Source: Actinomycetota bacterium
Lineage (GTDB): Bacteria > Actinomycetota > CADDZG01 > JAHWKV01
Length of the DNA stretch: 64,000 bases
Assembly: GCA_040905365.1 (NCBI GenBank)
Contig: JBBDRQ010000034.1
Span: 69,151 to 133,150, forward strand
Direction: 5' to 3'
This document shows positions 1-64,000 of this stretch, one piece after another. The position numbers were made by a program, and so were the translations under genes. The notes under the pieces are model-generated. The model did not search any database and had not been told where the DNA came from. It was given only the letters and a program-made list of their open reading frames with translations. Within the stretch, counting starts at the first letter, position 1. Each line of letters opens with the position of its first letter.

Positions 1-783
1 AGCGCCGCGAGCACCACCGCCTGGGAAAGGCTCGAGAAGTGGTACGGAAGCCGCACCTTTTGGATCTGCTCGATGGTGCGCGGCTGGGCGAGCAGATACC
101 CGATCCTCGCCCCGGCCAGACGCCACGATTTGGAGAAGCTCCGAGTGATCACCAGGTTCTCGAACTCTTCTATCAGCCGCATGTGGTCGTGTTGCGAAAA
201 CTCGACATACGCCTCGTCCAGCACCACCAGCGCACCGCTCGCCTCGCAGATCGCCTGCACCTCCTCGGCGGTGTTGGAGTTGCCGGTCGGGTTGTTGGGC
301 GAGCACAAAAAGACGATGTCGGGGCGGTGCAGCTGCACGGCCTCGATTGAGGCCTCCGGGTGCATAGTGAAGTCCGGGTTGCGGCGCGCGCGCAGGTGCC
401 GGGTCCCGCTGATCTTGGTTATCTGGCCGTGCATCCCGTAGGTCGGCTCGAACGTCATCACCTTGCGCTCGGCCCCGCCGAACGCCAGCAATAGTTGCAG
501 GATGATTTCGTTGGACCCGTTGGCCAGCCAGACCCGGTCGGTCAACGTGCCCAGGTGCGCGGCCAAGCCCTCGCGCACATCGTAGAAGTCCCGAAGCGGA
601 TACCGGTTGAGGCCCAGGTTTGCCACACGGTGCTGTAGCTCCCGGATGAACGAGTCCGGCGGGGGAAAGGGGCTTTCGTTGGTGTTGAGCTTGACGGCCG
701 CGTCGAGCTGCGGAGCGCGGTAGGGCTCCAGGTCGGTCAGGTCCGACCGTCCTTCGGGCGCTAGACGCAACTGGTCGCTCATC
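1..783 (-). CDS. hisC: Histidinol-phosphate aminotransferase, 3'-truncated by window edge
   Basis: Minus-strand frame from ATG (revcomp of cat at 781-783) running off the window start. Translation begins MSDQLRLAPEGRSDLTDLEPYRAPQLDAAVKLNTNESPFPP and contains ITRSFSKSWRLAGARIGY (PLP-lysine region). Start abuts the hisD stop at 787, consistent with operon order hisD-hisC. Confidence 0.85.
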
Positions 784-786
784 TAA

Positions 787-2076
787 CTACTCTACTTGCT
801 CCAGCATGATCTCCTCGTTAAATCTGGCCTTCACGGCCCGGCTGTGGTTGGGCAGACCCTCGGCCTGCGCAAAGGCCTCGATGTGGTGAGCCGACTCCCA
901 CAGCGACTCCCGGTTGTGCCGGACCACCGCGCAGGCCCGCTGAAAGTGCGAGGTCCTCAGGCCCGACGCCCAACGCGCGCCGCCGCCGGTAGGAAGCACG
1001 TGGTTGGAGCCGGCCACGTAGTCGCCCAGCGGCACCGGCGAGTCCTCGCCCACGAAGATGACGCCGGCGTGCCGAAACATCCGGTAGCTGTCCTCCGCCC
1101 CCGCAAACAACAGTTCCAGGTGTTCGGGGGCAAACCGGTTGATGCACTCGGCAGCCTGCTCCACGTCTCGTACCGCGATCCCGACGCAACCGAGCTCCAT
1201 CGTCCGGCGCAGGTCGTCGCTGGCACCGATCTCCGCCAGCACGATCTCCAGCTCCTGCGCCACATAGACCAGCGCCTCCTCCTTCCAGGTCACCAGGATC
1301 GACATGCCGCCCGGGCCGTGCTCGGCCTGGGCGATGAGGTCCAACGCCACCAAGCGCGGGTCGGATTCCCCGTCGGTGACCACCGCTATCTCGCTGGGTC
1401 CGGCGATAGAGTCGATCCCCACAAGACCCGCAACCTGCTGCTTGGCCGTGGCCACAAAGATGTTGCCGGGCCCAACTATTACATCCACCTTCGCGATGCT
1501 CTCGGTGCCGTACGCGAGCGCCGCGATAGCGTGGGCTCCTCCGACTTTGTAAACCTCGGTAACCCCGGCGATCTTGGCCGCCGCCAGCGTCGCCGTAGCC
1601 AGCGTACCGTCGGCCGCCGGCGGGACGCACAGGGCGACCTCCTCCACACCGGCTACGCCGGCGGGAATGGCGGTCATCAACACCGAGGACGGGTACGAAG
1701 CGCGGCCTCCGGGCACGTAGCACCCCGCCCGCGGCACTGCGAACACGACCTCGCCCATGAGGCCCCCGCCGATCTCCGCCTCCCAGGGCTGGATCACCTG
1801 GTGCTCAGCAAAGGAGCGTATCCGTCTGGCCGCCTCGTGCATGGCGGCCTTGAGATCGGCGGAAATCTCCTCGTAGGCTCGGTCGATCTCGTCTTCGGTA
1901 GACCGCAAACTCTCCAGGCGCACCTTGTCGAAGCGTTCGGTGAGGTCCAGCAGGGCCCGATCACCGCCGGTTACCACCCGCTCGATGATCTCGCGCACCG
2001 CCTCATGAGGCGCCTGGGCCGACTCCGGCCGTACGATCACGGCGTCGGGGTTGGCCTTCATGTCGACGAATCTCAT
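787..2076 (-). CDS. hisD: Histidinol dehydrogenase
   Basis: 429-aa ORF. Full-length similarity pattern of HisD by established family knowledge (Zn/NAD-binding regions, ...AQAEHGPGG..., ...HLELL..., ...GDYVAGSNHVLPTGG...). Confidence 0.9.
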   Translation of the reverse strand: MRFVDMKANPDAVIVRPESAQAPHEAVREIIERVVTGGDRALLDLTERFDKVRLESLRSTEDEIDRAYEEISADLKAAMHEAARRIRSFAEHQVIQPWEAEIGGGLMGEVVFAVPRAGCYVPGGRASYPSSVLMTAIPAGVAGVEEVALCVPPAADGTLATATLAAAKIAGVTEVYKVGGAHAIAALAYGTESIAKVDVIVGPGNIFVATAKQQVAGLVGIDSIAGPSEIAVVTDGESDPRLVALDLIAQAEHGPGGMSILVTWKEEALVYVAQELEIVLAEIGASDDLRRTMELGCVGIAVRDVEQAAECINRFAPEHLELLFAGAEDSYRMFRHAGVIFVGEDSPVPLGDYVAGSNHVLPTGGGARWASGLRTSHFQRACAVVRHNRESLWESAHHIEAFAQAEGLPNHSRAVKARFNEEIMLEQVE

Positions 2077-2131
2077 GCGTCGAGTCTAAGCGGTGACGGT
2101 GCCGGCCGGCCGGCAGCCGGACCGGAGCAAT

Positions 2132-2374
2132 TTAAAACGACGGAGTCCGCTCGAAGTCCCGACCGCAGCCCCGGCACACTACCGAGCCCATCACCTTCGA
2201 CAGCCGTGAGCTGTTGCAGTAAGGACACCGGTCGCCGAGCAGCTTCCACTCCGGGTCGGATTGCTGGCAGTCGGGACACATCAGAACCTGTTCGTCCTTG
2301 ACCACCAGCCGGACCCAGGGGGAGGCGCCTTTCACCGGGTCGGTCTGTACCGTCCCGCATCGGAAACAACCCAT
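2132..2374 (-). CDS. Small zinc-ribbon protein, four CxxC pairs
   Basis: 80-aa ORF with CFRCG...CPDC...CPYC...CRGC. It fills the gap between dnaE and hisD on the same strand. Confidence 0.55.
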   Translation of the reverse strand: MGCFRCGTVQTDPVKGASPWVRLVVKDEQVLMCPDCQQSDPEWKLLGDRCPYCNSSRLSKVMGSVVCRGCGRDFERTPSF

Positions 2375-2431
2375 CGGACCACTTTAGCCACCCGGCACCT
2401 CCCAAGGCTAGTACCCTGGCCACCAAATCCG

Positions 2432-5400
2432 TTACCCGCCTTTGTCGACCAGGCAGGCGGTGCCCAGCACCGATTGGATCTCTGCGTACAACCCGTTGCG
2501 CAGCTCCACCGTGTAGCCGCCGCCGAGCTTGAGGACCGTATCGCCATTGCGGCCCCCGGCCAGATACAGGTGGACCGGGCACGGCCCCGGGTGGGCCGCC
2601 AGGACCCCCTTCAAGTCCTCTATGCGGTTCATGGTGAGCGCCTCGGCCGGCAACTTGATCCTCAGCACCCCCTCGGCGCCGGCGGTATCTGGACGGGTGA
2701 CCTTCTGCGCCATGAATTTGACGCTGTCGTCACGCAGTTCGATCCGGCCCTTGATGAGGACTACGGCGTCGTCGGCCAGCAGCTCGGGCGAGGTTTCGCG
2801 AGCCGTTTGGGGCCAGAAGGTCACCTCGACGTTGCCCTGTAGATCCTCCAAGACGCCCGCGTACCACGCGTCGCCCTTCTTCGTGAACTTGCGCACCATC
2901 CGCGACAGAACCCCGCCCACCGTGGTTATTCCTCCATCTGGACCGTCGGCCAGGGACGGGATAGAGCGCTCGGTCTGCATCCGCATCGCTCCCTCGATGG
3001 CGGTCAGGGGGTGGTCCGATACGTAGAACCCGAGCATCTCCTTCTCGGCCTTGAGGAGGTCCGACTTGGGAACCTCCTCCTTCGAATCGCCGTTGGGCGC
3101 GTTGGTGCCGCCCGAGTTCGACAGCGTGAGTCCGTTGCTCTTGGCCTCCGCAGCCGGCTCCCCCGCAAAAAACGAATACTGGCCGGCTTCCTCGCTGCGC
3201 CGTTCCGACAGCACCGCCTCGACCAGGCGGCCGACCCTCTCGGACATGCACAAACCGCCGTTCTTGGGGTCCCGCTGCAGCAGCAGCTCCCGCGCGATTC
3301 CCAAGCAGTCGAATCCGCCGGCCTTGGCCAGCGATTCGGTCACCTTTTTGTTGAGGCAGCTGAAGTCCACCCGGCGCAAAAAGTCCTCAAAATCGCTGAA
3401 CTTACCTCCGGAGTTGCGGGCTTTGAGGATCCGTTCGGCCACCGAGGCGCCGACGTTGCGGATGGCCGAAAGGCCGAACAAAATCTCCTCACCGCGGGCG
3501 GTGAAGTCCAGGTTACTTTCGTTGACGCTGGGAGGCAGCACTTTGACCCCCATGGTCCGGGTCTCGGCCAGGTAATACGGCATCTTGTCGTTACGGTCCT
3601 TGGCCGAGGTGAGCAGCGCCGCCAGGTACTCCACCGGGTAGTTGGCCTTCAACCACACCGTCTGGTAGGCAACCAAACCGTAGCCGCTGGCGTGGGCCCG
3701 GTTGAACGAGTAACCGGCAAACGGCTTGATCAGGTCCCACAGCCCCTGAGACTCCTGAGCCGACAGGCCCGCCTCCTGGGCGCCTTCGTGGAACTTGCTC
3801 TCCCACTTGGCCATCTCGGCGCTCTTCTTCTTGCCGATGGCGTGACGGATCATGTCCGCGTTCTGCGGGGAGAAGCCGGCCACCACCTGCAGAATCGTGG
3901 TCACCTGCTCCTGGTAGACGATGACGCCGTTGGTGTCCTCAAGAACATCTTCAAGCAGCGGGTGGTAGTAGCTGATCGAGTCGGGCTGGTGCTTGCCCTT
4001 TACGTACCGTGGTATCTCCTCCATCGGACCGGGCCGGTACAGGGCGATCAACGCCGCAATTTCCTCGAAGCGGTCGGGGCGCAGCTGGCGGCACAGCCGC
4101 GTCATCCCGCCGGACTCCATCTGGAAGATGCCGGCGGTGTTGCCCTCGGCCAGCAGCTTGAACGCTTTGGGATCGTCCAGGGGAATCTGGTCGACGTCGA
4201 TCTCCACGCCGCGGTTGATCTTGACCTGATCGATAGTGTCGCCGATCACGGTGAGGTTGCGCAGGCCCAAAAAGTCCATCTTTAGTAGCCCGAGCTTCTC
4301 GCAGGTACCCATCTCGTATTGAGTGACGATGTCGCCGTCCGTGCGCTGCACCGGCACGGAGTTGGTCAGCGGCTCCTGTCCGATCACCACGCCCGCGGCG
4401 TGCACCGAGTGCTGCCGGCGCAGCCCTTCTAGCTTGCGGGCCGTGTCGATGACCTGCTTGCTTGCGTCCTCTTCCTCGTAGGCCTTGCGCAGCTCGTTGG
4501 CGGCCGGATATGCGTCGTTGTGCCCCGTATGCGGCGGCCACTCGTAGCCCTTGTCGAAGCAGGCGTCGAACGGCGCTTCCTTGCCCAGCACCAGCGGCGG
4601 ATACATCTTGGCCAGGCGGTCGCCCACCGAGTACGGCAGCCCCAGTACCCGGGCGCCGTCGCGGATGGCGGCCTTGGCCTTGATGGTGGAGAACGTAATG
4701 ATCTGCGCCACGTGGTCCTCGCCGTATTTTTGCGAAACGTACTTGATGACCTCGCCCCGGCGCCGGTCGTCCAGGTCGATATCGATGTCGGGCATGGACT
4801 TGCGGCCCGGGTTCAAAAAGCGCTCGAAGCCGAGCTTCCAGCGCAGCGGATCCAACTCGGTGATACCCAGGCAGTAAGCCACTATCGAGCCGCCCACCGA
4901 TCCGCGTCCGGGTCCCACCCGGATTTTCTGGGCCTTGGCCCATTGGACGAAGTCGGCCACAATCAAAAAGTAGGCGGAGAAGCCCATGTCATCGATGACC
5001 TTGAGCTCCATGTTCAGGCGCGACTCCACCTCGGAGGTAACCGGTTGGTAGCGCCGGCGCATGCCGAGCTCCGCCTGCTCTCGCAGGTAGGTCGTGATCG
5101 TGTGGCCTTCGGGCACGTCGAAGCTGGGTAGCAGCATCCGGTCCATCTCCAGCTCCACATCGCACATCTCGGCCACACCGACCGTGTTGTTCACTGCGTC
5201 CTGGTAGTCGGGGAACGCCTCGAGCATCTCTTCGCGGCTTTTCATGTAGAACTGGTCGGTGTCGAACTTCATCCGCTTGGTGTCGGACAGCTCCTTGCCG
5301 GTTTGGATGCACAACAGGATGTCGTGGGCCTCGGCGTCCTCTTTGCATGTGTAGTGCGAGTCGTTGGTAGCCACCAACGGGATGTTTAACTGCTTGCCGA

Positions 5401-5980
5401 TTTTGCGGATCTCCGCATTCAGCATCCCCTGGCCCGTCACTCCCTGCTGCTGGATCTCCAGGAAGTACTTGTCACCGAAGATCTCTTTGTAGTCGGCGGC
5501 GACCTTGTACGCCTCCTCGACTTGTCCGTTGACCACCTTGCGGGCCAGCTCCGAGGACAGGCAGCCGGACAGCACCACGAGGCCCTCCCGGTACTTGTCC
5601 AGTAGTTCCCGGTCCAGACGGGGCCGCCGCGTGCGCAAGTCGTAGCCTTCGAGAAATCCCAGCGACGACATCTTTACCAGGTTCTGGTACCCGGTCTTGT
5701 TCGCCGAGATCATCGTCAGGTGGTAGTAGGAGCCCTGCTGCTTGGTCGAGCGGTCGAGCCGGCTGTTGGGGGCCACGTAAGCCTCCATACCGATCAACGG
5801 CTTCACCCCGGCTTTGAGGCCCTCCAGGTAAAAGGGCACCGCGCCGTACATGACCCCGTGATCGGTAAGCGCGGCGGCGGGCATGCCGAGATCTTTGGCG
5901 CGCGCGAACATCTCCTTGATCCGGCTGGCGCCGTCGAGCAGCGAGTACTCGGAGTGCGAGTGAAGGTGAACGAAGCTCAA
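2432..5980 (-). CDS. dnaE: DNA polymerase III alpha subunit
   Basis: 1182-aa ORF with PHP-domain N-terminus (revcomp TTG start giving MSFVHLHSHSEYSLLDGASRIKEM) and polymerase core/OB-fold regions. GGAGG Shine-Dalgarno about 12 nt upstream of the TTG at 5980. Confidence 0.95.
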   Translation of the reverse strand: MSFVHLHSHSEYSLLDGASRIKEMFARAKDLGMPAAALTDHGVMYGAVPFYLEGLKAGVKPLIGMEAYVAPNSRLDRSTKQQGSYYHLTMISANKTGYQNLVKMSSLGFLEGYDLRTRRPRLDRELLDKYREGLVVLSGCLSSELARKVVNGQVEEAYKVAADYKEIFGDKYFLEIQQQGVTGQGMLNAEIRKIGKQLNIPLVATNDSHYTCKEDAEAHDILLCIQTGKELSDTKRMKFDTDQFYMKSREEMLEAFPDYQDAVNNTVGVAEMCDVELEMDRMLLPSFDVPEGHTITTYLREQAELGMRRRYQPVTSEVESRLNMELKVIDDMGFSAYFLIVADFVQWAKAQKIRVGPGRGSVGGSIVAYCLGITELDPLRWKLGFERFLNPGRKSMPDIDIDLDDRRRGEVIKYVSQKYGEDHVAQIITFSTIKAKAAIRDGARVLGLPYSVGDRLAKMYPPLVLGKEAPFDACFDKGYEWPPHTGHNDAYPAANELRKAYEEEDASKQVIDTARKLEGLRRQHSVHAAGVVIGQEPLTNSVPVQRTDGDIVTQYEMGTCEKLGLLKMDFLGLRNLTVIGDTIDQVKINRGVEIDVDQIPLDDPKAFKLLAEGNTAGIFQMESGGMTRLCRQLRPDRFEEIAALIALYRPGPMEEIPRYVKGKHQPDSISYYHPLLEDVLEDTNGVIVYQEQVTTILQVVAGFSPQNADMIRHAIGKKKSAEMAKWESKFHEGAQEAGLSAQESQGLWDLIKPFAGYSFNRAHASGYGLVAYQTVWLKANYPVEYLAALLTSAKDRNDKMPYYLAETRTMGVKVLPPSVNESNLDFTARGEEILFGLSAIRNVGASVAERILKARNSGGKFSDFEDFLRRVDFSCLNKKVTESLAKAGGFDCLGIARELLLQRDPKNGGLCMSERVGRLVEAVLSERRSEEAGQYSFFAGEPAAEAKSNGLTLSNSGGTNAPNGDSKEEVPKSDLLKAEKEMLGFYVSDHPLTAIEGAMRMQTERSIPSLADGPDGGITTVGGVLSRMVRKFTKKGDAWYAGVLEDLQGNVEVTFWPQTARETSPELLADDAVVLIKGRIELRDDSVKFMAQKVTRPDTAGAEGVLRIKLPAEALTMNRIEDLKGVLAAHPGPCPVHLYLAGGRNGDTVLKLGGGYTVELRNGLYAEIQSVLGTACLVDKGG

Positions 5981-6185
5981 GTCTTTTCCGGACCTCCAAA
6001 CGAGGAGGGAAAGTTTAAATTACAACCGTGTGATTCGGGACTCAATTTAACCCCCCGCGAGGCAGGCGGGTCAAGCCCCTATGCTAGCGGACGGACCGGG
6101 TTTGCCGTGCACCTCATTCTACGTTCGGTTTGCCCCACTCTCTACACTGGGACTCGATCAATCCAGTGCACCACGCCTTGAGGAG

Positions 6186-7937
6186 ATGCCTATAAGCGGC
6201 CAGAGCTTCGCATCGATCGGTGTTCAAACCGCCGAGGTCGAGTTCGCACCTTTGCTGGTCGGGTTCCTAGGCGGGCTGGCCCTCCTGCTGTTCGGCCTGG
6301 GTCACCTCACCTCGGCGCTAAAGGGGGTGGCCGGCGACAGTCTGAGGGCCCTTCTGGCCCGCCTGACCGGCAACCGCTTCAAAGCGGTTTCCACCGGGCT
6401 GGTTACCACCGCCGTCCTTCAATCCTCCACGGTGACCACCGTTCTCGTGGTCGGATTCGTCGACGCCGGTCTGCTCAACCTAACCTCCGCACTCGGGGTC
6501 ATCCTGGGCTCCAACGTGGGCACCACCGTTACCGCCCAGGTCGTAGCCATCGACGTGGCCGATTGGGCTTTGGCGCTGGTAGCGGTGGGCTTTGCCGCCG
6601 CGCGGTACGCCAAGAGCGAGCGCTTCACCGGCTGGGGCAACGCGGTGCTGGGGCTAGGCTTGGTATTCGTGGGCATACAGGCTATGGGCAGCGCCACGTC
6701 TCCGCTGAGCGGCCACCCTCCCTTCCTGGAAGTCCTGGCCGGGCTGCGCAATCCTGTAATTGGAGCTGCGGCGGGCGCGGTCCTGGCCGCCCTGCTTCAC
6801 TCCTCATCGGCCACCACCGTGCTGGCTATCGTCTTTGCTTCCGAGGGCCTGCTGCCACTGGAGGCCGGCTTGGCCGTGGTCATTGGGGCCAACGTCGGCA
6901 CCTGCGTCACTGCGGGGTTGGTGGCCGTCGGCAAGTCCAGGGACGCCCAGCGGGCCGCAGCCGGACACATTGCGTTCAACCTTGCCGGCGCCGTTCTGTG
7001 GTTGTCCTTGATCTCTCCGTTGGCGACGATAGCCGCCGCAGCATCGCCGCAACACCCGGAGCTGGAGGGCACGGCCCGCCTGTCCGCCGAAGTCCCCCGG
7101 CAGCTGGCCAACGCGCACTTCGTCTTCAACGTCTCCAACGTAGTGCTCCTCATCGGGCTGCTCCGTCCAGCCTCCACCCTATTGCGGCGGATCCTGCCCG
7201 ACCGCACCGATGTCCCTCCACCCGTCTCCACTCCCCGCTACCTAAACTTCGACCTGCTTGCCACGCCCTCACTGGCCTTGGTTGCGGTTCAGCACGAAAT
7301 GAGACGGCTGGGCGAGCTCGTAATCGACATGCTGGAAAAGGCTCCCCACGCAGTTCTTTCCGGGAACCGATCGAGCTTGGAGGAGCTTGAAAAGGACGAC
7401 GAAAACGTCGACGCCCTGTATTCGAGCATGGTCGCCTACCTGGCCCGGCTGACCGAGACTTCCCTCTCCGGGTCCGACGGGCAGCGCCTGCTCACTCTGC
7501 TGGAGGCAACCAACGCCCTTGAGAGCATCGCCGACCTGGTCGAGACGAACCTGGTGGCGCAGGGCAGGCGGCGCCTGGACTCGGGCGGCCAGGTCAGCGA
7601 AGTGACTAGGGGCCTGCTCACAGACCTGTTCGCCTCGGTCAACTCCACGGTCGCCGACGCCCTCAAAGCAGCAGTGGACGACGACGCCGGAGCCAGGGCT
7701 CGAGTCCAGGCCGCCAAGGGCGACATCAACCGCAGGCTCGACGCCGCCCGGGGCCATCAGGTACGCCGGCTGATCGAGCAGCATGGGAATCGCCGCCTGC
7801 TCTACGCGATCGAGACCGATGTCATAGATGTCATAAAACGGATCGAGTACCTCGCCCGCCACGTGGTAAGGCCCCGGCCGGCCACCGGCGTACGCATAGG
7901 CCAGGACCGGTTCGGCGCCGTCGAGGAAGAGCCTTAG
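6186..7937 (+). CDS. Na+/phosphate symporter (NptA family) with C-terminal PhoU-like domain
   Basis: Tandem NptA-type membrane repeats (QSSTVTTVLVVGF... / HSSSATTVLAIVFAS...) followed by a PhoU-like helical domain. The tool ORF starts at 6081 but the first in-frame ATG with an adjacent GAGGAG is at 6186. The true start may be a downstream TTG. Confidence 0.75.
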   Translation: MPISGQSFASIGVQTAEVEFAPLLVGFLGGLALLLFGLGHLTSALKGVAGDSLRALLARLTGNRFKAVSTGLVTTAVLQSSTVTTVLVVGFVDAGLLNLTSALGVILGSNVGTTVTAQVVAIDVADWALALVAVGFAAARYAKSERFTGWGNAVLGLGLVFVGIQAMGSATSPLSGHPPFLEVLAGLRNPVIGAAAGAVLAALLHSSSATTVLAIVFASEGLLPLEAGLAVVIGANVGTCVTAGLVAVGKSRDAQRAAAGHIAFNLAGAVLWLSLISPLATIAAAASPQHPELEGTARLSAEVPRQLANAHFVFNVSNVVLLIGLLRPASTLLRRILPDRTDVPPPVSTPRYLNFDLLATPSLALVAVQHEMRRLGELVIDMLEKAPHAVLSGNRSSLEELEKDDENVDALYSSMVAYLARLTETSLSGSDGQRLLTLLEATNALESIADLVETNLVAQGRRRLDSGGQVSEVTRGLLTDLFASVNSTVADALKAAVDDDAGARARVQAAKGDINRRLDAARGHQVRRLIEQHGNRRLLYAIETDVIDVIKRIEYLARHVVRPRPATGVRIGQDRFGAVEEEP

Positions 7938-8842
7938 AATCCCCTGGCCAGCGACTCGACGTGCGAGTCCACCCGGCACAGGCCGACGGTTCCGTTGATG
8001 GCGGTGGAGTCTTTGATCTCCAGGTGGTTCTCGGGCGAGTACCAGGCCACCCGGTTGATCGTCACGTCCAGGGATCCCTGCGACGAGGCGCCCGTGACCT
8101 TGCTCACGGTTCGAAGACGGTGGGCGGGAAGAACCGCCCCCCCGGCCAGCGTTACCGACTCGGAAAGAGCTTCCACCGTCACCGTCGTGTCCATCCGCAC
8201 CCGGCCGTCCGGCGACGTCAGATCGAACTGCAGCGTCTGACCTGGCTGCGGATAAGCAGGGATCAGCCGGACCGGCGGGTCGGCCCTGAACTCGAACTCC
8301 AGTGTCTGCAGCGCCACGGTCTGGGACTGCCGAAGCGACACCAGGTACGCTCCGTCGTCCCGATACTCAAGAGTCAGGTCCAGCACCGACTCCACCGAGG
8401 AAGCGTTCAGGTTGTCCCTCAAGATTCGCTGCCGGCGGCCCTCGGGTCCGTAGACCGACAGCCGCACCGTATCGGGCACCTCCTGCGCGCTGGTTAGACA
8501 TCCGCGGGTCGATACGTTGCCGTTTTGGTCAAAAGTGTAGGTGCCCTTGGGCGCCACTCCTGTGGACGGCGGCCCCTGCTCCCCTACCGGCTCGGGGACC
8601 GGCGGCGGCAAAGCCGGCGGCTCCGGCGGGGCGGGCGGCGGTGCGGGCGGCGGTGCGGGGCTCGGTGCCGGCGGGGTCGAGCTCGCCGCGGGCGAAGGCG
8701 TCGGCGAGGGTGCGGGCGTGAGACTGGGTGAAGGCGTCGGCGTCGGAGAGCTCCGCAGTTCGGTTTCGGTGTTAGATCCACATGCGCCCAGCAACATGGC
8801 CGCGCTGAGCAGTACCGCCGCCAAACGGTTCTCACTACTCAT
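7934..8842 (-). CDS. Secreted lipoprotein with Pro/Ala/Ser-rich linker, last gene of ABC exporter operon
   Basis: Signal peptide with lipobox (LLGAC), a long low-complexity PTPTPSPS...PAPPPAPPPAPPEPP linker, then a globular C-terminal domain. Start overlaps the upstream permease stop. Confidence 0.7.
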   Translation of the reverse strand: MSSENRLAAVLLSAAMLLGACGSNTETELRSSPTPTPSPSLTPAPSPTPSPAASSTPPAPSPAPPPAPPPAPPEPPALPPPVPEPVGEQGPPSTGVAPKGTYTFDQNGNVSTRGCLTSAQEVPDTVRLSVYGPEGRRQRILRDNLNASSVESVLDLTLEYRDDGAYLVSLRQSQTVALQTLEFEFRADPPVRLIPAYPQPGQTLQFDLTSPDGRVRMDTTVTVEALSESVTLAGGAVLPAHRLRTVSKVTGASSQGSLDVTINRVAWYSPENHLEIKDSTAINGTVGLCRVDSHVESLARGF

Positions 8843-11345
8843 ATCCGATTGCCTCCACGACGCTGATAGATCCCGCTCGGCGGGCCGGCTCCAATGCGCC
8901 CACGATTGCCATGGCTATACCCAGAGGAAAGGCGATCATCGCCGGCAGCAGAACGAACTCATACTCCACCGGCATGCCTCCCTGGTGGCCGATGGCCACT
9001 ATCGCAGCCCGGTGGGCCAGGAAGCCGAAGGCGACGCCGATCACCCCGCCCACGACGCCCAGGGCGCCCGACTCCAGCGCAACCATCGCCCGCAACTGGC
9101 GCCGGCCAGTGCCCAGCGCGCGCATGATACCCAGCTCCGTCTTGCGCTCGATAACTGAGATTATCAAGGCGTTTACGATAGCCAGGACCGCGGCCCCGAC
9201 GACCACGCCGACCATGGAATCAAAAAGCGCTCTTACCTGCTTGACGGTCCCCTCGATTACCCCTAGATACTCGGATCCGCTGCTTAGGTACACCGGAACC
9301 GGAGAGTCCTCGACGAAAGCCTCCACTTCATCGCGGATGGCGCCCCGGTCGGCGCCGGCGGAGTAGCTCAGCTGATAATCGCTCACGCCTTCGGCTCCAA
9401 ACCAGTCGACCAGGTGCGACCGGGCAACGGTTACCAGACCCCGCTCCCAAGTGAAGCTCGGCTCGGAGGCGATCACCTCTATGGTGCGCTCACCCGCAGG
9501 CGTCGGCAGCGCCAGCACATCGCCGGCCCCGACGCCGAACAGCTCCTCGAACCGCGTGGAAACCACCGCTGCACGGCCCTGCATGACCCGTTGGCGCTGC
9601 TCGGGTGAGATACCGGCCATCGCCGGTTCCGCTCCCACCGTGTTGGAGGTTCCTTGCAGAAGGATCCGCTGGCCGTCGTAGCTGACGAACTGAAAGGTGT
9701 TGGTCCCCACGTTGTCTACCCCGGGGATGGACTCGAGCCGCTCTTCCCACTCGGGCGGCAGCAGGACGTCGGTGGCCAGCGAGACGCCGGATGCCGCCGA
9801 GACGTACAGGTCTATCTCCCCCAGGGTGTTGACGCTGCGATCGACCGAGGTATTGATGTTCATGGTGGCGCTGGCCTGGGTGACGATCATGCCTACGCCG
9901 GCCACCACCGCTACGCTGGTCGCCCAGGCTCGCCGGGGCGAGCGCTGCACCGCCGATGCGGCCAGGCGGCCGGCTACGCCGAAAATGGAGGCAAACTTAG
10001 CCGTGGCGGCCGCCAGCGGGTGGGTGAGGCCGAACGTGATGACGATGGCTCCGGCCACCAGCCCCGCCATGGCGACAAAACTCAAGGTGCCCGGCCCCCA
10101 CACGGCGGTCGAGAAAGCACCGAAGAGGATCGCCGCACCGATGATCGTCGGGACCCACGAGACCCCGTCCACCTCCTCCAAGGACTCCAGGACTCCCGCC
10201 GGACGCATAGAGTGGGCCGGAGGGACCCTCACCGCAGCGAATACCGGCATGGCTGCCGCCGCGACCGACGAGATGACTCCCACCACCAGCGCCGCCGGCA
10301 CCGCGTAGTCCGGCATGTTCAGCCGCACCGCAACCTCGACCTGGGTCGCGTAGTAGTCGGGAATTGAGGTGACGAGGATGCGGGCTATCCCCAGGCCCGC
10401 CAGGCTGCCGATCGCAGAACCGATCAACCCCAGTACCGCCGCCTCAAAAAGCAGCATAACCAGCAACCTGCGCTTGCCGCCCCCCAGCGCTCGAAGCGTT
10501 GCAAGCTCTCGCCGGCGCTCCAGCGCCGCCATGCTCATGGTGTTGTAAACGAGAAAAGCGCCCACGGTTACCGCGATGCTCACTCCCATCAGCATCCCGA
10601 AGCGGAGACTGGCCGTGGAGGACTGGGCTTGCCGAACGCGCCCCGATGGCGAATCCACGAAGGCGTCGACCCCCACCACCCCGGACAACTGCCGCCGCAG
10701 CTCCTCCAGGTTGGCGGAGGGTTCGGCCATCACAAAGATCGAGTCCAGATGGGGACCCTTACCGAGTATCTGCTGCGCCAGGGGTAGCGCGGTCAGCGCG
10801 AAGTTGCCCTCGCTGAACTGCCCCGCCTCGCCCTCGATCACACCGACGACCGGCACCCGCTCCTCTCCCCCGGTGGAGAAGACCGTCACCGCGTCTCCGC
10901 CCTCCACGTCCAGGCGATCCGCCAGCGGCCGGCCGATGAGGATTCCCGGCTCCACGGCCAGCCGGAGGAACGTATCCTGCTGGCCCTCGGCAAGCTCGAT
11001 CCCCAGCGCTTCAACCCGCTGATCCACGCCTAGAAACAGGATGGGCTGCTGGTTGATCACGGCCCTGGTTCGAACCATCGGCACCGCGGCTTGAACGCCG
11101 GGCATCTGCTCGATATCGAAAAACGTACGCTCGTCCAGCCCCTCGTTGGAGATGGCCGAGACCTCCAGGTCGGACTGACCGGCCAGGTCGGCGATAAACC
11201 CTTCCACGCTGCCGGTCAGCGACCCCAGCAGTCCCAGTACCGCCACCAGCAACGCCGAGCCGATAGCGATCCCCGACACGCTGAGCGCGGTGCGCATCCG
11301 GTGCTCGTTGAAGCGCCTGAGGTTGAGCAGCCGAAACAGGTTCAC
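8835..11345 (-). CDS. ABC transporter permease, duplicated FtsX/MacB-type
   Basis: Large ORF with two FtsX-like 4-TM modules and two extracytoplasmic domains. Probable GTG start at 11345, overlapping the ATPase TGA stop as GTGA; the tool's ATG at 11432 would overlap the ATPase gene by 91 nt. Confidence 0.8.
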   Translation of the reverse strand: MNLFRLLNLRRFNEHRMRTALSVSGIAIGSALLVAVLGLLGSLTGSVEGFIADLAGQSDLEVSAISNEGLDERTFFDIEQMPGVQAAVPMVRTRAVINQQPILFLGVDQRVEALGIELAEGQQDTFLRLAVEPGILIGRPLADRLDVEGGDAVTVFSTGGEERVPVVGVIEGEAGQFSEGNFALTALPLAQQILGKGPHLDSIFVMAEPSANLEELRRQLSGVVGVDAFVDSPSGRVRQAQSSTASLRFGMLMGVSIAVTVGAFLVYNTMSMAALERRRELATLRALGGGKRRLLVMLLFEAAVLGLIGSAIGSLAGLGIARILVTSIPDYYATQVEVAVRLNMPDYAVPAALVVGVISSVAAAAMPVFAAVRVPPAHSMRPAGVLESLEEVDGVSWVPTIIGAAILFGAFSTAVWGPGTLSFVAMAGLVAGAIVITFGLTHPLAAATAKFASIFGVAGRLAASAVQRSPRRAWATSVAVVAGVGMIVTQASATMNINTSVDRSVNTLGEIDLYVSAASGVSLATDVLLPPEWEERLESIPGVDNVGTNTFQFVSYDGQRILLQGTSNTVGAEPAMAGISPEQRQRVMQGRAAVVSTRFEELFGVGAGDVLALPTPAGERTIEVIASEPSFTWERGLVTVARSHLVDWFGAEGVSDYQLSYSAGADRGAIRDEVEAFVEDSPVPVYLSSGSEYLGVIEGTVKQVRALFDSMVGVVVGAAVLAIVNALIISVIERKTELGIMRALGTGRRQLRAMVALESGALGVVGGVIGVAFGFLAHRAAIVAIGHQGGMPVEYEFVLLPAMIAFPLGIAMAIVGALEPARRAGSISVVEAIGYE

Positions 11346-12013
11346 TCGTCCAGTCGCCCGTCCTTGAGCTTGATGACCCGGTCGCCCATAAAGGCCGCCT
11401 TCTCGTCGTGGGTGACGACCACTACCGTGCAACCCTCCTCGGTGACCAAGAGCCTTAGCAGCTCCAGCACCGCTTGGCCGGACTCCGAGTCAAGGTTCCC
11501 GGTCGGTTCGTCGGCCAGTACCAGCAGAGGGTCGGCCACCAACGCCCGGGCTATAGCCACCCGCTGCATCTCACCTCCCGAAAGCTGGGAAGGCTTGTGC
11601 TCCACCCGATCGGCAAGCCCCACCCTCTCCAGCAGATCGACCGCGCGCGGCCTCACGTCTTTGAGTTTGGCGCCCCCGAGCAGCCTGGGCAGGGCAACGT
11701 TCTCCCACGCGGTCATCGTCGGCAGCAGGTTGAAGAACTGGAAGATGAATCCCAGGCTCTCCCGGCGAAACTCCGTGAGGTCGTCGTCGCCCAGCCGGGA
11801 CAGATCCTTGCCGTCGATGACCACAGAACCCGAGCTGGGGGCATCGAGACCTCCGATCAGGTGCAGCAACGTGGATTTGCCGGACCCGGACGGACCCATT
11901 ATCGACACCATGAGCCCGGCTTCGATATCGAAGGAGATTCCTCTTAGCGCGGGCACCTGCGCGCTGCCCAGGCGGTAGTTCTTGACGAGGTCGACGACGT
12001 TTACCAGTGCCAA
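11342..12013 (-). CDS. ABC transporter ATP-binding protein (MacB/LolD-like)
   Basis: Walker A GPSGSGKST, ABC signature LSGGEMQRVAIARAL, Walker B LVLADEPTGNLD. Confidence 0.92.
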   Translation of the reverse strand: MALVNVVDLVKNYRLGSAQVPALRGISFDIEAGLMVSIMGPSGSGKSTLLHLIGGLDAPSSGSVVIDGKDLSRLGDDDLTEFRRESLGFIFQFFNLLPTMTAWENVALPRLLGGAKLKDVRPRAVDLLERVGLADRVEHKPSQLSGGEMQRVAIARALVADPLLVLADEPTGNLDSESGQAVLELLRLLVTEEGCTVVVVTHDEKAAFMGDRVIKLKDGRLDE

Positions 12014-12101
12014 ATGAGACCTTTCGAAGAGCCGGCGGGACCATAACCGATACCTCTACTTTAAGTGGCTTCGGCCGCAAAGACGCCGGGCCGACCCCGG
12101 G

Positions 12102-12851
12102 TCAGGGGCTCAGGGTCATCCGGTCGACGTCCTCCGGAACGATCGCTGCGAAACTCGCGTCCTGTAGCGCAACGGTGGGATCCACCGGAACGTCGACGTA
12201 ACGGACCTCGGGCGCGCGGGCCACCCCGCTCAACGCCGCGTAGGAAGCGTGGGTCACGATAGCGAAGATGGTGGCCGGAGCAGGTTCACTCAACAGCGCG
12301 GCCGCCTCGCGGTGGCGTTCGAGCTGCCGGCCGTAGATTGCGCGGTACTCATCGCTGTTGGCTTCGGCGGCAACCTCTTCGAGGACCTGCAGCCGTTCGT
12401 CCAGGGTCTGCGCCTGCCAGGAGGCGGCGTCGTCGAGTGAACGTCCCACCAGGGACACGTGGGCCGGCTCCACCCCCTCGACGGGCGCCCGAACCTGCGC
12501 GGCCATCCCGGTCAAAGAACGGGCCTCGAGAAATCCCCGGACCTCGGCGGCAGTCTTGTAGGTATTGAACACGACGAGCCCGAGCGTCCCCACCCCGGGG
12601 TCGGATTCCGCCCGCTCGGCGAGCAGGGCGCGCTTCGATGCCATGTACGGCTCTACCGGCTCTCCCAACGTGGAGCCCACCACCGTTCCGGCCGAGGACG
12701 AAGTGGGCGTCGGGTCCAGGTCCGAAACCATATCGGAAACCACGTCCGAGCCGACCTGGCTGCCGACCACACCGACCAGTCCGGCGGCAAACAGGACGAC
12801 CCCGACGATGAAGACGGTCCGGTTGGGGTGGGCTCTGGCTGCGGCCGCCAT
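12102..12851 (-). CDS. Hypothetical membrane-anchored protein
   Basis: ORF with a single N-terminal TM (TVFIVGVVLFAAGLVGVVG) and an extracytoplasmic domain. Start chosen at the internal ATG (MAAAARAHPNR...) so it does not overlap rluD; no recognisable family. Confidence 0.45.
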   Translation of the reverse strand: MAAAARAHPNRTVFIVGVVLFAAGLVGVVGSQVGSDVVSDMVSDLDPTPTSSSAGTVVGSTLGEPVEPYMASKRALLAERAESDPGVGTLGLVVFNTYKTAAEVRGFLEARSLTGMAAQVRAPVEGVEPAHVSLVGRSLDDAASWQAQTLDERLQVLEEVAAEANSDEYRAIYGRQLERHREAAALLSEPAPATIFAIVTHASYAALSGVARAPEVRYVDVPVDPTVALQDASFAAIVPEDVDRMTLSP

Positions 12852-12904
12852 TCGGGAGCCGAGCTGTTCCACCGCGGATCGCAGACCGCCTCCCGCGTCG
12901 TCGC

Positions 12905-13834
12905 TCAACTCACGCCCGCCCGCGCGCGGGCAGCTTCCAGCGCTGCTTGGAGGTCCGCCGGCAAGGCCTCTTCCACCCGAACCAACTCCTTCGTGAAAGG
13001 GTGCGTGAACTCGAGCGCCCATGCGTGCAAGAAAGGCCTGGTCAAACCCAAGGCCTGCGGCAGATGGTGGGCGCCTCCGCCGTACTGCATGTCACCCACC
13101 ACGGAATGGTGGATGTGAGCCAGATGAACCCGAATCTGATGGGTCCTGCCCGTCAGCAGCTTGACCGAAAGCAGGCTGACCTCCTTTAGATCCTCGAGCA
13201 CCTCAAAGTCGGTTGTCGCCGCGCGGCCCGCAGGACTTACGCTCATCAATGTGGGGCGGTTGGCCGACCGGCCGACCGGCGCCTCGATTCGGCCGGTCGG
13301 CAGAGAGAATCTACCAACTACCAGGGCGCGGTACGTGCGGGAGACCCGTCTGGCCTTCATCTGATCCACCAGCGCGGTGTAGGCCCGATCGGTCTTGGCC
13401 ACGACCAAGAGTCCCGAGGTTCCCTTGTCCAACCGGTGCACGACGCCCGGCCGCCGCTCGCCCGACGCCGGAGCCAGCGACATCCGTTCGGCGAGCGCGT
13501 CGACCATCGCGGGCGCAGTGGAACCCCCAACCCCGTGCACCACCAGACCGGCCGGCTTGGCGACCACCGCCAAGTGTTCGTCCTCGAACCGGACGGGCAC
13601 CTCCAGCCCGATCGCAACCGCCTCCGGCACCGGCGGCGGCTCGTCGATCTCCACCACCTGGCCCGGATGCACCTTCAGCGATTTGGCAGCCATGCGGCCG
13701 TCCACACGGACCAGGCCGGAAGAGATCAGCCGCTGTACGTCCGTACGGGGCCGGCCCGACGCTTGGGCCAACCACTGATCAAGGCGTCGGCCCGACGCCT
13801 CTGCACCTACATGCAGCCTCCCGGTTCCGGTCAA
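12905..13834 (-). CDS. RluA-family 23S rRNA pseudouridine synthase (RluD-like)
   Basis: S4 domain plus pseudouridine synthase core (HRLDKGTSGLLVVAKT, GRTHQIRVHLA). The tool fused it with an out-of-frame N-terminal extension into a 474-aa ORF. The real start is a TTG at 13834 overlapping the lspA TGA stop (TTGA). Confidence 0.85.
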   Translation of the reverse strand: MTGTGRLHVGAEASGRRLDQWLAQASGRPRTDVQRLISSGLVRVDGRMAAKSLKVHPGQVVEIDEPPPVPEAVAIGLEVPVRFEDEHLAVVAKPAGLVVHGVGGSTAPAMVDALAERMSLAPASGERRPGVVHRLDKGTSGLLVVAKTDRAYTALVDQMKARRVSRTYRALVVGRFSLPTGRIEAPVGRSANRPTLMSVSPAGRAATTDFEVLEDLKEVSLLSVKLLTGRTHQIRVHLAHIHHSVVGDMQYGGGAHHLPQALGLTRPFLHAWALEFTHPFTKELVRVEEALPADLQAALEAARARAGVS

Positions 13835-14322
13835 CTCCGCCCTTCTCGGAAAGCTAAATAAAAGAGCAGGCCGACGCCCGTCACGATCGCCGCATCGGCA
13901 AGGTTGAAGGTCGGCCAGAACGATAGGTAGATGAAGTCGACAACGTGACCGGAGCCGCCGCCGGGGGGCTGCACCAGCCGATCGATCAGGTTGCCGACCC
14001 CGCCCCCGAGCACCAGACCCAACACCGGCGGAGCCTGCGGATCCCGCAGCGCCCACACCGCGACTCCGGCGGTAACCGCAAGACTGGCAAGGAAGATCCA
14101 CAGGGTGGCATCGGCAAACAGCCCAAAGGCGCTCCCGGGGTTGCGCACGAGGCGAAAATCGATCGTCCGGCCGATCACCGGGATACGGCTGCCGTCGCCG
14201 AGGGCCGCCAGCGCCCACGCCTTGGTGGCCTGGTCCAACAGCACAACTACGGCCGCAATGACGAAGATTGCGACCTTGGTTCGCTTGGTAGAGACAGCCT
14301 GCTCCCCGACGCCCTGCAACAT
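13831..14322 (-). CDS. lspA: Lipoprotein signal peptidase II
   Basis: 163-aa 4-TM protein with the conserved LspA motifs (NPGSAFG, FNLADAAI). Confidence 0.9.
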   Translation of the reverse strand: MLQGVGEQAVSTKRTKVAIFVIAAVVVLLDQATKAWALAALGDGSRIPVIGRTIDFRLVRNPGSAFGLFADATLWIFLASLAVTAGVAVWALRDPQAPPVLGLVLGGGVGNLIDRLVQPPGGGSGHVVDFIYLSFWPTFNLADAAIVTGVGLLFYLAFREGRS

Positions 14323-14470
14323 GGATCATCAGGTTAGCGTACGCGGCCCCGGCGTCCGGGGAGCCCTTCTCAAATGCACCAAATTGGACCGGCTGCCGGC
14401 GGGGTCGATCGCCGCAAACGATTTGGCTTGCTACTGTAGTAGCTCCGAAACGTCGCGAGGATCTAGCCGA

Positions 14471-17400
14471 TTGTTCGAACAGGTACCTAGCAGACCGGGG
14501 TTAGTCGCGGGCGAAAAGTCCGTATTGGAGCTCTGGGATGACCAGCAGGTTTTCGAGAAGCTGCGCGCCAAGAATCGGGGCAAACCGCGCTGGTCATTTC
14601 TGGACGGCCCCATCACCGCCAACGGTTTCATGGGGGTTCACCACGCGTGGGGCCGCACCTACAAGGATGCGTTCCAGCGCTACTTTGCCATGGCCGGTCA
14701 CGACCTGCGCTGGCAGCAGGGCTTTGACTGCCAAGGGCTTTGGGTGGAGGTCCAGGTGGAGCGGGACTTGGGCTTTACCTCCAAAAGAGACATCGAGCAG
14801 TACGGCATCGAAAACTTCATCGCCCGATGCAAAGAGCGGGTCTACAAGTACTCGGCCATCCAGACTCAGCAGTCGATCCGGCTGGGTATGTGGAGCGACT
14901 GGCCAAACTCGTACTTCACGATGTCGGACGAGAATAACTACACGATCTGGAGCTTCCTCAAGAGGTGCCACGAGCGCGGTCTGATCTACAAGGGTCTGGA
15001 TGCCATGCCGTGGTGTCCCCGCTGCGGTACCGGCATCTCCGAACAGGAACGCAAGGAGGGCTACAAAAGGGTTACCGACCGCGCGGTTTACGTCCGTTTT
15101 CCGCTCAAAGATCGTCCGGGTGAGCATCTGCTGGTGTGGACAACCACTCCGTGGACGCTGACGGCCAACGTTGCGGCCGCGGTGCACCCCGACCTCACTT
15201 ACCTCAAAGTCCGACAGGGCGACGACGTCTACTACCTGTCGGACGGCTGCGCCGGGGTGCTCAAATCCGAGGCTAAGCGCCTGGGCAAGCCGGAGGTACT
15301 GGGCACGGTCACCGGCGCCGACCTGGTGGGATGGCGGTACTCGGGGCCTTTCGACCGGCTGCACGCCGCCCACCAGGCGGTCGAGCATCACAAAGTGATC
15401 GAATGGGAAGAGGTTTCGGACTCCAGCGGCACCGGCATAGTCCACATCGCCCCGGGCTGCGGAAAAGAAGACTTCGATCTAGGCAAACAGCTGGACCTGC
15501 TGATCGTCATGCCTATAGACGAATCCGGCGTTTACGTTGAAGGGTTCGGCGAGCTGACCGGCCGGCCCGCCTCAGACGTGGCGGAGGAGATCACCCAAAC
15601 CCTGTCGGCCTCCGGGGTTCTCTACAAGGCCGAGAGCTACGAGCACGACTACCCGCACTGCTGGCGCTGCAGCACCCCGCTGCTTTTTAGGGCGGTCGAC
15701 GAGTGGTACATCGATATGAGCTGGCGCGACGAGATCAAAGCGAACGTCGGCGAGATCCGGTGGATCCCCGACTACGGCAAGGATCTGGAGCTGGATTGGC
15801 TCACCAACATGGGCGACTGGATGATCAGCAAAAAGCGTTACTGGGGCTTGGCCCTGCCCATCTTCGAGTGCAGCAGCTGCGATTGGTTCGACGTTATCGG
15901 CGGACGCGAAGAGCTCAGGGAGCGGGCCGTCAGCGGGTGGCGCGAGTTCGAGGGTGACCCGCAGAATCCCAATACACCCCACCGCCCATGGATCGATAAC
16001 GTAAGGGTTGCCTGCGAAAAGTGCGGCGAACCCGCCACCCGGATACCCGACGTCGGCAACCCCTGGCTGGATGCGGGCATCGTCCCCTACTCGACGGTTC
16101 GCTACAACACCGACCGCGAGTACTGGGCGAAGTGGATTCCCGCCGACTTCGTCGTGGAGTCGTTCCCCGGCCAGTTCCGCAACTGGTTCTACGCCCTTCT
16201 GACCATGAGCACGATGATGGAGAACCTTCCCCCGTTCAAGACGCTGCTCGGTTACGCCTCTGTGCGCGACGAACACGGTGAGGAGATGCATTACTCGAAG
16301 GGCAACTCCATCCAGTTCGACGAGGCCGCGGACCGCATGAGTGCGGACGTCATGCGATGGATGTACTGCCGGCACAACCCCACCAAGAACCTGAACTTCG
16401 GCTACGGACACGGCGAGCAGCTGGAGCGCAAAATATTCGGTACCTGGTGGAACAGCTACCTTTTCTTTTGCAACTACGCCATCCTGGATCACTTTGACCC
16501 TGAGCAGTCGTCGGTCCCGTTAGCCGACAGGCCCGAGATCGACCGCTGGATCATCTCCAACCTGCAGCTGCTGGTCGACGCAGCCAACCGCCACTTCAAC
16601 GACTACACGATCGGACCTTTTGTCCGGCAGGCGGAGGAGTTCATCGACGAGCTGTCCAACTGGTACATCCGTCGCAACCGCCAGCGTTTCTGGGACCCCG
16701 TCGGCGCGGAGGCCGCCGACAAGCCGGCCGCTTACCAGACGCTCTACGAGGTGCTTACCACGCTGACCCGGCTGCTGGCTCCGGTTGTCCCGTTTCTCAC
16801 CGAGCGTATGCATGCAAACCTGCGCACCCCCTCGGATCCCGACAGCGTGCACCTGTGCGACTATCCGCAGGCGGTGCCCGAGCTCATCGACGAGCAGCTC
16901 AGCTATCAGATGGGCGTAGCGCAGCAGGTGGCCAGCTCGGCCAGGGCGCTGCGCGAGCGCCTCGAGCTCAGAGTCCGCCAGCCACTGGCCCGGTTGCGGG
17001 TAGCCGCGCCCGACGAGGCGCAGCGCCGGGCGTTGCAGCGTCTGAGTGAGATCGTCCTCGACGAGCTCAACGTCAAGGCGCTGGAGGTGGGCACCTCACT
17101 GCAGGACCTAACCCGTCTGGAGCTCAAACCGGAGTTCAAGTCCCTGGGACCCAAACACGGCCCGAACGCCAACCGTGTCGGCCAGGCCATTCGAGAGGCT
17201 TCCCATGAACAAGCGGCCCAAATCGATGCAGGGCGGTCGGTTGTGCTTCAGGCCGGGGATGACACCTTTGAGGTGGCGCCCGAAGATGCCACCGTCGCAA
17301 CGGTGACCACCCAGGGTTGGGAGGTCGGTTCCGCCGGCGACATCCAGGTCGCCCTCGATACCCGCATGACCGACGATCTGTTCCGTGAAGGCCTCGCCCG

Positions 17401-17641
17401 CGACGTGGTCCGGCACATTCAACAACTGCGCAAAGAACGCGGTCTCAATATCGAAGATCACATCGAAGCCGCCTACCGGACCGATGACCCCCAGCTCGGC
17501 CAAGCGATCTCCGAGTGGATCGACTACATACGCGGGGAAACCCAGTCCACCGCGCTGCACGACGGGACCCTTAACCTGGAGCCCCGGCACGTGGAGCTCG
17601 GCAAGGCAGCGCTCTGGCTGGAATTGCGCAAGGTTGAGTAA
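14471..17641 (+). CDS. ileS: Isoleucine--tRNA ligase (type 2)
   Basis: HIGH-like (HHAWGRTYKD) and KMSKS-like (YSKGNS) class-I synthetase motifs and an editing domain. The tool ORF extends upstream to 13991. TTG at 14471 with a GAGGA Shine-Dalgarno 11 nt upstream gives the typical N-terminus (M)FEQVPSRPGLVAGEKSVLELWDDQQVFEKL. Confidence 0.9.
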   Translation: MFEQVPSRPGLVAGEKSVLELWDDQQVFEKLRAKNRGKPRWSFLDGPITANGFMGVHHAWGRTYKDAFQRYFAMAGHDLRWQQGFDCQGLWVEVQVERDLGFTSKRDIEQYGIENFIARCKERVYKYSAIQTQQSIRLGMWSDWPNSYFTMSDENNYTIWSFLKRCHERGLIYKGLDAMPWCPRCGTGISEQERKEGYKRVTDRAVYVRFPLKDRPGEHLLVWTTTPWTLTANVAAAVHPDLTYLKVRQGDDVYYLSDGCAGVLKSEAKRLGKPEVLGTVTGADLVGWRYSGPFDRLHAAHQAVEHHKVIEWEEVSDSSGTGIVHIAPGCGKEDFDLGKQLDLLIVMPIDESGVYVEGFGELTGRPASDVAEEITQTLSASGVLYKAESYEHDYPHCWRCSTPLLFRAVDEWYIDMSWRDEIKANVGEIRWIPDYGKDLELDWLTNMGDWMISKKRYWGLALPIFECSSCDWFDVIGGREELRERAVSGWREFEGDPQNPNTPHRPWIDNVRVACEKCGEPATRIPDVGNPWLDAGIVPYSTVRYNTDREYWAKWIPADFVVESFPGQFRNWFYALLTMSTMMENLPPFKTLLGYASVRDEHGEEMHYSKGNSIQFDEAADRMSADVMRWMYCRHNPTKNLNFGYGHGEQLERKIFGTWWNSYLFFCNYAILDHFDPEQSSVPLADRPEIDRWIISNLQLLVDAANRHFNDYTIGPFVRQAEEFIDELSNWYIRRNRQRFWDPVGAEAADKPAAYQTLYEVLTTLTRLLAPVVPFLTERMHANLRTPSDPDSVHLCDYPQAVPELIDEQLSYQMGVAQQVASSARALRERLELRVRQPLARLRVAAPDEAQRRALQRLSEIVLDELNVKALEVGTSLQDLTRLELKPEFKSLGPKHGPNANRVGQAIREASHEQAAQIDAGRSVVLQAGDDTFEVAPEDATVATVTTQGWEVGSAGDIQVALDTRMTDDLFREGLARDVVRHIQQLRKERGLNIEDHIEAAYRTDDPQLGQAISEWIDYIRGETQSTALHDGTLNLEPRHVELGKAALWLELRKVE

Positions 17642-19352
17642 CCTTCGAGCCCGCGCGGCCGCGTGCGGCATCGAACCCGGCTACCACGACTCCACCGGCG
17701 AGTGGCAGGCCGCACCGGTTGAGACGCTGCGGCGTTTGCTCGAAGCGTTGGAGCCCGGGATTGAATCTCTCCCGCCGCTGGATGAGCCGTGGATCCCCGA
17801 TGCAGCCGAGCGCTGCCACCTGCCTGGGAACCTTAGAGCCTGGGGGTGGTCGCTGCAGCTGTACGCGCTGCGCTCCGCCGCCAGCTGGGGCATCGGCGAC
17901 CTAGGCGACCTCGCGGTATTCGCCAGGCGCGCCCGCAGGGAACAGGGCGCCGGCCTGGTAATGGTGAATCCGCTCGGCGCCAGCACTCCCGGCGCCCACA
18001 TGCAGCCGAGCCCCTACCTTCCCAGCAGCCGAGTCTTTCGCAACCCGGTATACCTGGGGTTGGACCAACTCGCCGATACCCCTGCGCCAGAAGATCCGCT
18101 GCGTGGGGCGGTCGGGCGGCTAAACGCCTCGGAGCTGATCGATCGTGACGCGGTTTGGGCGCTCAAGCTCCCGGCACTCGCAGCCCTGTTCGACAATTTT
18201 GAGGGCAGCGAGTCCTTCGACCGGTACCGCGCCGAGGAAGGGACCCCGCTGGCGGACTTCGCCACCTTCAGCGCCATCGCCGAACAACACGGCGCGGACT
18301 GGAGGGCTTGGCCGGCCGACCTCCAAGCTCCCACCGCACCCGGCGTCGAGCCGTTCCGCCGGCGCCACCCCGACGCCGTGCTGTTTCACAGCTACCTGCA
18401 GTGGCTGATCGATGAACAGCTGAGCCTGGCCGCGCAAGAAGCCGGGCTGATCAACGACCTGCCGGTAGGCATCGATCCTGCGGGAGCCGACGCCTGGGTG
18501 TTTCGGGGCGCCTTCGCCGAGGGGTTCAATATCGGCGCTCCCCCCGACGATTTCAACCGGCGCGGGCAGAACTGGGGGGCTGCTCCGTTTCACCCTGCCC
18601 GCTTGGCCGCGATGCACTACGAGCCCTTTATCCGAACGATTCGAGCCGCCTTCCGGCACACGGCAGGGCTGAGGATAGATCACGTAATGGGGTTGTTTCG
18701 CTTGTTTTGGATCCCTCACGGATGCGATCCCATCGAAGGCACCTACGTGCGCTATCCGGCGCGCGCCCTGCTGGACCTGCTCGCTGCAGAGAGCCGGCGC
18801 GCGCAGGCCTTTGTCGTCGGCGAAGACCTCGGCACCGTGCAGGACGGAGTACGGGAGGCGCTCGCGGCACGGGACGTCCTCTCGTACCGTCTGCTGATCT
18901 TCGAGCCGTCCGTCGAGTCCCTGCCTCGCAATTCCATGGCGACGGTGAGCACCCACGACCTGCCCACCGTTGCCGGCATCTGGACCGGATCGGACCTGGA
19001 CGATCAAAACCGGGCGGAGGTGCTCTCGGCTCCGCAGACGCTGGGGGAAATGCGAGGGCGTCTGGCGGCCGCATCCGGGCTGCCCCACGGCGCCGCCGTG
19101 TCCGAGGTGGTGCAGTCGGTATATTCGAGCTTGGCCGCCACCGATGCACGCATCGTTACCGCGACTCCCGAGGACGCCCTTGGGGAGCCCCGCCGTCCGA
19201 ACATGCCCGGAACCGTCGACAGCTGGCCCAACTGGTGTATCCCGCTGCCCAAAACCATGGAGGAATTCTTTGACTCACCGGGGGTTCAGCAACTGGCGGA
19301 GACCCTCACAGGTCGGGGCCGTGACCCAGGAGGATCAGCGAATGGGCCGTAA
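17634..19352 (+). CDS. malQ: 4-alpha-glucanotransferase (amylomaltase)
   Basis: GH77 family regions (WSLQLYALRS...WGIGDLGDL...). The tool ORF overlaps ileS. The first in-frame candidate start after that region is TTG 17634 (8-nt overlap with the ileS stop); the start is uncertain. Confidence 0.8.
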   Translation: MSNLRARAAACGIEPGYHDSTGEWQAAPVETLRRLLEALEPGIESLPPLDEPWIPDAAERCHLPGNLRAWGWSLQLYALRSAASWGIGDLGDLAVFARRARREQGAGLVMVNPLGASTPGAHMQPSPYLPSSRVFRNPVYLGLDQLADTPAPEDPLRGAVGRLNASELIDRDAVWALKLPALAALFDNFEGSESFDRYRAEEGTPLADFATFSAIAEQHGADWRAWPADLQAPTAPGVEPFRRRHPDAVLFHSYLQWLIDEQLSLAAQEAGLINDLPVGIDPAGADAWVFRGAFAEGFNIGAPPDDFNRRGQNWGAAPFHPARLAAMHYEPFIRTIRAAFRHTAGLRIDHVMGLFRLFWIPHGCDPIEGTYVRYPARALLDLLAAESRRAQAFVVGEDLGTVQDGVREALAARDVLSYRLLIFEPSVESLPRNSMATVSTHDLPTVAGIWTGSDLDDQNRAEVLSAPQTLGEMRGRLAAASGLPHGAAVSEVVQSVYSSLAATDARIVTATPEDALGEPRRPNMPGTVDSWPNWCIPLPKTMEEFFDSPGVQQLAETLTGRGRDPGGSANGP

Positions 19353-21408
19353 GGTTGAGCCCTTGGCGGCGGCGCACCTTGGTGCCCGGACGGGCCGTGT
19401 TGATGAGTTCCCGCCACCGGCCCGGGGTACCGGGCTCGGGAAGGGCGAAGTACGTGGAGCGAGTTCCGGAGTTGAGCAGCAACAGCAGCGTGTCGCCCGC
19501 GATCGCATGGCCCGTGGCGTCGACCTCGTCGGCGCTCCCGGCCGGCATCAGCATGCCCAGCACGTGGTTGTCGGCATTGTCCCAATCCGGGGTTTGCATA
19601 GAGGATCCGTCGGGGCGCAGCCACACAACGCTGGGCACCTCGGTTTCGGTGGCGCTGCTGGGCGTGAAGTACTTGCGGCGCCGTAGCACCGGGTTGTCCT
19701 TGAGGACCTGCATCACCTGCACTGTGAATTCCAGCAGCTGTTGCTGAGAGGGCGACAGATCCCAGTTGACCCAGCTAATCTCATTATCCTGGCAGTAGGC
19801 GTTGTTGTTCCCTCCCTGCGTCCGGCCCATCTCGTCCCCGGCGACGATCATGGGTACCCCTTGGGAGAAAAGCAGCGTCGACATCAGGTTGCGAAGTATT
19901 CGGGCCCGCATACGTGCGACCCGCTCGTTGCCGGTGGGGCCCTCTTCACCCCAATTGTGGCTGATGTTGTCGTGGGCGCCGTCGTGATTGTGCTCTAGGT
20001 TGGCTTCGTTGTGCTTGTGGGAGTAGGAAACCAAATCGGCAAGCGTGAATCCATCGTGGGAGGTTATGAAGTTTACGCTTGCCCTAGGGCCCCGACCGCT
20101 GCGCTCGAAGATGTCGGAGGAACCCGACAAGCGCGAGGCCAGCTCGGGCACCTGGCCTTTGTCGCCCCGCCAGTAGCTACGGATGCAGTCGCGGTAGCGG
20201 TCGTTCCACTCGCTCCAGTCCGGCGGAAAGTTCCCTACTTGGTAGCCGCCTTCCCCCAGGTCCCAGGCCTCGGCAATCAGCTTTACCCTCTGCAGAACCG
20301 GATCCTGCTGGAGCACCTTGAAGAAGGCGGCGCGCGCGTCGAACAAATGGACCTCCCGGCCGAGCGTCGGGGCCAGATCGAACCGGAATCCGTCGATGTG
20401 CATCTCGGTAACCCAGTAGCGCAAGCTGTCGATCACCATCTGCAGGGCTCGGGGATGCCTGAGACTCAAGCTGTTGCCGGTGCCCGCATAGTCCCGGTAC
20501 CGGCTGAGGTCCTCCGGCCGCAGGTGGTAATAAGAAACGTTGTCGATGCCCCGAAAACTGACGGTGGGCCCTAGGTGGTTACCCTCCCCGGTGTGGTTGT
20601 AGACGACATCAAGGATCACCTCGATGCCCCAGCTGTGGAGTGACTTGACCATGGACTTGAATTCGTCCACCTGCCCCCCGAGCTGGGCGGTTGCGTAGCG
20701 AGCTGCCGGCGCGAAAAAACCGATCGAGTTGTAACCCCAGTAGTTGGTCAGCCCGTTGGCGACCAGATGGCCCTCGTCGACGAAGTGGTGGACCGGCAGC
20801 AGCTCCACCGCCGTCACACCCAGCTTGAGCAAGTGTTGGATCACCGCGTCGGAGGCCATCCCGAGATAGGTGCCCCGAAGCTCCGGCGCCACGCCGGGGT
20901 TGAGCATCGTCATCCCCTTGACGTGGCATTCGTAGATGACCGTCCGGCTCCACGGTGTCTTGGGAGCGAGATCGCCTTGCCAGGTGAAGGAACCGTCCAC
21001 CACGACGCACTTGGGCAGTTCGCCGGCCGTATCACGATCCATCTCGCCGTCCGACTCATCCGCCGACGGGCTGCTCGCCAAGGTCGCCGAGGTCTCGATG
21101 CGCCCGGAAATCGCCAAGGCATACGGGTCTATAAGGAGTTTGTCGGGGTCGAACCGGTGCCCCTGCTCAGGGGCGAAGGGGCCGTACACCCGGTAACCGT
21201 AGAGCTGGCCCGGCGCAACATCGGGAAGATAGACGTGCCACACGTCCGCGGTGCGGCCGGTCACCGCGATCCGGTGAATCTGCGTGCCGTCAGCGTCGAA
21301 CAGGCACAGATCGACGCCGGTCGCATGGTCCGAAAACAGAGCAAAATTAATTCCTATGCCGTCCCAGGTTGCTCCCAACGGGTACGACTCTCCAGGCCAG
21401 ATTCTCAC
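19306..21408 (-). CDS. glgX: Glycogen debranching enzyme
   Basis: 700-aa GH13 protein with N-terminal CBM48 region (MRIWPGESYPLGATWDGIGINFALFS) and catalytic motifs (GFRFDLA, EAWD). Convergent with malQ, 47-nt 3' overlap. Confidence 0.9.
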   Translation of the reverse strand: MRIWPGESYPLGATWDGIGINFALFSDHATGVDLCLFDADGTQIHRIAVTGRTADVWHVYLPDVAPGQLYGYRVYGPFAPEQGHRFDPDKLLIDPYALAISGRIETSATLASSPSADESDGEMDRDTAGELPKCVVVDGSFTWQGDLAPKTPWSRTVIYECHVKGMTMLNPGVAPELRGTYLGMASDAVIQHLLKLGVTAVELLPVHHFVDEGHLVANGLTNYWGYNSIGFFAPAARYATAQLGGQVDEFKSMVKSLHSWGIEVILDVVYNHTGEGNHLGPTVSFRGIDNVSYYHLRPEDLSRYRDYAGTGNSLSLRHPRALQMVIDSLRYWVTEMHIDGFRFDLAPTLGREVHLFDARAAFFKVLQQDPVLQRVKLIAEAWDLGEGGYQVGNFPPDWSEWNDRYRDCIRSYWRGDKGQVPELASRLSGSSDIFERSGRGPRASVNFITSHDGFTLADLVSYSHKHNEANLEHNHDGAHDNISHNWGEEGPTGNERVARMRARILRNLMSTLLFSQGVPMIVAGDEMGRTQGGNNNAYCQDNEISWVNWDLSPSQQQLLEFTVQVMQVLKDNPVLRRRKYFTPSSATETEVPSVVWLRPDGSSMQTPDWDNADNHVLGMLMPAGSADEVDATGHAIAGDTLLLLLNSGTRSTYFALPEPGTPGRWRELINTARPGTKVRRRQGLNLTAHSLILLGHGPDL

Positions 21409-21446
21409 CGCGGGCTAGACCTCGTTGGTCGAGACTAGACGGTGCA

Positions 21447-22238
21447 CTAGGGCCCCCGCCGGGGGCGGATCCGCGGACGGGGCGATTGAGCACCCTCTGC
21501 CGCCACAGCCGCCTTGGAACCGGCAGGCTCGGTATCGGCGGGCGCTGCAGCAGGCTCACCGGAGCGTGAGCGGGGCCGGCGGGGCTTGCGCGCGGGAGAA
21601 AGGCCTCCGGGGGGCGCGGGCGCGTCGGACATGCCGGGAAGGTCGTCGACCCTAATCCAGTCTTGTTCTACCTCCTCGGTCTCGACCTCAGGTTCCCTTC
21701 GGGGCCGCGAGGGTCTTTTTTTCGTTCTACCAAGGGCCAGGCTCGGCTCACCTGCTTCGGGAGTGGGCCCCGGGTCGGTCCGACCGGCGAGCGGCCCATC
21801 ATCCGGCGCCGACAGAGCCTGGACCAAGCGGCTGCGGAAGTCGCCGGAACCCGCGGAGCCTACGGGCTGATCGGGTTGTGCGCCGAGGCGTCCCGCAAAC
21901 TCTTCATCCTCGCTCCACTTAAACGTCGGCTCCGCCTCCGGGTAGCGAGGCTCCGGGTAACTAGGCTCCGGCCTCAAGGGTCGGCGCGGGGGCGGTGGGG
22001 GTGGTGGGGGCTCCTGGAAGGCGCCCGATCCCGGCTCCCGGGGAACTTGCCGAGATTCTTTGCGCGGCCCCTCTCGCGGATACTTCTTCCGGTCGGCGAT
22101 GGTAGAAGCCAGCAGCGCCAGCCCCGCCACCGCGCTGAAGCCGATCGATGCATACAAAACCGCATCGATTCCCGATACCCAACCGTAAGCGAGTGCAATC
22201 AACGCTGCCGCGACCAGGAAAATTGACGCCTTAAACAC
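21447..22238 (-). CDS. Membrane protein with two N-terminal TMs and a long disordered Pro/Glu/Arg-rich tail
   Basis: 263-aa ORF. N-terminal hydrophobic hairpin, then low-complexity PPPPPPPPRRP..., no family recognised. Confidence 0.45.
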   Translation of the reverse strand: MFKASIFLVAAALIALAYGWVSGIDAVLYASIGFSAVAGLALLASTIADRKKYPREGPRKESRQVPREPGSGAFQEPPPPPPPPRRPLRPEPSYPEPRYPEAEPTFKWSEDEEFAGRLGAQPDQPVGSAGSGDFRSRLVQALSAPDDGPLAGRTDPGPTPEAGEPSLALGRTKKRPSRPRREPEVETEEVEQDWIRVDDLPGMSDAPAPPGGLSPARKPRRPRSRSGEPAAAPADTEPAGSKAAVAAEGAQSPRPRIRPRRGP

Positions 22239-22301
22239 AGCAGCCTTCCATCAAGTCAATGCTCTGCGGAACCAGTGTAACTATAGGCGCCCACTGGGGG
22301 T

Positions 22302-23237
22302 TCAATCCTCGCCCCAGAACAACTCCCGGATAGACTTACCATCGGCGTCCTCGGCATCGGAGTCGCCCTCCCGGGCTTGGCCGCCCTCGGATAGCTCGTC
22401 CAAGGATCGGTCGTCCTCGGCCTTACTACTTGCAGATTTCTTTTCCTGCTTTGCCGGTTTGGCTTCCGCCCCAGGAGAGGGCCCATGAACTTTCTTCGTA
22501 GAGCTCTCTGCGGTTTCCGATGATTGCGCGGCTGAAGACTCAGCGGTCCGCTCCTTGAGTGACGGCGCAGCCGGCCTCGGGAGTGGCTGAGCAAACATGG
22601 ATTGGAAAGAGGGGCGATCGAACAGTCCGGAGGGAGCGCTTGCGGACAACACCGGAGTCTTCTCGAGTAGCTCCAGCTGTGACCGTATGTAGGCGCCCAA
22701 GCGGTTTCTGAAGTCCCGCTCGAAGGTTCGCATTCCCTCTAGACGGTTGCGGAGCTCTTCCTCCTCACGCGTTGCGGCCTTCAGCAATTCGCCCGCCCTG
22801 CGCTGGGCGTCCTGCAGGGTGCTCGCGCTCAAAGCGTCGGCCTGCTCTTCGATCTCCCGCGCCCGCGCCTCGGCCTCATCGACCATTCGCTGCGCCTTAG
22901 CGCGCGCGCCCTGGATGGCGCGGTCGGCCGTCTCCTGCGCGGTGACCAACATCCGCTTGAGCATGTCCTCCGACTCCGAACGAGCCGGTTCCGGACTCGG
23001 CGCCGGGGAGGGGGCCGGGGCAGCTTCCGGCGCGGCGGTTTCCCGCGCCGGAGCAGACCCGCGCCCCACTTGCTCCTGCAACTCCCTCAGGCGTTCATTA
23101 AATCCCTGATTTTCCCGATAGATCTTGCCGTAATCCTCGGCAACCTGATCTATAAACAGGTCCACCTCTTCGTGGCTGTAGCCTCGGAAGGCATCGTGAA
23201 ATTGCTTTTCCTGAATTTCACGCGGCGTCATAACCAT
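22302..23237 (-). CDS. divIVA: DivIVA-family cell-division/polar growth protein
   Basis: N-terminal DivIVA domain (MTPREIQEKQFHDAFRGYSHEEVDLFIDQV) plus coiled-coil, terminal position in the dcw cluster after yggT. Start set at the internal ATG matching the family N-terminus rather than the tool's upstream ATG. Confidence 0.85.
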   Translation of the reverse strand: MVMTPREIQEKQFHDAFRGYSHEEVDLFIDQVAEDYGKIYRENQGFNERLRELQEQVGRGSAPARETAAPEAAPAPSPAPSPEPARSESEDMLKRMLVTAQETADRAIQGARAKAQRMVDEAEARAREIEEQADALSASTLQDAQRRAGELLKAATREEEELRNRLEGMRTFERDFRNRLGAYIRSQLELLEKTPVLSASAPSGLFDRPSFQSMFAQPLPRPAAPSLKERTAESSAAQSSETAESSTKKVHGPSPGAEAKPAKQEKKSASSKAEDDRSLDELSEGGQAREGDSDAEDADGKSIRELFWGED

Positions 23238-23384
23238 TGACAAGTCCTCCTTAACCGGCGCCTGGAACGGGTGCTCCATACCCACACCCCCCGGCAAGCG
23301 GCCACCTGAGACACTTGCCGACCCGACGTTGCGGTCCACAGGTAACCCGCCGGCCCATTAGGTCTTCGCGTTAACGGTGTCATT

Positions 23385-23660
23385 TCAAGCCGCAATGATG
23401 ATCGATTGCAGGATCCGAACGAGTATGAACAGCACGATAAAGGACAAGTCGATAGGAAAACCCATTGGTTGAGGAATGACCCGGCGCAACAGCTGCAACA
23501 TCGGCTCAGTCAACCCGTAAACCAGGTCCACAACGGGCATCAGAAAAGGGGGAGGACTCCATCCGGGCTTGAACAGCGGAATGAAGGACAGGACCACTCG
23601 CGCGATCAGTATGTAGATGTAGAGGTCGAGGGTGCGAACCAGGATGAGTTGTACGCTCAC
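23385..23660 (-). CDS. YggT-family small membrane protein
   Basis: 91 aa, two TMs, sits between sepF and divIVA as in Gram-positive dcw clusters. Confidence 0.75.
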   Translation of the reverse strand: MSVQLILVRTLDLYIYILIARVVLSFIPLFKPGWSPPPFLMPVVDLVYGLTEPMLQLLRRVIPQPMGFPIDLSFIVLFILVRILQSIIIAA

Positions 23661-23687
23661 CCGAGAACCTCTTGGGCCAAGCCCCGG

Positions 23688-24143
23688 TTAAAACTCATTA
23701 AACAAACCTCGCCGTAACCGCTGCCTCTCCTCCGCCGAAACCTCGACGTTGGCCGGCGTAATCAAATACATGCGCGGAGCCAACCGCTGTACGTCTCCAC
23801 CCAGGCCGTAGGCCAGGCCCGACGCAAAGGCGGTTAAGCGCTTGAACGTATCGTCCTCGACGCCCTGCAGATTCATGATGATGGGAACTCCCGACTTCAG
23901 CTTGTCGCCCACTTCTTTGGCGTCGTCGTAAACGGCCGGCGCGACGATATGCACCTGACCTAACGGGAGCGGAGCACTCTGGCGAGCCGGAGGCTCGTAC
24001 GCCGGAGACATCTCGTCCCTGCTGATCTTGCGGATGCTCGACGGACCCCTGGGTGCAGGCTCCCCCAGCGGCTCCAATTGACCGTCCATCTCTTCCTCTT
24101 CAACCAGGCCCAGGTACAAGAGTGTCTTTTTCCAGACGCTCAT
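23688..24143 (-). CDS. sepF: Cell division protein SepF
   Basis: N-terminal MSVWKKTLLYLGLVEEEE and C-terminal SepF domain (PIIMNLQGVEDDTFKRLTAFASGLAYGLGGDVQRLAPRMYLITP). Start set at internal ATG 24143, not the tool's 24275. Confidence 0.85.
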   Translation of the reverse strand: MSVWKKTLLYLGLVEEEEMDGQLEPLGEPAPRGPSSIRKISRDEMSPAYEPPARQSAPLPLGQVHIVAPAVYDDAKEVGDKLKSGVPIIMNLQGVEDDTFKRLTAFASGLAYGLGGDVQRLAPRMYLITPANVEVSAEERQRLRRGLFNEF

Positions 24144-24147
24144 GAAT

Positions 24148-24915
24148 TCACCTTTCTCGCGACTTGGTATGTGCGGATGCCTGGCGCTCACCGACCAGCC
24201 CGACCGGGTCCCTTCGACCGAAAATTGCTTCACCGACGCGCACCATGGTGGACCCTTCCTCCACCGCCACCTCATAATCTTGGCTCATCCCCATGGAAAG
24301 ATGGCGGATCCTAGCGCAGGAAAATGTCTCAACCGCCCGTTCCCGCAGGCGCGCCAATCGCCGGAACACCTCTCGAGTGGTTTCCGGATCCTCGGTTCGA
24401 TGCGCCATGGTCATCAGCCCAACCAGGTCGAGATTGGGCATCTGCAACACCTGTTCGATCAACTCCTCAACGCCCTCCGGCGCTACACCCGCTTTTCGTG
24501 GGTCCCCGGAAGCGTTCACCTCCACCAACACCTTGACCGGCTCGATCTGCTTCTTGTCGATCTGCTTGTCGATCTGCCGCGCCAAACCTACCCTGTCTAC
24601 CGAGTGAATCGTGTCAACCATGGGCAACAGCTGCTTCACTTTGTTCGTCTGCAACCTTCCCACAAAATGCCAGCGAAGGTCGCCGGGCGCGTCCGAGTAC
24701 TTGGCCGCTAGCTCCTGAACGCGGTTCTCTCCGAAGTCCATCTGGCCCGCCAGCGCGGCTTGCTCCACGCGCGTCACATCAAAGCCTTTGGAGACGGCTA
24801 TTAACCTCACATCGTCCGGCGGTCTGCCGGCGCGCTCGGCGGCACGCACAATCCGCTCCGCCACCCGCTCGACGGCTTCAGCCACCCCGCCCATCGATGC
24901 CCGCGTCACCTCCAT
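24148..24915 (-). CDS. yggS: YggS-family PLP-binding homeostasis protein
   Basis: Alanine-racemase-N-like fold (RLIAVSKGF with PLP lysine, HFVGRLQTNKV, HLSMGMSQDYEVAVEEGSTMVRVG). Contains an in-frame 12-nt tandem duplication (see findings). Confidence 0.85.
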   Translation of the reverse strand: MEVTRASMGGVAEAVERVAERIVRAAERAGRPPDDVRLIAVSKGFDVTRVEQAALAGQMDFGENRVQELAAKYSDAPGDLRWHFVGRLQTNKVKQLLPMVDTIHSVDRVGLARQIDKQIDKKQIEPVKVLVEVNASGDPRKAGVAPEGVEELIEQVLQMPNLDLVGLMTMAHRTEDPETTREVFRRLARLRERAVETFSCARIRHLSMGMSQDYEVAVEEGSTMVRVGEAIFGRRDPVGLVGERQASAHTKSRER

Positions 24916-25000
24916 CGCTTTAGCGCTCCCCGACCCCTGCCGCCTGGAGGCCCAGGCCCGGGACTCCCCCAGAGACACGGCTCAAAACAACGGCGCCCAG

Positions 25001-26287
25001 CTACCGCCTCCTTAGAAAGCTCGGTATGTCCAAGTCGTCGTCGTCATCGTCCAGGTCGGAGTCGGCATCGAACACGTGCGAGGCCGTGGGCTCCGGATCC
25101 AGCGAACCGTAGGGCGACTGGGGGCTGCGGCCGTACGCCGGCTGCGGCACCGGTCTGGGTAGCACGTCCGGGCGATCCGTAATGATCGGTTCCCGGTCCA
25201 GCTCATACTCGGCGTCCAGGTCGTCCTCGGCCACAAAGCTTCCGATCGACGGGGGCGGCGCGCCCATCCCAGCCGTCGAGTAGCTCGGAGCACTCTGGTA
25301 ATGGCCCGGTGCCGGCGCCGAGCTCTTGCTGCTCACATCCGCCCGTTCAAAGCCGGAAGCGATGACGGTCAGCCGCAGCTCGTCACCGAGCTGGTCGTCG
25401 ATAACCGCACCAAAGATGATGTTGGCGTCGGGATGGGCCGACTTGGCGATAATGTTCGCCGCCTGGTTGACCTCGAACAGCCCCAGGTCACTGCCCCCAG
25501 AAATACTGATCAGAACTCCGCGCGCTCCGTCGATAGAAGCTTCCAGCAACGGAGAGGACACGGCATTCTGCGCGGCCAGTACGGCTCGGTCCTCTCCTCG
25601 TGCGTTGCCAATACCCATCAACGATGAACCGGCGTTGAGCATGATGGCCTTCACGTCGGCAAAGTCCAGGTTGATCAGTCCGGGAGTCGTGATCAGGTTG
25701 GTGATTCCCTGAACACCCTGCAGCAGCACCTCATCCGCCATCCGGAAAGCTTCCAGGACCGAGGTGGTCTCGTCGCACACCTGAAGCAGGCGGTCGTTGG
25801 GGATAATGATCAGACTGTCCAGCCGGTCCTTCAGCTTCATAATGCCCTGCTCGGCGTTGACGCTGCGGCGCCGGCCCTCGAAAGTAAACGGCCGGGTCAC
25901 CACACCAATGGTCAGTGCGCCGAGATTCTTGGCGATATCAGCGACAATCGGGGCGCCACCGGTGCCGGTGCCGCCGCCCTCTCCAGCGGTAACGAACACC
26001 ATGTCCGCGCCGCGCAGGACCTCCTCGATCTCGTCCCGGTGTGCTTCGGCGGCTTGCCGTCCCAGTTCGGGATCCGCTCCTGCACCCAGACCGCGGGTAA
26101 GGTCCCGGCCAATGTCCAACTTTACGTCGGCGTCCGACATCAACAAGGCCTGAGCATCCGTGTTGACCGCGATGAACTCGACGCCCTTAAGCCCGGCGTC
26201 GATCATGCGATTTACGGCGTTGACTCCGCCACCACCGATACCAACGACCTTGATAACTGCGAGGTAGTTCTGCGGCGCTACTGACAC
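25001..26287 (-). CDS. ftsZ: Cell division GTPase FtsZ
   Basis: Tubulin signature [22 protein letters not shown], and a long disordered C-terminal tail with terminal peptide [12 protein letters not shown] start with GGAGGTG Shine-Dalgarno 7 nt upstream. Confidence 0.97.
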
Positions 26288-26502
26288 TTTGCACCTCCGG
26301 ATGAGGGGGGAAGATTAAGACTGGACAAACTCTAACCCTTGACTTAAACTTCAGATAGACTTAACCTAAACCATTACGTGAACTCGCTTAGAGGCAATAT
26401 AGCCCCGCATTAGGCTCGGGTCAACTAATGCGGGATAACTACGTCGTTGTAATTTCACGACCTCAACCTGCCACACCTCGACCGCTTCTGCACGCGCATT
26501 AC

Positions 26503-27201
26503 TTATGAACTGCGCAGGGCGGGGCGCGACGGCACCCTCACATCCACAACGGTTCCGCTCGCATCGCTGCCTGCCAGCCGCTCAAGCATCGCCTGGATTG
26601 CGTTGTTTTTCTGCTCCATCTCCTCGGCAGCACCGTAGAAGATCTCCGGTCCACCGTTCAGGTTGAACTTCACCTGGTCTACAGTTAAAGCGCTAATTGA
26701 CCCTACGTTCACCCTGAGCGAGCTGGGCAACGATTCGTAGGCCCTCCAAGCGTGCTCAAAGGCCGGATGGTCAATTCGCTCACCCGCCGTCAGCTGCTGG
26801 ACCGGCAGGTCGGTTAGCGCGACCAGATTCTCGTCTCCCTGCTGCAGCACCAGTCCCTGCGAATCGACCAGGTACGGTCCAGCGGGGGTCAGAACCACCA
26901 CCCGGGCGGTGCGTTCCACCACGGCAACGCGCAGCTTGGAAGGAAGGATGCGCTCAACCCGGGCCTTTCGGATCCATGGATTGGCCAAAACTCTTTCGAC
27001 CGCCTCGGAAGTTGAGACCGCCAGCAGGTGCTCCCCGCGCTCCACCGCGACCGTATCGACTAGCTCCTGCTCGCCGATGCGGTGATTGCCTACCACCTCG
27101 TACTCCTCGAGCTTCAGGGCGGGCGACTGAGCGAGCGCAAGCAGCCCTTGGGCCAAGACGCCGCCCAGAGCAAGGACGACGGCGATCCCCAGGACCTTCA
27201 T
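26503..27201 (-). CDS. ftsQ: Cell division protein FtsQ/DivIB (POTRA)
   Basis: Single N-terminal TM followed by a POTRA domain, positioned between murB and ftsZ. Confidence 0.8.
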   Translation of the reverse strand: MKVLGIAVVLALGGVLAQGLLALAQSPALKLEEYEVVGNHRIGEQELVDTVAVERGEHLLAVSTSEAVERVLANPWIRKARVERILPSKLRVAVVERTARVVVLTPAGPYLVDSQGLVLQQGDENLVALTDLPVQQLTAGERIDHPAFEHAWRAYESLPSSLRVNVGSISALTVDQVKFNLNGGPEIFYGAAEEMEQKNNAIQAMLERLAGSDASGTVVDVRVPSRPALRSS

Positions 27202-27208
27202 TCCGGGC

Positions 27209-28171
27209 TCACCCGTCCACTATCAGGCTCGCGGAACGTTCGAACTTTCCGACGATCCGGACCTCTGGAAGCAACGTAACCCCTGCGTTTTTTAGAACCT
27301 TTGACTGGATGTGAGCCATCAGGTCAAAGACGTCTTGAGCAGTAGCACCGGGGCCCGCCAGCAGGAAGTTGCCGTGCTTGCCCGAAACCTGCGCACCCCC
27401 AATTTTGAGCCCCTTCAGCCCTGCTGCGTCTATCAAACTGCCGGCCGACGACCCGGGTGGGTTCTTGAACGTCGAACCCGCGTTGGGAGCCCTGGACGGC
27501 TGGGTGTCGGCTCGGTGGGTCCGGTATAGGTGCATCTTCTCCAAAATCTCGTCACGGTCTCCCCTCTGGAGAGAAAACCTCGCTGCGCAAACCAAGTTGC
27601 CTTCGCCGATCAGCGCGCTTCGGTAACCCATATCCAAGCTCTGCACCGGAATCTCGCTGAACGTGCCCTCACGCAAGCTGCAGACCCTGACGGACTCCAG
27701 CACATGAGACAAGTCCGAACCGTGGGCGCCGGCATTCATCGCTACGGCGCCTCCCACAGTGGCCGGGATTGCGACCGCAAATTCCATCCCCGCAAGGCCC
27801 CGGCGGGCCGCCCAGTTCGCCACCTGCGGCAACGAAGTGCCGGCCCCTGCCTCGATGGTGTCGTCGCCCAGCGCTGCGATCTGATCGAAACCCTTGGCCA
27901 GCCGTAGAACAATCCCCGGGAAGCCCAGGTCGGAAACCAACAGGTTGCTCCCCTTGCCGAGCATGAGGATCTCCATCCCTGTCAGCGCGACGATCTCGGC
28001 CGTAACGCTCAGATCGGTCTCGCTCACGGGTTCCACGAGGACCGCCGCTCGACCGCCTACGCGAAAAGAAGTCAGGGGAGCCAGCGACTCGTCGAGGGCG
28101 GTCCGGCCTTCGATACGCGGCAGCAACCCCTGTACCGTACTGCGGGTTTCGTCATCCATTTCCTCAAACAC
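27209..28171 (-). CDS. murB: UDP-N-acetylenolpyruvoylglucosamine reductase
   Basis: FAD-binding PCMH region (TSFRVGGRAAVLVEPVSETDL...LGKGSNLLVSD) and C-terminal MurB domain. Confidence 0.9.
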   Translation of the reverse strand: MFEEMDDETRSTVQGLLPRIEGRTALDESLAPLTSFRVGGRAAVLVEPVSETDLSVTAEIVALTGMEILMLGKGSNLLVSDLGFPGIVLRLAKGFDQIAALGDDTIEAGAGTSLPQVANWAARRGLAGMEFAVAIPATVGGAVAMNAGAHGSDLSHVLESVRVCSLREGTFSEIPVQSLDMGYRSALIGEGNLVCAARFSLQRGDRDEILEKMHLYRTHRADTQPSRAPNAGSTFKNPPGSSAGSLIDAAGLKGLKIGGAQVSGKHGNFLLAGPGATAQDVFDLMAHIQSKVLKNAGVTLLPEVRIVGKFERSASLIVDG

Positions 28172-28199
28172 CTTGCGGCTCGCCGCCTCTCACCCGACC

Positions 28200-29573
28200 C
28201 TAAGCATCTTCCCCAGGAGTCCCGAGAAGCCGATCGTGAAGGGTCGTCACGTCGCCGGCACCAAGCGTGATTACCAGGTCGCCCGGGCGCACCACACCAG
28301 CCAGGTAGCGTGCAGCCTCCGAAAGCTTCGGCAGATAGGCTACGCGACGACCGGGTACCGCTTCGCCCACCGCCTCGACGACGAGCTTCCCGGTAACGCC
28401 GGGCACCGGCTCCTCGCGAGCCCCGTAAACGTCGGTCACCACAATGAAATCGGCCTTGCCCAGGGCGATCCCAAAATCGTCGCGAAGGTCCTGCGTTCGA
28501 CTGTACAAGTGCGGCTGAAACACGGCCAGCACCCGTCTCCACGGCCCGCTTCGCGCCGCGGTCAAAGTCGCATCGATCTCCGCCGGATGGTGAGCGTAGT
28601 CGTCCACCAAATTCGCTCCGTTGTACTGCCCCCGATACTCGAATCGGCGGCTGACGCCTCGGAAACCGGCCAATCCTTTACACACGGCGCCCGCGTCCAA
28701 ACCCACATGCAGCGCGGCAGCCGCTGCTGCAAGAGCGTTGAGTACATTGTGTCGACCTGTCACTTCGAGACTTACGAAACCCTTGAGGTCACCCTCTACT
28801 ATAAGGTCGAAGCCGGCACCGCTGGCGGTGTAGCGAACCCGCTCGGCCCTAATGGCGGCCCTACCGTCGAACCCGTACGTAATCGGATCAAAGGGGGCGG
28901 CCAGCGCCATCGCCTCATCGCTCTCAGCGCACGCGATCACCGCTTCGCCCGCCCTCGACATAAAGGAGCCAAACGCTTCCCTGAGGGCGTCCATACTCCC
29001 GAAGTGATCCAAGTGATCTCGGTCTACGTTGGTCACCAAAGCGACTGCGGGCTTCAGCCACAAGAAAGATCGGTACGCTTCGTCGGCTTCGACAACCGCG
29101 ATCTCCCCCTCACCCAAGTGGCCGCCTGCCCCGAGGCCCGCGACATCGGCTCCAAGCAAATAAGTGGGATCCAGCCCGCCCCGGCACAGAACACTGGCCA
29201 GCATTCCGGAAGTCGTCGTCTTGCCGTGGGTCCCGCTGATGGCCAGGACCCGCTTCTTCTCAACCAACCTCGCCAGCGCGGCTCCCCGCAACAAAATCGG
29301 TATCCCGTGTTCGCGGGCGAATTCGAGTTCGGGATTGGACTCTGGTATCGCCGCAGACATGATCACGACGTCGGCTCCAGCGGCCAGTTCGGCCTTGTGG
29401 CCAACCCGCCCGGTCATTCCGAGCTCACGCAGAGATCCAAATGCAGCCGATTCCCGTGCGTCCGAACCGGACACCTCTACTCCGCCTTCCATCAACACAC
29501 GGGCGATAGCGCTCATTCCCGCTCCCCCGACCCCGACCATGTGGATCTTTTGCCAACCCAGATTCACAATCAC
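28200..29573 (-). CDS. murC: UDP-N-acetylmuramate--L-alanine ligase
   Basis: MurC-specific N-terminus HMVGVGGAGMSAIARVL, P-loop ISGTHGKTTTSGM, and DDYAHHP motif. Confidence 0.93.
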   Translation of the reverse strand: MIVNLGWQKIHMVGVGGAGMSAIARVLMEGGVEVSGSDARESAAFGSLRELGMTGRVGHKAELAAGADVVIMSAAIPESNPELEFAREHGIPILLRGAALARLVEKKRVLAISGTHGKTTTSGMLASVLCRGGLDPTYLLGADVAGLGAGGHLGEGEIAVVEADEAYRSFLWLKPAVALVTNVDRDHLDHFGSMDALREAFGSFMSRAGEAVIACAESDEAMALAAPFDPITYGFDGRAAIRAERVRYTASGAGFDLIVEGDLKGFVSLEVTGRHNVLNALAAAAAALHVGLDAGAVCKGLAGFRGVSRRFEYRGQYNGANLVDDYAHHPAEIDATLTAARSGPWRRVLAVFQPHLYSRTQDLRDDFGIALGKADFIVVTDVYGAREEPVPGVTGKLVVEAVGEAVPGRRVAYLPKLSEAARYLAGVVRPGDLVITLGAGDVTTLHDRLLGTPGEDA

Positions 29574-30679
29574 CGCCCAGCTATCTCCGAGACGAGGTCC
29601 GCCATATCCTGCGCGGCGTGCGGACGGTGAAGGGACCCGATAGATTCAGACATCACGCGCAGCCCGTCAGGATCGGCTAGCAGGTTGGTAAGGACTTCAA
29701 CTACAGCTTTAGGTTCAAGGTCACAATCCATAACCAGCTTTCCTCCACCCACCTCGACCACAGCTTCAGCATTCTTGCGTTGATCGTCGTCCAATGAGAT
29801 CGGTAGCGGCACCAGCACGGCGGGCAGACCCACCGCAGCCAGTTCGGCAACCGTGCTCGCCCCGGACCGGCAGAGAGCCACGTCGCTGCACGCGTACGCC
29901 ATCTCCATGGAATCGGTGTATCCGACCACGCGGTGCACCAGGGTGTCTCCTGCCAGCTTATTGGACGCGATCCGCTCATCTACGACCTCGAAGTTTTTGG
30001 GTCCGCACAGATGCAGCACCTGCACTTCCGAGTCCCTCCACAGATCGTAGGCTTCGATTATCACCTGGTTCAGACTCCGGGCACCCTGACTCCCCCCGAA
30101 GACCAGCACCGTAGGCCGGTCCGGGGTCAACCCAAACTCTTCCCGACCGCGTGCGGCCAACTGGGATTTATCGAAATTGTGCAAAACACTACGAACCGGG
30201 TTGCCCACCAATACCGCAGCCGGCCCGAGCTGGCGCTCGGTTCCCGAGAAGCTTACGCCGACCCGCGCGGCGAACCGGAACGCCACCCGGTTTGCCAAAC
30301 CGGGGACGCTGTTTTGTTCATGAAGCGCCAGGGGAATGCGCAACGCCTTGGCAGCCAGCACCGCCGGAAGGCTTGCGTAACCGCCGGTGCCGAGCACCGC
30401 GTCGGGCCTGAAGCGCGCCAACACCCAGGCGCAGCGAAGCGTCGCCACACCGAGCATGCCCAGCGCGGCCGCGTTTCGAAAGCTCAACATAGTGCGGCCC
30501 CTGCCCAGGACGCGCACGCCGTGGAACGGGTATCCGGACGCAGGCACTATACGCGCTTCGGGCCCGCGGCTGGATCCGACAAACGTTACCTCGGCATCCC
30601 GTCGCCGCAGCTCATCGGCCACCGCGAGTCCGGGCGACAGATGGCCGGTCGTACCTCCGCCGGCGACCACTACCTTCAT
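29570..30679 (-). CDS. murG: Undecaprenyldiphospho-muramoylpentapeptide beta-N-acetylglucosaminyltransferase
   Basis: N-terminus MKVVVAGGGTTGHLSPGLAVADEL (start at internal ATG 30679) and C-terminal GT28 domain. Stop overlaps the murC start. Confidence 0.9.
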   Translation of the reverse strand: MKVVVAGGGTTGHLSPGLAVADELRRRDAEVTFVGSSRGPEARIVPASGYPFHGVRVLGRGRTMLSFRNAAALGMLGVATLRCAWVLARFRPDAVLGTGGYASLPAVLAAKALRIPLALHEQNSVPGLANRVAFRFAARVGVSFSGTERQLGPAAVLVGNPVRSVLHNFDKSQLAARGREEFGLTPDRPTVLVFGGSQGARSLNQVIIEAYDLWRDSEVQVLHLCGPKNFEVVDERIASNKLAGDTLVHRVVGYTDSMEMAYACSDVALCRSGASTVAELAAVGLPAVLVPLPISLDDDQRKNAEAVVEVGGGKLVMDCDLEPKAVVEVLTNLLADPDGLRVMSESIGSLHRPHAAQDMADLVSEIAGR

Positions 30680-30701
30680 GACAGACTCCCAACCGAAACT
30701 A

Positions 30702-31871
30702 TCACCCTCTACGTCCACTTAAAGGTTCGTGAACTCTCCTGCCGCGTCTTGCAATCGAAAGAAGAAGACCCATCGCCGCCATGGCTAGAACCAACGAGGA
30801 ACCGCCGAAAGAAATAAGCGGAAGCGGCACGCCCGTGATGGGCAGCAGACCGGAAACCGCGGCCATATTGACCAAGGCCTGCAGACCAATCCACCCCGTA
30901 ATGCCTCCGGCTACCAGTAGACCGAAGCGGTCCGGGGCGTTGCGGGCTACCCGTACCCCAAGAAATATCAAAAACGCGAACAGGAGCAATACCAGCAGTG
31001 TGCCGGCCAAACCCAACTCCTCACCAATGATCGCGAATATGAAATCGGTGTGAGCATTGGGTACGTACGACCACTTTTGCCTGCTGGCCCCAAGGCCTAC
31101 ACCGAAAAAACCGCCGCTACCGAACGCCAGCTGCCCCTGAATGATGTGGTAGCCGGTGTCGAGCGGGTCTGCCCACGGATCCAGAAAGGAGAACACCCGT
31201 TCCCTCCTATAGGCCCGGCCGAGCGCCAGCATCACCGCGGCTGCCATACCGCCGCCGGCCAGCGCCGCGACATGAGCCAACCGCGCTCCGGCGAGAAAGA
31301 GCACTACGACCATACTCCCGCCCACGATGATCGCAGTTCCCAGGTCGGGCTGAGCGATGATCAACCCCAGCATCAAAGCGGTCGCCGGAAGAATGGGTAC
31401 CGCCATCTGTGCACGGTCCCGAATCCGCACCCCCTTGGATTCCAAAACGTGGGCCGCAAAGATGATGATCGCCAGTTTGGCTATCTCCGACGGCTGAATG
31501 TTCAACGGACCCAGCACAAACCACCGACTGGATCCGCCCCTGGTGGTACCCACAAACGGCAGGATCACAAGCACCAGCATGAAAATGCAGACCGCGAACA
31601 TCGGGCGGGCCAACCCCCTCAACCTACGATAGTCCGCCTTAGCCAGCACCGTCATAGCCACCAGTCCGAGGCCGGCACCGATGGACTGGCGGTAGAAATA
31701 CGAAAAGGACGAACCGGACTCCCGAAAGGCCTGGACCGATGACGCGGACAGCACCATGACCAGCCCTAAAACCGCCATTGCCAGGACGGTGAATAGCAGC
31801 GGTAGCTGCGGGCGCTGCAGTATCCGGCGTATCCGAGCGCTGCGTTGCGGTGCGGTGGCAACCGAGTTCAA
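30702..31871 (-). CDS. ftsW: SEDS-family peptidoglycan glycosyltransferase FtsW
   Basis: 389-aa 10-TM SEDS protein in the canonical slot upstream of murG. Confidence 0.88.
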   Translation of the reverse strand: MNSVATAPQRSARIRRILQRPQLPLLFTVLAMAVLGLVMVLSASSVQAFRESGSSFSYFYRQSIGAGLGLVAMTVLAKADYRRLRGLARPMFAVCIFMLVLVILPFVGTTRGGSSRWFVLGPLNIQPSEIAKLAIIIFAAHVLESKGVRIRDRAQMAVPILPATALMLGLIIAQPDLGTAIIVGGSMVVVLFLAGARLAHVAALAGGGMAAAVMLALGRAYRRERVFSFLDPWADPLDTGYHIIQGQLAFGSGGFFGVGLGASRQKWSYVPNAHTDFIFAIIGEELGLAGTLLVLLLFAFLIFLGVRVARNAPDRFGLLVAGGITGWIGLQALVNMAAVSGLLPITGVPLPLISFGGSSLVLAMAAMGLLLSIARRGRRVHEPLSGRRG

Positions 31872-32000
31872 AAGCTGCGCGCCTTTCCGATCGTGAAGCG
31901 GTCAATCAAATTGGATCCCTCTGCCTCCGTATGCCCTCCGGACATTCTGGACGCGCAGGCCGTCTGCCGACCGGATATCCGCACGGGCGGTCGCCCCCCT

Positions 32001-33053
32001 TTATCCGATTCCGCCGGCTGCTATGAACTCCGCGTAGAACAACCCGAGGCCAAAGGCGATCGAAAGGGCAGCCAAGACCCAGAACCTCACGATTACCGTG
32101 AACTCGGGCCAGCCGGCCAGCTCGAAGTGATGGTGTATAGGAGCCATCAGGAAAAGCCGGCGTCCGAAGAGCCGGTACGAGATGACCTGAAGGACAACCG
32201 AGGAGACCTCCACCACAAAAAGACCGCCGAGCACAATGAGCAGCAGTTGGGTATTGGTCAAAATCGCGAGCGCCGCCATCCCGCCGCCGAGCGCCAGCGA
32301 TCCGGTATCCCCCATGAAAATCTTCGCCGGCGCCGCGTTCCACCACAGGAAGCCGGCGGAGGCCCCCAGCATCGCTGCGGCAACCATCGCCAGATCAAGA
32401 GAGTGGGGAGCGTGGTAACAGCCGGCGGAAAGCCCGCCGGGGCCGCCGCATGGGTGCCGAACCTGCCAGAACGCAATAATGACGTAAGCACCCATAACCA
32501 TCGCTCCAGATCCGCAACACAGGCCGTCAAGGCCGTCCGCCAAGTTGGTACCGTTGGACGAGGCGGAGATGATCACAAATATCCAAACCACGAACAGCAC
32601 CCCCAACCCGACCCCCAGAGGCCGAACGAACGACACCTCCCGAGCCGCTTGGGTATGCGGCGAGATTGCTACGAAGGCCAGTGCGATCAGCGCCTGGCCC
32701 AGCAGCTTGGCCGTCTTGTTCAACCCCAAGGATCGACGGCGGTTGACCTTTAGGTAATCGTCTACGAACCCCAAAAGCCCCATCGAGAGGATGGTGCCGA
32801 CCGCCAGCAAGCCGCTGCTGGTCAAAGGCGTGAGACCGGGAATCAGATGGGCGACAAAAAACCCGATGAGCGCGCCCCCTACGATCACCAACCCGCCCAT
32901 GGTGGGCGTACCGCGCTTGACAAAGTGGGCCTGAGGTCCGTCCTCGCGTACGAACTGGCCGATCTTTTTGGTAGTGAGAATGCGGATGGCCAGCGGCGTC
33001 AGCACCAGAACCAACAGAAAAGCTACCGCCGCGGCGACCAGAATCCTGATCAA
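32001..33053 (-). CDS. mraY: Phospho-N-acetylmuramoyl-pentapeptide transferase
   Basis: 350-aa polytopic protein with MraY N-terminus and the conserved GTPTMGG / DDxxD-like regions. Stop overlaps the murF start. Confidence 0.93.
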   Translation of the reverse strand: MIRILVAAAVAFLLVLVLTPLAIRILTTKKIGQFVREDGPQAHFVKRGTPTMGGLVIVGGALIGFFVAHLIPGLTPLTSSGLLAVGTILSMGLLGFVDDYLKVNRRRSLGLNKTAKLLGQALIALAFVAISPHTQAAREVSFVRPLGVGLGVLFVVWIFVIISASSNGTNLADGLDGLCCGSGAMVMGAYVIIAFWQVRHPCGGPGGLSAGCYHAPHSLDLAMVAAAMLGASAGFLWWNAAPAKIFMGDTGSLALGGGMAALAILTNTQLLLIVLGGLFVVEVSSVVLQVISYRLFGRRLFLMAPIHHHFELAGWPEFTVIVRFWVLAALSIAFGLGLFYAEFIAAGGIG

Positions 33054-34423
33054 CCGCCTAAACCGCCCCTCAAGATCTCAATCACGCGCTCCAAAGCCGC
33101 GACGCGGGACCCCTTTACCAAGACCACGTCTGAGGATTCAAGTTTGCCGACGGCTTCAGCCGCCTGTTCGGCGTTCTCGACAACGGCCACTTCCCTCATA
33201 CCCGCATCCTTGGCACCGACGGCGATCGGTTCGGCGGAGGCGCCGACTACGACCAGCCGGTCGGTAAGCGAGGCGGCCAGAGCACCGATACGCCGGTGCT
33301 CTGTGTGCTCAAGATCTCCCAACTCGGCCATATGCCCGAGCACGGCAACCAAACGGCCACCCTCGGCCATATGCGCACAAGTCTGCAAAGCAGCAGTCAC
33401 CGAGGTCGGGTTGGCGTTGTAGGCGTCGTTGACCAAGATCGCTCCCCGAAGTCCCTCTACCTGCATCCTCCAGGGGGACAGCAACGCACTTTCCAGACCA
33501 ACCCGGCAGTCCTGCAAGGTCAAGCCCAACGCCAGAGCCCCCGCTGAAGCTGCGAGCGCATTGTGCACCTGATGTTTGCCACTGACCGACAGAGTCACCC
33601 ACACGCTCTCGCTTGCGCGCAGAATTCGAAACGTCGGCCGACCCATCCGGTCAAGACGCACGCCATCGGCTCGGAGCCACGCTCCGCCGGATAGGCCGTA
33701 GGTGAGCACCTCCACCTCGGCGGAAAGCCCCGAGCCCATCTTCATCACCTTTTCGTCGTCGGCATTCAAGATGGCCGCCCCGCCGGCCGGTAGAGCCTTG
33801 ACCAGCTCCGTTTTGGCCGAGGCAATGGCCTCGGCCGAGCCGAACTGTTCATAGTGGGTAACGCCGATGTTGGTCAAAATCCCAATATGCGGTCGCGCAA
33901 TTTCACAAAGATCCGTGATGTGTCCCGCTCCCCGCGCCCCCATCTCGAGCATGACCACGTCGGTGTCCAAGCGGGTACGCAGCAACGTCAACGGAACGCC
34001 CAGCTCGTTGTTGAACGACTTTTCCGACGCCACCGTCTTCAGACGCTTCCCGGCAATAGACGCCACTAGGTCCTTCACCGACGTCTTGCCCGTCGATCCG
34101 GTGATGCCAACCACCGTCGGACTGAACACATCCCGCACCCAGCCCGCCGCGCGGCCCAGCGCCTGGAGGGCGTCCTCAACGTAAATGTACGGACCGTCCC
34201 CCACCTCTACGCCTCGCCTCACCACCGCTGCCGTTGCCCCGGCCGCCAGCGCCTCCGCGACAAAGTCGTGGCCGTCGGCTCTAACCCCCGGCAACGCGAA
34301 GAACACGTCCCCGGGCCGGACCCGCCTTGAATCCGCCGCCGCGCCGTGCACCTTTGCCCGCGGGTTCACGCCCTCGGCAACCCCGCCGACCACTCTGGCC
34401 AGCTCTTCCACGGTCAGGTTCAA
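33050..34423 (-). CDS. murF: UDP-MurNAc-tripeptide--D-alanyl-D-alanine ligase
   Basis: P-loop GITGSTGKTSVKD and MurF-type DAYNANP motif. This is not MurD: no NDSKATN motif. Confidence 0.9.
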   Translation of the reverse strand: MNLTVEELARVVGGVAEGVNPRAKVHGAAADSRRVRPGDVFFALPGVRADGHDFVAEALAAGATAAVVRRGVEVGDGPYIYVEDALQALGRAAGWVRDVFSPTVVGITGSTGKTSVKDLVASIAGKRLKTVASEKSFNNELGVPLTLLRTRLDTDVVMLEMGARGAGHITDLCEIARPHIGILTNIGVTHYEQFGSAEAIASAKTELVKALPAGGAAILNADDEKVMKMGSGLSAEVEVLTYGLSGGAWLRADGVRLDRMGRPTFRILRASESVWVTLSVSGKHQVHNALAASAGALALGLTLQDCRVGLESALLSPWRMQVEGLRGAILVNDAYNANPTSVTAALQTCAHMAEGGRLVAVLGHMAELGDLEHTEHRRIGALAASLTDRLVVVGASAEPIAVGAKDAGMREVAVVENAEQAAEAVGKLESSDVVLVKGSRVAALERVIEILRGGLGG

Positions 34424-35898
34424 AGCAACTCCCTCAACATTTGCGCCGCCACGTCACGATCGTCGAACGGCAGCACCCGGCCGTCCACTTCTTGATAGGT
34501 CTCGTGGCCCTTACCTGCCACTACCACTACATCGCCGGTGCGGGCCCGGCTCACCGCCGCCCTAATCGCCTCGGCCCGATCTTCAATGATCACGTATCCG
34601 CCACGGGGAGGCGAGTTGACCAGCCCCTGCTCGATATCCCGCAGTATGGCCTCGGGATCCTCCCCCCTCGGGTTGTCCGAGGTGACGATGGCCACGTCGG
34701 CAGCCTCAGCCACCGCCTGGGCCATCAGCGGCCGTTTTGCCTTGTCCCGGTCGCCGCCGCAGCCGAAAACCGTTATTACCTGCGCATCCGCCAGGTCCCG
34801 GGCCGCCCTCAGCACGCTTACCAAACTGTCGGGCGTATGAGCGTAGTCGACCAGCACCAAGAAGTCCTGCCCGAGCTTGACCGGCTCAAACCGGCCCGGC
34901 ACGGCTTCGAGCCCCTCGATCCCGGCCGCGGCCGCGTCGGCCGGTATACCCATGCATAGCGCAGCTACCGTCGCTGCGAGCGCGTTGGAAACGTTAAAGG
35001 CCCCGGGCAGCCGCACGCGTACCCGTTGATCGACGCCGTCGCCCCGAACAACAAAAGTTGAGCCGTCTGCATCGGACACGACCTCGGCCGCCCTGATGTC
35101 CGCCTCGTTGTTCACCCCGAACGACACCTTCCGACCTTCCACACTCCGCAGCAACCGCCGGCCGTACTTGTCGTCGGCGTTGATCACCGCCGTCCGGACA
35201 TCAAACTCCCTAAACAGGCGGGCCTTGGCCCGGAAGTAGGCCTCCATGTTCTTGTGGTGATCCAGGTGGTCATGGGTAAGGTTGGTAAACACCGCCGCCT
35301 CGAACTTCGTGCCTTCGGTGCGGCCCGACTCAATACCTATCGAGGTGGCTTCGAGGGCACAGCGGTTTACATCCCGGTCGACCATTTCCGCAAGGAGCCG
35401 CTGAATATCTACCGCCTCCGGCGTGGTCCGGGTAGCGGGCCGGCGGTCTCCTGCTACGCGGCATTCCACCGTTCCTATCAAGCCCGCTGGATCGCCTGCA
35501 GCCCTGAATATGGACTCCAGCATAAAACAGGTGGTGGTCTTCCCGTTGGTCCCGGTAACTCCCGCCACCTTAACTCTGTGGCTCGGATTACCGTAGAAAG
35601 GCCCCGCCAACGCCCCCATAGCCCTTCGCGAGTTTTCCACTATAAGCTGCGGTACCTCCATCGGGACCGGAAGCTCCACGCGCCGTTCGCAGACCAGGGC
35701 CGCCGCTCCTGCCTGCACCGCCTCTACAGCCCTATCGTGTCCGTCGGTATGAGCACCCACCACGCAGAAGAACAGGCATCCCGGAACCACCGCACGCGAG
35801 TCGTATCGAAGATCGGTCACCGCAATTTCCCCGGCCTCCGGAGGCACATCGCATCCCCACAGTCGTCCGATGGTGCCCAGCCTCATACCAACGGTCAC
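34420..35898 (-). CDS. murE: UDP-MurNAc-L-Ala-D-Glu--2,6-diaminopimelate (or L-Lys) ligase
   Basis: GVTGTNGKTTTCFML P-loop and VDYAHTPDSL motif. Confidence 0.92.
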   Translation of the reverse strand: MTVGMRLGTIGRLWGCDVPPEAGEIAVTDLRYDSRAVVPGCLFFCVVGAHTDGHDRAVEAVQAGAAALVCERRVELPVPMEVPQLIVENSRRAMGALAGPFYGNPSHRVKVAGVTGTNGKTTTCFMLESIFRAAGDPAGLIGTVECRVAGDRRPATRTTPEAVDIQRLLAEMVDRDVNRCALEATSIGIESGRTEGTKFEAAVFTNLTHDHLDHHKNMEAYFRAKARLFREFDVRTAVINADDKYGRRLLRSVEGRKVSFGVNNEADIRAAEVVSDADGSTFVVRGDGVDQRVRVRLPGAFNVSNALAATVAALCMGIPADAAAAGIEGLEAVPGRFEPVKLGQDFLVLVDYAHTPDSLVSVLRAARDLADAQVITVFGCGGDRDKAKRPLMAQAVAEAADVAIVTSDNPRGEDPEAILRDIEQGLVNSPPRGGYVIIEDRAEAIRAAVSRARTGDVVVVAGKGHETYQEVDGRVLPFDDRDVAAQMLRELL

Positions 35899-35902
35899 GG
35901 CG

Positions 35903-37621
35903 CTAACGGGTCGCAGCGGCCAACGAGGTGCTGTCCGTATCCATCGGTCCTGCGTCGGAGCTCCGCAGCCTCCTCAGGGCAAACTCCATTACCTCTTGAA
36001 ACGTGACCGCCGCGGTTTGGCCGGCAAGAATGGGATTCGGGTCATCTAGGACCACCGAAACCACGAGGCGGGGATTGTCGGCGGGAGCAAAGCCAGCGAA
36101 GGTAGCCATGTATCCCGAGTATCCCCCCTCCGACGCCTTCTGTGCCGTACCGGTCTTGCCGGCCACCAAGTAACCGGGCACCCGAGCGGCGCTTCCGGTG
36201 CCTATCTCGTCCTCGGTCACGCCCACGAGAATATCGGTCACCTGCCTAGCCGTAGCTTGCTCAATCACTCGCTGCGGCGCCGGGTGCTCCGGCGCTTCAA
36301 CTACCCCGTCGGCCCCCACCGTACCCTTGATCAGCCTGGGCTCCGCAGCCAGTCCCCCGGCGGCCAGAGTGGCGAAAGCGTTGGCAACCTGAATCGGAGT
36401 ACCGGCGAAACTCTGCCCGATAGAGATAGTTCCTAGCGACGTGCCCCACCACTGGCTGGGCTCCGGAAGGATTCCGGAGGCCTCGGCGGGGAAATCGATC
36501 CCGGTCGGCCGGCCGAAGCCGAACCGCCGCAGGTACTCGTACAGCCTCTCCTCTCCCAACCGTTGGGCCACCTGAATAGTCCCAACGTTGGAAGAGGACT
36601 GAATGACCTCGGCAAAGGATAGTTCCTGTACCGGATGCACGTGAGAATCCTTGAATACCTTACCCCCGACCTTGAGGCGGTCGGCGACGCGCATGCGCTC
36701 GGCGGGAGAGGTTACCCGGCTTTCGAGCCCAGCCGCGGCGGTTACCACCTTGGTTACTGAGCCCGGCTCGTAGAGGTCGGTTACCGCGCGGTTGCGCCGG
36801 CTCTGCGCATCGCTAGAGTCCAGATCGCGGGGGTCGAATGCCGGAGTATTGGCCATAGCCAGAATCTCACGGGACGCCGGATCCATGACCACGATCGAGC
36901 CGCTCCCGGCCCCCCACCGTTCTGCCGCGCGCTCCAGCGCCGCCTCGGCCTCGTGCTGAATCTGACGGTCTAGGGTCAGGATAATGTCGCTGCCCGAAAT
37001 CGCCTCCTTCACCGAGGATTCCCCGACGGGGATCTGCCGGCCTAGCGGGTCGCGCTCCACCATGACTTTACCGTCGCGTCCCGTCAGCAGATCGTCGTAC
37101 ATGTACTCCAAGCCCCCCAGGCCCTCGTTTTCCGTACCCACAAAACCCACTACTTGCGAGGCGAGCGAGCCCGCAGGGTAAAGGCGCTTTGATTCGGGGA
37201 CCAGATGGATTCCCGGCAGCTGCAACTGCGCCACCTGAGCGGCCACCGACTCATCCACCTTGCGCGCCAGATACACGAACCCTGAATCCCGCGTGATCTT
37301 TTCCAGCAGCGGCCCGACCTCCAGATCCAACACGGGCGCCAACGCTTCAGCCGTACGTCCGGGATCGGTTACCTGATGAGGGTCGGCAAACACGGTCTTC
37401 ACGTCCACCGAGATCGCCAGCTCGGTCCCGTCTGAAGCGAGGATCGACCCCCGCTGAGCCGGCACGATCAGGGTTCGCTGCCTCTGGGCAGCCGCCATCT
37501 CGGTGAGACGGCTCGAATCTACAATCTGCAACCAGAACATCCGGGTCGCCACAATCCCAAAACCCACAAACAGGGCCGCAAGCAGGCTAAACAGGCGAAT
37601 GGACTTCGATTTCGTCGCCAC
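35903..37621 (-). CDS. ftsI: Class B penicillin-binding protein, septal transpeptidase
   Basis: N-terminal TM, PBP dimerisation domain, and transpeptidase motifs (STVK-like SVTK, SSN, KTGT). Confidence 0.9.
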   Translation of the reverse strand: MATKSKSIRLFSLLAALFVGFGIVATRMFWLQIVDSSRLTEMAAAQRQRTLIVPAQRGSILASDGTELAISVDVKTVFADPHQVTDPGRTAEALAPVLDLEVGPLLEKITRDSGFVYLARKVDESVAAQVAQLQLPGIHLVPESKRLYPAGSLASQVVGFVGTENEGLGGLEYMYDDLLTGRDGKVMVERDPLGRQIPVGESSVKEAISGSDIILTLDRQIQHEAEAALERAAERWGAGSGSIVVMDPASREILAMANTPAFDPRDLDSSDAQSRRNRAVTDLYEPGSVTKVVTAAAGLESRVTSPAERMRVADRLKVGGKVFKDSHVHPVQELSFAEVIQSSSNVGTIQVAQRLGEERLYEYLRRFGFGRPTGIDFPAEASGILPEPSQWWGTSLGTISIGQSFAGTPIQVANAFATLAAGGLAAEPRLIKGTVGADGVVEAPEHPAPQRVIEQATARQVTDILVGVTEDEIGTGSAARVPGYLVAGKTGTAQKASEGGYSGYMATFAGFAPADNPRLVVSVVLDDPNPILAGQTAAVTFQEVMEFALRRLRSSDAGPMDTDSTSLAAATR

Positions 37622-37626
37622 GCGGC

Positions 37627-38025
37627 TCAGTCCAGCTGTTGCAGTTGAACCGGCACGACCAGACCCAGCTCGACGGCCATTTGCGAAACCGTCGCCGGGG
37701 ACTCCGCCTGAGCCACCTCGCTGCGCAACTGCCGCTGCCGCGAACGCTCCTCCGCCACTTTCGACTGCACTTCGGACAGGGCAAAAGACGTCTGAGCCAG
37801 ATATATATTGAGCAACACCAACCCGAATACGACAACACCGGCGAGCAGGACGCTGGGTAGCACCCGGCTGCGTCGCGCAGGCCGGGCCGCCGGCCTCGAC
37901 GCCGGCCGTTGAGAAGGGGCCTTGCGCGGCGCCGGCACGGGGCTGGTGACTACACGCACAGGACTCTCCGGCAACGGTGCGTAGTGCCGGGCGGGAGCAG
38001 CTGCCTGTTTCGTTGCCGCCATCAA
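37627..38025 (-). CDS. ftsL: FtsL-like septum formation initiator
   Basis: 132 aa with a Pro/Ala/Arg-rich cytoplasmic tail, a single TM and a short coiled-coil, positioned between rsmH and ftsI. Confidence 0.7.
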   Translation of the reverse strand: MMAATKQAAAPARHYAPLPESPVRVVTSPVPAPRKAPSQRPASRPAARPARRSRVLPSVLLAGVVVFGLVLLNIYLAQTSFALSEVQSKVAEERSRQRQLRSEVAQAESPATVSQMAVELGLVVPVQLQQLD

Positions 38026-38990
38026 GCCACCTCCTCGAGCTTTTCGGCCACCCTCAGACGGGCACTGTCGGAACGGGGATTACGCTCGACCTCCTGCGCG
38101 TCCGGCCGAACGGGCTTGCCCGTGAGAACTTTCAGTTGCGGCCTGGCGCCACAGACGCAAACCGGAAAGTCCTTCGGACATGTACACTCCGCGGCCGACT
38201 GCCTGAAGAATCGCTTCACAATGCGATCCTCAAGCGAGTGGTAGCTGATGACGGCTAAACGGCCGCCCGCCCGCAGCCGGGAGACCGCCAGATCCAACGA
38301 ACCGCTCAGGCTGCCCAACTCATCGTTGACCTCGATCCTCAGCGCTTGGAAGGTCCGCCGCGCCGGGTGGGGGCCGGCGCGTCGCGACGCCGCAGGAATA
38401 GACCCGCGCACAACATCGGCCAGGTCGGCGGCGTCTTGAAACGTTTTGGACGCTCTGCGGCTGACGATCGCCCGCGCGATGCGCCGCGCATAGCGCTCCT
38501 CGCCGTACTCGAACAAGACCCGGCCCAACTCCTGGACCGAATACCCATTGACGATGTCGGCCGCCGTTAGCGATGAGCTTTGATCCATCCGCATGTCGAG
38601 ACTGGAGCCGGACCGATAGCTGAAGCCTCGCTCGGGCCGGTCCAGCTGGGCAGAACTGACCCCGAGGTCATAAAGAACTGCTCCGACCTGTGCGTGTCCC
38701 ATCGAATCCACCACCTCGTCCAAATCTAGAAAATTTCCCTTGGCCAACTTCACCCGGGCTCCAAAGGACTCCAGCCGAGCCCGCGCCGCCTCCAGAGCCT
38801 GCTCGTCGCGATCGATTCCGATAACCGTCAGGCGGTCAAAGGTCTGAAGGAAAGCTTCGGCATGACCTCCGCCGCCCACCGTGCAGTCGACCAACACATC
38901 CGTCGACTGCAGAGCCGGCCCAAGCCACTCGAGTGCGGCCGGGACCAAGACCGGATCGTGCCTGAAACTCGGCGCCGCGCCCTCCGCCAA
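38022..38990 (-). CDS. rsmH: 16S rRNA (cytosine1402-N4)-methyltransferase
   Basis: SAM-binding region DCTVGGGGHAE and family-wide similarity. Follows mraZ. Confidence 0.92.
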   Translation of the reverse strand: MAEGAAPSFRHDPVLVPAALEWLGPALQSTDVLVDCTVGGGGHAEAFLQTFDRLTVIGIDRDEQALEAARARLESFGARVKLAKGNFLDLDEVVDSMGHAQVGAVLYDLGVSSAQLDRPERGFSYRSGSSLDMRMDQSSSLTAADIVNGYSVQELGRVLFEYGEERYARRIARAIVSRRASKTFQDAADLADVVRGSIPAASRRAGPHPARRTFQALRIEVNDELGSLSGSLDLAVSRLRAGGRLAVISYHSLEDRIVKRFFRQSAAECTCPKDFPVCVCGARPQLKVLTGKPVRPDAQEVERNPRSDSARLRVAEKLEEVA

Positions 38991-39214
38991 GCCGCTATCT
39001 GAGGACCCGGAGCAAAAACAGCGCCAGCCCGAGGTATCCGCTCAGGACTGACGCAGCCACCCCCAGCAACATGCACGTCTGACGAAGCTCCCTATTCAGC
39101 AAAGATGTTGATGTTCCACCCATCACACACAGCTCCCTTCCCGGTTGACCCGGACCACTTGGACCTGACGCTCCCCGCAGGGGCGACTTACTGCGTGTCA
39201 CGCTGTGCCACCTG

Positions 39215-39634
39215 TCAGTCAAGTTGTTCCGCAATAGATTCGTAATCTGCCTCCACGCCTTGTTTGTAGTGCGACCAAGCCTCGCGATCCCAGATCTCGG
39301 CCCGATCCGACACGCCTATAAAAGCCGCCTCTTTTCCGAGTCCCGCGTACTGCCGCAGCCCTGCCGGAATCGACATACGACCCGACTTGTCGATCGCCTC
39401 CTCCGACGCCGAAGAAAAGAACAGCCGGTTGTAATCCCGGTTGGCCTTACGATCCGGCGAGTGCTGCTGCAGGTGCGCGGCTCGCTGCTCAAACTGCTCT
39501 TTGGTCATAACGAAAAGACAGCGCTCCAGACCGGCGGTCACCACCACTTCCTCAGACAGTTCGGCCCGCCACTTGGCAGGCAAGAACACCCGGCCCTTGG
39601 CGTCGACCGTGTGCATGAACTCTCCGAGCAACAT
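39215..39634 (-). CDS. mraZ: Transcriptional regulator MraZ
   Basis: Two MraZ/SpoVT-AbrB-like halves (DAKGRVFLPAKWR... and DKSGRMSIPAGLR...). Start set at internal ATG (MLLGEFMHTV...). Confidence 0.9.
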   Translation of the reverse strand: MLLGEFMHTVDAKGRVFLPAKWRAELSEEVVVTAGLERCLFVMTKEQFEQRAAHLQQHSPDRKANRDYNRLFFSSASEEAIDKSGRMSIPAGLRQYAGLGKEAAFIGVSDRAEIWDREAWSHYKQGVEADYESIAEQLD

Positions 39635-39729
39635 CTGTGGGCTCCTTGGGCGGTCCATCAATCCTGTTAGAGCGCATCCGCTTCGACATACGTTGCCGGA
39701 AGGGGTGCCGGCGGTTCTGCACCACCTTG

Positions 39730-39777
39730 CGCCACATTACGCCACAAAAATCCCCACAGTCAACGTTCTCCGCCACT
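39730..39777 (-). promoter_or_regulatory. Candidate MraZ operator: four GTGG(G/C)G direct repeats upstream of mraZ
   Basis: On the mraZ strand the repeats read GTGGCG / GTGGGG / GTGGCG / GTGGCG, at + strand 39730-35, 39740-45, 39752-57 and 39771-76. Two pairs have a 10-nt spacing, 70-115 nt upstream of the mraZ start, resembling the GTGGG-type direct-repeat MraZ boxes known from other bacteria. Confidence 0.5.
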
Positions 39778-39868
39778 TGGGCGCGCAATTACAGTCGTGT
39801 AATTTGACGCGACGCATTTATATGCAACGACTATGCGGATACTCCGGCGGCTGGGTGCCTAGTGCTCA

Positions 39869-40417
39869 CTAGCCCCCGGAGGAGAGTGAGGTGAGCGAGG
39901 AAAGACTTCGAGGGGGCTCGTCGACCGCTAGATAGGGCTCCCACGCCGGGTGAGTCTTTCCTACCGCCGCGATCAGAAACAGACTGTCGCTGGGAACGTG
40001 AGGTGGTCTCTTCAACTTCATCCCCACCTCATTGAGCAGCAGGTTTTCTTTGCGTGCGTTGCAGGAGCGGCAAGATGCCACCACGTTGTCCCATGTATGG
40101 GTGCCGCCCTTGGACCGGGGTTTGATGTGGTCGACATTCTCAGCAGCACAGCCGCAGTACTGGCACTGATAGTCGTCCCGGGCAAAGACCGCCCTGCGAC
40201 TAAGTGTTGCGCGGGCCCGGTAGGGCACCTTCACGAAGTAGAGCATCCGCACCACGGACGGCACCGGAAGACTCAGGCGCTCGGAATGGAAACATCCATC
40301 GTCCGCGTGCTCGATGACGGCCTTTGATTTTAGGACGAGCACGGCCGCCCGCCGTGCCGAAACGATGCAAAGCGGCTGGTAGGAAGCGTTCAAGACCAGT
40401 GCTTTGGCCAAGCCCAT
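39869..40417 (-). CDS. HNH endonuclease-domain protein
   Basis: HNH motif region CQYCGCAAENVDHIKPRSKGGTHTWDNVVASCRSCNARK. Confidence 0.75.
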   Translation of the reverse strand: MGLAKALVLNASYQPLCIVSARRAAVLVLKSKAVIEHADDGCFHSERLSLPVPSVVRMLYFVKVPYRARATLSRRAVFARDDYQCQYCGCAAENVDHIKPRSKGGTHTWDNVVASCRSCNARKENLLLNEVGMKLKRPPHVPSDSLFLIAAVGKTHPAWEPYLAVDEPPRSLSSLTSLSSGG

Positions 40418-40580
40418 CTCCTTCTAGCTGAAACGCCCGAGGGTTCGGGTGCTCCATCGATAGCTCCAAGGCGCGTGACTGCCTTGGGGTGAGTATAAGT
40501 GACACAGCTAAATGGGCCCGTCCCGGAAGCACCTCTTGAAAGCCAAAGAGATTCAGGTCACCGGTACCGGCCAATTGGGC

Positions 40581-41084
40581 TCAGGCCTGCGCGATCTTTT
40601 TCTGCTGTTCCTGGGAAAGCGCGTCGTTGACAATTCGCAGCGTCTCCACGAACTCCTCACGATCGCGGAGAAACTCGGCCACGCCCTGGTCGAGACTGCG
40701 GGTAATCTCGTCGATAGCGACGAAGAACGACATCTGGCCCTGCCGCAATGCGTCGAGAATCTCCTCGTCGTCATGGGCTACCCGATAGATGCTCTTGCCG
40801 TCGGTGATGAGCTTGACCTCGGAGAGGTGCTCTTCCAGCCCGGCCTTCTTGCGCAGGTAGTCCCACGCGCGCCGTACTCGCTGCAAGGACATTCCGCCGT
40901 CAAGCATCGCTTTTACTACCTTTAGCGCCACCAGATCCCGGAAGGAGTAAAGTCGCCGCACTCCAGGCCGGCCGCCGGTCGATTGAACGCTGGGTTTGAC
41001 TAAGCCGCTCTGGTCCCAATAACGGATTTGATGGCTAGTACAACCAGTAAATCGACACGCGTGCTTAACGCTAAACCCCTCCAA
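40581..41084 (-). CDS. MerR-family transcriptional regulator
   Basis: N-terminal MerR HTH (FSVKHACRFTGCTSHQIRYWDQSGLVKP) and a helical C-terminal domain. Starts at TTG. Confidence 0.75.
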   Translation of the reverse strand: MEGFSVKHACRFTGCTSHQIRYWDQSGLVKPSVQSTGGRPGVRRLYSFRDLVALKVVKAMLDGGMSLQRVRRAWDYLRKKAGLEEHLSEVKLITDGKSIYRVAHDDEEILDALRQGQMSFFVAIDEITRSLDQGVAEFLRDREEFVETLRIVNDALSQEQQKKIAQA

Positions 41085-41285
41085 CGATGGCCCCTTCCAA
41101 AGAATTTCTTTAACTAGTATTTAGGAAATTGGGTATTGTGACCGGTCTGTCAGTTCTACACACCGCACGCGGGATTCGCAAGATGTGGACCGGCGGTTTT
41201 TGAGCCAACCGGTTAAATAGTTTCCCGCTCTATCCCTGCTACTACCCAAGTCTAAAGAAGAGGTTGAAGGTGACTCTTGCGGGTG

Positions 41286-41657
41286 CTATTGGTCGTCGCG
41301 ACTGCCCGCTTCCCGGATCTTGGTTCTAATCCGCGCCATCAGGCCAGACAGCGACGCTTGTTCTCTTAGCACCCGGAGCTGCTCGTTCCCAATTTTGTGC
41401 AGGTTGTCGTACGTATAATACGCGGCGGCTACCATCACCAGGAACGCTATTACCCCCACCGGCAGGCGCGGGTAGAAGAAGAAGCCCACCAGGACCGCAA
41501 GGCCACTCACAAAGGCCAGGATCCCTCGTCTTACGTTGCGCCTCAGGACAGCGGGCAGAGTCGAGGAGGAAACCCCCCGCGCAAACTCTGGGTCCTGCTC
41601 GTAAAGCTGGTCTTCGATCTCCTGAAGAATCTGCTGCTCTCGGTCCGAAAGTGGCAT
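41286..41657 (-). CDS. DUF3040-family membrane protein
   Basis: MPLSDREQQILQEIEDQLYEQDPEFAR signature N-terminus followed by two TMs. The family is commonly found near the actinobacterial dcw cluster. Confidence 0.75.
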   Translation of the reverse strand: MPLSDREQQILQEIEDQLYEQDPEFARGVSSSTLPAVLRRNVRRGILAFVSGLAVLVGFFFYPRLPVGVIAFLVMVAAAYYTYDNLHKIGNEQLRVLREQASLSGLMARIRTKIREAGSRDDQ

Positions 41658-41814
41658 CCGATTGATCCCTTTCAAAGCCAGCTGGATTGCGCCGGCCCGG
41701 CGACTTGTCTATAAGAAGATTATACGGCGTAGCGACCTCAACAACGCCATCAAATTGGCGACCGTCGGGCTAACCGTTCCCCGCGACGCGTGAACGAAAA
41801 CCCCGGCCAACTTC

Positions 41815-42540
41815 CTACTGAGTGACCTCTATCTCCCAGTCGCCGTTGGCCAGAACGTCGACCAGGTAGATACCTGCGGCCTTGATGTTCACGGTCACTC
41901 GAGAAGAGAAATCTCCAGACTCATTGACGATGGAACCGGCTCGGGTGCCGTCCGACCTGACCAATCCCGGGATAAATACGCCTTGACCCTCGTGACGCAA
42001 CCGGAAGTCGGCCGATCCGGCCTCAAGCTTGAAAAACTCCGTCGCAGACTGCCCTGATCCCGAGAACTCGGCCGGAGGAGCCGGAGCGTCCTCCGGAACC
42101 GACTGGTCAATTTGAGCGGTCCACTCCCCTGCTCCCGGACGCACTTCCATTACGTAATCGCCGACCGGCAGAGGCACCGCCCGAGTTCCTTCGTAATCGC
42201 CGATTGCGTTGACCACCTGGTCGATCATCTGACCATCCTGGCTAAGCGTCACAATGAAGTTTGTCGCACTGCCACCGGAGTGGGTGAAGCGCAGCAACGT
42301 CAGGCCTCCGCCGGCCTTGAAGTTCTCCTTCGTGTCGCCTTCCCCGCTAAATTCCTGGCGGTCGACGCGCTCGATGGGCGCGACGGGTGAACCGGATGCG
42401 TCTACAGGAGCGTCGCCGGCCACGTCGGTGGAATCCCCCGACCCGCTGGCCAGCACGGCAACCAGCACAATGATGCCGACGAGGATGAACAATCCTCCAC
42501 CCACCAAAACCCACCTGAACTTACTTATGAAGTCGTTCAT
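41815..42540 (-). CDS. Membrane-anchored protein with two tandem homologous extracytoplasmic domains
   Basis: N-terminal TM, then two repeats of about 75 aa each, starting FSGEGDTKENFKAGGGLTLLRFTHSGG... and FSGSGQSATEFFKLEAGSADFRLRHEGQG... No family assigned. Confidence 0.5.
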   Translation of the reverse strand: MNDFISKFRWVLVGGGLFILVGIIVLVAVLASGSGDSTDVAGDAPVDASGSPVAPIERVDRQEFSGEGDTKENFKAGGGLTLLRFTHSGGSATNFIVTLSQDGQMIDQVVNAIGDYEGTRAVPLPVGDYVMEVRPGAGEWTAQIDQSVPEDAPAPPAEFSGSGQSATEFFKLEAGSADFRLRHEGQGVFIPGLVRSDGTRAGSIVNESGDFSSRVTVNIKAAGIYLVDVLANGDWEIEVTQ

Positions 42541-42565
42541 CTACCAGATCGCCAGATTAGGAAAA

Positions 42566-42892
42566 TCAAAAGAAGCCGAGAGCCGACCGCGCAAGCTCAC
42601 TCATCTTGTCCGGACCCCACGCGGGCTGCATCGTCATCTCCGAGGTTACGCTGGAGATGCCCTCGACACTCGCAGCAGCCTCCCGGATCTCGTTTTCGAT
42701 CTGAGCTCCCGCCGGACAACCGGCCGAGGTCAGCGTAAAGGTGATCTGGGCCTCGCCGTCGTCGGTTACAACCACGTCGTAAATCAGGCCGAGATCAACA
42801 ATGTTGATCCCGATCTCCGGGTCATCGACGACCTTAAGCGCCTCGAAGACTTCCTCAGGTGTGGGCATAGGTCCATTGTAGTCCACTACCAC
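42566..42892 (-). CDS. DUF59/SufT-like Fe-S cluster assembly protein
   Basis: About 100-aa protein with the MIP18/DUF59 pattern (VVDDPEIGINIVDLGLIYDV...TLTSAGCP). The true start may be the internal ATG (MPTPEEVF...). Confidence 0.75.
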   Translation of the reverse strand: MVVDYNGPMPTPEEVFEALKVVDDPEIGINIVDLGLIYDVVVTDDGEAQITFTLTSAGCPAGAQIENEIREAAASVEGISSVTSEMTMQPAWGPDKMSELARSALGFF

Positions 42893-42898
42893 CGCGTT

Positions 42899-43603
42899 TC
42901 AGTCAAGCTGGCCCAACGCGGCGGTCAACTTCCGCGCCTCTCCCGCCGGGTCGTCGCTCTGGGTCAGGGCCCGCACCACCGACACCCGCCCGGCGCCTGC
43001 ATCCAGCACCGAGCGTACGTTCGAGGCATTGATACCTCCGATGGCAAAGACCGGCTTGGTGGCCCGCTTAGCAGCAGCCCGAACCAGGTCCAGGCCCACG
43101 GCCGGCCGCCCGGGTTTGGTGGGCGTGGCAAACACCGGACCAATCGCGCAGTAGTCGGCCGTTGAGGCGGTCGCCGACTCCAACTGATCGACCGAGTGGG
43201 TCGATACCCCGACAATCAGCTCGGGCCCCACCTGACGGCGGGCCTCGTCGAGGGGCAGGTCTTGTTGCCCCAGATGTACGCCGTCGGCTCCTGCCGCGAT
43301 CGCTACATCTACTCGGTCGTTCACAATGAACAGGGCCCCGGCGGCGGCCGTACGCCTCCTCACCACCTCGGCGTACCTCAACAAAGGCCCTGCCTCCATC
43401 TGCTTCTCCCTCAGCTGCACCATCCCGACCCCTGCGTCCAAAACCTCTGCCAGAAAGCGGTCCAAGTCACCCGCCGCAGACCGCGCGTCGGTGACCAGGT
43501 AGAGGCGGCACTCTCCCAATTGCGCATTCGGCGGATCAGCGCGCGCTGCGTTGCGAATCCCGTCCTCCTCCTCTTTGTCCTTTTTCTCCTTGGGTCGGGG
43601 CAC
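42899..43603 (-). CDS. thiE: Thiamine-phosphate synthase
   Basis: TMP-TENI fold motifs (LYLVTD, VQLREK, VNDRVDVA, GADGVHLGQQD, GVSTHS, DYCAIGPVFATPTKPG, AIGGI). The N-terminal 25 codons are K/E-rich low complexity and may not be translated; an internal TTG is possible. Confidence 0.85.
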   Translation of the reverse strand: MPRPKEKKDKEEEDGIRNAARADPPNAQLGECRLYLVTDARSAAGDLDRFLAEVLDAGVGMVQLREKQMEAGPLLRYAEVVRRRTAAAGALFIVNDRVDVAIAAGADGVHLGQQDLPLDEARRQVGPELIVGVSTHSVDQLESATASTADYCAIGPVFATPTKPGRPAVGLDLVRAAAKRATKPVFAIGGINASNVRSVLDAGAGRVSVVRALTQSDDPAGEARKLTAALGQLD

Positions 43604-43747
43604 AAACCTCTTAAGCGACGTGACAAGTTTGTCACGGCACAGTAATTTTCTCGTATCGACTCTCGATCGCGACGAAGGCCCAGCCGGACCAGGATCAATC
43701 CGGCGCGCGAGCCGAGGGCTTAATCACCGACTCGAGGGGGTGAATAA

Positions 43748-44221
43748 TTGTTCGAAGACCGACAAGTGGTAGTACTCGGCGAACGCGACGGCGTCTCCGG
43801 GGGTGCCATATCGGCCTGCGTGGAGGCCATCGGCGGGTCCCACATCGCTTTCGCCGCCACGGAATGCTTTGTCTGAACGGCCTCAGGAGCCATGGATCTG
43901 CAACACCAGGAGGTAATCCTGGCGCTCTCCAATGAACACGGCCCGGAGAAGCTGCTCATCATCTTGGGTTCGCCCGACGCTGAGAGTGCGCAAGTCTCCG
44001 CCGAAACCGTAGTTCTGGGAGATCCGACTTACGCAGGTGCTTTGGCCGAGGTCCAGTTGGGCCTCGACGTTTACCACATACTAGAAGATGAGATTCGCAG
44101 CCTAGTCCCCGAGGACGTCTTCGAGGAGCAGGTGGGGCTCATGGCCGACGTGCTCGATACCGACGACATCACCGCCACCCTGCGCGACATAAGGTCGCAA
44201 TCGCCGGCACCGGAGTGTTAG
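43748..44221 (+). CDS. grdA: Glycine/sarcosine/betaine reductase complex selenoprotein A homolog with in-frame UGA selenocysteine codon at 43874..43876
   Basis: TTG start at 43748 preceded by GAGGGGGUGA (43733-43742) and by an in-frame TAA at 43745. The translation reads through TGA as Sec: (M)FEDRQVVVLGERDGVSGGAISACVEAIGGSHIAFAATECFV-U-TASGAMDLQHQEVILALSNEHGPEKLLIILGSPDAESAQVSAETVVLGDPTYAGALAEVQLGLDVYHILEDEIRSLVPEDVFEEQVGLMADVLDTDD... This matches the GrdA pattern VIIIGDRDGIPGPAIAEC...STECFVUTAAGAMDLENQ...VVLLGAAEAESAGLAAETVT.GDPTFAGPLAGVQLGL along the whole 157 codons (from memory of the family, not a database hit). The ORF track shows only 43892..44221. Confidence 0.8.
43886..43929 (+). 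ncRNA. Candidate bacterial SECIS hairpin within grdA, 10 nt downstream of the UGA
   Basis: GGAG (43886-89) pairs with CUCC (43926-29), enclosing an upper stem CCAGGA (43906-11) / UCCUGG (43917-22) with apical loop GGUAA (contains G and U). The geometry is comparable to SelB-binding SECIS elements. Structure inferred by eye only. Confidence 0.4.
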
Positions 44222-44587
44222 TACTAGGCACATCGGGCCGCAACCCGGGTCCGTTGTGCGCCACCCTCGGATGAGGGACAACTTCTACGCGCCCGTTCCC
44301 GCGGGTACCTCTCCCGCGGGTACCTCGACATTCTGCAACATTCGACACATGCCACAAGCACAAAACGTCAATTGCTACTTGACATAGCACCACTTTTCGT
44401 GAATGATTTGCACACTCAGTAGCCGGAACCTTTTTTAACAGGAGATCCAACAGCAAGCTGTCCGGGCCCGTAGAATTAGCCCAATTTAATAAGCAGAGCT
44501 TTGTTGCGTTACTCACTGGATTAGTCGGTAGTAATTCAATAGCATGAGCCACGCATTTGTCATGCGCCGAAAGAGGGCTTTTAACGC

Positions 44588-44617
44588 TTAGATACTTAGA
44601 TAGATTTAGATAGATAC
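44588..44617 (+). promoter_or_regulatory. Three TTAGATA direct repeats (8/10-nt phasing) in the AT-rich leader of the sortase-substrate gene
   Basis: cTTAGATAcTTAGATAgatTTAGATAgatacag at 44588-44617. A strong AGAGGAG Shine-Dalgarno (44631-37) follows, 9 nt before ATG 44647. A TTGACA hexamer at 44377-82 with AATGAT 17 nt downstream is a possible sigma70-type promoter. The surrounding 44330-44640 is markedly AT-richer than the window average. Confidence 0.45.
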
Positions 44618-44646
44618 AGACGCACAAAAAAGAGGAGTAAATCTCA

Positions 44647-46434
44647 ATGTCGGGCACACAAAGGAAGAAAAAGGGGGTTACCAGGGTAACTGCGCTGCTC
44701 GCGCTGGTTGCCATGGGCCTAGCCCTCGCTCCCCAGGCAGCGCTGGGTCAAGTATCCTTCAGCGATGCAGATTTTTCCGGTTACGCGACCGGTACCTACC
44801 TTCACGCCGACGCACTGACGCTAGGCTCATCCCCCACCGTCAAGGCCGACCTCGGCTGGTCCGGCGCGTCCGTCGCTTCCAAAGGGCTCGATACCGCGGT
44901 GAGCGATGAGCTCGGCCGGGTCGTCCAACCTTCCGTACCCGGCAAGAACAGCTACGGCGCAGGGTTTGGTCTGGACGTCAGTCTGCTCGGCAGCGACATC
45001 CTCCAGCAGCAGGCCGCAGCTGCAGCCGCCCCTCCCTCCACGGAGTTGATCAAGAAGACCCTGGTAGGACCCATTGATGTACCCGGCGTGCTCTCGGCAG
45101 GCGTTGTAGAAGGCAGGGCTCAGGCAACCTACGACCCGAACAACTGCATCCTCGGTAAGGACCTCAGCTACGGCCAGGGCAACGTGGCCGACGCCTCGCT
45201 TCTGACCGGCGACGTGCTCGGTGGCGTCGGAGACACTCTTTCCGCTCTGTTGGGCACCGACCCGAGCAGCCAGGACCCCGGAGCAGTCCGCTCCTCCTCG
45301 CGCACCCGGTTGGTTCCTCAGACCGATGAGGGTGGCAACATTGTCGGCCCGAACTTGGGTCTTCTGAGCGAAACCCGTCAGACGCTTGCTCCAGTCGTTC
45401 TGTTCCAGGGCGTGCCCGGGGCAGAGCTCACCATTGAGCTGCTGGGTGAATGGGTTATCCAGGCGGTTGCCACCGGTATTCCGGGACAGTCGTACGTCAG
45501 CTACCAGCCGGGCACCGCCAACGGCGAAACACCGGTGCTCAAGGTAACCAACACGCTTCCGCTTCCGGACGCCGGTTCCGAGTTGGTAGAGGGCCTCACG
45601 GTCACGCTCGACCAGCTACTGGGCATCGTTCCGCTCGACGACCTGCTCCAGGGCGACCTGCTGGGCCTCGGCCTGGTGGAGTTGGTGCTCGACCCCGACC
45701 CCACCGTGACGGAGTCCGCCGACGGCACTCACGCCAAGGGCGTAGTTGATGTCGTGCGGGTCCGCTTGCTCCCCGAGGGCGAGGGACTGCTGGGCGACCT
45801 GCTGGGCACCACGCTGGGCGGCCTTGAGCTTGCCGACGTGCGTGTCGGACACATGGAAGTCGAGTCCAGGGTCCCGGTCGGCGGCATCACCTGCGCAGGT
45901 GCGGACGTCAAGAAGGCCGCCAACCCGGAGATCGTCAATGCGGGACAGAGCTTCGTCTACTCCATCAACACGACGAACCCGTTCGACTGCGAACTGACCA
46001 GCAACTCTCTGGTCGACACCATGACCGTGCCCGACAACATCGGGTTCACGATCGGCAGCCAGGATCCGCCGGCCAGTTCCACGACGGCCAACTCGGTTAC
46101 CTATAACGACATAGGGCCTATAGCGCCCAAGGAGTCGAAGTCCGTCTCCTTCCAAGTCGCCGTAGCCGATAACGCCGCTAACGGGAACTTTGTGAACCGG
46201 GCCGAGGTGGTGTCCAACTGTGCCTTGGAGACGGCGCAGGGAGGCACGGCCAACGTCCAGCTCACGGCGTTCGACGAAATCGACAAACCGCGGGTGCAGG
46301 CGCAGGAAGCGCCACCGTTGCCAAAGACGGGCGGAACCACCGCCTTCTGGGCAACCATGGCGGTGATCCTCGGGGGCATATCCGTGGCCTCGGCGTTCGG
46401 CTACCGCAAGCTGGGGGGCATCTCCCAGAGGTAA
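44647..46434 (+). CDS. Sortase-anchored surface protein (signal peptide, DUF11-like repeat domain, LPKTG sorting signal)
   Basis: N-terminal signal peptide (KKKGVTRVTALLALVAMGLALAPQAALGQ). The C-terminus has LPKTGG followed by a hydrophobic stretch and RK tail (cell-wall sorting signal). The 'conserved repeat' style domain begins near NAGQSFVYSINTTNP. Confidence 0.85.
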   Translation: MSGTQRKKKGVTRVTALLALVAMGLALAPQAALGQVSFSDADFSGYATGTYLHADALTLGSSPTVKADLGWSGASVASKGLDTAVSDELGRVVQPSVPGKNSYGAGFGLDVSLLGSDILQQQAAAAAAPPSTELIKKTLVGPIDVPGVLSAGVVEGRAQATYDPNNCILGKDLSYGQGNVADASLLTGDVLGGVGDTLSALLGTDPSSQDPGAVRSSSRTRLVPQTDEGGNIVGPNLGLLSETRQTLAPVVLFQGVPGAELTIELLGEWVIQAVATGIPGQSYVSYQPGTANGETPVLKVTNTLPLPDAGSELVEGLTVTLDQLLGIVPLDDLLQGDLLGLGLVELVLDPDPTVTESADGTHAKGVVDVVRVRLLPEGEGLLGDLLGTTLGGLELADVRVGHMEVESRVPVGGITCAGADVKKAANPEIVNAGQSFVYSINTTNPFDCELTSNSLVDTMTVPDNIGFTIGSQDPPASSTTANSVTYNDIGPIAPKESKSVSFQVAVADNAANGNFVNRAEVVSNCALETAQGGTANVQLTAFDEIDKPRVQAQEAPPLPKTGGTTAFWATMAVILGGISVASAFGYRKLGGISQR

Positions 46435-46450
46435 CGGTTAACGACAAAAA

Positions 46451-46480
46451 GGGGGCTCGGCTCTTGCGGGAGCCGAGCCC
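46451..46480 (+). terminator. Stable hairpin downstream of the surface-protein gene
   Basis: GGGGCUCGGCUC - uugcgg - GAGCCGAGCCC, an 11-bp perfect stem preceded by an A-run. No U-tract, which is common for high-GC terminators. Confidence 0.5.
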
Positions 46481-46594
46481 TTCGTACCTCAGCAGCCTCG
46501 AGGAGGGCTCGCCGTGGTTAAAGAGCCACCGTTAGAGACGAGTCTTAAATATGATGGTTGGAATCGGCCGGGGGGCTAATCCAGGAGTAAAGAC

Positions 46595-47221
46595 GTGGAG
46601 CTAAGTCAGCAGGGACGGCGCAAATTGGCGGTCGTTTTAGCCGGTATGGCCGCGATCACGGCGCTGGGATCCGCGGGTTTTTTCATGTACCCCCTGTACA
46701 CCGACTGGCAGGCTAACCGGACCCAAAGCCAGTTGCGGGATCAGTTCCAGACGGCCAGCCTGAAGGCGGACTACGCGGCCGGCGAGGTGCAAGACGCCTC
46801 CCCCCTCACGCGCATCATCATCCCGGCGATGGGCACGGACACGATCGTGGTGGAGGGCACCTCCTCCAAAGCGCTCAACACCGGCGCCGGCCACTACCCG
46901 AACACGCCCCTGCCCGGAGAGCCTGGTAACGTGGCGATTGCCGGGCACCGCACCACCTACGGCAAGCCGTTCTCTAACTTGGAGGTGCTGAAACCGGGAG
47001 ACAAGATCACGCTGATCACGCCTTTTGCCGAGCACACCTATGAAGTTGTAGACCCTTTCGACGGCCACGCCAATCCATGGGTAACTTCCGCCAGCGACTG
47101 GTCGGCCATCAACCCGACGCCCGAAGCGACGTTGACGCTGACCACATGCCACCCTAAAGGGTCCGACCGGCAACGCCTGATTGCCCGCGCCGTCCTGCTT
47201 GAGTCCAAGGACATCGCATGA
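46595..47221 (+). CDS. Class E sortase
   Basis: GTG start with AGGAG Shine-Dalgarno, N-terminal TM, catalytic His (AGHRTTYG), TLTTCHP cysteine motif and conserved Arg, typical of actinobacterial class E sortases. Confidence 0.88.
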   Translation: MELSQQGRRKLAVVLAGMAAITALGSAGFFMYPLYTDWQANRTQSQLRDQFQTASLKADYAAGEVQDASPLTRIIIPAMGTDTIVVEGTSSKALNTGAGHYPNTPLPGEPGNVAIAGHRTTYGKPFSNLEVLKPGDKITLITPFAEHTYEVVDPFDGHANPWVTSASDWSAINPTPEATLTLTTCHPKGSDRQRLIARAVLLESKDIA

Positions 47222-48414
47222 GACGCCTGCTGGCGAGCTGGATGGCAGGACTTTTGCTCGTGGCAATCGCTGCCGCGCCTGCGGGCGCTGCCACCGGCGG
47301 AGGCGATGGCGAGATCAAGTTCGTCACCCCACCCACGCCCGCCGCGGGCAAGCCAACGGCCGGCACACAAACCATCCAGGCGGAAGTTGAAATGTCCGGA
47401 GGGCTTCTGAGCTCCCCCGACTACGAAAGCTTCACCGTTACCGTCAAGCCGCGCAGCGGCGATGGCAAGTCCGCCTCGATCGCCAACACGACCGGAAACA
47501 ACCAGAGCTTCAAGGGCTCCTGGAACACAAAGGGTCAAAGTCCCTACAACGGCGGCTACGACATCGAAGCCACCGCGGTTGTGGATACCGGACTACTGTC
47601 GGGTCCCAAGACCTTCAGAGCTTCGGTAGCCAACGTACTGCTCAACAACCCTCCAGCCGCCCCCACCGGCGTCTCGGTCTCTCTACAGGGTGAAACCCCC
47701 ATGGTGACCTGGAAGGCCAACAGCGAGCCCGACCTGACCGGATACCGGGTGCTCAGGGCCGTAGCCAGCGGATCGTTCGAGCAGGTCGGATCCGTAAAGA
47801 CCAACAAGTTCACCGACTCCGAAGCGCCGGCCGGGCTGGCACTTCGGTATCAGGTGGTAGCCGTGCGCAGTAGCCCGGTCAGCGACTCTGGGATAACCGC
47901 TAAGAGCTCCGCCTCCAAGCCGGTGACCATACCGGCGCCCGCGGCTGCGGAGGGTCAGGGAGACGGCGAAGCCGAAGGCGCCCCCGCCGGCGAGGTGCCC
48001 GAGGGGGTCTTCGTCCCCGAAACCACCACCGCGGAGCCGGAGCCCGAGCCGGAGCCCGCTCCCCCGCCGGCCCAAAACTCCGGACCGCTGGCCCCGATCA
48101 TCAGGGACGAACCTCTGGCCCGAACCAACGTGGACTTCGACGACCAGCTGCCCTTCGATGCCGAACTACCCGAGCGCTTCAGCACATCGTCGGACTCCCC
48201 CTCCATCAACGCAGCCCAAAGCGCGGCCACCGATAGCGGCGACGCAACGCTCGCAAACCCGGTGAAGTTCATCGCGACTGGACTCTTCCTGCTCGTTTTC
48301 TCCATCATCCTGGCCCGGACCTCGCGCCGGCTGTTCAAGGGCAAGCCGGGCGCCGACGGCTCCAAACCGCCGAAGGTTTCATACCCGGCGTTTCGAATCA
48401 GCCGCAGCCCATAA
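47218..48414 (+). CDS. Secreted fibronectin-type-III-domain protein with C-terminal membrane anchor
   Basis: ATGA overlap with the sortase stop. Signal peptide, FN3-like segment (PTGVSVSLQGETPMVTWKANSEPDLTGYRVLRA...YQVVAVRS), acidic/Pro-rich linker, then a C-terminal TM plus basic tail. No canonical LPXTG/LAXTG motif. Confidence 0.7.
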   Translation: MRRLLASWMAGLLLVAIAAAPAGAATGGGDGEIKFVTPPTPAAGKPTAGTQTIQAEVEMSGGLLSSPDYESFTVTVKPRSGDGKSASIANTTGNNQSFKGSWNTKGQSPYNGGYDIEATAVVDTGLLSGPKTFRASVANVLLNNPPAAPTGVSVSLQGETPMVTWKANSEPDLTGYRVLRAVASGSFEQVGSVKTNKFTDSEAPAGLALRYQVVAVRSSPVSDSGITAKSSASKPVTIPAPAAAEGQGDGEAEGAPAGEVPEGVFVPETTTAEPEPEPEPAPPPAQNSGPLAPIIRDEPLARTNVDFDDQLPFDAELPERFSTSSDSPSINAAQSAATDSGDATLANPVKFIATGLFLLVFSIILARTSRRLFKGKPGADGSKPPKVSYPAFRISRSP

Positions 48415-48464
48415 CGCCGAGTTGCTCAGCACCAATAAATCGGGCCAGCCGTTAGACTGACCCC

Positions 48465-49502
48465 ATGAGCGGAGCAATATCCGAAGCGCCAACGACCGCC
48501 GGAGTGACCGACAAGTTCGGACGGCATATCCGTGATCTGAGGATCTCGGTCGCCGACCGTTGCAATTTTCGCTGTATCTACTGCATGCCCAAGGAGATCT
48601 TTGGCTCCGACTACCAGTTTCTAGACCGCAAAGAGCTGCTCACGTTCGAGGAGATCGAGCGGTTGGCCCAGGTGTTCGTGGGTCTGGGCGTAAAGAAGAT
48701 CCGCCTTACCGGCGGCGAACCGCTGGTCCGCCGCAACTTGGAAAGGCTCATCGAAAAGCTCGCGCGCATCGACGGCCTGGATCTAACCCTTACGACCAAC
48801 GGCTCGCAATTGGCGCGTAAGGCCGAGGCCCTCAAGGAAGCCGGTTTGGACCGGGTGACGGTCAGCCTGGACGCGATGGACAACGAGACCTTCAAGTCCA
48901 TGAACGACGTCGGCTTCCCCGTCGAAAAGGTTCTGGCCGGCATCGACGAAGCCGACCGGGTCGGCTTGAATCCCATCAAGATCAACATGGTCGTAAAGCG
49001 GGGCGCCAACGAGCAGAGCATCCTTCCCATGGCGAGGTACTTCAGGGAGAAGGGCCACATCCTGCGCTGCATCGAGTACATGGACGTCGGGCACAGTAAC
49101 GGGTGGAAGCTGGAGGAGGTTGTGCCGGCCGACGAAATAGTGGAAACGATCAACGCCGAGATGCCCCTGGAACCACTGCCGCCGAACTACCCCGGCGAAG
49201 TTGCGAACCGCTGGCGGTACAAGGGCGAAGACACCGAGGTTGGCGTCATCGCTTCGGTCACCAAGCCTTTCTGCGGAGGGTGTACGCGGGCTCGTATCTC
49301 GGCTGAAGGCAAGCTTTTCACCTGCCTGTTTGCCACCAAGGGCCAGGACCTTAGACAACTTCTGCGCGAGGGTGCTACCGATGACGAGCTCACCCAAGCG
49401 GTCGCAGGCAACTGGCGTCAGCGGTCGGATCGCTACTCGGAGATCCGGTCGTCGGAGACCAAGGATCTGCCCAAGGTGGAGATGTCGTATATCGGAGGAT
49501 AA
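48465..49502 (+). CDS. moaA: GTP 3',8-cyclase (molybdenum cofactor biosynthesis protein A)
   Basis: Radical-SAM CNFRCIYC motif near the N-terminus, GGEPLVR, and the C-terminal second Fe-S cysteine cluster ([10 protein letters not shown]). Confidence 0.92.
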
Positions 49503-49545
49503 ATCCCCCGCGTCCGCACAACCGGTTCCCGCGAGGGTTCAGGCC

Positions 49546-49851
49546 TACGTGGCCCAAACCCTCGCCGAGGCCCACCTGATCCGGGGCTACCTGTCCGCCG
49601 AGGGCATCGAGTGCGAAATCCGCAACGAACACCTCATCGGCGGTATGGGCGAGTTGCCCGTAACCGCCGAAACGCTCCCGCAGGTCTGGGTAGACGACAT
49701 CGAGCGGCAACGGGCCCGAGATCTTATCCACCAAGCGCTGGACCAAACCCGGGTCCAGGACACCGACTGGGTCTGCCCTCAGTGCCAAGAGCCGATACAG
49801 GGACAGTTCACCGAATGCTGGAACTGCGGCGCCGAGCGTCCCCAGTTCTAG
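49546..49851 (+). CDS. DUF2007-like small protein with C-terminal zinc ribbon
   Basis: GTG start with GAGGG Shine-Dalgarno about 10 nt upstream. N-terminal DUF2007-like region (AEAHLIRGYLSAEGIECEIRNEHL) and CPQC...CWNCG at the C-terminus. Confidence 0.6.
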   Translation, partial: YVAQTLAEAHLIRGYLSAEGIECEIRNEHLIGGMGELPVTAETLPQVWVDDIERQRARDLIHQALDQTRVQDTDWVCPQCQEPIQGQFTECWNCGAERPQF

Positions 49852-49921
49852 CCTGCACATCGAAAGGGCTCCCTCCCGAAGCGGGAAGGAGCCCTTTGCG
49901 TCCGGCTGCTCCGTTACAAGC

Positions 49922-51697
49922 CTAGGCCTGCCCGGCGTAGGAGGGCTGGGATCCGACCACCTCCTGCATTCGGCGCTGCTTGATCTTGCGGTCCGCCAGA
50001 GCGAACAGGTAGATCCACACGACCAGGATGCCTGCAACCTCGGTGTAGGCGACTATCGACGGCCACACCGGCCCGTCGTGAGCCTCCCTCAGCATGATCT
50101 CGGTGACCACGCCGAAGTCGACCGTCCGCTCCGGCAGCGCCGGCACCTCCGACGCCCCGATCTCAGGATCGGCGGGCAGGTAGACCGGCGCCGACATCAC
50201 CTCGTTGCCCCGCTGCAGGCCAACGCTGGTCTTCCACTCACCGGCTAGGTGATGCGCGTTCTCCGAGATGTAGGTACCGGGCTCGTCGAGCGGGATCAGC
50301 CGTGACGGTATCGCCGTGTTACCGCCCTGGTTGGAAAGCACGCCAAACATCGTGGCGTTCTCGGCTGCGTCGGGCGGATCCAACTCCACCTGAACCTTGG
50401 CCATATCGCCTTCACGATCGACCAAGGTGATCGTGGCCTGGACGTCGCCCGCCTGCCTCGGCAGCGGAATGGCCAGAACCGCGACTACCGCCACACCGGC
50501 TGCGATTACCATTGCCGTCGGGATGCTCTGCTTCTCCGAAGAGAACGAATTGGCCATCCGGACACCTAGCACGGCAGCCGCTACCGCCGCCACGATCCCA
50601 AGCGGAACCGCCTTGGGCAGCAGCGCCGGGGTGAGCTCCATCCACCCGGACAGAGGCATCCAAACCAGCTCCGCGGCCAGTCCGACGGTCCCCACAGCCA
50701 CACCGGCCGCCAGCGCAAACCGGGTCCGGTGCTGGGTGCCGACCATGAAGGCGACTGCCTCTATCGCCAGGGCCGGAACCAGATAGGTCGGGAAGTGGGT
50801 AAGCGTGTGGTTCAGGGCGCCGGTCACGATCAGCACTAGAAAACCGCGCACACCCAGGTAAAACAGGACCGTCTTCAAAGCGCCCCATGGACCCAGTGCG
50901 ATACGAGCCATCGTCAGGATGAACCCGGCGGCAATCATCACCAACACCGGGTAGTAAGCCAGCTGGAACTGCGGAACCCGGAAGTCGAACTCGCCCTGGA
51001 AAATCGTAAGACCCACCAGCGCTGCACCGGCGACCATGATGTGAACAAACCGTCCGGCGACCGTCGGCCTCGCGTCCCTGGAACCCTCGGCGATCATCAA
51101 CCACGCAGCCAAGGTCGCGAAACCTCCACCGATCAGCAGCTGCAAGTGGGTGGGGCTCCAAAGCGTTACGTCCAGTCCGTAAGCTTGGTGCCAGAGTTCA
51201 TCAAAGGGGAAGGATGCGAGACCGCCCAGCCCCAGGGCAAACAGCGGAACTGCAGACCACGGGATTGTCAGTCCCTTGTAATTGAAGCCCACATCCGCCT
51301 TGTCCAGCGTCGCAAACGTAACTGCGATAGCAGCCGCATACATAAGACCGCCCAAACCCAGCACGATCATCGTGTGGGAAGGGTTAAGCAACATTTCGTC
51401 CCGGCCCAGATCGATATGCCAGGCGACGTCCCAGTACAGACCCATCGCGGCCACCAGAAGTATCAACAATCCGCTAAGCGCTCCCGCCATAGCCCACCCC
51501 GGATACCCGGTGGCTCGCCGGAGGCTGTCAGAGATGCGACCAAAAAAGTGCGGAAGGATATTTGCCTTCTCGCTACGTCCAAACGCGGTCAGGAAGTAAA
51601 CGACCGTCAGATAGAACAAGAATGGCGCAACAACGTAGAACCAGTCATCCCAGACGTTCCCGGCGTTGGGTCCCGCCGTAGCAAGCAATACCGACAT
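49922..51697 (-). CDS. Large polytopic membrane protein, uncharacterised
   Basis: About 12 predicted TMs, then a roughly 150-aa soluble domain and a final TM. Start set at ATG 51697 (GGGAGG 5 nt upstream) rather than the tool's 51997. Divergent from a MerR regulator gene. Confidence 0.6.
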   Translation of the reverse strand: MSVLLATAGPNAGNVWDDWFYVVAPFLFYLTVVYFLTAFGRSEKANILPHFFGRISDSLRRATGYPGWAMAGALSGLLILLVAAMGLYWDVAWHIDLGRDEMLLNPSHTMIVLGLGGLMYAAAIAVTFATLDKADVGFNYKGLTIPWSAVPLFALGLGGLASFPFDELWHQAYGLDVTLWSPTHLQLLIGGGFATLAAWLMIAEGSRDARPTVAGRFVHIMVAGAALVGLTIFQGEFDFRVPQFQLAYYPVLVMIAAGFILTMARIALGPWGALKTVLFYLGVRGFLVLIVTGALNHTLTHFPTYLVPALAIEAVAFMVGTQHRTRFALAAGVAVGTVGLAAELVWMPLSGWMELTPALLPKAVPLGIVAAVAAAVLGVRMANSFSSEKQSIPTAMVIAAGVAVVAVLAIPLPRQAGDVQATITLVDREGDMAKVQVELDPPDAAENATMFGVLSNQGGNTAIPSRLIPLDEPGTYISENAHHLAGEWKTSVGLQRGNEVMSAPVYLPADPEIGASEVPALPERTVDFGVVTEIMLREAHDGPVWPSIVAYTEVAGILVVWIYLFALADRKIKQRRMQEVVGSQPSYAGQA

Positions 51698-51856
51698 CCC
51701 GACCTCCCCTAATAGATCCCTAATTAATCCGAATCCCCGTCCGTAGTTACTACGTTTACATCTCGTGATGATACATTGATAACTGACACGGTGCAAACAA
51801 TCGGCTGTCCTGGCCTTGAAATAGGTAGCCGGGAAAAACGGGGAGGTATTCTGGAC

Positions 51857-52600
51857 GCTATGCCGGGCAAGATGACTATCGACGAGCTGGCCCGCGAAGC
51901 GGGAACCACCACCCGAAACATTCGCGCGTATCAAACCAAAGGTGTGCTGGAACCTCCCGACATCGTCGGCCGAATCGGCTACTACAGTAAGGACCACCTG
52001 ACTCGTCTGAAGCTAATATCGCGCCTGCAGCAGCGCGGTTTTGGGCTGGCGGCGATCAGCGACCTGCTCGATGCTTGGGACTGCGGCTCCAGCTTGAGCG
52101 AGGTCCTCGGATTCCAAGAGGCCCTGCTGGCTCCCTGGAGCGACGAGTTGCCTGAAAAGGTCTCGCGCCAACAACTGGAGACCCTGTTCCCGGACATCGT
52201 GTCCGACCCCGGTCTCATCGACCGAGCCAAGAAGCTCGACTTGCTGGCCGAAGAGGGCGACGATTACCGGCTGCCCAGCCCACGACTGGCCAAGGTAGGG
52301 GCCAAGCTGGTGAGCATCGGAGTACCCCTGAGCGCAGTGCTGGCCCAGGCCGAGCTGATGAAAGACGACATCGACAACATGGCTATGCGCCTGGTCGCGA
52401 TGTTCTCCATCTACGTGTGGGAACCGTTCGTCTCCGGAGAGACCCCGGAGAGGTCCCTTACCGACGTCACCGAGATCCTTCAGGAGATGCGGCCGCTCGC
52501 GGCCGAGGCGGTCAGCGTGTTCCTCGCTCGAGCAATGCAGGCGGCAACCGAGGCGGCCGCGCTGGAGGACCTGAAACAGCAGCTCGAAGGGACCAGTTGA
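51857..52600 (+). CDS. MerR-family transcriptional regulator with extended C-terminal domain
   Basis: MerR HTH MTIDELAREAGTTTRNIRAYQTKGVLEPP near the N-terminus (start at internal ATG), plus a roughly 170-aa C-terminal domain of unknown function. Confidence 0.75.
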   Translation, partial: AMPGKMTIDELAREAGTTTRNIRAYQTKGVLEPPDIVGRIGYYSKDHLTRLKLISRLQQRGFGLAAISDLLDAWDCGSSLSEVLGFQEALLAPWSDELPEKVSRQQLETLFPDIVSDPGLIDRAKKLDLLAEEGDDYRLPSPRLAKVGAKLVSIGVPLSAVLAQAELMKDDIDNMAMRLVAMFSIYVWEPFVSGETPERSLTDVTEILQEMRPLAAEAVSVFLARAMQAATEAAALEDLKQQLEGTS

Positions 52601-54061
52601 TTGGCGGACCTACCGTCCGGTGCTCCGGTTCAGTATCACCAGCTGACCAAGCACTCCCCCGCGTCGGTCCGCGCTACCGCCCACCGGCTGGACTTCACCG
52701 ATCAGCCCCAGCCCTTCAAAATCTACCCGGATCTGGACCCGGTCCCGCTGCCCGACCCGGCAGCCGACACCAAGTACCCGGCTCCCGCGGCCGTCGCCGA
52801 GCAAATCAACGACGAACATCGCCGCTTCGACTCCGGCGAGTTGGCCCGGCTACTAACCCTGGGTGCCGGCATTCGCCGCGTTTTCAGCGGGCCCGGCAGC
52901 CGTCCCATCTACCTGCGCTCCTATGCCTGTGCAGGCGCCCTTTACCCGATAGAGGTCTATGTTTCCTGCGCGGACGTAAACGGGGTAGAGCCCGGTCTCT
53001 ACCACTACAGCCCGATCGAGGACGGCCTACGCCAACTCCGCCCCGGTGATCCACGGCCCTACCTGGTAAGGGCCTGTGGCGGGCGGCACTCGGTGGCCAC
53101 CGCGCCCGCATGCATCATCTTGTCGGGAATCGTGTGGCGCACCGCCTGGAAATACCGGGCCCGGGGCTATCGCCACCTGTGGTGGGACTCCGGCATGATC
53201 CTGGCCAACTTGCTGGCTCTCGGCGCCTCGGGCGGCCACCGCTGCGAGGTGGTAGCGGGCTTCGACGACGCCGAACTCAACCACTTGCTGGGTGTGGACG
53301 GAACCTCCGAGATGGCTCTGTGCTTGGCACCTATTGGTTACGATCCGAATGCCCCCGCCGGCGACGCCGCAACCGATCCACCCGCGGCAATCGACTACCC
53401 GAGCCTGCCCATGTCGCGCTTTCGCCGAGACTACGACGAAGTTCTCAGCGTCCACTCCGAGACCTCGCTGAGCGGCTCCCTACAGGTCCAGCTTTGGCAG
53501 CAAGACGCCTGGAGCAACCCCGTGCCGCCTTCGTCCGTGTGCCCGACCGGCGTAGAGAAGGTCATTCGGAGGCGAGGTTCCAAACGCATTTTCGACAAAG
53601 ACCGTTCACAGATGAGCCTGGAACACTTTCACGGCATCCTCGACCACGCCACCCACCACCTGGCTTGCGACTGGGGCGAGCAGCTCACCCAAATTGGCGC
53701 CGTCGTCCATTCCGTCCGGGGGGTGGATCCGGGCGTCTACGCCTACCTGGACGGCCTGGACCTGATCGAACGCGGCGAGATGAGGGGCAAGGGTAAGTTT
53801 TTGTGCCTGGATCAGGACCTGGGCGGCGACGGAGCCGGCACTCTGTTTTTGTTCACCGATTTCGACGATGCCGCGCGCAGCCTGGGCAAACGCAGCTATC
53901 GAGCTGCGCAGCTGAACGCAGGAGTTGTCGGAGGCAGGCTGTACCTGTGCGCCTACGCATGCCAAATGGGCGCCACCGGCCTAACCTTCTTCGACGACGA
54001 GGTGAGGCGCTTCTTCTCTACTACCGCCGAACCTATGCTGGTCGTCGCCATCGGCCGCTGA
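52601..54061 (+). CDS. SagB/ThcOx-type tandem nitroreductase-fold dehydrogenase
   Basis: TTG start immediately after the MerR stop. N-terminal Y-H-x-L-T-K-H-S signature characteristic of SagB-type dehydrogenase domains, and two nitroreductase-like halves with Gly-rich FMN-binding regions. Confidence 0.7.
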   Translation: MADLPSGAPVQYHQLTKHSPASVRATAHRLDFTDQPQPFKIYPDLDPVPLPDPAADTKYPAPAAVAEQINDEHRRFDSGELARLLTLGAGIRRVFSGPGSRPIYLRSYACAGALYPIEVYVSCADVNGVEPGLYHYSPIEDGLRQLRPGDPRPYLVRACGGRHSVATAPACIILSGIVWRTAWKYRARGYRHLWWDSGMILANLLALGASGGHRCEVVAGFDDAELNHLLGVDGTSEMALCLAPIGYDPNAPAGDAATDPPAAIDYPSLPMSRFRRDYDEVLSVHSETSLSGSLQVQLWQQDAWSNPVPPSSVCPTGVEKVIRRRGSKRIFDKDRSQMSLEHFHGILDHATHHLACDWGEQLTQIGAVVHSVRGVDPGVYAYLDGLDLIERGEMRGKGKFLCLDQDLGGDGAGTLFLFTDFDDAARSLGKRSYRAAQLNAGVVGGRLYLCAYACQMGATGLTFFDDEVRRFFSTTAEPMLVVAIGR

Positions 54062-54136
54062 GTCATACCGCAGCACGCCAAGTATCATGGGCGGGTAAAT
54101 ACCGATTGCTGGTTCAAAACGCTTACAGGAGGCAAA

Positions 54137-54439
54137 TTGGATCTGACCGAAATGATGGAGTTCATGGACGAGCTCCTGGAGAAGAACGCACCCGAGGAGA
54201 CCGAAAGGCCGGGCAACATCGTTACCGCCGGCATCATCGCCGCAGAAGAAGCTGTCAAGCGCGACCTGGTGAGCGGTCCGTTCTGGGATGAGTGCGGGTC
54301 CCACCTGCTTGCCGCCCACTACGCCTACTTCAAGGGGGTTCCGCTGGGAACCTTCACCGCCCCATTCATCGGGCTAAAGTTTCGCGAGATGCAAAAGGAA
54401 AAGGGCGAGACACCTCTCAGCCCGCCCTGCCAGCTCTAA
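54137..54439 (+). CDS. Small acidic protein co-transcribed with the SagB-type dehydrogenase
   Basis: 100-aa ORF 75 nt downstream of the dehydrogenase gene. No family recognised. Confidence 0.45.
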   Translation: MDLTEMMEFMDELLEKNAPEETERPGNIVTAGIIAAEEAVKRDLVSGPFWDECGSHLLAAHYAYFKGVPLGTFTAPFIGLKFREMQKEKGETPLSPPCQL

Positions 54440-54481
54440 AACGGCCAACTGCTCATTCTCGCGACGCAGTTGCCCGGTCGG

Positions 54482-56248
54482 TTAGGTCCCCGAAGCCTGC
54501 GCTAACAGTTCCTTCGCTTTGCGGCGGGTGGCTTCGGTCTCCGAACCCAGCATCCGGGTAATCTCATCCAACCGCTCGGAGCCCTCCACCTCAACCGCGC
54601 ACGTCGACGTCCGTCCGTCCTCTACGACCTTGCGGGCCGAGAAGTGGCGCCGTCCGTGGGAGGCAATCTGGGGCAGGTGAGTAACTGCAAGCACCTGATG
54701 CCGCCGGCCCAATGCGGCCAGCTTCACACCTACCGCTTCTCCAATCCGGCCGCCGATGCCCGCATCGATCTCGTCGAACACCAGGGTGGGAATGTTGTCG
54801 ACCTCCGCCAGGGCGCTCTTGATCGCCAGCATCAGGCGGGAGGACTCACCGCCGGACGCCACCGACGCCAACGGCTTGGGCGGCTCACCGGGATTGGTTG
54901 AGATCAGAAACTCCATCTCTCCAGCGCCGCTGGAAGAGAACCGAACCGGCTCATCAAGCGTACCGACCTCCATCCTACGGTCCGCGGAGACCTCATAGTC
55001 GACAAAACGTCCGCCGGCCGGCGGGAGTCCACCGGTATCGGGTCTGTGCCGTATGGTTGCCGCCATCGTCGCCGACTCCAAGCCTAGGAATCTCAAGTGT
55101 CCCTCGGTTGCCTTGCACAGCTGTGCGGCCGCCTTCGCCCGGGCGGCGTCCAACTCGGCGGCAACTCGCGATGCCTGCGCCGAGGCCTCGGCAAGCTCCT
55201 CCTTCATCTGCACTTGCATTTCCCGTGAATCCTCCGCGCGGGTCAAGTCCTGCGAGATCTCGTTTCCAAAAGCAATCACGTCCTCGACGGTCGACCCGTA
55301 TTTGCGCTTGAGAGTCGCTATTGCCTCCAAACGCTCCTCCACCTCGGCCAACCGACCCGGATCGTAGTTTGCGGACTCGGCATAGTGGCGCAAGTCTCTT
55401 ACCAGCTCCTCTATCTGCACCGAAACCGACTCCGCCCTCTGGCGCATTTGAGCGGTCGTTGGGTCCAACTGCTCCATAGAGTTCAATGCCCGAACCGCCA
55501 CCGACAACATCTGCGCCGCGCCCGGCTCGGGGGCCTCGTCGCCATCCAGGCCCGCGCAGGACTCGGCCACCAGCTGGGCAAGGGCCTGGGAATTGACCAT
55601 TACGGACCTTTGCGCCGAAAGCGATTCTTCCTCCCCCGGCTTCAGCTCAGCAGCCTCGATCTCGCGGGCCTGGAACTCCATCAGTTCGCGCCGCTGCGCC
55701 AGCTCTGCATGCGACTCCTCGGCAAGCTTGAGGTTCCTCCGCAACCTAACGATCACGGCGGCCAGCTCCGCAAACCGTTGCCGCAGCTCGCCGAGCCCCC
55801 CGTAGCGGTCCAAGAGGTCGCGCTGCTCGGCGGGTTTGAGCAGCGACAGGTGGCCGCTTTGTCCGTGGATGTCCACCAGGTACACACCGACTTCCTGCAG
55901 CACCTTACGGGGCACGGTCCGGGAGTTCACCCGGCAGATATTGCGTCCGGCCTCAGTCACCTCGCGACTCAAGATGAGCACGCCCTCTTCGATCTCGGTG
56001 TCAAGGGCCTGCTCCACGCGCTCCAAGTGCAGCCCGTCGAGCTCAAAGACTCCCTCCACATAGGCGCGGTCGGCGCCGCTGCGAATTGCGGATATGTCGG
56101 CCCGCTCCCCGAGCAGTAGGCCGAGCGCGCCCAGGATGATCGATTTACCCGCACCGGTCTCACCGGTCAGGACGTTAAAACCCGGACCGACCCTCAGCCG
56201 GAGGCGGTCTATAACGGCATAATTCGTGACGCTCAGCTCGGTAAGCAA
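54482..56248 (-). CDS. recN: DNA repair protein RecN
   Basis: SMC-like N-terminal Walker A (LTGETGAGKSII), long coiled-coils, and C-terminal signature/Walker B (LVFDEIDAGIGG). Confidence 0.93.
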   Translation of the reverse strand: MLTELSVTNYAVIDRLRLRVGPGFNVLTGETGAGKSIILGALGLLLGERADISAIRSGADRAYVEGVFELDGLHLERVEQALDTEIEEGVLILSREVTEAGRNICRVNSRTVPRKVLQEVGVYLVDIHGQSGHLSLLKPAEQRDLLDRYGGLGELRQRFAELAAVIVRLRRNLKLAEESHAELAQRRELMEFQAREIEAAELKPGEEESLSAQRSVMVNSQALAQLVAESCAGLDGDEAPEPGAAQMLSVAVRALNSMEQLDPTTAQMRQRAESVSVQIEELVRDLRHYAESANYDPGRLAEVEERLEAIATLKRKYGSTVEDVIAFGNEISQDLTRAEDSREMQVQMKEELAEASAQASRVAAELDAARAKAAAQLCKATEGHLRFLGLESATMAATIRHRPDTGGLPPAGGRFVDYEVSADRRMEVGTLDEPVRFSSSGAGEMEFLISTNPGEPPKPLASVASGGESSRLMLAIKSALAEVDNIPTLVFDEIDAGIGGRIGEAVGVKLAALGRRHQVLAVTHLPQIASHGRRHFSARKVVEDGRTSTCAVEVEGSERLDEITRMLGSETEATRRKAKELLAQASGT

Positions 56249-56325
56249 TACGACCCCTATCGTACGTCCAAGTAGCGACAGCCCCTGTGCTAGGTTGGAT
56301 CTACGCCATAATCAAAGGAGAAGCG

Positions 56326-56730
56326 ATGCCCAGGGAATGCGGTTCATGGCACGCTCGACACGAGCGTAGACCAGGTAAGGAGCCCTTGCTTACCGTTACC
56401 GGCGAGTGCCGTTTGCCGGCAACTTTCCGCAGCGTACTGGAAAAGCGTGAGCCGCAGGGCGATGACCCGTCGCAGTTGATCCTGGATCTAGTGATATCCA
56501 ACCCCTCCGGATTCGGCCACATGGACAGCGAAGGCCGCTGCACGCTCAACGTGTCGTTCAAGATGCAAACCGACAAGGAGTACGACAGCGTCCTGATCGT
56601 CGACCGCAACTCCGAAGAAGAGGGAGGCGAGAGCTGGGAGGTGCCGGTGCGGGTGCTTGTCCAGGAGGTAGCGGCAGCCCCCGTCAAAGGCACCAAATGG
56701 TCGGCGCTGCCGCGCGACTACACCAAATAG
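56326..56730 (+). CDS. Hypothetical protein
   Basis: ORF with plausible codon usage, started at internal ATG (MPRECGSWH...). No family recognised. Confidence 0.4.
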   Translation: MPRECGSWHARHERRPGKEPLLTVTGECRLPATFRSVLEKREPQGDDPSQLILDLVISNPSGFGHMDSEGRCTLNVSFKMQTDKEYDSVLIVDRNSEEEGGESWEVPVRVLVQEVAAAPVKGTKWSALPRDYTK

Positions 56731-56772
56731 ACGGACCTTCGCTCATATCAGGCAAGTCGTAAAGGAGGGACC

Positions 56773-56985
56773 ATGCTTCAATTCCGGTGCGTCGACGTCG
56801 GCGCCGACTGCAAGGGTCACTTCACCGCAGAAACGACCGAAGACCTAATAAAGCAGGTCTCAGAACACCTGCAGACCGCGCACAGGGTCAAGACCCCCAC
56901 GCAAACGATCATGAAGTACTTCACCAAGATGGCGAGTCAGGATTCCGGCCGACCCTCTATCGACGCCACTTCTCCGCCAAGCTGA
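56773..56985 (+). CDS. DUF1059-family small protein
   Basis: MLQFRCVDVGADCKGHFTAETTEDLIKQVSEHLQTAH pattern typical of DUF1059. Confidence 0.65.
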   Translation: MLQFRCVDVGADCKGHFTAETTEDLIKQVSEHLQTAHRVKTPTQTIMKYFTKMASQDSGRPSIDATSPPS

Positions 56986-59900
56986 GCACCGGCTCCACCA
57001 GCAACTCAGGCATCGCCAGTTCCCCCAAGCGCTCCTCGGAGAACTGTTCCTCGGTCTCAGTTACCGCGGCAATCAGAGCCTCGAGCCGGGCGGATTTGTA
57101 GCCGGCCAACACCTCGCGGGCCACAACAGCCGGCAAGCGGTCGACGAATTTCACGTGCAGCAGCGTCAGTCCCTGCGCTTCGTCGCCCTTGCGCTCCGGT
57201 ATGAGTATCACCGGGCGGTTGTCACTGCGCCCGATGGTGACCTCCACCTCCGCCTTCTCGAGTGCGGCCCGCTTGGTGCCCCTTAGCCGTGGGTCGGTTT
57301 CCGTGCGCGAGCGCACTTTGGCCGCAATCCCCTGCTGCTCCAGCACGTGGATGGTCGCCGACTGTGAGGAGGGGTCGCCCTGGATCCCGTAGCGCGTGTA
57401 GCCGACCACCTCCTGAACCGCCGGATCCAGCGCAGCAAGGGCCCGCAGTGCCCGATAGCCGAGCTGTTCGGTGCGCGGGCCCAAAGCCATAACCCGCTTC
57501 ACCAGCGGCACACCGAACAAGCCGTCCTCAGAGCGGGAAATGCCCACCGTGACCGTCTTGGCCTGATGCTTGACGGCGTCGATCGACCGAGTCAGGTCGT
57601 CGATGATAAACGTCAACAGGCCGACGAACTCGTCGAGAAATACCTTGGGGCTCACACCCGACCCGCGCTCGAGTTCGTACACCTCGAAAGGGATCTCCCC
57701 GATCGCGCAACGCAGAAGAAGACCCAGGCGCATCGCCTTTCCGAGGCTGATCACGCCGTCGCAAGCCCCGTCGTTCACCGAATCCAAAAACGAGCTGGCG
57801 AACGGCTCTATTCGCTCGGGCAGTGAAGCCACGATCGACGCCGCGCTCAATCCGGCACCGGCTAGCTCCTGCACCTCGACGCGAATTTGACGCAAAGGCA
57901 AAGCGAGTGCGTCGATAGCCAGGGCGGCTTCGTAACCGAACAGATGACCGACCATGGCCGAGAGGATGAAGTCGAGCTTCGGGTGGACCTCGGGCACGCT
58001 AATCGTATCGGCGTGATCAAACCGATCCTGTCCATCGGAAGCGATGACGATCGGGGCAGCCTTGTGCGCCCTGTATATGGCGACCTCCCTTTGGACGTCC
58101 TCCGCCATAGCTCCGTTGATGCCCGCAGCGCACACGAGTATCAGCGGCTCCGCCGACAGGTCTATGTGTTTTTTGTCCTCGGTACTGTCGCAGGCCACGG
58201 ACTTGTAACAAAGCTCCGAGAGCTTGATCCGCACCTCAGCGGCCGCTATCTTGTTGTCGCCGTTACCCACCACCGCCCAGTGGCGCCTGCGCGATGCGTG
58301 TCGAGACGCGACAGCCGAAATCAGCTCCCTTCGGTCGAGCACCTGCTCCATAGCCACAGGCAGCCGCTCCAAAGCTTCCAGCAACCCCTCGCCCTCGGCA
58401 TCCAGCGAACCGGCCGCGTCGGCGATAGCCAGCCCCAACAAGAAACCGGCCGCCACCTGCGCATAGAAAGCCTTAGTGGATGCGACACTCATCTCCACGT
58501 CGCGACCGTCGGAGGTGTGCAGGACGCCGTCGACCTTCTCACCAAGCTCGGTGTTACGCCGGTTGACTATGGCCAGCACCGATGCGCCCCTACCCTTTAC
58601 AAGATCGACGGTTCGGTTGGTGTCTGTGGTGGTACCCGACTGGCTAACCGCTATTACCAACGTGTCGCTCATGTCGTCGCGCAACGAGAATCCGCTGAAC
58701 TCCGATGCCGTGAGCGCCGAAACCGCCACTCCCTGCGCCTCCAAGGCGCCGGCGACCGCAGCCGCCACCGCCTGACCAGCCACGGCCGCGGTACCCTGAC
58801 CGATAACCACCGCCTTACTAAACGCCCGGTCTGCCAACTTCCGCTTGATGATCTCGGGTAGCGCCCCCGAGCCGAGACGCACCCGCTTGTGGCCGTCTTC
58901 CTCCACGATGCGCCCGCGCAGGGTATTGCAAAAGGAGGTGGGCGATTCGGAGATCTCCTTGAGGAGGAAATGCGCGAAACCCTGGCGGTCAATATCACGG
59001 GTGGTGATCTGAGGCACCGCCACGTCCTCCTTGGTTACGGACCGCCGGCCCCAGTCGTACCCCCTGCGGTCCACCCCTTCCAGCGAACCGGCCTCCTCGC
59101 CGTCGAGGAACACCAGACGCCCCGTCGTAGCATCCCCGTCCATCCTCAGGTAACGGTCCGCGTCCTCAACTACCCCATACGGCTCGCTCGCCACCACGAA
59201 AGAGTCCTCGGCCATGCCTATGTACAGCGCTTGACCGCTCCCCCTGACCGCCAGCATCAGCCCTTCCGGCTCCTCGGCGCAGTTGGCTACGATCGCCATC
59301 GAGCCTTCGAGCTCATTAACGCAGCCGGCGAAGGCTCGCTTGGGATCCTCACCCCCGGCCACACGCCGCGCGGTCATCACAGGAATCACTTTGGCGTCGG
59401 TGGTAACCATGTCCGGAAACCGCAGCTTATGTCGGTCCACCAGCGACGCGTAGTTGTCGATGTCCCCGTTCAACACCCCCACAACGTGCGGCCACCCCTC
59501 GGGGCTGTCCTCCTCGAGACCGTCCAAAGGGTGAGCGTTCGGTTCCGAGACCGTTCCCACGCTGGCCCAGCGCGTATGACCGAGCACCGTCGCATAGGCC
59601 GATCCGCCAAGCGCCATCCTCAGCAGATCGTCGCCCGCGATGCTTTTCCTAATGGCGGCTACGTTGTCGCCCAGTTCACCAATCTCAGCCGCTGCCTTGT
59701 AAACGAAGCCCGCATACTTAGTTCCGCAGCGTAGGGCTCCGGACTTAAACAAGCCGTCACTCCACCGCGGCGCGGCCAAAGCCTGCACCTCCGGGTCCCG
59801 CCAATCCAGGCCGTGATTAAACACCATCACGTGGACGCCGGCCGAATCCCGTCCCCGCACCTCCATGCGATCCAAGGCCGACAGTGCCGCTTGAATTGAC

Positions 59901-60355
59901 GTATACGCTTCAATCGCCGCGCGTCCGGTATTGCTGCCGCACAGATCGCAAACTGCCAAGCCCGTCCGCAGGCGATCTCGGTCAATAGCCCACAGCAAGT
60001 CCCGCACGGCGACGAAGCGCACCCTCACGCGTTCCAACGTCTCGGGTGCAATCTCGTGCGCGCTGCCGTAGAGACTGCGGTCCAAGTGATCCACGGTAGC
60101 TCCCAGCAGATCCGTCCGCTTGGAGATCTGTTCAGGTAAATCGGGGTCCTTGATCAACGCTAGTGCCCCGGCGGCGCCCCTTAGAAGATCGTTGGCCACA
60201 CCCAATCGACTGCAAGCCTCGGCCAGCCTCGACTCCAGATCCGCGTCTGCGGGGAGCAAGCTTCTGTGCGCTGCCTCCAGCTCACCCAGCAGCTGGCCGG
60301 CTGACGGCGGCGGTCTGCGATTGGGCCGGCGTACTACCGCGACTATTCCACACAC
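56957..60355 (-). CDS. Atypically long (about 1130 aa) class-II glutamine amidotransferase / tandem-SIS protein (GlmS-like)
   Basis: GTG start giving the (M)CGIVAVV Ntn-cysteine N-terminus. The RGRDSAG motif is displaced about 150 residues by an insertion. An FAHFLLKEI... region is followed by two SIS domains (SQSGTT..., VACDSTEDKK...) and then a roughly 330-aa C-terminal extension of unknown function. Confidence 0.7.
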   Translation of the reverse strand: MCGIVAVVRRPNRRPPPSAGQLLGELEAAHRSLLPADADLESRLAEACSRLGVANDLLRGAAGALALIKDPDLPEQISKRTDLLGATVDHLDRSLYGSAHEIAPETLERVRVRFVAVRDLLWAIDRDRLRTGLAVCDLCGSNTGRAAIEAYTSIQAALSALDRMEVRGRDSAGVHVMVFNHGLDWRDPEVQALAAPRWSDGLFKSGALRCGTKYAGFVYKAAAEIGELGDNVAAIRKSIAGDDLLRMALGGSAYATVLGHTRWASVGTVSEPNAHPLDGLEEDSPEGWPHVVGVLNGDIDNYASLVDRHKLRFPDMVTTDAKVIPVMTARRVAGGEDPKRAFAGCVNELEGSMAIVANCAEEPEGLMLAVRGSGQALYIGMAEDSFVVASEPYGVVEDADRYLRMDGDATTGRLVFLDGEEAGSLEGVDRRGYDWGRRSVTKEDVAVPQITTRDIDRQGFAHFLLKEISESPTSFCNTLRGRIVEEDGHKRVRLGSGALPEIIKRKLADRAFSKAVVIGQGTAAVAGQAVAAAVAGALEAQGVAVSALTASEFSGFSLRDDMSDTLVIAVSQSGTTTDTNRTVDLVKGRGASVLAIVNRRNTELGEKVDGVLHTSDGRDVEMSVASTKAFYAQVAAGFLLGLAIADAAGSLDAEGEGLLEALERLPVAMEQVLDRRELISAVASRHASRRRHWAVVGNGDNKIAAAEVRIKLSELCYKSVACDSTEDKKHIDLSAEPLILVCAAGINGAMAEDVQREVAIYRAHKAAPIVIASDGQDRFDHADTISVPEVHPKLDFILSAMVGHLFGYEAALAIDALALPLRQIRVEVQELAGAGLSAASIVASLPERIEPFASSFLDSVNDGACDGVISLGKAMRLGLLLRCAIGEIPFEVYELERGSGVSPKVFLDEFVGLLTFIIDDLTRSIDAVKHQAKTVTVGISRSEDGLFGVPLVKRVMALGPRTEQLGYRALRALAALDPAVQEVVGYTRYGIQGDPSSQSATIHVLEQQGIAAKVRSRTETDPRLRGTKRAALEKAEVEVTIGRSDNRPVILIPERKGDEAQGLTLLHVKFVDRLPAVVAREVLAGYKSARLEALIAAVTETEEQFSEERLGELAMPELLVEPVLSLAEKWRR

Positions 60356-60409
60356 CAGCAAATCGTACCGCGACGGCGGGAGGATGCCGGTCGGTAGCTT
60401 AAGCGCCCT

Positions 60410-61396
60410 CTACCTCAGCGCCGCCCGCGGCAGATCCGGTCCCGCCGGACTCTTCCCGTCCCCGCCCAAGGTAAGGATCTCCACCCCGCCCTCGGTCACG
60501 ATTACCGTGTGCTCAAACTGTGCCGTAGGAAGCAGATCGTCGGTGACCACGGTCCAGCGATCGTCCCAAACGTGGTGGCGCGGGGTTCCCGTTGTGATCA
60601 TCGGCTCTACGGTGAACGTCATTCCCGGCTCCAGGATCGCTCGATCGTTGGAGTTGATGGCGTGGTTGACGTGAGGAGCCGCATGGAAGACTCTACCGAT
60701 TCCGTGGCCCCCGTAGTCGAGCACCACGCCCAAGCCGTGGGCAACCGCGAAGGGCTCTATAGCCTCGGCTATCACCCGGATCGACTTGCCCGGCTCTACC
60801 GCGGCGATACCAGTCAGCGTCGCCTCACGGGTTAGGCGCACCAGGCTTTCCAGCTGGGGGTTGAGCTCGCCCACCGCAAAGGTCGCCGACGTGTCACCGT
60901 GCATGCCCTCGATGTAGGCGGTGACGTCGATATTCACGATGTCACCCTCCTGCAGCGGGCGGTCATCCGGGATCCCGTGACACACCACCTCGTTAACCGA
61001 AGTACAGATCGACTTGGGGAACCCGCGGTACCCGAGAGTACTCGGATAGGCGCCGCGGCTGATGTACTCCTCGTGCGCAATGCGGTCCAACTCGTCGGTC
61101 GTCACGCCCGGAGCGACGGCTTCGCCGGCGGTGCGAAGTATCTCCGAGGCCGTCCGGCAAGCTACCCGTAGCCGCTCGAGAGCTTCCCCCGAATGGATCT
61201 GATACTCACCGGTGGGCAGCGCGGCCGGGCCGTCCACGTAGTCGGGACGCTCGATCGTGTCGGGAACCGGCCTTGTCTCTGACACCTGACCCGGCTCTAC
61301 GGGCCTGCGGCGCAGGCGGCGCTGGTCACCATGACAACGCTTGAACTTCTTTGCCGAGCCGCACCAGCACGGCGCGTTCGCCTTCAAACGCTTCAC
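60410..61396 (-). CDS. map: Type I methionine aminopeptidase with N-terminal zinc-finger extension
   Basis: MetAP catalytic core (HGIPDDRPLQEGDIVNIDVT..., metal ligands D/D/H/E/E pattern) preceded by TRPVPDTIERPDYV and CWCGSAKKFKRCHG. Start placed at GTG 61396, which forms a GTGA overlap with the upstream ORF stop. The tool's ATG 61534 would overlap that ORF by 142 nt. Confidence 0.85.
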   Translation of the reverse strand: MKRLKANAPCWCGSAKKFKRCHGDQRRLRRRPVEPGQVSETRPVPDTIERPDYVDGPAALPTGEYQIHSGEALERLRVACRTASEILRTAGEAVAPGVTTDELDRIAHEEYISRGAYPSTLGYRGFPKSICTSVNEVVCHGIPDDRPLQEGDIVNIDVTAYIEGMHGDTSATFAVGELNPQLESLVRLTREATLTGIAAVEPGKSIRVIAEAIEPFAVAHGLGVVLDYGGHGIGRVFHAAPHVNHAINSNDRAILEPGMTFTVEPMITTGTPRHHVWDDRWTVVTDDLLPTAQFEHTVIVTEGGVEILTLGGDGKSPAGPDLPRAALR

Positions 61397-61704
61397 GAAA
61401 CCCGCGAGGGAACGCCGCGCACTACCTTGTTCCAGCACCCGGGGTGATAGTGGCGCCGCTCGTCCGGCCGTCCATCGGGCACCGAAACCAGATGGGATTG
61501 GCCGGCAGGAATCGTCCCCTGACAGTACGGACACCGGTAAGATTTGTCCTTACCGGTGCTTCTGCGGACTGCGTACCCTTCAAGCCGAGCCCCGGAGGGG
61601 CCGAGCAGACGCTCCGACATCACGGCGATCTCCTCGCTGGTGTCCAGCCGAGATGACGAACCTTTGGGTGATTTGCGCGTCCTGCGGGGCATGGGTGTCC
61701 TCAC
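61393..61704 (-). CDS. Small zinc-ribbon protein upstream of map
   Basis: CPYC...HPGC pattern. Translationally coupled (GTGA) to map. Start uncertain. Confidence 0.45.
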   Translation of the reverse strand: MRTPMPRRTRKSPKGSSSRLDTSEEIAVMSERLLGPSGARLEGYAVRRSTGKDKSYRCPYCQGTIPAGQSHLVSVPDGRPDERRHYHPGCWNKVVRGVPSRVS

Positions 61705-61761
61705 TTACGACTTACGCCGACCTTACTTCGATCCGGCAACCCAACCATACTAAAGGCAAGC

Positions 61762-62103
61762 TCACTCTCCCGATCCGCTTCCGGCTAGTACTGCCACCAC
61801 GTCGACCCAGGGGACCAGGCCCCCGCACGTCGGACACACCGACGCGTCCTTTTGCACGTCGATGAACGCCACGCCCCGCGGCGCCAGCTGCTCCCTTAGG
61901 TGCTCGACCAAATCCGGCGTCTGTTCGGATTCCCCATCGGGAAGCCAGCCGTTTCCTGCCATCCAACGCTCCAGGTCCTCGGCCTCCAGCGTGAGGGATT
62001 GCTCGAGGACCGGAAGGACCCAAGACGCGGGGATCCAAAACTGGATGACCTGGCCACAGCGGTGGCGAATCCCGATCATGACGGACTTACTTGCTTCGGT
62101 CAC
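61762..62103 (-). CDS. Hypothetical protein
   Basis: 113-aa ORF, with CPTCGG near the C-terminus. No family recognised. Confidence 0.4.
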   Translation of the reverse strand: MTEASKSVMIGIRHRCGQVIQFWIPASWVLPVLEQSLTLEAEDLERWMAGNGWLPDGESEQTPDLVEHLREQLAPRGVAFIDVQKDASVCPTCGGLVPWVDVVAVLAGSGSGE

Positions 62104-62277
62104 AGCTGCGGGGGTATATACACCCGGCAGGCCGGATTGCGTCGAGCCTCAAAGTGATACATGGGACCATGGTCCCAGCGATTGAGCGTCTCCGCCAAGC
62201 GCAGCGGTGACGCTGCGTTGGACGGCGACGCCGAATCCACAAGTCCGTTTATCCGAACCGAACTTTAGGAGGTCTCC

Positions 62278-62856
62278 ATGGTTTTCGTAACGTCGACGAT
62301 GCTTCCGCTGAGCAGCGAAATGCCCGCCTTTCAATTGCCCGACCCGTCGGGGAGACTCGTCTCCAGTGAAAGCTTGCAGGGAGCACCGGCAACGCTGGTG
62401 ATGTTCATATGCAACCACTGCCCCTACGTCAAACACATTAAGCCGAAGCTTGCCGAGGTCACCAAGGAGCTGACCGAACGCGGCGTTGCGGTTGTAGGAA
62501 TCAACAGCAACGATCCCGAGAGCCACCCAGATGACGCGCCGCCGGCGATGGCTGAGGAGATCAATAGGTACGGCTACTCCTTCCCTTACCTGGTAGACGA
62601 CACTCAGCAGGTGGCCAAGGCTTTTCGGGCGGCCTGCACGCCCGACTTTTTCCTGTTCGACGTCGACCACAAGCTCGCGTATCGGGGGCAATTCGACGAC
62701 AGCCGTCCGAAAAACGACCTACCGGTCACCGGCTCAGACCTGATGAATGCCGTAGGGGCCCTACTCGAGGGCAAACCGGCACCCGAAGATCAAAAACCCA
62801 GTATCGGATGCAACATCAAATGGAAGCCGGGTAACGAGCCCGAATATTTTGGATAG
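62278..62856 (+). CDS. Thioredoxin-fold thiol-disulfide oxidoreductase (AhpC/TSA-like)
   Basis: CNHC active-site motif in a thioredoxin-like fold. GGAGG Shine-Dalgarno 7 nt before the ATG. Confidence 0.75.
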   Translation: MVFVTSTMLPLSSEMPAFQLPDPSGRLVSSESLQGAPATLVMFICNHCPYVKHIKPKLAEVTKELTERGVAVVGINSNDPESHPDDAPPAMAEEINRYGYSFPYLVDDTQQVAKAFRAACTPDFFLFDVDHKLAYRGQFDDSRPKNDLPVTGSDLMNAVGALLEGKPAPEDQKPSIGCNIKWKPGNEPEYFG

Positions 62857-63089
62857 CCGAGGCTGACACCCGGTCCGGCGGTTAACAAGAGCGCTCAAGT
62901 GCCGGCCCCGCCCCACTGGGCCCGGATACTAGTGTCGTGACCACTAACGTTTGCGAGGTTTGGAGCGCGTGAGGTGTTTCCTGGCAAGGCCGCACTGAGC
63001 GCCGCTAGCTTCGCCCTAACGGTGCGAGGGAGAACGCAGCCAGGGGCAGCTCACGCCGCCAAACGCCCCGAAGGTTGGTGGTCACGGCA

Positions 63090-63821
63090 CTAGACGAGGG
63101 CGAGCTTTCGCAGATCGACGACGCTGCCGTTGTCCAGCCCCTGTCCTAGAACGCCCCACATCTTCTCGGCGGCTTCCTCCGGGGGCGTCAGCTTGCCCGC
63201 CGCGTGCAGGTCCACGAACTTCTGCCGGTTCGGAAAGTCGCGCGCATCGGTCTCACGGAGCGTCTTTTGCATACCCGTATCCACGGTACCCGGCGCTATC
63301 GACACGATTTTGACGCCACCCCGCAGGTCCTGCTCGGCTCCTGCATCGCGCACCCACTGGTCCATCGCGGCCTTCGATGCTCCATACGAAGCCCACCCCG
63401 GGTAGACGCTCTGAGCTGCTCCCGAACTCATCATCATCAGATGGCGCTCGGCGTTGACTGAGCGAGCCGCCTTGAGAAACATGTGACCCAGCACCTGCGG
63501 CGCCGCGCTGTTGAGGACCACGCTGCGGGCGTATGCATCGGTGTCCACCTCGCCCGCGAAGCCGATAGACTCCACATCGCCCGCCGCCTGGATGAACACA
63601 ACCCGGTCACCCTCGAAGTGGGCCAGCTCCTCGGCAAACGAGAGGCCGACCTTGCTCCAAGCCGACGGATCGGACAGATCCGCTTCAACGTGTTCGATGC
63701 CCACGGGCGGTCGCCGGGAGATGCCGATGATCCGCGCATCCTTCCACGGCACCGTCTGCGCCAAAGCGGCACCGATGCCTGAGGAAGCTCCAGTGATCCA
63801 AATAAGAGACTTAACCATCAT
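63090..63821 (-). CDS. Short-chain dehydrogenase/reductase (SDR)
   Basis: TGASSGIG Rossmann motif at the N-terminus (start at internal ATG) and the catalytic YxxxK (YGASK). Confidence 0.85.
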   Translation of the reverse strand: MMVKSLIWITGASSGIGAALAQTVPWKDARIIGISRRPPVGIEHVEADLSDPSAWSKVGLSFAEELAHFEGDRVVFIQAAGDVESIGFAGEVDTDAYARSVVLNSAAPQVLGHMFLKAARSVNAERHLMMMSSGAAQSVYPGWASYGASKAAMDQWVRDAGAEQDLRGGVKIVSIAPGTVDTGMQKTLRETDARDFPNRQKFVDLHAAGKLTPPEEAAEKMWGVLGQGLDNGSVVDLRKLALV

Positions 63822-64000
63822 CCCTCCAGTCGAGTTTTGCTGGACTTTTTCCCCGCAGCACGAGTCTGCGGCTCGCCGGCCCGTCATGAACCCCGGCGAC
63901 TGCCGCGCTCCGCACCGGGAACGCTTCCAAAAGTGCTTATCACGATTCAGGCTACCGCAAACGACCAAGGGTCTCAGCACCCTCCACGTTGCTCGTTTCG

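Follow-up and report, generated by a model that had tools for sequence, protein, structure and literature searches.

A lone selenoprotein A gene beside thiE in an uncultured actinobacterial lineage, and a probable partner operon encoded elsewhere in the genome

Selenoprotein A (GrdA) is a small selenol carrier with a CxxU redox motif. Protein B (GrdB/GrdE) loads it with a carboxymethyl group, which it hands on to protein C (GrdC), and thioredoxin then re-reduces it. In clostridia, which are anaerobic Firmicutes, grdA sits in an operon with grdB, grdE, grdC, grdD, trxA, and trxB. In contrast, the 64-kb stretch of DNA analysed here (hereafter the window) comes from an uncultured Actinomycetota lineage of 63% GC known from soil-type metagenomes, and its grdA stands alone beside thiE. 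How a carrier protein could serve in such isolation is the question that this locus raises. The original prediction offered two answers, namely that the partners are encoded elsewhere or that the protein has been recruited to an undescribed redox pathway, and it regarded either as unusual for this lineage. Our literature search found no description of an orphan grdA or of the grd genes of this lineage. The features of the locus are collected in Table 1.

Table 1. Features of the grdA locus, in window coordinates.
Feature	Position	Strand	Remarks
thiE, thiamine-phosphate synthase	42899..43603	-	PF02581 and TIGR00693; divergent neighbour of grdA
thiE-grdA divergent intergenic region	43604..43747	.	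144 nt; both promoters must fit here
Putative Shine-Dalgarno sequence of grdA, GAGGGGGTGA	43734..43743	+	4 nt ahead of the start codon
grdA, selenoprotein A (GrdA)	43748..44221	+	TTG start at 43748, stop at 44219-44221; 157 aa with one TGA read through
Sec codon, in-frame TGA	43874-43876	+	C40-x-x-U43 redox motif
Candidate SECIS-type hairpin, CCAGGA-GGUAA-UCCUGG	43906..43922	+	32 nt downstream of the UGA
Low-GC intergenic region; promoter-like site and putative long leader for the surface-protein gene	44222..44646	+	promoter-like block and following motif conserved in L005 and L008
Surface protein, 595 aa	44647..46434	+	signal peptide and LPKTG sorting motif; predicted secreted and LPKTG-anchored
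Sortase	46595-47221		downstream of the surface-protein gene

Over its full length, the protein encoded by this gene matches both the Pfam family PF04723 (profile positions 1-147 of 147; E=8e-56, 188.3 bits, cut-off 22 bits) and the NCBIfam equivalog NF040748 (191 bits, cut-off 130 bits). Its redox motif reads T-E-C40-F-V-U43-T-A-S-G-A-M-D-L, with selenocysteine (Sec) encoded by an in-frame TGA, and gene callers cut the gene at this codon into two ORFs of 42 and 106-109 aa. The Sec codon is TGA at the identical position in all of the 80-plus related loci, where the context TECFV-U-TASGAMDL is strictly conserved on either side of it. The likeness to clostridial GrdA thus comprises the full-length profile match, a CxxU motif with TGA-encoded Sec at the same position, a common size near 155 aa, and every residue that is invariant in the family. 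Conservation is fully canonical and runs along the whole length of the protein, not just around CxxU. Canonical GrdAs have 48 sites with conservation of 97% or more; GrdAs of the orphan clade (described below) retain 45 of these, and at the other three the majority residue is unchanged and its frequency lower. Median dN/dS is about 0.10 within this clade, as against 0.21 in the canonical clade. A PDB sequence search returned no solved homologue. Judged from its sequence, this is an intact, bona fide selenoprotein A gene, and its product is predicted to be functional.

The candidate SECIS hairpin is present in most of the closest relatives, deeper relatives fold differently, and its folding energy is no better than that of shuffled sequence (z = -0.5); no SECIS family of Rfam matched the grdA region. 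ARAGORN found no tRNA at all, and hence no tRNA-Sec, in the 64-kb window, and no match to the SelD families was found among the approximately 50 ORFs scanned.

The immediate surroundings agree with what had been described, that is, a Sec-containing GrdA which is alone in its region, divergent from thiE across a short intergenic region and followed by a sortase surface-protein locus. Searches by tblastn with actinobacterial queries and by Pfam on the approximately 50 ORFs revealed no grdB, grdC, grdE, trx, selA, or selB in the 64 kb, so that grdA is free of partners for at least 43 kb upstream and at least 20 kb downstream. The sole thioredoxin-fold gene of the window encodes an AhpC/TSA redoxin (62278-62856). 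Between thiE and grdA, strong conservation across 10 related loci is confined to the block AGGAGGTGA; upstream of the Shine-Dalgarno sequence conservation is weak, and a motif CAGGTTATTCTCT occurs there in most relatives. With this Shine-Dalgarno sequence, grdA has a translation signal of its own. Neither a TPP nor a glycine riboswitch, nor any other Rfam match at E<=1, was found in this intergenic region; a single Rfam match, a chance sRNA hit, falls within thiE.

On the other side of grdA, the original prediction had seen a 300-nt AT-rich island. The low GC content stands (0.42 across 44350-44649, as against 0.63 for the whole window), whereas the notion of an island of foreign DNA had to be given up, as the corresponding intergenic regions of two related loci, L005 and L008, can be aligned with this stretch. 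A promoter-like site (TTGACA at 44379-44384, a 17-nt spacer, and AATGAT at 44402-44407) and the motif CTCAGTAGC that follows it are kept in both. A search of the low-GC region for intrinsic terminators and Rfam families, riboswitches included, gave nothing, and we take this region to be the putative promoter and leader of the surface-protein gene that follows. The orthologue of this 595-aa surface protein in L001 matches CLIPPER/DUF11.

Comparison of gene neighbourhoods in related genomes shows that the isolation of grdA is not a quirk of this genome, because all 16 related contigs, whose GrdAs are approximately 70–81% identical over the full length, share the arrangement of sufT-thiE divergent from grdA. 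No gene for GrdE, GrdB, GrdC, or Trx lies in the flanks of up to 10 kb that these contigs provide. Synteny is not limited to thiE and grdA and spans the entire region from mraZ to moaA; the orphan grdA neighbours the cell-division (dcw) region. In a simple neighbour-joining tree, computed like that of GrdC without support values, the orphan GrdAs form a monophyletic clade with a short stem, nested among canonical GrdAs and sister to a Dormibacteria-type group. The lone grdA, which had been thought unusual for this lineage, is therefore the rule for the whole lineage and is unusual only against neighbouring lineages.

The nearest GrdA relatives outside the clade (59–70% identity) belong to Thermoleophilia (Solirubrobacterales, Gaiellaceae), Candidatus Dormibacteria, and other soil Actinomycetota MAGs. 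In these distant relatives, counting only contigs with enough flanking sequence, the grdE-grdB-grdC operon includes grdA and usually trx at more than 130 loci, with one partly split exception. All of the approximately 70 more distant genome loci show the order grdE-grdB-grdC-trx-grdA wherever the contig is long enough, grdA being the last or next-to-last gene and selA/selB/selD often adjacent, and among metagenome GrdC loci with enough downstream DNA, grdA is present in all 80 but one partly split cluster. The gene grdD (reduct_C_alpha) was not among the 25 matched families listed for approximately 10 kb around actinobacterial grd operons at 10 loci, three of which may have further matched families beyond those 25. 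With no grdD near the operons examined, the actinobacterial grd system may depart from the complex as known from clostridia.

Several loci were considered as the missing partner and set aside. Three GrdCs closest to the Dormibacteria-type query (P0131, P0142, and P0129) belong to canonical operons with grdA. A further candidate, L148 (GC 0.63), carries grdC-trx with no grdA within 1.5 kb, and its full contig, L174, has grdE-grdB-grdA 8 kb upstream; the GrdA of L174 is 53% identical to that of the window and falls outside the orphan clade. This locus is a precedent for the splitting of a grd cluster. A second case is Treponema denticola, in which grdA (TDE0745) presumably lies far from grdB2, with what we take to be trx genes beside it. 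In both, grdA or grdC stands apart from the other subunits and the complex is nonetheless presumed complete. They differ from the window in degree, since the two parts of L174 are both within 10 kb, whereas the grdA of the window has no grd, trx, or sel neighbour in 64 kb. Accessions of the T. denticola grd genes are listed in PMC1242214.

A more fitting partner was found in the sister genomes. Ten GrdC clusters form a clade whose sister group is the Dormibacteria-type GrdCs, a position that mirrors, by neighbour-joining, that of the orphan GrdA clade. In both members of this GrdC clade that were examined (L176 and L177), an operon of an FAD oxidoreductase gene, grdE, grdB, and grdC lies between PDT and a gene for a PDZ protein. 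The grdB of this operon has an in-frame TGA and likewise requires Sec decoding, and its product shares the U-G-T-G-T-R-C motif with GrdB of the Thermoleophilia/Dormibacteria-type operons, just as the orphan GrdA shares their TASGAMDL Sec context. Against those operons, grdA and trx are gone, and the FAD oxidoreductase gene stands ahead of grdE. For GrdE and GrdB of the lineage, the best-scoring models are those of the sarcosine type, with scores far under the cut-offs (218 vs 780 and 314 vs 800, respectively). Neither grdA nor trxB is present at the L176 and L177 operon loci, and no thioredoxin, thioredoxin reductase, grdD, or sel gene of the lineage was found in the regions examined, namely the surroundings of grdA and L176/L177.

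That the two loci share genomes is indicated by accession numbers. In DATAAN01, the grdA neighbours are HEX2052993-2052999 and GrdC is HEX2053089, 90 proteins away. In DATLGP01 they are HVL51533-51539 and HVL50062, and in DATABX01 HEX2179859-2179863, with GrdC at both HEX2178138 and HEX2180489. A fourth TPA MAG has SufT at HEX2150098 and GrdC at HEX2149584. In BH23ACT12, the GrdA pieces CAN5877626 and CAN5877676 (a step of 50 per gene) and the GrdC CAN5861876 have the same residue modulo 50. The orphan grdA and a grdA-less grdE-grdB-grdC operon thus appear to co-occur in at least four sister MAGs, on the evidence of consecutive NCBI accession blocks rather than whole assemblies and of MAGs, which can be chimeric. 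Of the two answers offered at the outset, it is the one that placed the partners elsewhere that the sister genomes bear out. Since they hold grdE-grdB-grdC apart from grdA, no new redox pathway is needed.

We therefore consider it quite probable that this is an ordinary, intact GrdA whose partner genes lie at another site after a split of the operon, and that it acts in trans. The ancestor of the lineage would have possessed a compact grdE-grdB-grdC-grdA-trx operon, as is still present in all of its nearest relatives, and this operon would have shed its tail of grdA and trx. The freed grdA would now be monocistronic, with a promoter region of its own and a strong ribosome-binding site, between thiE and the sortase/surface-protein locus, and the FAD oxidoreductase gene, grdE, the Sec-encoding grdB, and grdC would have stayed together as an operon elsewhere in the chromosome, without grdA or trx. 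GrdA would then most likely work in trans with GrdE, GrdB, and GrdC, as in the classical complex. By analogy with its sisters, the genome of the window probably also carries the partner operon, and the grdA and grdEBC loci would function together by canonical biochemistry.

A variant of the split operon deserves mention. It is conceivable, if rather improbable, that grdA was freed under its own promoter to serve several partners, or a reductase of a substrate other than glycine, sarcosine, or betaine; this reductase would be the module of FAD oxidoreductase, GrdE, GrdB, and GrdC, with no adjacent grdD or trx in the loci examined.

The recruitment hypothesis fares worse. It would have proteins B and C lost and GrdA surviving on its own in an undescribed pathway, either as a selenol/thiol redox protein dependent on thioredoxin or as a selenium carrier. 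The missing partner genes in the 64 kb and in the flanks of 16 contigs are as it would have them, as are the promoter region and Shine-Dalgarno sequence that grdA has to itself and a placement that has been stable for long (dS of about 1 or more between members of the orphan clade). However, the sister MAGs with an orphan grdA also have grdE-grdB-grdC operons which lack exactly grdA, the whole-length conservation is that of canonical GrdAs, and the stem branch of the clade shows no acceleration. We regard this reading as unlikely, and slightly less so than a link to thiamine, in which grdA and thiE would share a bidirectional control region and GrdA would have a part in making thiazole or thiamine. 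The genes thiO-thiS-thiG occupy the place divergent from thiE in many actinobacteria, and ThiO oxidises glycine. The adjacency of thiE and grdA persists in all 16 contigs, down to approximately 70% GrdA identity. This adjacency nevertheless carries no specific signal, because the region is syntenic throughout from mraZ to moaA. The intergenic region, poorly conserved except for the Shine-Dalgarno sequence, matches no element of Rfam, the TPP riboswitch included, and all other GrdAs of the radiation are found in grd operons without thi genes, which makes the thiamine link very doubtful. That the TGA is a true stop in a pseudogene left to decay after loss of the operon, as the split gene calls and the energetically unremarkable hairpin could suggest, is scarcely credible for a gene with TGA at the family Sec position in every related locus, both halves in frame and strongly conserved at the low dN/dS given above, no frameshifts or premature stops seen in close relatives, and a partner-operon grdB that needs Sec decoding as well.

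The split operon remains our preferred reading. Where this lineage shows a lone grdA, neither a new pathway nor an annotation error should be assumed. If GrdA did become independent for a functional reason, it would represent a new variant of selenium-dependent reductase in soil Actinomycetota. The missing adjacent grdD may interest those who work on the reductive glycine pathway or on Stickland-type metabolism outside Firmicutes. Glycine-type reductases that depend on Sec occur widely in MAGs of soil Actinomycetota and Dormibacterota, and in one lineage among them the operon appears to have been stably split.

The selenoprotein A gene grdA occupies a single frame broken solely by one TGA codon, and its product, read with selenocysteine (Sec) at that codon, is 157 aa long and carries the motif TECFV-U-TASGAMDL. 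Pfam PF04723 spans this protein end to end (E=8e-56), and the NCBIfam equivalog for selenoprotein A of the glycine/sarcosine/betaine reductase complex is passed with 191 bits against a cut-off of 130; on all sequence criteria tested it belongs to the GrdA family. The only well-conserved block in the thiE-grdA spacer is the strong Shine-Dalgarno sequence of grdA. A SufT-like Fe-S assembly gene comes after thiE. On its 3' side, grdA is followed by an intergenic region of 425 nt and then by genes for an LPKTG surface protein, a sortase and another membrane-anchored protein, with moaA after these. The remaining window holds the dcw cell-division cluster and, besides it, ileS, dnaE, hisD, malQ, glgX, recN and further genes. 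None of the window ORFs scanned contained domains of GrdB, GrdC, GrdD, GrdE, thioredoxin, thioredoxin reductase, SelA, SelB or SelD, tblastn of the window with actinobacterial GrdE, GrdB, GrdC, Trx, SelA and SelB gave no match, and no tRNA was found in the 64-kb window. The original prediction of a lone grdA, 144 nt from a divergent thiE, is therefore correct at the coordinates given. As a separate observation, murD is absent from its usual mraY-ftsW position in the dcw cluster, and the window has three Mur ligases only.

Features of the window and of homologous loci (L-numbers, from genome and metagenome collections; coordinates are those of the window unless an L-number is given)
Feature	Location	Strand	Remarks
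thiE	42899-43603	-	divergent from grdA, 144-nt spacer
grdA	43748 (TTG start) to 44219-44221 (TAG stop)	+	ORF list, translation; frame 43748-44221
TGA codon of grdA	43874-43876		Sec codon
AT-rich stretch	44350-44650		GC drops to 0.42
sigma-70-like site	44379-44407		TTGACA, 17 nt, AATGAT; 10/12 positions match; only one in scan
dcw cluster, stretch noted for the missing murD	30702-33053		mraZ, mraW, ftsI, murE, murF, mraY, then ftsW after 130-nt gap
murB	27209-28171		between murC and ftsQ
GAF/ANTAR-domain regulator	L004:10881-11486; L007:3188-4231; L009:6901-7947; L010		between grdA and surface-protein/sortase locus
five-gene grd operon (example)	L029:1479-10462
L176	GCA_029263035.1, 14.2 kb		GC 0.67; member of ten-cluster GrdC clade
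L177	ENA ERZ1758171, 13.3 kb		member of ten-cluster GrdC clade
FAD oxidoreductase, 473 aa	L176:3232-4653; L177:955-2376	same as grdE	33-66 nt upstream of grdE
GrdB Sec motif	L176:6977-6997		U-G-T-G-T-R-C
ThiO/DAO-like gene	L177:7456-8631		near operon

An AT-rich island had also been proposed downstream of grdA. The low GC is there, and a foreign island is ruled out, since the promoter-like block and the subsequent CTCAGTAGC motif can be aligned with the corresponding spacer of two relatives (L005 and L008). Neither a terminator-like site nor an Rfam family was found in this stretch. It is the putative promoter of the surface-protein gene together with that gene's long leader, and nothing evident ties it to grdA. 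Three other relatives instead have a gene for an ANTAR-domain regulator directly 3' of grdA. Where four loci have a GAF/ANTAR regulator, accompanied in L004 by che-like genes, the window has just the AT-rich leader.

Homologues of GrdA in the protein collection are mostly 105-109-aa gene-caller fragments that begin after the TGA. The contigs with the closest homologues include the NCBI MAG GCA_030447305.1, ENA ERZ25039516, and Logan and JGI contigs, and seven more loci came from a scan that took a single genome for each species; they belong to six MAGs with no label beyond 'Actinomycetota bacterium' or 'Actinomycetes bacterium'. Comparison of gene neighbourhoods revealed the same order in all 16 contigs (GC 0.59-0.66), that is mraZ, HNH, MerR, DUF3040, (DinB-like polymerase), a hypothetical gene, sufT, and thiE divergent from grdA, usually followed downstream by the surface protein, sortase and moaA, and homologues of GrdE, GrdB, GrdC or Trx were found in none of the 16 (flanks of up to 10 kb examined). 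The lone placement of grdA is a trait of this lineage (hereafter the orphan clade) and not the quirk of a single genome. Two thiE-linked grdA loci of this type occur on separate contigs of DATABX01 (L006, L007), with two GrdC accessions also within its accession block, and paired grdA loci on separate contigs of the same MAG were seen for L040/L068, L069/L070 and L028/L079; such doubles could be strain mixtures in bins or real duplications.

All more distant matches of the same scan (59-70% GrdA identity) showed grdE-grdB(TGA)-grdC-trx-grdA wherever the contig was long enough, with grdC-grdA-trx as the Dormibacteria-type order. The hosts are Solirubrobacterales, Thermoleophilaceae, Gaiellaceae, Candidatus Dormibacteria and other Actinomycetota, and in many of these canonical operons selA, selB and selD lie immediately upstream. 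The compact five-gene operon is found in MAGs of soil Thermoleophilia, Dormibacteria and other Actinomycetota (L013-L084, L086, L089); neither grdD nor trxB was present in it, nor among the families listed for 10 loci (about 10 kb around), and no paper describing glycine-type reductases in these soil taxa was found in the literature searched. The Sec motif of GrdB in L176 and 129 other grdB loci of the actinobacterial/dormibacterial radiation is U-G-T-G-T-R-C (UxxGxxC), whereas a recent review gives UxxCxxC (PMC13188914). A full-length GrdA homologue with Cys in place of Sec (PECFV-C-TAAGAMDL; P0008, 1187-bp ENA contig) is 53% identical to the window GrdA; older surveys reported GrdA without Cys homologues (PMC1794560, PMC1242214).

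In neighbour-joining trees the orphan GrdA clade is monophyletic, with a short stem branch, inside the soil radiation and sister to the Dormibacteria-type group. Conservation across the 154 non-orphan sequences reaches 97% or more at 48 alignment sites; at 45 of these, 90% or more of the 47 orphan-clade sequences have the same residue, and the majority residue is unchanged at the other three. The 11 fixed differences from the Thermoleophilia type are all conservative or common to the Dormibacteria type. Median pairwise dN/dS is 0.10 (dS ~0.9) in the orphan clade versus 0.21 in the canonical clade, and TGA stands at the identical codon in every locus. A pseudogene would not be expected to show this pattern, and it does not fit a protein reduced to its redox motif once the partners were lost.

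A search with Dormibacteria-type GrdC and a metagenome scan returned operons that nearly all include grdA. One exception, L148, was set aside as a partly split cluster of an unrelated lineage (grdE-grdB-grdA, 8 kb, grdC-trx). Its full contig L174 (JGI Ga0326597_10006920) and L175 (Logan SRR9008719), with host GC of 63%, carry grdE-grdB-grdA, a 2-hydroxyacid dehydrogenase, an ABC transporter, an alpha/beta hydrolase, an aldo-keto reductase, grdC-trx and a MaoC-like gene; their GrdA has TACFVU in place of TECFVU, and nothing in the collection is more than 65% identical to their GrdC. Retrieved GrdC proteins were compared with loci of known context, and in the tree then built ten 90% clusters group together as the sister clade of the Dormibacteria-type GrdCs, a position matching that of the orphan clade in the GrdA tree. 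Both members examined, L176 and L177 on long contigs, have in this order a prephenate dehydratase (-), FAD oxidoreductase-grdE-grdB-grdC (+) and a PDZ protein (-), with neither grdA nor trx on either contig. Here grdB contains an in-frame TGA and its C-terminus is intact, grdC reaches 568 bits where the equivalog cut-off is 450, and the GrdE and GrdB of this lineage score best with sarcosine-type models, yet far below cut-off. The FAD oxidoreductase, of the CrtI/amine-oxidase family (Pfam Amino_oxidase/DAO; CrtI-family matches well below cut-off), is missing from the canonical operons examined; together with the ThiO/DAO-like gene of L177 it may hint at the substrate.

Within a genome, PGAP gives proteins consecutive numbers, a pattern visible in these accessions. 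Around grdA on DATAAN010000093 stand HEX2052993, HEX2052995 (VHJ78_04605) and HEX2052999 (VHJ78_04625), and the numbers left free are exactly enough for polymerase, sufT, thiE and grdA; HEX2053089, which is a grdA-less-clade GrdC in a TPA MAG labelled 'Actinomycetota bacterium', lies 90 proteins beyond this block. Likewise, HVL51533-51539 (VM754_08565) of DATLGP01 pairs with GrdC HVL50062, HEX2179859-2179863 (VHL54_10175) of DATABX01, with its two grdA contigs, pairs with GrdCs HEX2178138 and HEX2180489, and SufT HEX2150098 of a fourth MAG with GrdC HEX2149584. The MAG BH23ACT12, submitted to ENA, has two GrdA fragments, CAN5877626 and CAN5877676, whose locus tags are 11760 and 11770, so that accessions advance by 50 from gene to gene. 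The clade GrdC CAN5861876 shares their residue modulo 50, which would happen by chance in about 1 of 50 cases. The four linked GrdC clusters form one tight subclade, as do the matching GrdAs. This is good but indirect evidence for the presence of the grdA-less operon in genomes that have the orphan grdA.

A split operon is the best-supported reading of the lone grdA. The ancestral operon tail (grdA, trx) would have been removed, so that grdA now neighbours thiE and relies on a strong Shine-Dalgarno and, presumably, a promoter of its own. GrdA would cooperate in trans with GrdE/GrdB and with GrdC by the classical mechanism (PMC13188914, which cites Andreesen 2004). On this reading the genome of the window would have the grdE-grdB-grdC operon too, and the proteins would interact; the substrate and the source of reducing power are likewise inferences. 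The FAD-oxidoreductase-linked module, which lacks grdD, may have a non-classical substrate or composition. The literature searched yielded no account of an orphan grdA, nor of grd genes in these lineages. Dispersed grd genes do occur in other genomes, such as L174. The window grdA is thus a member of a known family, probably of ordinary function, in a lineage-specific gene arrangement, and is mildly interesting for genome organisation.

Follow-up and report, generated by a model that had tools for sequence, protein, structure and literature searches.

Is the 109-aa ORF at 43892..44221, which is all that the ORF listing of the window (the whole 64,000-nucleotide stretch of DNA that was analysed) reports at this place, a gene in its own right, or is it the larger remnant of a selenoprotein gene cut at its selenocysteine (Sec) codon? 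The first-pass annotation had claimed the latter, i.e., a hidden grdA read through an in-frame UGA. GrdA entered the textbooks as a selenoprotein in the 1970s-1990s, with characterised examples from Clostridium sticklandii, C. litorale, and Eubacterium acidaminophilum. Among bacterial selenoprotein families it ranks fourth (PMC5029168).

The grdA frame and its family

43748..44221, plus strand: complete grdA, glycine/sarcosine/betaine reductase selenoprotein A (open frame, full-length Pfam and NCBIfam matches, dN/dS)
43734..43743, plus strand: Shine-Dalgarno-like sequence GAGGGGGTGA, 4 nt before the TTG
43748..43750, plus strand: start codon TTG, at a conserved position 42 codons ahead of the UGA
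43865..43876, plus strand: C-F-V-U active-site motif (TGC TTT GTC TGA), with the UGA at 43874-43876 as predicted Sec codon; found in 80 of 80 loci
43892..43894, plus strand: internal ATG taken as the start by ORF callers; Met of the GAMD motif

Translated from 43748 to 44221, the DNA gave one frame, LFEDRQVVVLGERDG...ATECFV*TASGAMD...APEC*, with a single internal stop (TGA, 43874-43876). The gene comprises 157 codons, including the one UGA, between its TTG start and a TAG stop at 44219-44221, and neither frameshifts nor other stops were found in it. In the profile searches, for which the 157-residue product was used with Cys put in for the UGA stop, the Pfam family GRDA (PF04723) aligned residues 2-149 with positions 1-147 of the 147 in the profile (E=8.2e-56; 188.3 bits, cut-off 22), and the NCBIfam equivalog NF040748 scored 191 bits (cut-off 130), covering 2-149 of 151. 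As these profile matches are full-length, the similarity spans the TGA and is not confined to the part downstream of Met-43892, and the identity first read from the letters alone, a full-length GrdA truncated in the ORF listing, is upheld, as are all the coordinates and motifs given with it. The product resembles the classical GrdA in its length class (about 150-158 aa), in its full-length profile match, and in its motifs (GxRDG at the N-terminus, ECFV-U-TA(A/S)GAMD, GDPTYAG, and EEQ.G.M), and differs from it in the TTG start codon; its identity to Firmicutes-type sequences is about 50%. A search by sequence gave no PDB relative of the product. GrdA is a known selenoprotein family, 43748-44221 is a real selenoprotein gene which simple ORF callers split in two, and restoring grdA here corrects a faulty gene call.

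A scan of one genome per species yielded 80 related loci, nearly all from uncultured Actinomycetota (Solirubrobacterales, Thermoleophilaceae, Gaiellaceae, and unclassified) together with two Candidatus Dormibacteria. The aligned codon was TGA in all 80, within an invariant ECFV-TGA-TA(S/A)GAMD, which places the UGA at the Sec site of the C-x-x-U motif just as had been proposed. For the window and its eight closest relatives, whose synonymous sites are near saturation, the median dN/dS was 0.06 for the stretch before the TGA (41 codons) and 0.11 for that after it (100 codons), and GC content by codon position is alike on both sides (0.69/0.48/0.74 and 0.71/0.38/0.72). The five residues that lead from the TGA to the ATG at 43892 (T-A-S/A-G-A) are conserved as amino acids, and GAMD is found without variation across the 80 loci as well as in Firmicutes-type homologues. 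Judged from these alignments, the ATG at 43892 encodes the family-conserved Met of GAMD and is not an initiator.

The proposed start fared equally well. An in-frame TAA (43745-43747) immediately precedes the TTG, and in every member of the clade in which grdA stands alone (loci L001-L008 with the window; see below) the distance from start to TGA is exactly 42 codons, with GGAGGTGA always ahead of the start. The start codon itself is TTG in the window, GTG in L001, L003, L004, L006, L007, and L008, and ATG in L002 and L005. Across the eight relatives, GGAGGTGA with the start codon at codon -42 is nearly the sole conserved upstream sequence; ungapped nucleotide identity between relatives is 67-72% in the N-terminal coding part versus 30-33% in the 123 nt 5' of the start. 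Further upstream, the intergenic region between thiE and grdA holds a perfect palindrome, GTGACAA-gt-TTGTCAC (43620-43635), which overlaps a possible promoter (43620-43648; GTGACA as -35 element and, across a spacer of 17 nt, TAATTT as -10 element at 43643-43648). An operator role for the palindrome is possible; the relatives do not share it in their upstream regions. A consensus scan around grdA gave no intrinsic terminator, and its sole promoter-like site (44379) lies downstream of the gene. Neither a riboswitch nor another known element was matched in Rfam, at the gathering threshold for the whole window or at E<=1 for 43400-44800.

Genomic context of a solitary grdA

42899..43603, minus strand: thiE (thiamine-phosphate synthase; PF02581, E=1e-61), divergent neighbour of grdA
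44647-48414: surface-protein module (595-aa protein, sortase, and 398-aa protein)
46595-47221: sortase, part of the surface-protein module

The window carries a dcw cluster on the minus strand (mraW, ftsI, murE, murF, mraY, ftsW, murG, murC, murB, ftsQ, and ftsZ, from 38990 down to 25001). To the left of grdA lies thiE, which is the conserved left flank of the solitary gene (synteny in L001-L008, L081, and L082) and is not part of the grd system. Four genes follow on the 3' side, encoding a 595-aa LPKTG protein, a sortase, a 398-aa protein, and moaA. The 595-aa protein has no Pfam match and ends in LPKTG, a transmembrane segment, and a basic tail, while the 398-aa protein matched nothing in Pfam or NCBIfam; the trio of 595-aa protein, sortase, and 398-aa protein is also found 3' of grdA in L001, L006-L008, L081, and L082. 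The first-pass annotation had called a selenoprotein unexpected in such an actinobacterial dcw/sortase neighbourhood. The neighbourhood is real, but the surprise was overstated: GrdA with a conserved TGA is frequent among soil Actinomycetota that have not been cultured, and GrdA is present in hundreds of Actinomycetota MAGs. The 80 loci include Solirubrobacterales, Thermoleophilaceae, Gaiellaceae, and others, and a query with the partner GrdC matched over 5,500 proteins at E<=1e-30, those with a named source coming from Actinomycetota or Dormibacteria MAGs.

Several smaller variations were noticed around the gene. The 425-bp spacer 3' of grdA contains an exact tandem duplication of the 15-mer TCCCGCGGGTACCTC (44297-44326), each copy of which contains the palindrome CCCGCGGG. 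In some close relatives, the gap between grdA and the surface-protein genes has an inserted block with a STAS-GAF-ANTAR regulator and, in longer contigs, also a HATPase-like protein, CheB, and a CheR-PAS protein (L003 3188-4231; L005 6901-7947; L006 10558-14894; L081 10881-14467; L082 5514-9830); the window, L001, L004, L007, and L008 are without the regulator block. A DinB-type (IMS) polymerase gene lies between a DUF3040/SCO2097-like gene and the gene of a 240-aa unknown protein in L001-L008, L081, and L082, and is missing from the window at about 41675-41815. At 39869-40417 (minus strand), the window encodes a 182-aa protein with an HNH nuclease motif which is conserved in relatives (cluster c14); its best NCBIfam match is the HNH region of IscB, at 52 bits and far under the cut-off.

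By clustering the predicted proteins of all loci, the 80 loci were sorted into 67 with grdA at the end of an operon, eight with a solitary grdA of the thiE type, and five in which truncation hides the arrangement. The eight solitary ones coincide exactly with the nearest relatives of the window (L001-L008, 73-81% identity), and two metagenome contigs (L081 and L082) have the same thiE-grdA synteny. In all 11 members of this clade (window, L001-L008, L081, and L082), grdA stands alone wherever flanks were available (up to 10 kb on each side). Neighbour joining of GrdA sequences placed the solitary copies in one monophyletic clade (46 of 50 bootstraps), with the Dormibacteria operon copies L011 and L017 as its sister group. 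Two of the solitary loci, L002 and L003, differ in sequence and come from one MAG (SMAG_U6709), probably because strains are mixed in the bin and not through a real duplication.

The operons of the relatives are ordered grdE-grdB-grdC-trx-grdA and encode a GrdE/GrdG-like protein (PF09338), selenoprotein B (TIGR01918, 309 bits), GrdC beta (NF040746, 557 bits, cut-off 450), and a thioredoxin. Genes for Sec synthesis and insertion were found within 10 kb in part of the 67 operon loci, selD (TIGR00476, 391 bits) in 18 and selB (TIGR00475, 315 bits) in 11. When compared with the operon copies of soil Actinomycetota and Dormibacteria (L009-L080, L084-L093), the window GrdA is 60-70% identical and shares the same TGA and the same architecture of Shine-Dalgarno sequence and start. 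The operon copies, however, have grdA as last or second-last gene, often with selD or selB within 10 kb, and the window copy is without these over the 64 kb. In the same operons, grdB is split at an in-frame TGA of its own (about 345 aa and about 75 aa), and no obvious GrdD (component C alpha) was seen among the conserved neighbour clusters. Classical grd genes form grdX-trxB-trxA-grdE-grdA-grdB-grdC-grdD or grdAB clusters, whereas the grdA of the window lies outside any grd operon, and its host is a high-GC (about 63%) uncultured actinobacterium, whereas the classical hosts are anaerobic amino-acid fermenters. The pair grdA-grdB is itself cited as a typical selenoprotein operon (PMC13188914).

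In tblastn searches, actinobacterial GrdC, GrdE/B, operon-type thioredoxin, SelD, and SelB had no match in the 64-kb window, ARAGORN found no tRNA of any kind in it, and no operon genes lie within 20 kb to the right or 43 kb to the left of grdA. Likewise, no grd partner was found within 10 kb of grdA in L001-L008, L081, and L082. From the closest GrdC matches, seven contexts were looked up; each had its own grdA adjacent, and no grd operon without grdA was seen among them. This sampling of GrdC contigs is small and was not targeted to the clade of the window; it neither supports nor refutes a separate partner operon. The context is a modest twist, in that a conserved solitary grdA in one uncultured actinobacterial clade is mildly new.

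What such a gene does was approached through its conservation. Of 82 near-invariant columns in the other, mostly operon-linked actinobacterial GrdA, 68 are kept in the clade of the window, and the 14 that differ are mostly conservative (e.g., A to S, E to Q, and M to I). The kept columns and the strong purifying selection argue for an unchanged function, and on this alignment the window GrdA may be expected to do what GrdA always does, acting as the small carrier/redox subunit of a glycine/sarcosine/betaine reductase system. In that system, protein B (GrdB/GrdE), which is specific for the substrate, passes a carboxymethyl group to the Sec of C-x-x-U, the vicinal Cys then forms a thioester and an Se-S bond, protein C (GrdC/GrdD) frees acetyl phosphate, and thioredoxin re-reduces GrdA (PMC13188914). 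In this lineage, grdA, which sits alone between thiE and the sortase/surface-protein cluster, would have become detached from the other operon genes, and the most economical reading is that the partners, as well as selABCD, would be encoded elsewhere in the genome.

The alternative is that there are no partners, i.e., that the clade lost or never had GrdB/E and GrdC/D and that the Sec-GrdA is a free-standing, thioredoxin-dependent redox or carrier protein of another pathway. The solitary arrangement, conserved and monophyletic across 11 loci with flanks of up to 10 kb, speaks for it, as do the absence of a grd partner (GrdB, GrdC, or GrdE) from the 64-kb window, the lack of any partner operon without grdA among the seven sampled GrdC contigs, and eight clade-specific substitutions (e.g., A17S, P19G, and E82Q). 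We nevertheless consider it unlikely. The columns invariant in the family are largely intact with mostly conservative changes, the purifying selection matches that of any enzyme subunit, unlinked genes are common and the view here is 64 kb wide, the GrdC contigs sampled are few and not aimed at this clade, and GrdA and GrdB co-occur almost one to one in surveyed genomes (142 versus 146 organisms; PMC5029168). The stronger form, in which a soil Actinomycetota clade has a solitary Sec-GrdA with no GrdB or GrdC genome-wide and a second, reductase-independent job (e.g., as a thioredoxin-linked selenium/redox carrier), is a long shot.

Proposed decoding of the in-frame UGA

43906..43922, plus strand: candidate SECIS hairpin CCAGGA-GGUAA-UCCUGG (inferred), whose 6-bp stem carries an apical loop of 5 nt that contains G

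Of the 47 genes predicted in the window, 19 end in TGA, more than in any other stop codon. As TGA ends genes normally in this genome, site-specific recoding is needed at 43874. Translation would start at TTG 43748 and end at TAG 44219, with the UGA at 43874 read as selenocysteine by SelB and Sec-tRNA(Sec), and an mRNA hairpin a few codons downstream of the UGA probably assists. In bacteria, the SECIS is a stem-loop immediately 3' of the UGA whose apical loop is small and contains G (PMC1088965), and the best candidate here is the hairpin at 43906-43922, whose apical loop starts 35 nt after the UGA. Its six pairs are all intact in six of nine clade members and broken in two to three of the nine; one C-G to U-A change was seen, with an adjoining mismatch. 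The fold of the region is as stable as that of shuffled sequence (z about 0), and an alignment of 28 sequences gave no hairpin common to the wider GrdA family and no covariation. A crude filter for in-frame TGA and GC3, run for other selenoprotein genes in the window, returned just gene junctions and antisense frames; it missed grdA too.

Could the UGA be decoded as something other than Sec? It might be read as Cys, through SelB and a tRNA(Cys) that resembles tRNA(Sec), or passed by low-level near-cognate readthrough, so that the product would be a Cys or other variant of GrdA. A genuine Cys-form GrdA exists in the database (P0008, ...PECFVCTAAGAMD), which means that Cys at the Sec site can be tolerated; further, no Sec machinery (tRNA, SelB, or SelD) was seen within the 64-kb window and the SECIS search gave nothing convincing. 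This reading is nonetheless very improbable: the site is TGC or TGT in none of the 80 loci despite saturated synonymous divergence, which is the pattern expected if Sec itself is selected, and selD and selB adjoin the grd operons in related lineages. Hardly credible at all is a dead gene, with the TGA a true stop in a decaying pseudogene or between two unrelated small ORFs, for although ORF callers do call two pieces and the consensus scan gave no terminator or strong promoter, the frame is free of frameshifts and further stops, the start and Shine-Dalgarno sequence are conserved, the family match crosses the TGA as one chain, and the identical TGA in 80 of 80 loci together with a dN/dS well under 1 on both sides effectively refutes both versions.

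With these alternatives weighed, we hold with good confidence that 43748-44221 on the plus strand is a functional GrdA in which the UGA encodes Sec and whose partners and selABCD lie elsewhere in the genome. Of this, the gene, its frame, the conservation of the UGA, the purifying selection, and the family are shown directly, while Sec insertion, the SECIS element, and the existence of partner genes are inferred.

Annotation and biological meaning

A protein-database search with GrdA returned 1,270 relatives. The close ones (64-92% identity) are nearly all fragments of 104-115 aa which start at the Met of GAMD and are hence truncated in the same way as the ORF of the window. Gene calls in public assemblies give fragments of 41-47 aa followed by 'GRDA' fragments of 105-111 aa, and a separate 42-aa GRDA fragment is called from the start position elsewhere. 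The contention that standard callers will always miss the gene is overstated. Prodigal-type calls do split it, but NCBI-annotated MAG records give one product (154-163 aa at grdA, and 439-444 aa at the grdB position), and the dedicated equivalog model in NCBIfam, NF040748, contradicts the 'always'. Full-length-looking GrdA entries were also seen (among P0002, P0008, P0036, P0042, and P0064), in which the TGA is read as Trp (ECFVWTA); presumably genetic code 4 was used to call them. A genuine Cys occupies the Sec site of P0008 (PECFVCTA); a report of 2006 described GrdA as being without Cys homologues (PMC1794560).

For the annotation of this genome, the 109-aa ORF should give way to a selenoprotein gene of 157 codons, annotated with a translation exception at 43874-43876; for this actinobacterial GrdA clade, the databases mostly store fragments of 105-110 aa. 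Should the solitary clade really be without the partners, a 50-year-old selenoprotein would have an unknown function in it; if they are present elsewhere, the solitary gene would be a simple case of operon fragmentation. Glycine, sarcosine, and betaine reduction is classically tied to anaerobic fermenters. In essence, grdA probably marks this organism as a Sec user able to reduce glycine, sarcosine, or betaine, and the grd trait is widespread in soil Actinomycetota MAGs, beyond the classical anaerobic fermenters.

Follow-up and report, generated by a model that had tools for sequence, protein, structure and literature searches.

A candidate lineage-specific SECIS hairpin behind the in-frame UGA of a solitary actinobacterial grdA gene

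The grdA gene carried by a 64-kb (64,000-nucleotide) stretch of actinobacterial DNA, referred to below as the window, has a UGA in its reading frame, and a hairpin predicted to form a short distance downstream is probably an ordinary, lineage-specific SECIS candidate, a feature to be expected of such genes. The explanation that we favor, with somewhat better than even confidence, is that the hairpin at positions 43893 to 43931, above all its apical part at 43906 to 43922, is the SECIS for the UGA at 43874 to 43876, to which SelB would bind with Sec-tRNA(Sec) and decode the UGA, and that the gene is a solitary but functional grdA of a high-GC soil actinobacterium. The hairpin appears to be more than a product of chance because its stem is conserved within the clade to which the gene belongs; its folding energy gives no such support.

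Results

A gene read through UGA

The gene for glycine/sarcosine/betaine reductase selenoprotein A, grdA, occupies positions 43748 to 44221 of the forward strand (which also carries the elements of the gene described below) and is preceded by a Shine–Dalgarno-like sequence, GAGGGGG (43734 to 43740), which ends 7 nt 5′ of the TTG start and is presumed from its sequence to function as such. The gene has 157 codons, including the putative Sec codon at 43874 to 43876 within a CFVU motif. When the TGA is read as a sense codon, the translation runs to 157 residues with the TGA inside an ECFV-U-T motif, and this product matched the Pfam family GRDA (PF04723) with an E-value of 8e-56 over profile positions 1 to 147 of 147, that is, across the UGA, and the NCBIfam equivalog NF040748 with 191 bits (cut-off, 130). 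By both matches and by its C-x-x-U motif it is a GrdA sequence. The codon at the Sec position is TGA throughout the 80 loci from species-representative genomes (of Solirubrobacterales, Pseudonocardiales, Acidimicrobiales, Dormibacteria, a Chloroflexota, and a Gemmatimonadales). With 80 loci from metagenomes and nine retrieved by protein identity included, TGA is found in 169 of 170 related loci; the one exception is a homolog with TGC (Cys).

Gene callers report grdA as two open reading frames of 42 and 106 amino acids. When the gene was compared with its nearer relatives, dN/dS was 0.02 to 0.19 on either side of the UGA (41 codons on the 5′ side and about 111 codons on the 3′ side) at a dS of about 1. 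Both halves are therefore under purifying selection, and the gene is read through the UGA. The sequence-only reading had argued from the hairpin that the locus is not a pseudogene; that it is not a pseudogene holds, and the conclusion follows from the dN/dS values with no need of the hairpin. The 42- and 106-amino-acid reading frames are one selenoprotein gene, and since they are, the host organism almost certainly decodes UGA as selenocysteine, to judge from these sequence comparisons.

In the window grdA stands alone. Its upstream neighbors, thiE and a gene for FeS assembly, are encoded on the opposite strand, and downstream follow genes for an LPKTG-bearing surface protein and a sortase, and moaA. 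(Neighbors were taken from called-gene tables; naive clustering of open reading frames was dominated by wrong-frame GC-rich frames.) Genes for the partners of GrdA (grdB/grdE, grdC/grdD, and trxA/trxB) were not found alongside it within the window and may lie elsewhere in the genome: a tblastn search of the 64 kb with GrdB, GrdC, GrdE, Trx, SelA, SelB, and SelD from a relative (L173) gave no match, and no tRNA genes, including one for tRNA-Sec, were found in the window. Nor did the window contain a further convincing selenoprotein gene; a same-frame TGA at 52598 was considered as another Sec codon and rejected, as it separates two ordinary genes. The solitary arrangement beside thiE recurs in at least six other contigs, with 75% to 88% protein identity, and is found in most members of the clade; assembly GCA_030447305.1 carries a syntenic locus (L161). 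In the Solirubrobacteraceae the grdA ortholog closes a cluster, grdE–grdB–grdC–trx–grdA, that adjoins selD, the tRNA-Sec gene, selA, and selB, and the Sec machinery lies next to grd genes in other relatives too. Solitary extra copies of grdA also exist in P. acidaminophilum, a glycine-reductase organism, and the solitary state is therefore not evidence of decay. A search of one literature collection for glycine reductase in Thermoleophilia or Solirubrobacterales returned nothing relevant.

A three-tier hairpin downstream of the UGA

The sequence-only reading had proposed a two-tier hairpin beginning ten nucleotides after the UGA, with GGAG paired to CUCC below an apical stem-loop. The TGA does lie at 43874 to 43876, so that 43877 is the first base after it, and GGAG is at 43886 to 43889. 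The apical stem-loop, CCAGGA (43906 to 43911), GGUAA (43912 to 43916), and UCCUGG (43917 to 43922), is exactly where it had been placed; it is the putative SelB contact region, it appears in both the minimum-free-energy (MFE) and the centroid structures, and its pairs have probabilities of 0.82 to 1.0 in contexts ranging from 67 nt to the whole gene. The lower tier had to be replaced. CUCC had been put at 43926 to 43929, where the bases read UCUC and would give G-C, G-U, A-C, and G-U pairs with GGAG; CUCC is in fact at 43927 to 43930, and even with this correction its pairing with GGAG is a minor alternative (probability 0.03) absent from the MFE and centroid structures. In the favored fold the apical stem stands instead on two lower tiers, UGGA (43893 to 43896) with UCCA (43928 to 43931), whose pair probability is 0.7 to 0.86, and GC (43900 to 43901) with GC (43924 to 43925). 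The resulting three-tier hairpin, the candidate SECIS, spans 43893 to 43931 and has an energy of −13.4 kcal/mol, compared with −11.7 kcal/mol for the two-tier version and −9.8 kcal/mol for the apical hairpin alone; folded as a constrained single hairpin, it reaches −14.0 kcal/mol. It starts after a gap of 16 nt from the UGA, and its apical loop starts 35 nt after the UGA (spacer, 43877 to 43911).

Directly 3′ of the UGA is a second, weak hairpin, H0 (GGCCU-CAG-GAGCC, 43879 to 43891), part of which appears in the MFE structure. In the window a C-A mismatch leaves H0 degenerate; in relatives it is better formed (GGCCUCGGGGGCC). Its pairing was tabulated over 164 sequences, and in relatives it shows codon anomalies at TCG (64% versus 19%) and GGG (68% versus 21%).

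A permissive model in GC-rich DNA

The bSECISearch model of Zhang and Gladyshev, as summarized in PMC13188914 (Fig. [quoted passage not shown] We coded these published constraints as a scan and ran it on the TGA triplets of the window and on orthologs. The window hairpin resembles the model in being a stem-loop in the coding region and in all four numerical constraints: its loop is 5 nt, its stem 6 bp, its spacing 35 nt, which is near the upper limit of the range, and its energy −14.0 kcal/mol. The loop begins with GGU, in keeping with the G/U that the sequence-only reading had called for in the apical region, and the candidate adjoins an in-frame UGA at the catalytic Sec position of a known selenoprotein family.

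Passing such a scan, which that reading had named as a check, is nevertheless of little weight: of all 1535 TGA triplets that the window contains, 57% are followed by a model-passing hairpin and 25% by one of equal or greater stability. With 57% of TGAs passing, the model is nearly powerless in the 62% GC DNA of the window, and a model-conforming hairpin is close to the default in such GC-rich DNA. Against dinucleotide shuffles the z-score was −0.54 for 43874 to 43940 and +1.15 for a 131-nt context (43850 to 43980). When the 29 codons after the UGA were recoded synonymously, with codons drawn from family usage, 46% of the recodings of the grdA segment yielded an equal or better model hairpin, and the same test applied to 32 diverse orthologs gave a mean z of about 0. 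In view of the z-scores, the pass rate among TGAs, and the recodings, folding energy was rejected as evidence of significance. An Rfam search of the whole window at gathering thresholds gave no SECIS match, and a permissive search of 43700 to 44300 had no SECIS family among its matches up to E = 10.

Constraint on the stem among close relatives

The clade of the window's gene comprises 10 distinct sequences with 75% to 92% protein identity and a mutual dS of about 1, in which 94% of the cells of the three-tier structure are paired. Codons with paired synonymous positions have a synonymous difference of 0.083, averaged over pairs of sequences, whereas in the remainder of these genes codons for the amino acids concerned give 0.41 to 0.58 for six of the seven amino-acid classes (His being the exception). 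The synonymous sites of the stem are thus about five times less variable than matched codons, and the observed value was reached in none of 20,000 draws of an amino-acid-matched resampling. Nearly frozen are the paired codons Leu8 CTG, Gln11 CAG, Ile14 ATC, Leu15 CTG, Ala16 GCG, and Ser18 TCC; variable are the loop codons Glu12 (GAG/GAA, 0.53) and Val13 (GTA/GTG/GTC, 0.69), the loop of the clade being RGUNA (GGUAA, GGUGA, AGUAA, or AGUCA). The stem codon His10 is more variable than other His codons (0.36 versus 0.07), with a C/U change that still pairs with G.

Leu15 is CTG in eight of the nine sequences of the window type (background usage of CTG, 33%) and CTC in all nine sequences that have an alternative hairpin, GCC-A-GGAGG/CCUCC-GGC. 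In the latter Arg16 is CGG in 7 of 7 cases, an uncommon codon that the alternative stem requires.

The synonymous pattern of the clade is, as far as a few sequences and a structure picked after the sequences had been seen allow, the signature of selection on an RNA stem. The covariation that the sequence-only reading had looked to orthologs to provide did not appear: there is essentially none in the clade, the single both-sided change occurs in an otherwise broken stem, and 97 of 500 shuffles matched what was observed. One member of the closest clade (L166) has a C-U mismatch in the hairpin, and L083 has no hairpin.

Other architectures in the wider family

Among 151 distinct orthologous sequences, 118 have no hairpin that satisfies the model, including those of Solirubrobacteraceae genes that lie beside selABCD; the remainder display several hairpin architectures with spacings of 24 to 37 nt. 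Because most orthologs fail the strict scan, the model is unusable as a family-wide criterion. Likewise, the scan found no hairpin meeting the strict model in the grdA genes of P. acidaminophilum and Photobacterium. The expectation of the sequence-only reading that orthologs would share a hairpin at this position is therefore half borne out, the hairpin being restricted to the closest clade. We also looked for one proximal helix common to the whole family and rejected the idea, as only stems of 3 to 4 bp from invariant Asp-Leu and Gln-Glu codons were found; the short family-wide stem built from these codons is CCUG/CAGG. In the window a UCUG/CAGG hairpin at 43897 to 43910 has 4 bp, including a wobble pair, and a loop without G. 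The second family-wide feature is a hairpin of variable form immediately 3′ of the UGA.

An instructive comparison is with the grdA of a low-GC locus (L170), which belongs to a canonical operon, grdX–trxB–trxA–grdE–grdA–grdB–grdC–grdD. The UGA is at the same codon position, and in both genes the hairpin has its 5′ anchor in Met-Asp codons that do not vary, as UGGA in the window and as UGGAUC in L170. The hairpin of the low-GC gene, however, is simple, with 6 bp (UGGAUC-UGGA-GAUCCA) and a loop at 22 nt from the UGA; in the window three tiers span 39 nt, and the apical loop is displaced downstream by 13 nt and lies over other codons (Gln-Glu-Val-Ile-Leu).

The grdB SECIS of high-GC relatives, GCGUUG-CGGGU-CAACGC, has its loop 17 nt after the UGA and occurs in genomes that also carry the grdA family of the window. 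Like the grdA hairpin, it is a coding-region hairpin right after a Sec UGA with a G-rich loop ending in GU. In contrast to the grdA hairpin, which is lineage-specific and uses mostly common codons, the grdB SECIS is near-invariant from low-GC Clostridia to Actinomycetota, is recognizable in the low-GC operon, and holds the rare codons CGT and TCA fixed. The nearly frozen grdB SECIS and the variable grdA hairpins of the same genomes together suggest that the SECIS of grdA turns over quickly, and the hairpin of the window would be one lineage-specific solution, outside whose clade there appear other architectures or nothing convincing.

The experimentally defined paradigm is the SECIS of E. coli fdhF, an element of about 40 nt whose apical loop presents G-U on its 5′ side, whose stem begins at the UGA itself, and which requires a bulged U. 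The window hairpin is like it in its overall length of about 40 nt and in the 5′-side G-U of its loop and unlike it in the 16-nt gap after the UGA and in having no evident bulged U.

A distal hairpin under strong constraint

The strongest nucleotide-level constraint in grdA lies 178 nt 3′ of the UGA, in a hairpin that we designate H3 (GAGGUCC-AGUU-GGGCCUC, 44048 to 44065, codons +58 to +63; 8 bp if the pair C44047-G44066 is counted). H3 is the longest family-wide helix in grdA. Fixed rare codons maintain its consensus, GAGGYCC-AGUU-GGGYCUC, in four or more high-GC phyla, and among 164 coding sequences the ratio of observed to expected synonymous change is 0.0 at three codons. CTG and GYG are avoided precisely at the positions where they would break pairs, and the changes that do occur in the 164 sequences are all wobble-compatible or compensatory, with eight of eight A-for-G changes matched by U. 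Over 45 distinct sequences 98.7% of cells are paired, a value reached by one of 500 shuffles, and the pair probability in a whole-gene fold is at least 0.99. The segment of the gene that holds H3 also had the most negative mean z against synonymous recoding (−1.24). The rare codon TTG of H3 is invariable, in 163 of 163 sequences.

Just 5′ of H3, at 44021 to 44047, is a stretch of fixed rare codons (Asp GAT, Ala GCA, and Leu TTG) that is less structured than its synonymous recodings: GCA is found in 157 of 164 sequences and GAT in 89%. Usage there compared with elsewhere is 89% versus 12% for GAT, 96% versus 9% for GCA, and 59% versus 13% for TTG. The mean z was +0.9 to +1.0 for codons 44 to 61, the 45 nt before H3 having less structure than expected.

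Both H3 and its rare codons are kept in the one Cys homolog, whose identity to the Sec forms does not exceed 72% and which differs synonymously at 31% to 52% of shared codons. H3 is absent from three low-GC Sec-grdA genes, no comparable distal hairpin was found in grdB genes, and a survey of 1.7 Mb of flanking DNA showed no enrichment of hairpins with an AGUU loop outside grdA. H3 tolerates G-U pairs only on the sense strand and is therefore an RNA structure; on the same ground we rejected the repeat as a DNA-level operator. Long-range helices linking H3 to the UGA were also rejected, as only wobble-rich, chance-level matches of 4 to 6 bp without covariation were seen.

Discussion

Taken together, the results make a SECIS 3′ of the Sec UGA, as the sequence-only reading had suggested, the best-supported interpretation of the proximal hairpin, given a full-length GrdA, a UGA in 169 of 170 loci, a fit to the model, and stems conserved in the clade; what the hairpin lacks is classical covariation, a match to a SECIS family in Rfam, and conservation beyond the clade. 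When the UGA is in the ribosomal A site, mRNA from about +13 onward is outside the ribosome. The hairpin, lying outside, could then stay folded and would expose G-G-U in its loop 35 nt after the UGA; SelB carrying Sec-tRNA(Sec) would bind the loop and decode the UGA, by analogy with the E. coli paradigm, and the outcome would be a complete protein of 157 residues that includes the C-x-x-U redox motif. In this scheme the binding of SelB, the insertion of Sec itself, and a set of selA, selB, selC, and selD in the genome are inferred.

The main rival, which we consider doubtful, holds that the hairpin is a by-product of encoding His-Gln-Glu-Val-Ile-Leu-Ala in GC-rich preferred codons and that another feature directs Sec insertion, whether H0, the UCUG/CAGG hairpin (43897 to 43910), or a relaxed requirement on the part of SelB. 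Its codons are indeed mostly preferred ones (CAC, CAG, and ATC), and such an origin would account for the 46% of recodings that do as well or better, for the mean z of about 0 over 32 diverse orthologs, and for the lack of a single proximal hairpin across the family; the grdA genes of P. acidaminophilum and Photobacterium, with no model hairpin, suggest besides that grdA may not need one. For H0 in relatives one can cite its codon anomalies, a single C-G pair exchanged for U-A, and a loop, CGGG, that resembles the CGGGU loop of the grdB SECIS. A by-product of codon preference is nonetheless hard to reconcile with a drop in synonymous variation that is seen in the clade at paired positions only, that includes Leu15 CTG, Ala16 GCG, and Ser18 TCC, and that none of 20,000 draws reproduced. 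The substitutes fare poorly as well, H0 being degenerate in the window and expected to be covered by the ribosome while the UGA occupies the A site, and the UCUG/CAGG hairpin having 4 bp, one of them a wobble, and no loop G. Very improbable, in our estimation, is that the UGA is a true stop and the locus a split or decaying remnant of grdA for which the hairpin is irrelevant. Such a remnant could explain why grdA is alone, with no grdB, grdC, grdE, trx, selA, selB, selD, or tRNA-Sec gene in the 64 kb, and why gene callers split it; it does not sit with strong purifying selection on both parts at saturating dS, with a UGA that is never exchanged in the clade for a sense codon or another stop codon, with an arrangement beside thiE kept in at least six other contigs at 75% to 88% protein identity, or with the solitary extra copies of grdA in P. 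acidaminophilum.

H3 is more surprising than the proximal hairpin. At its distance of 178 nt from the UGA it matches no bacterial SECIS described to date, and it may, though we think this improbable, be a previously undescribed cis-element of selenoprotein A expression, the proximal hairpin then being part of the signal only. Its role could be that of a remote SelB-recruiting or Sec-decoding enhancer, or that of a translation or transcription pause element tuned to slow decoding of the UGA. A stronger form, to which we give slightly less credence still, has H3 as the key RNA element for Sec decoding, acting remotely, either by itself or as a SelB-recruiting enhancer, with the proximal hairpin secondary. 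In its favor, no other structure in the gene approaches the conservation of H3, with its family-wide pairing, its matched A-for-G changes, and its invariable TTG; its rare-codon signature is of the same kind as that of the undoubted grdB SECIS (CGT and TCA fixed) in the same genomes; its invariant loop contains G-U, as do the SelB-binding loops of the bSECIS model (PMC13188914); and most orthologs have no convincing proximal SECIS. Yet the bacterial SECIS elements described to date are all found directly 3′ of the UGA, at 16 to 37 nt, H3 and its rare codons are retained in a Cys homolog, three low-GC Sec-grdA genes lack H3 and grdB has no such hairpin, and no conserved long-range helix joins H3 to the UGA. 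The proximal hairpin at 43893 to 43931 remains our preferred candidate for the SECIS.

For GC-rich genomes the case indicates that a hairpin fitting the bSECIS model is a weak criterion, since over half of the TGAs in the window are followed by one, and that synonymous-site conservation at the level of the clade can supply evidence that fit to the model cannot. It also illustrates how rapidly the grdA SECIS turns over among lineages, while grdB in these same genomes keeps an almost frozen one. For the expression and use of selenoprotein A in aerobic soil Actinomycetota, both the conserved H3 and the occurrence of a solitary grdA next to thiE offer leads.

Finally, we note that a counterpart of H3 in a shifted register, AGUCC-AGUUG-GGACU, is present in the grdA genes of Peptoclostridium, Photobacterium, and Enterococcus and that the invariant N-G-U-N loop of H3 resembles loops of the kind that SelB binds.

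A Conserved Hairpin Distal to the Sec Codon of grdA

The most conserved RNA structure of grdA, the gene for selenoprotein A of glycine/sarcosine/betaine reductase, is a distal hairpin, GAGGUCC-AGUU-GGGCCUC, that lies within the gene at 44048-44065, 178 nt 3' of the UGA, and that reaches 8 bp when positions 44047-44066 are included. When 164 sequences, spanning four or more phyla, were compared, its loop, AGUU, was invariant, every substitution in the hairpin was either wobble-compatible or compensatory, and the rare codon TTG that it contains was fixed (163 of 163 sequences). The stretch immediately 5' of the hairpin (44021-44047) is marked by a near-universal use of rare A/T-ending codons (GAT for Asp in 89%, GCA for Ala in 96%, and TTG for Leu in 59%). 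Structure in this stretch was weaker than in synonymous recodings (mean z of +0.9 to +1.0), as though the stretch is held single-stranded.

A related hairpin, AGUCC-AGUUG/A-GGACU, shifted in register by one, occupies the same codons (+58 to +63, counted from the Sec UGA) in the distant, mid- or low-GC grdA genes of P. acidaminophilum (L174), Photobacterium (L175, two copies), and Enterococcus gilvus (L176), which have in common the peptide Val-Gln-Leu-Gly-Leu. It is absent from the grdA genes of loci L177, L170, and L172, which encode VELGL or VALNL instead of this peptide. We also observed in some Solirubrobacterales a second hairpin with the C-AGUU-G loop of the distal hairpin, ACGAGC-AGUU-GCUCGU, about 70 nt 3' of the grdA UGA (L011 and L019, 10194-10209; also in L089, L098, L106, and L154). 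Here again, the codons underlying this type of loop are CAG TTG (Gln-Leu).

A homolog of GrdA in which Cys replaces Sec is encoded in locus L164 (154-609, with TGC at 277-279; protein P0008, motif PECFV-C-TAAG). No Cys homologs of GrdA were known in a 2006 survey (PMC1794560). The L164 gene retains the distal hairpin, and the proximal hairpin of its nearest Sec-containing relatives is present in weakened form.

Hairpins Close to the UGA Codons of grdA and grdB

The SECIS of grdB in the relatives serves as a positive control, in that it displays the appearance of a frozen SECIS. Found at about 7949-7965 in locus L003 (grdB UGA at 7935-7937) and at the equivalent site in some 95 further loci, it has the sequence GCGUUG-CGGGU-CAACGC, with the loop 17 nt after the UGA, and is nearly invariant across the high-GC relatives, the rare codons CGT and TCA being fixed. 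It is still recognizable in the low-GC operon of L170, as CGUUGC-GGU-GCAACG.

A small hairpin, H0, begins only 2 nt 3' of the grdA UGA (43879-43891 in the window; +5 to +17 after the UGA in relatives such as L006). The majority of relatives have it as GGCCU-CGG-GGGCC, and members of Pseudonocardiales have it as GGCU-GCCGG-AGCC; one pair has been exchanged, from C-G to U-A, and the codons TCG and GGG are over-used. In the window H0 is degenerate, with a C-A mismatch. In relatives, its CGGG loop resembles that of the grdB SECIS. The UGA is too near for a standard SECIS, but the spacing is like that of a read-through stimulator.

Genomic Context of grdA

At 42566-47221 in the window, grdA is solitary and divergent from thiE, a synteny that is conserved in the close relatives L161 and L166-L169. 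In the Solirubrobacteraceae locus L173, grdA is the last gene of a grdE-grdB-grdC-trx-grdA cluster, which adjoins selD, tRNA-Sec, selA, and selB. Three of the close relatives differ from the window in having, immediately 3' of grdA, a gene for a GAF-ANTAR RNA-binding regulator (L167, 6462-7448; L168, 6881-7486; L169, 5514-6554), after which come genes resembling CheB and CheR.

Elsewhere in the window, a TGA at 52598-52600 is in the same frame as the long open reading frames that flank it (51776-52600 and 52601-54061), GC3 is high on either side, and a model-conforming hairpin is present. Judging from synteny with L161, the reading frames appear to be distinct genes, one MerR-like and the other a nitroreductase, and not a selenoprotein.

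Finally, we note that the spacer 3' of grdA contains, as read from the sequence, a 15-nt tandem duplication (44297-44326; two copies of TCCCGCGGGTACCTC), each copy of which includes the palindrome CCCGCGGG.
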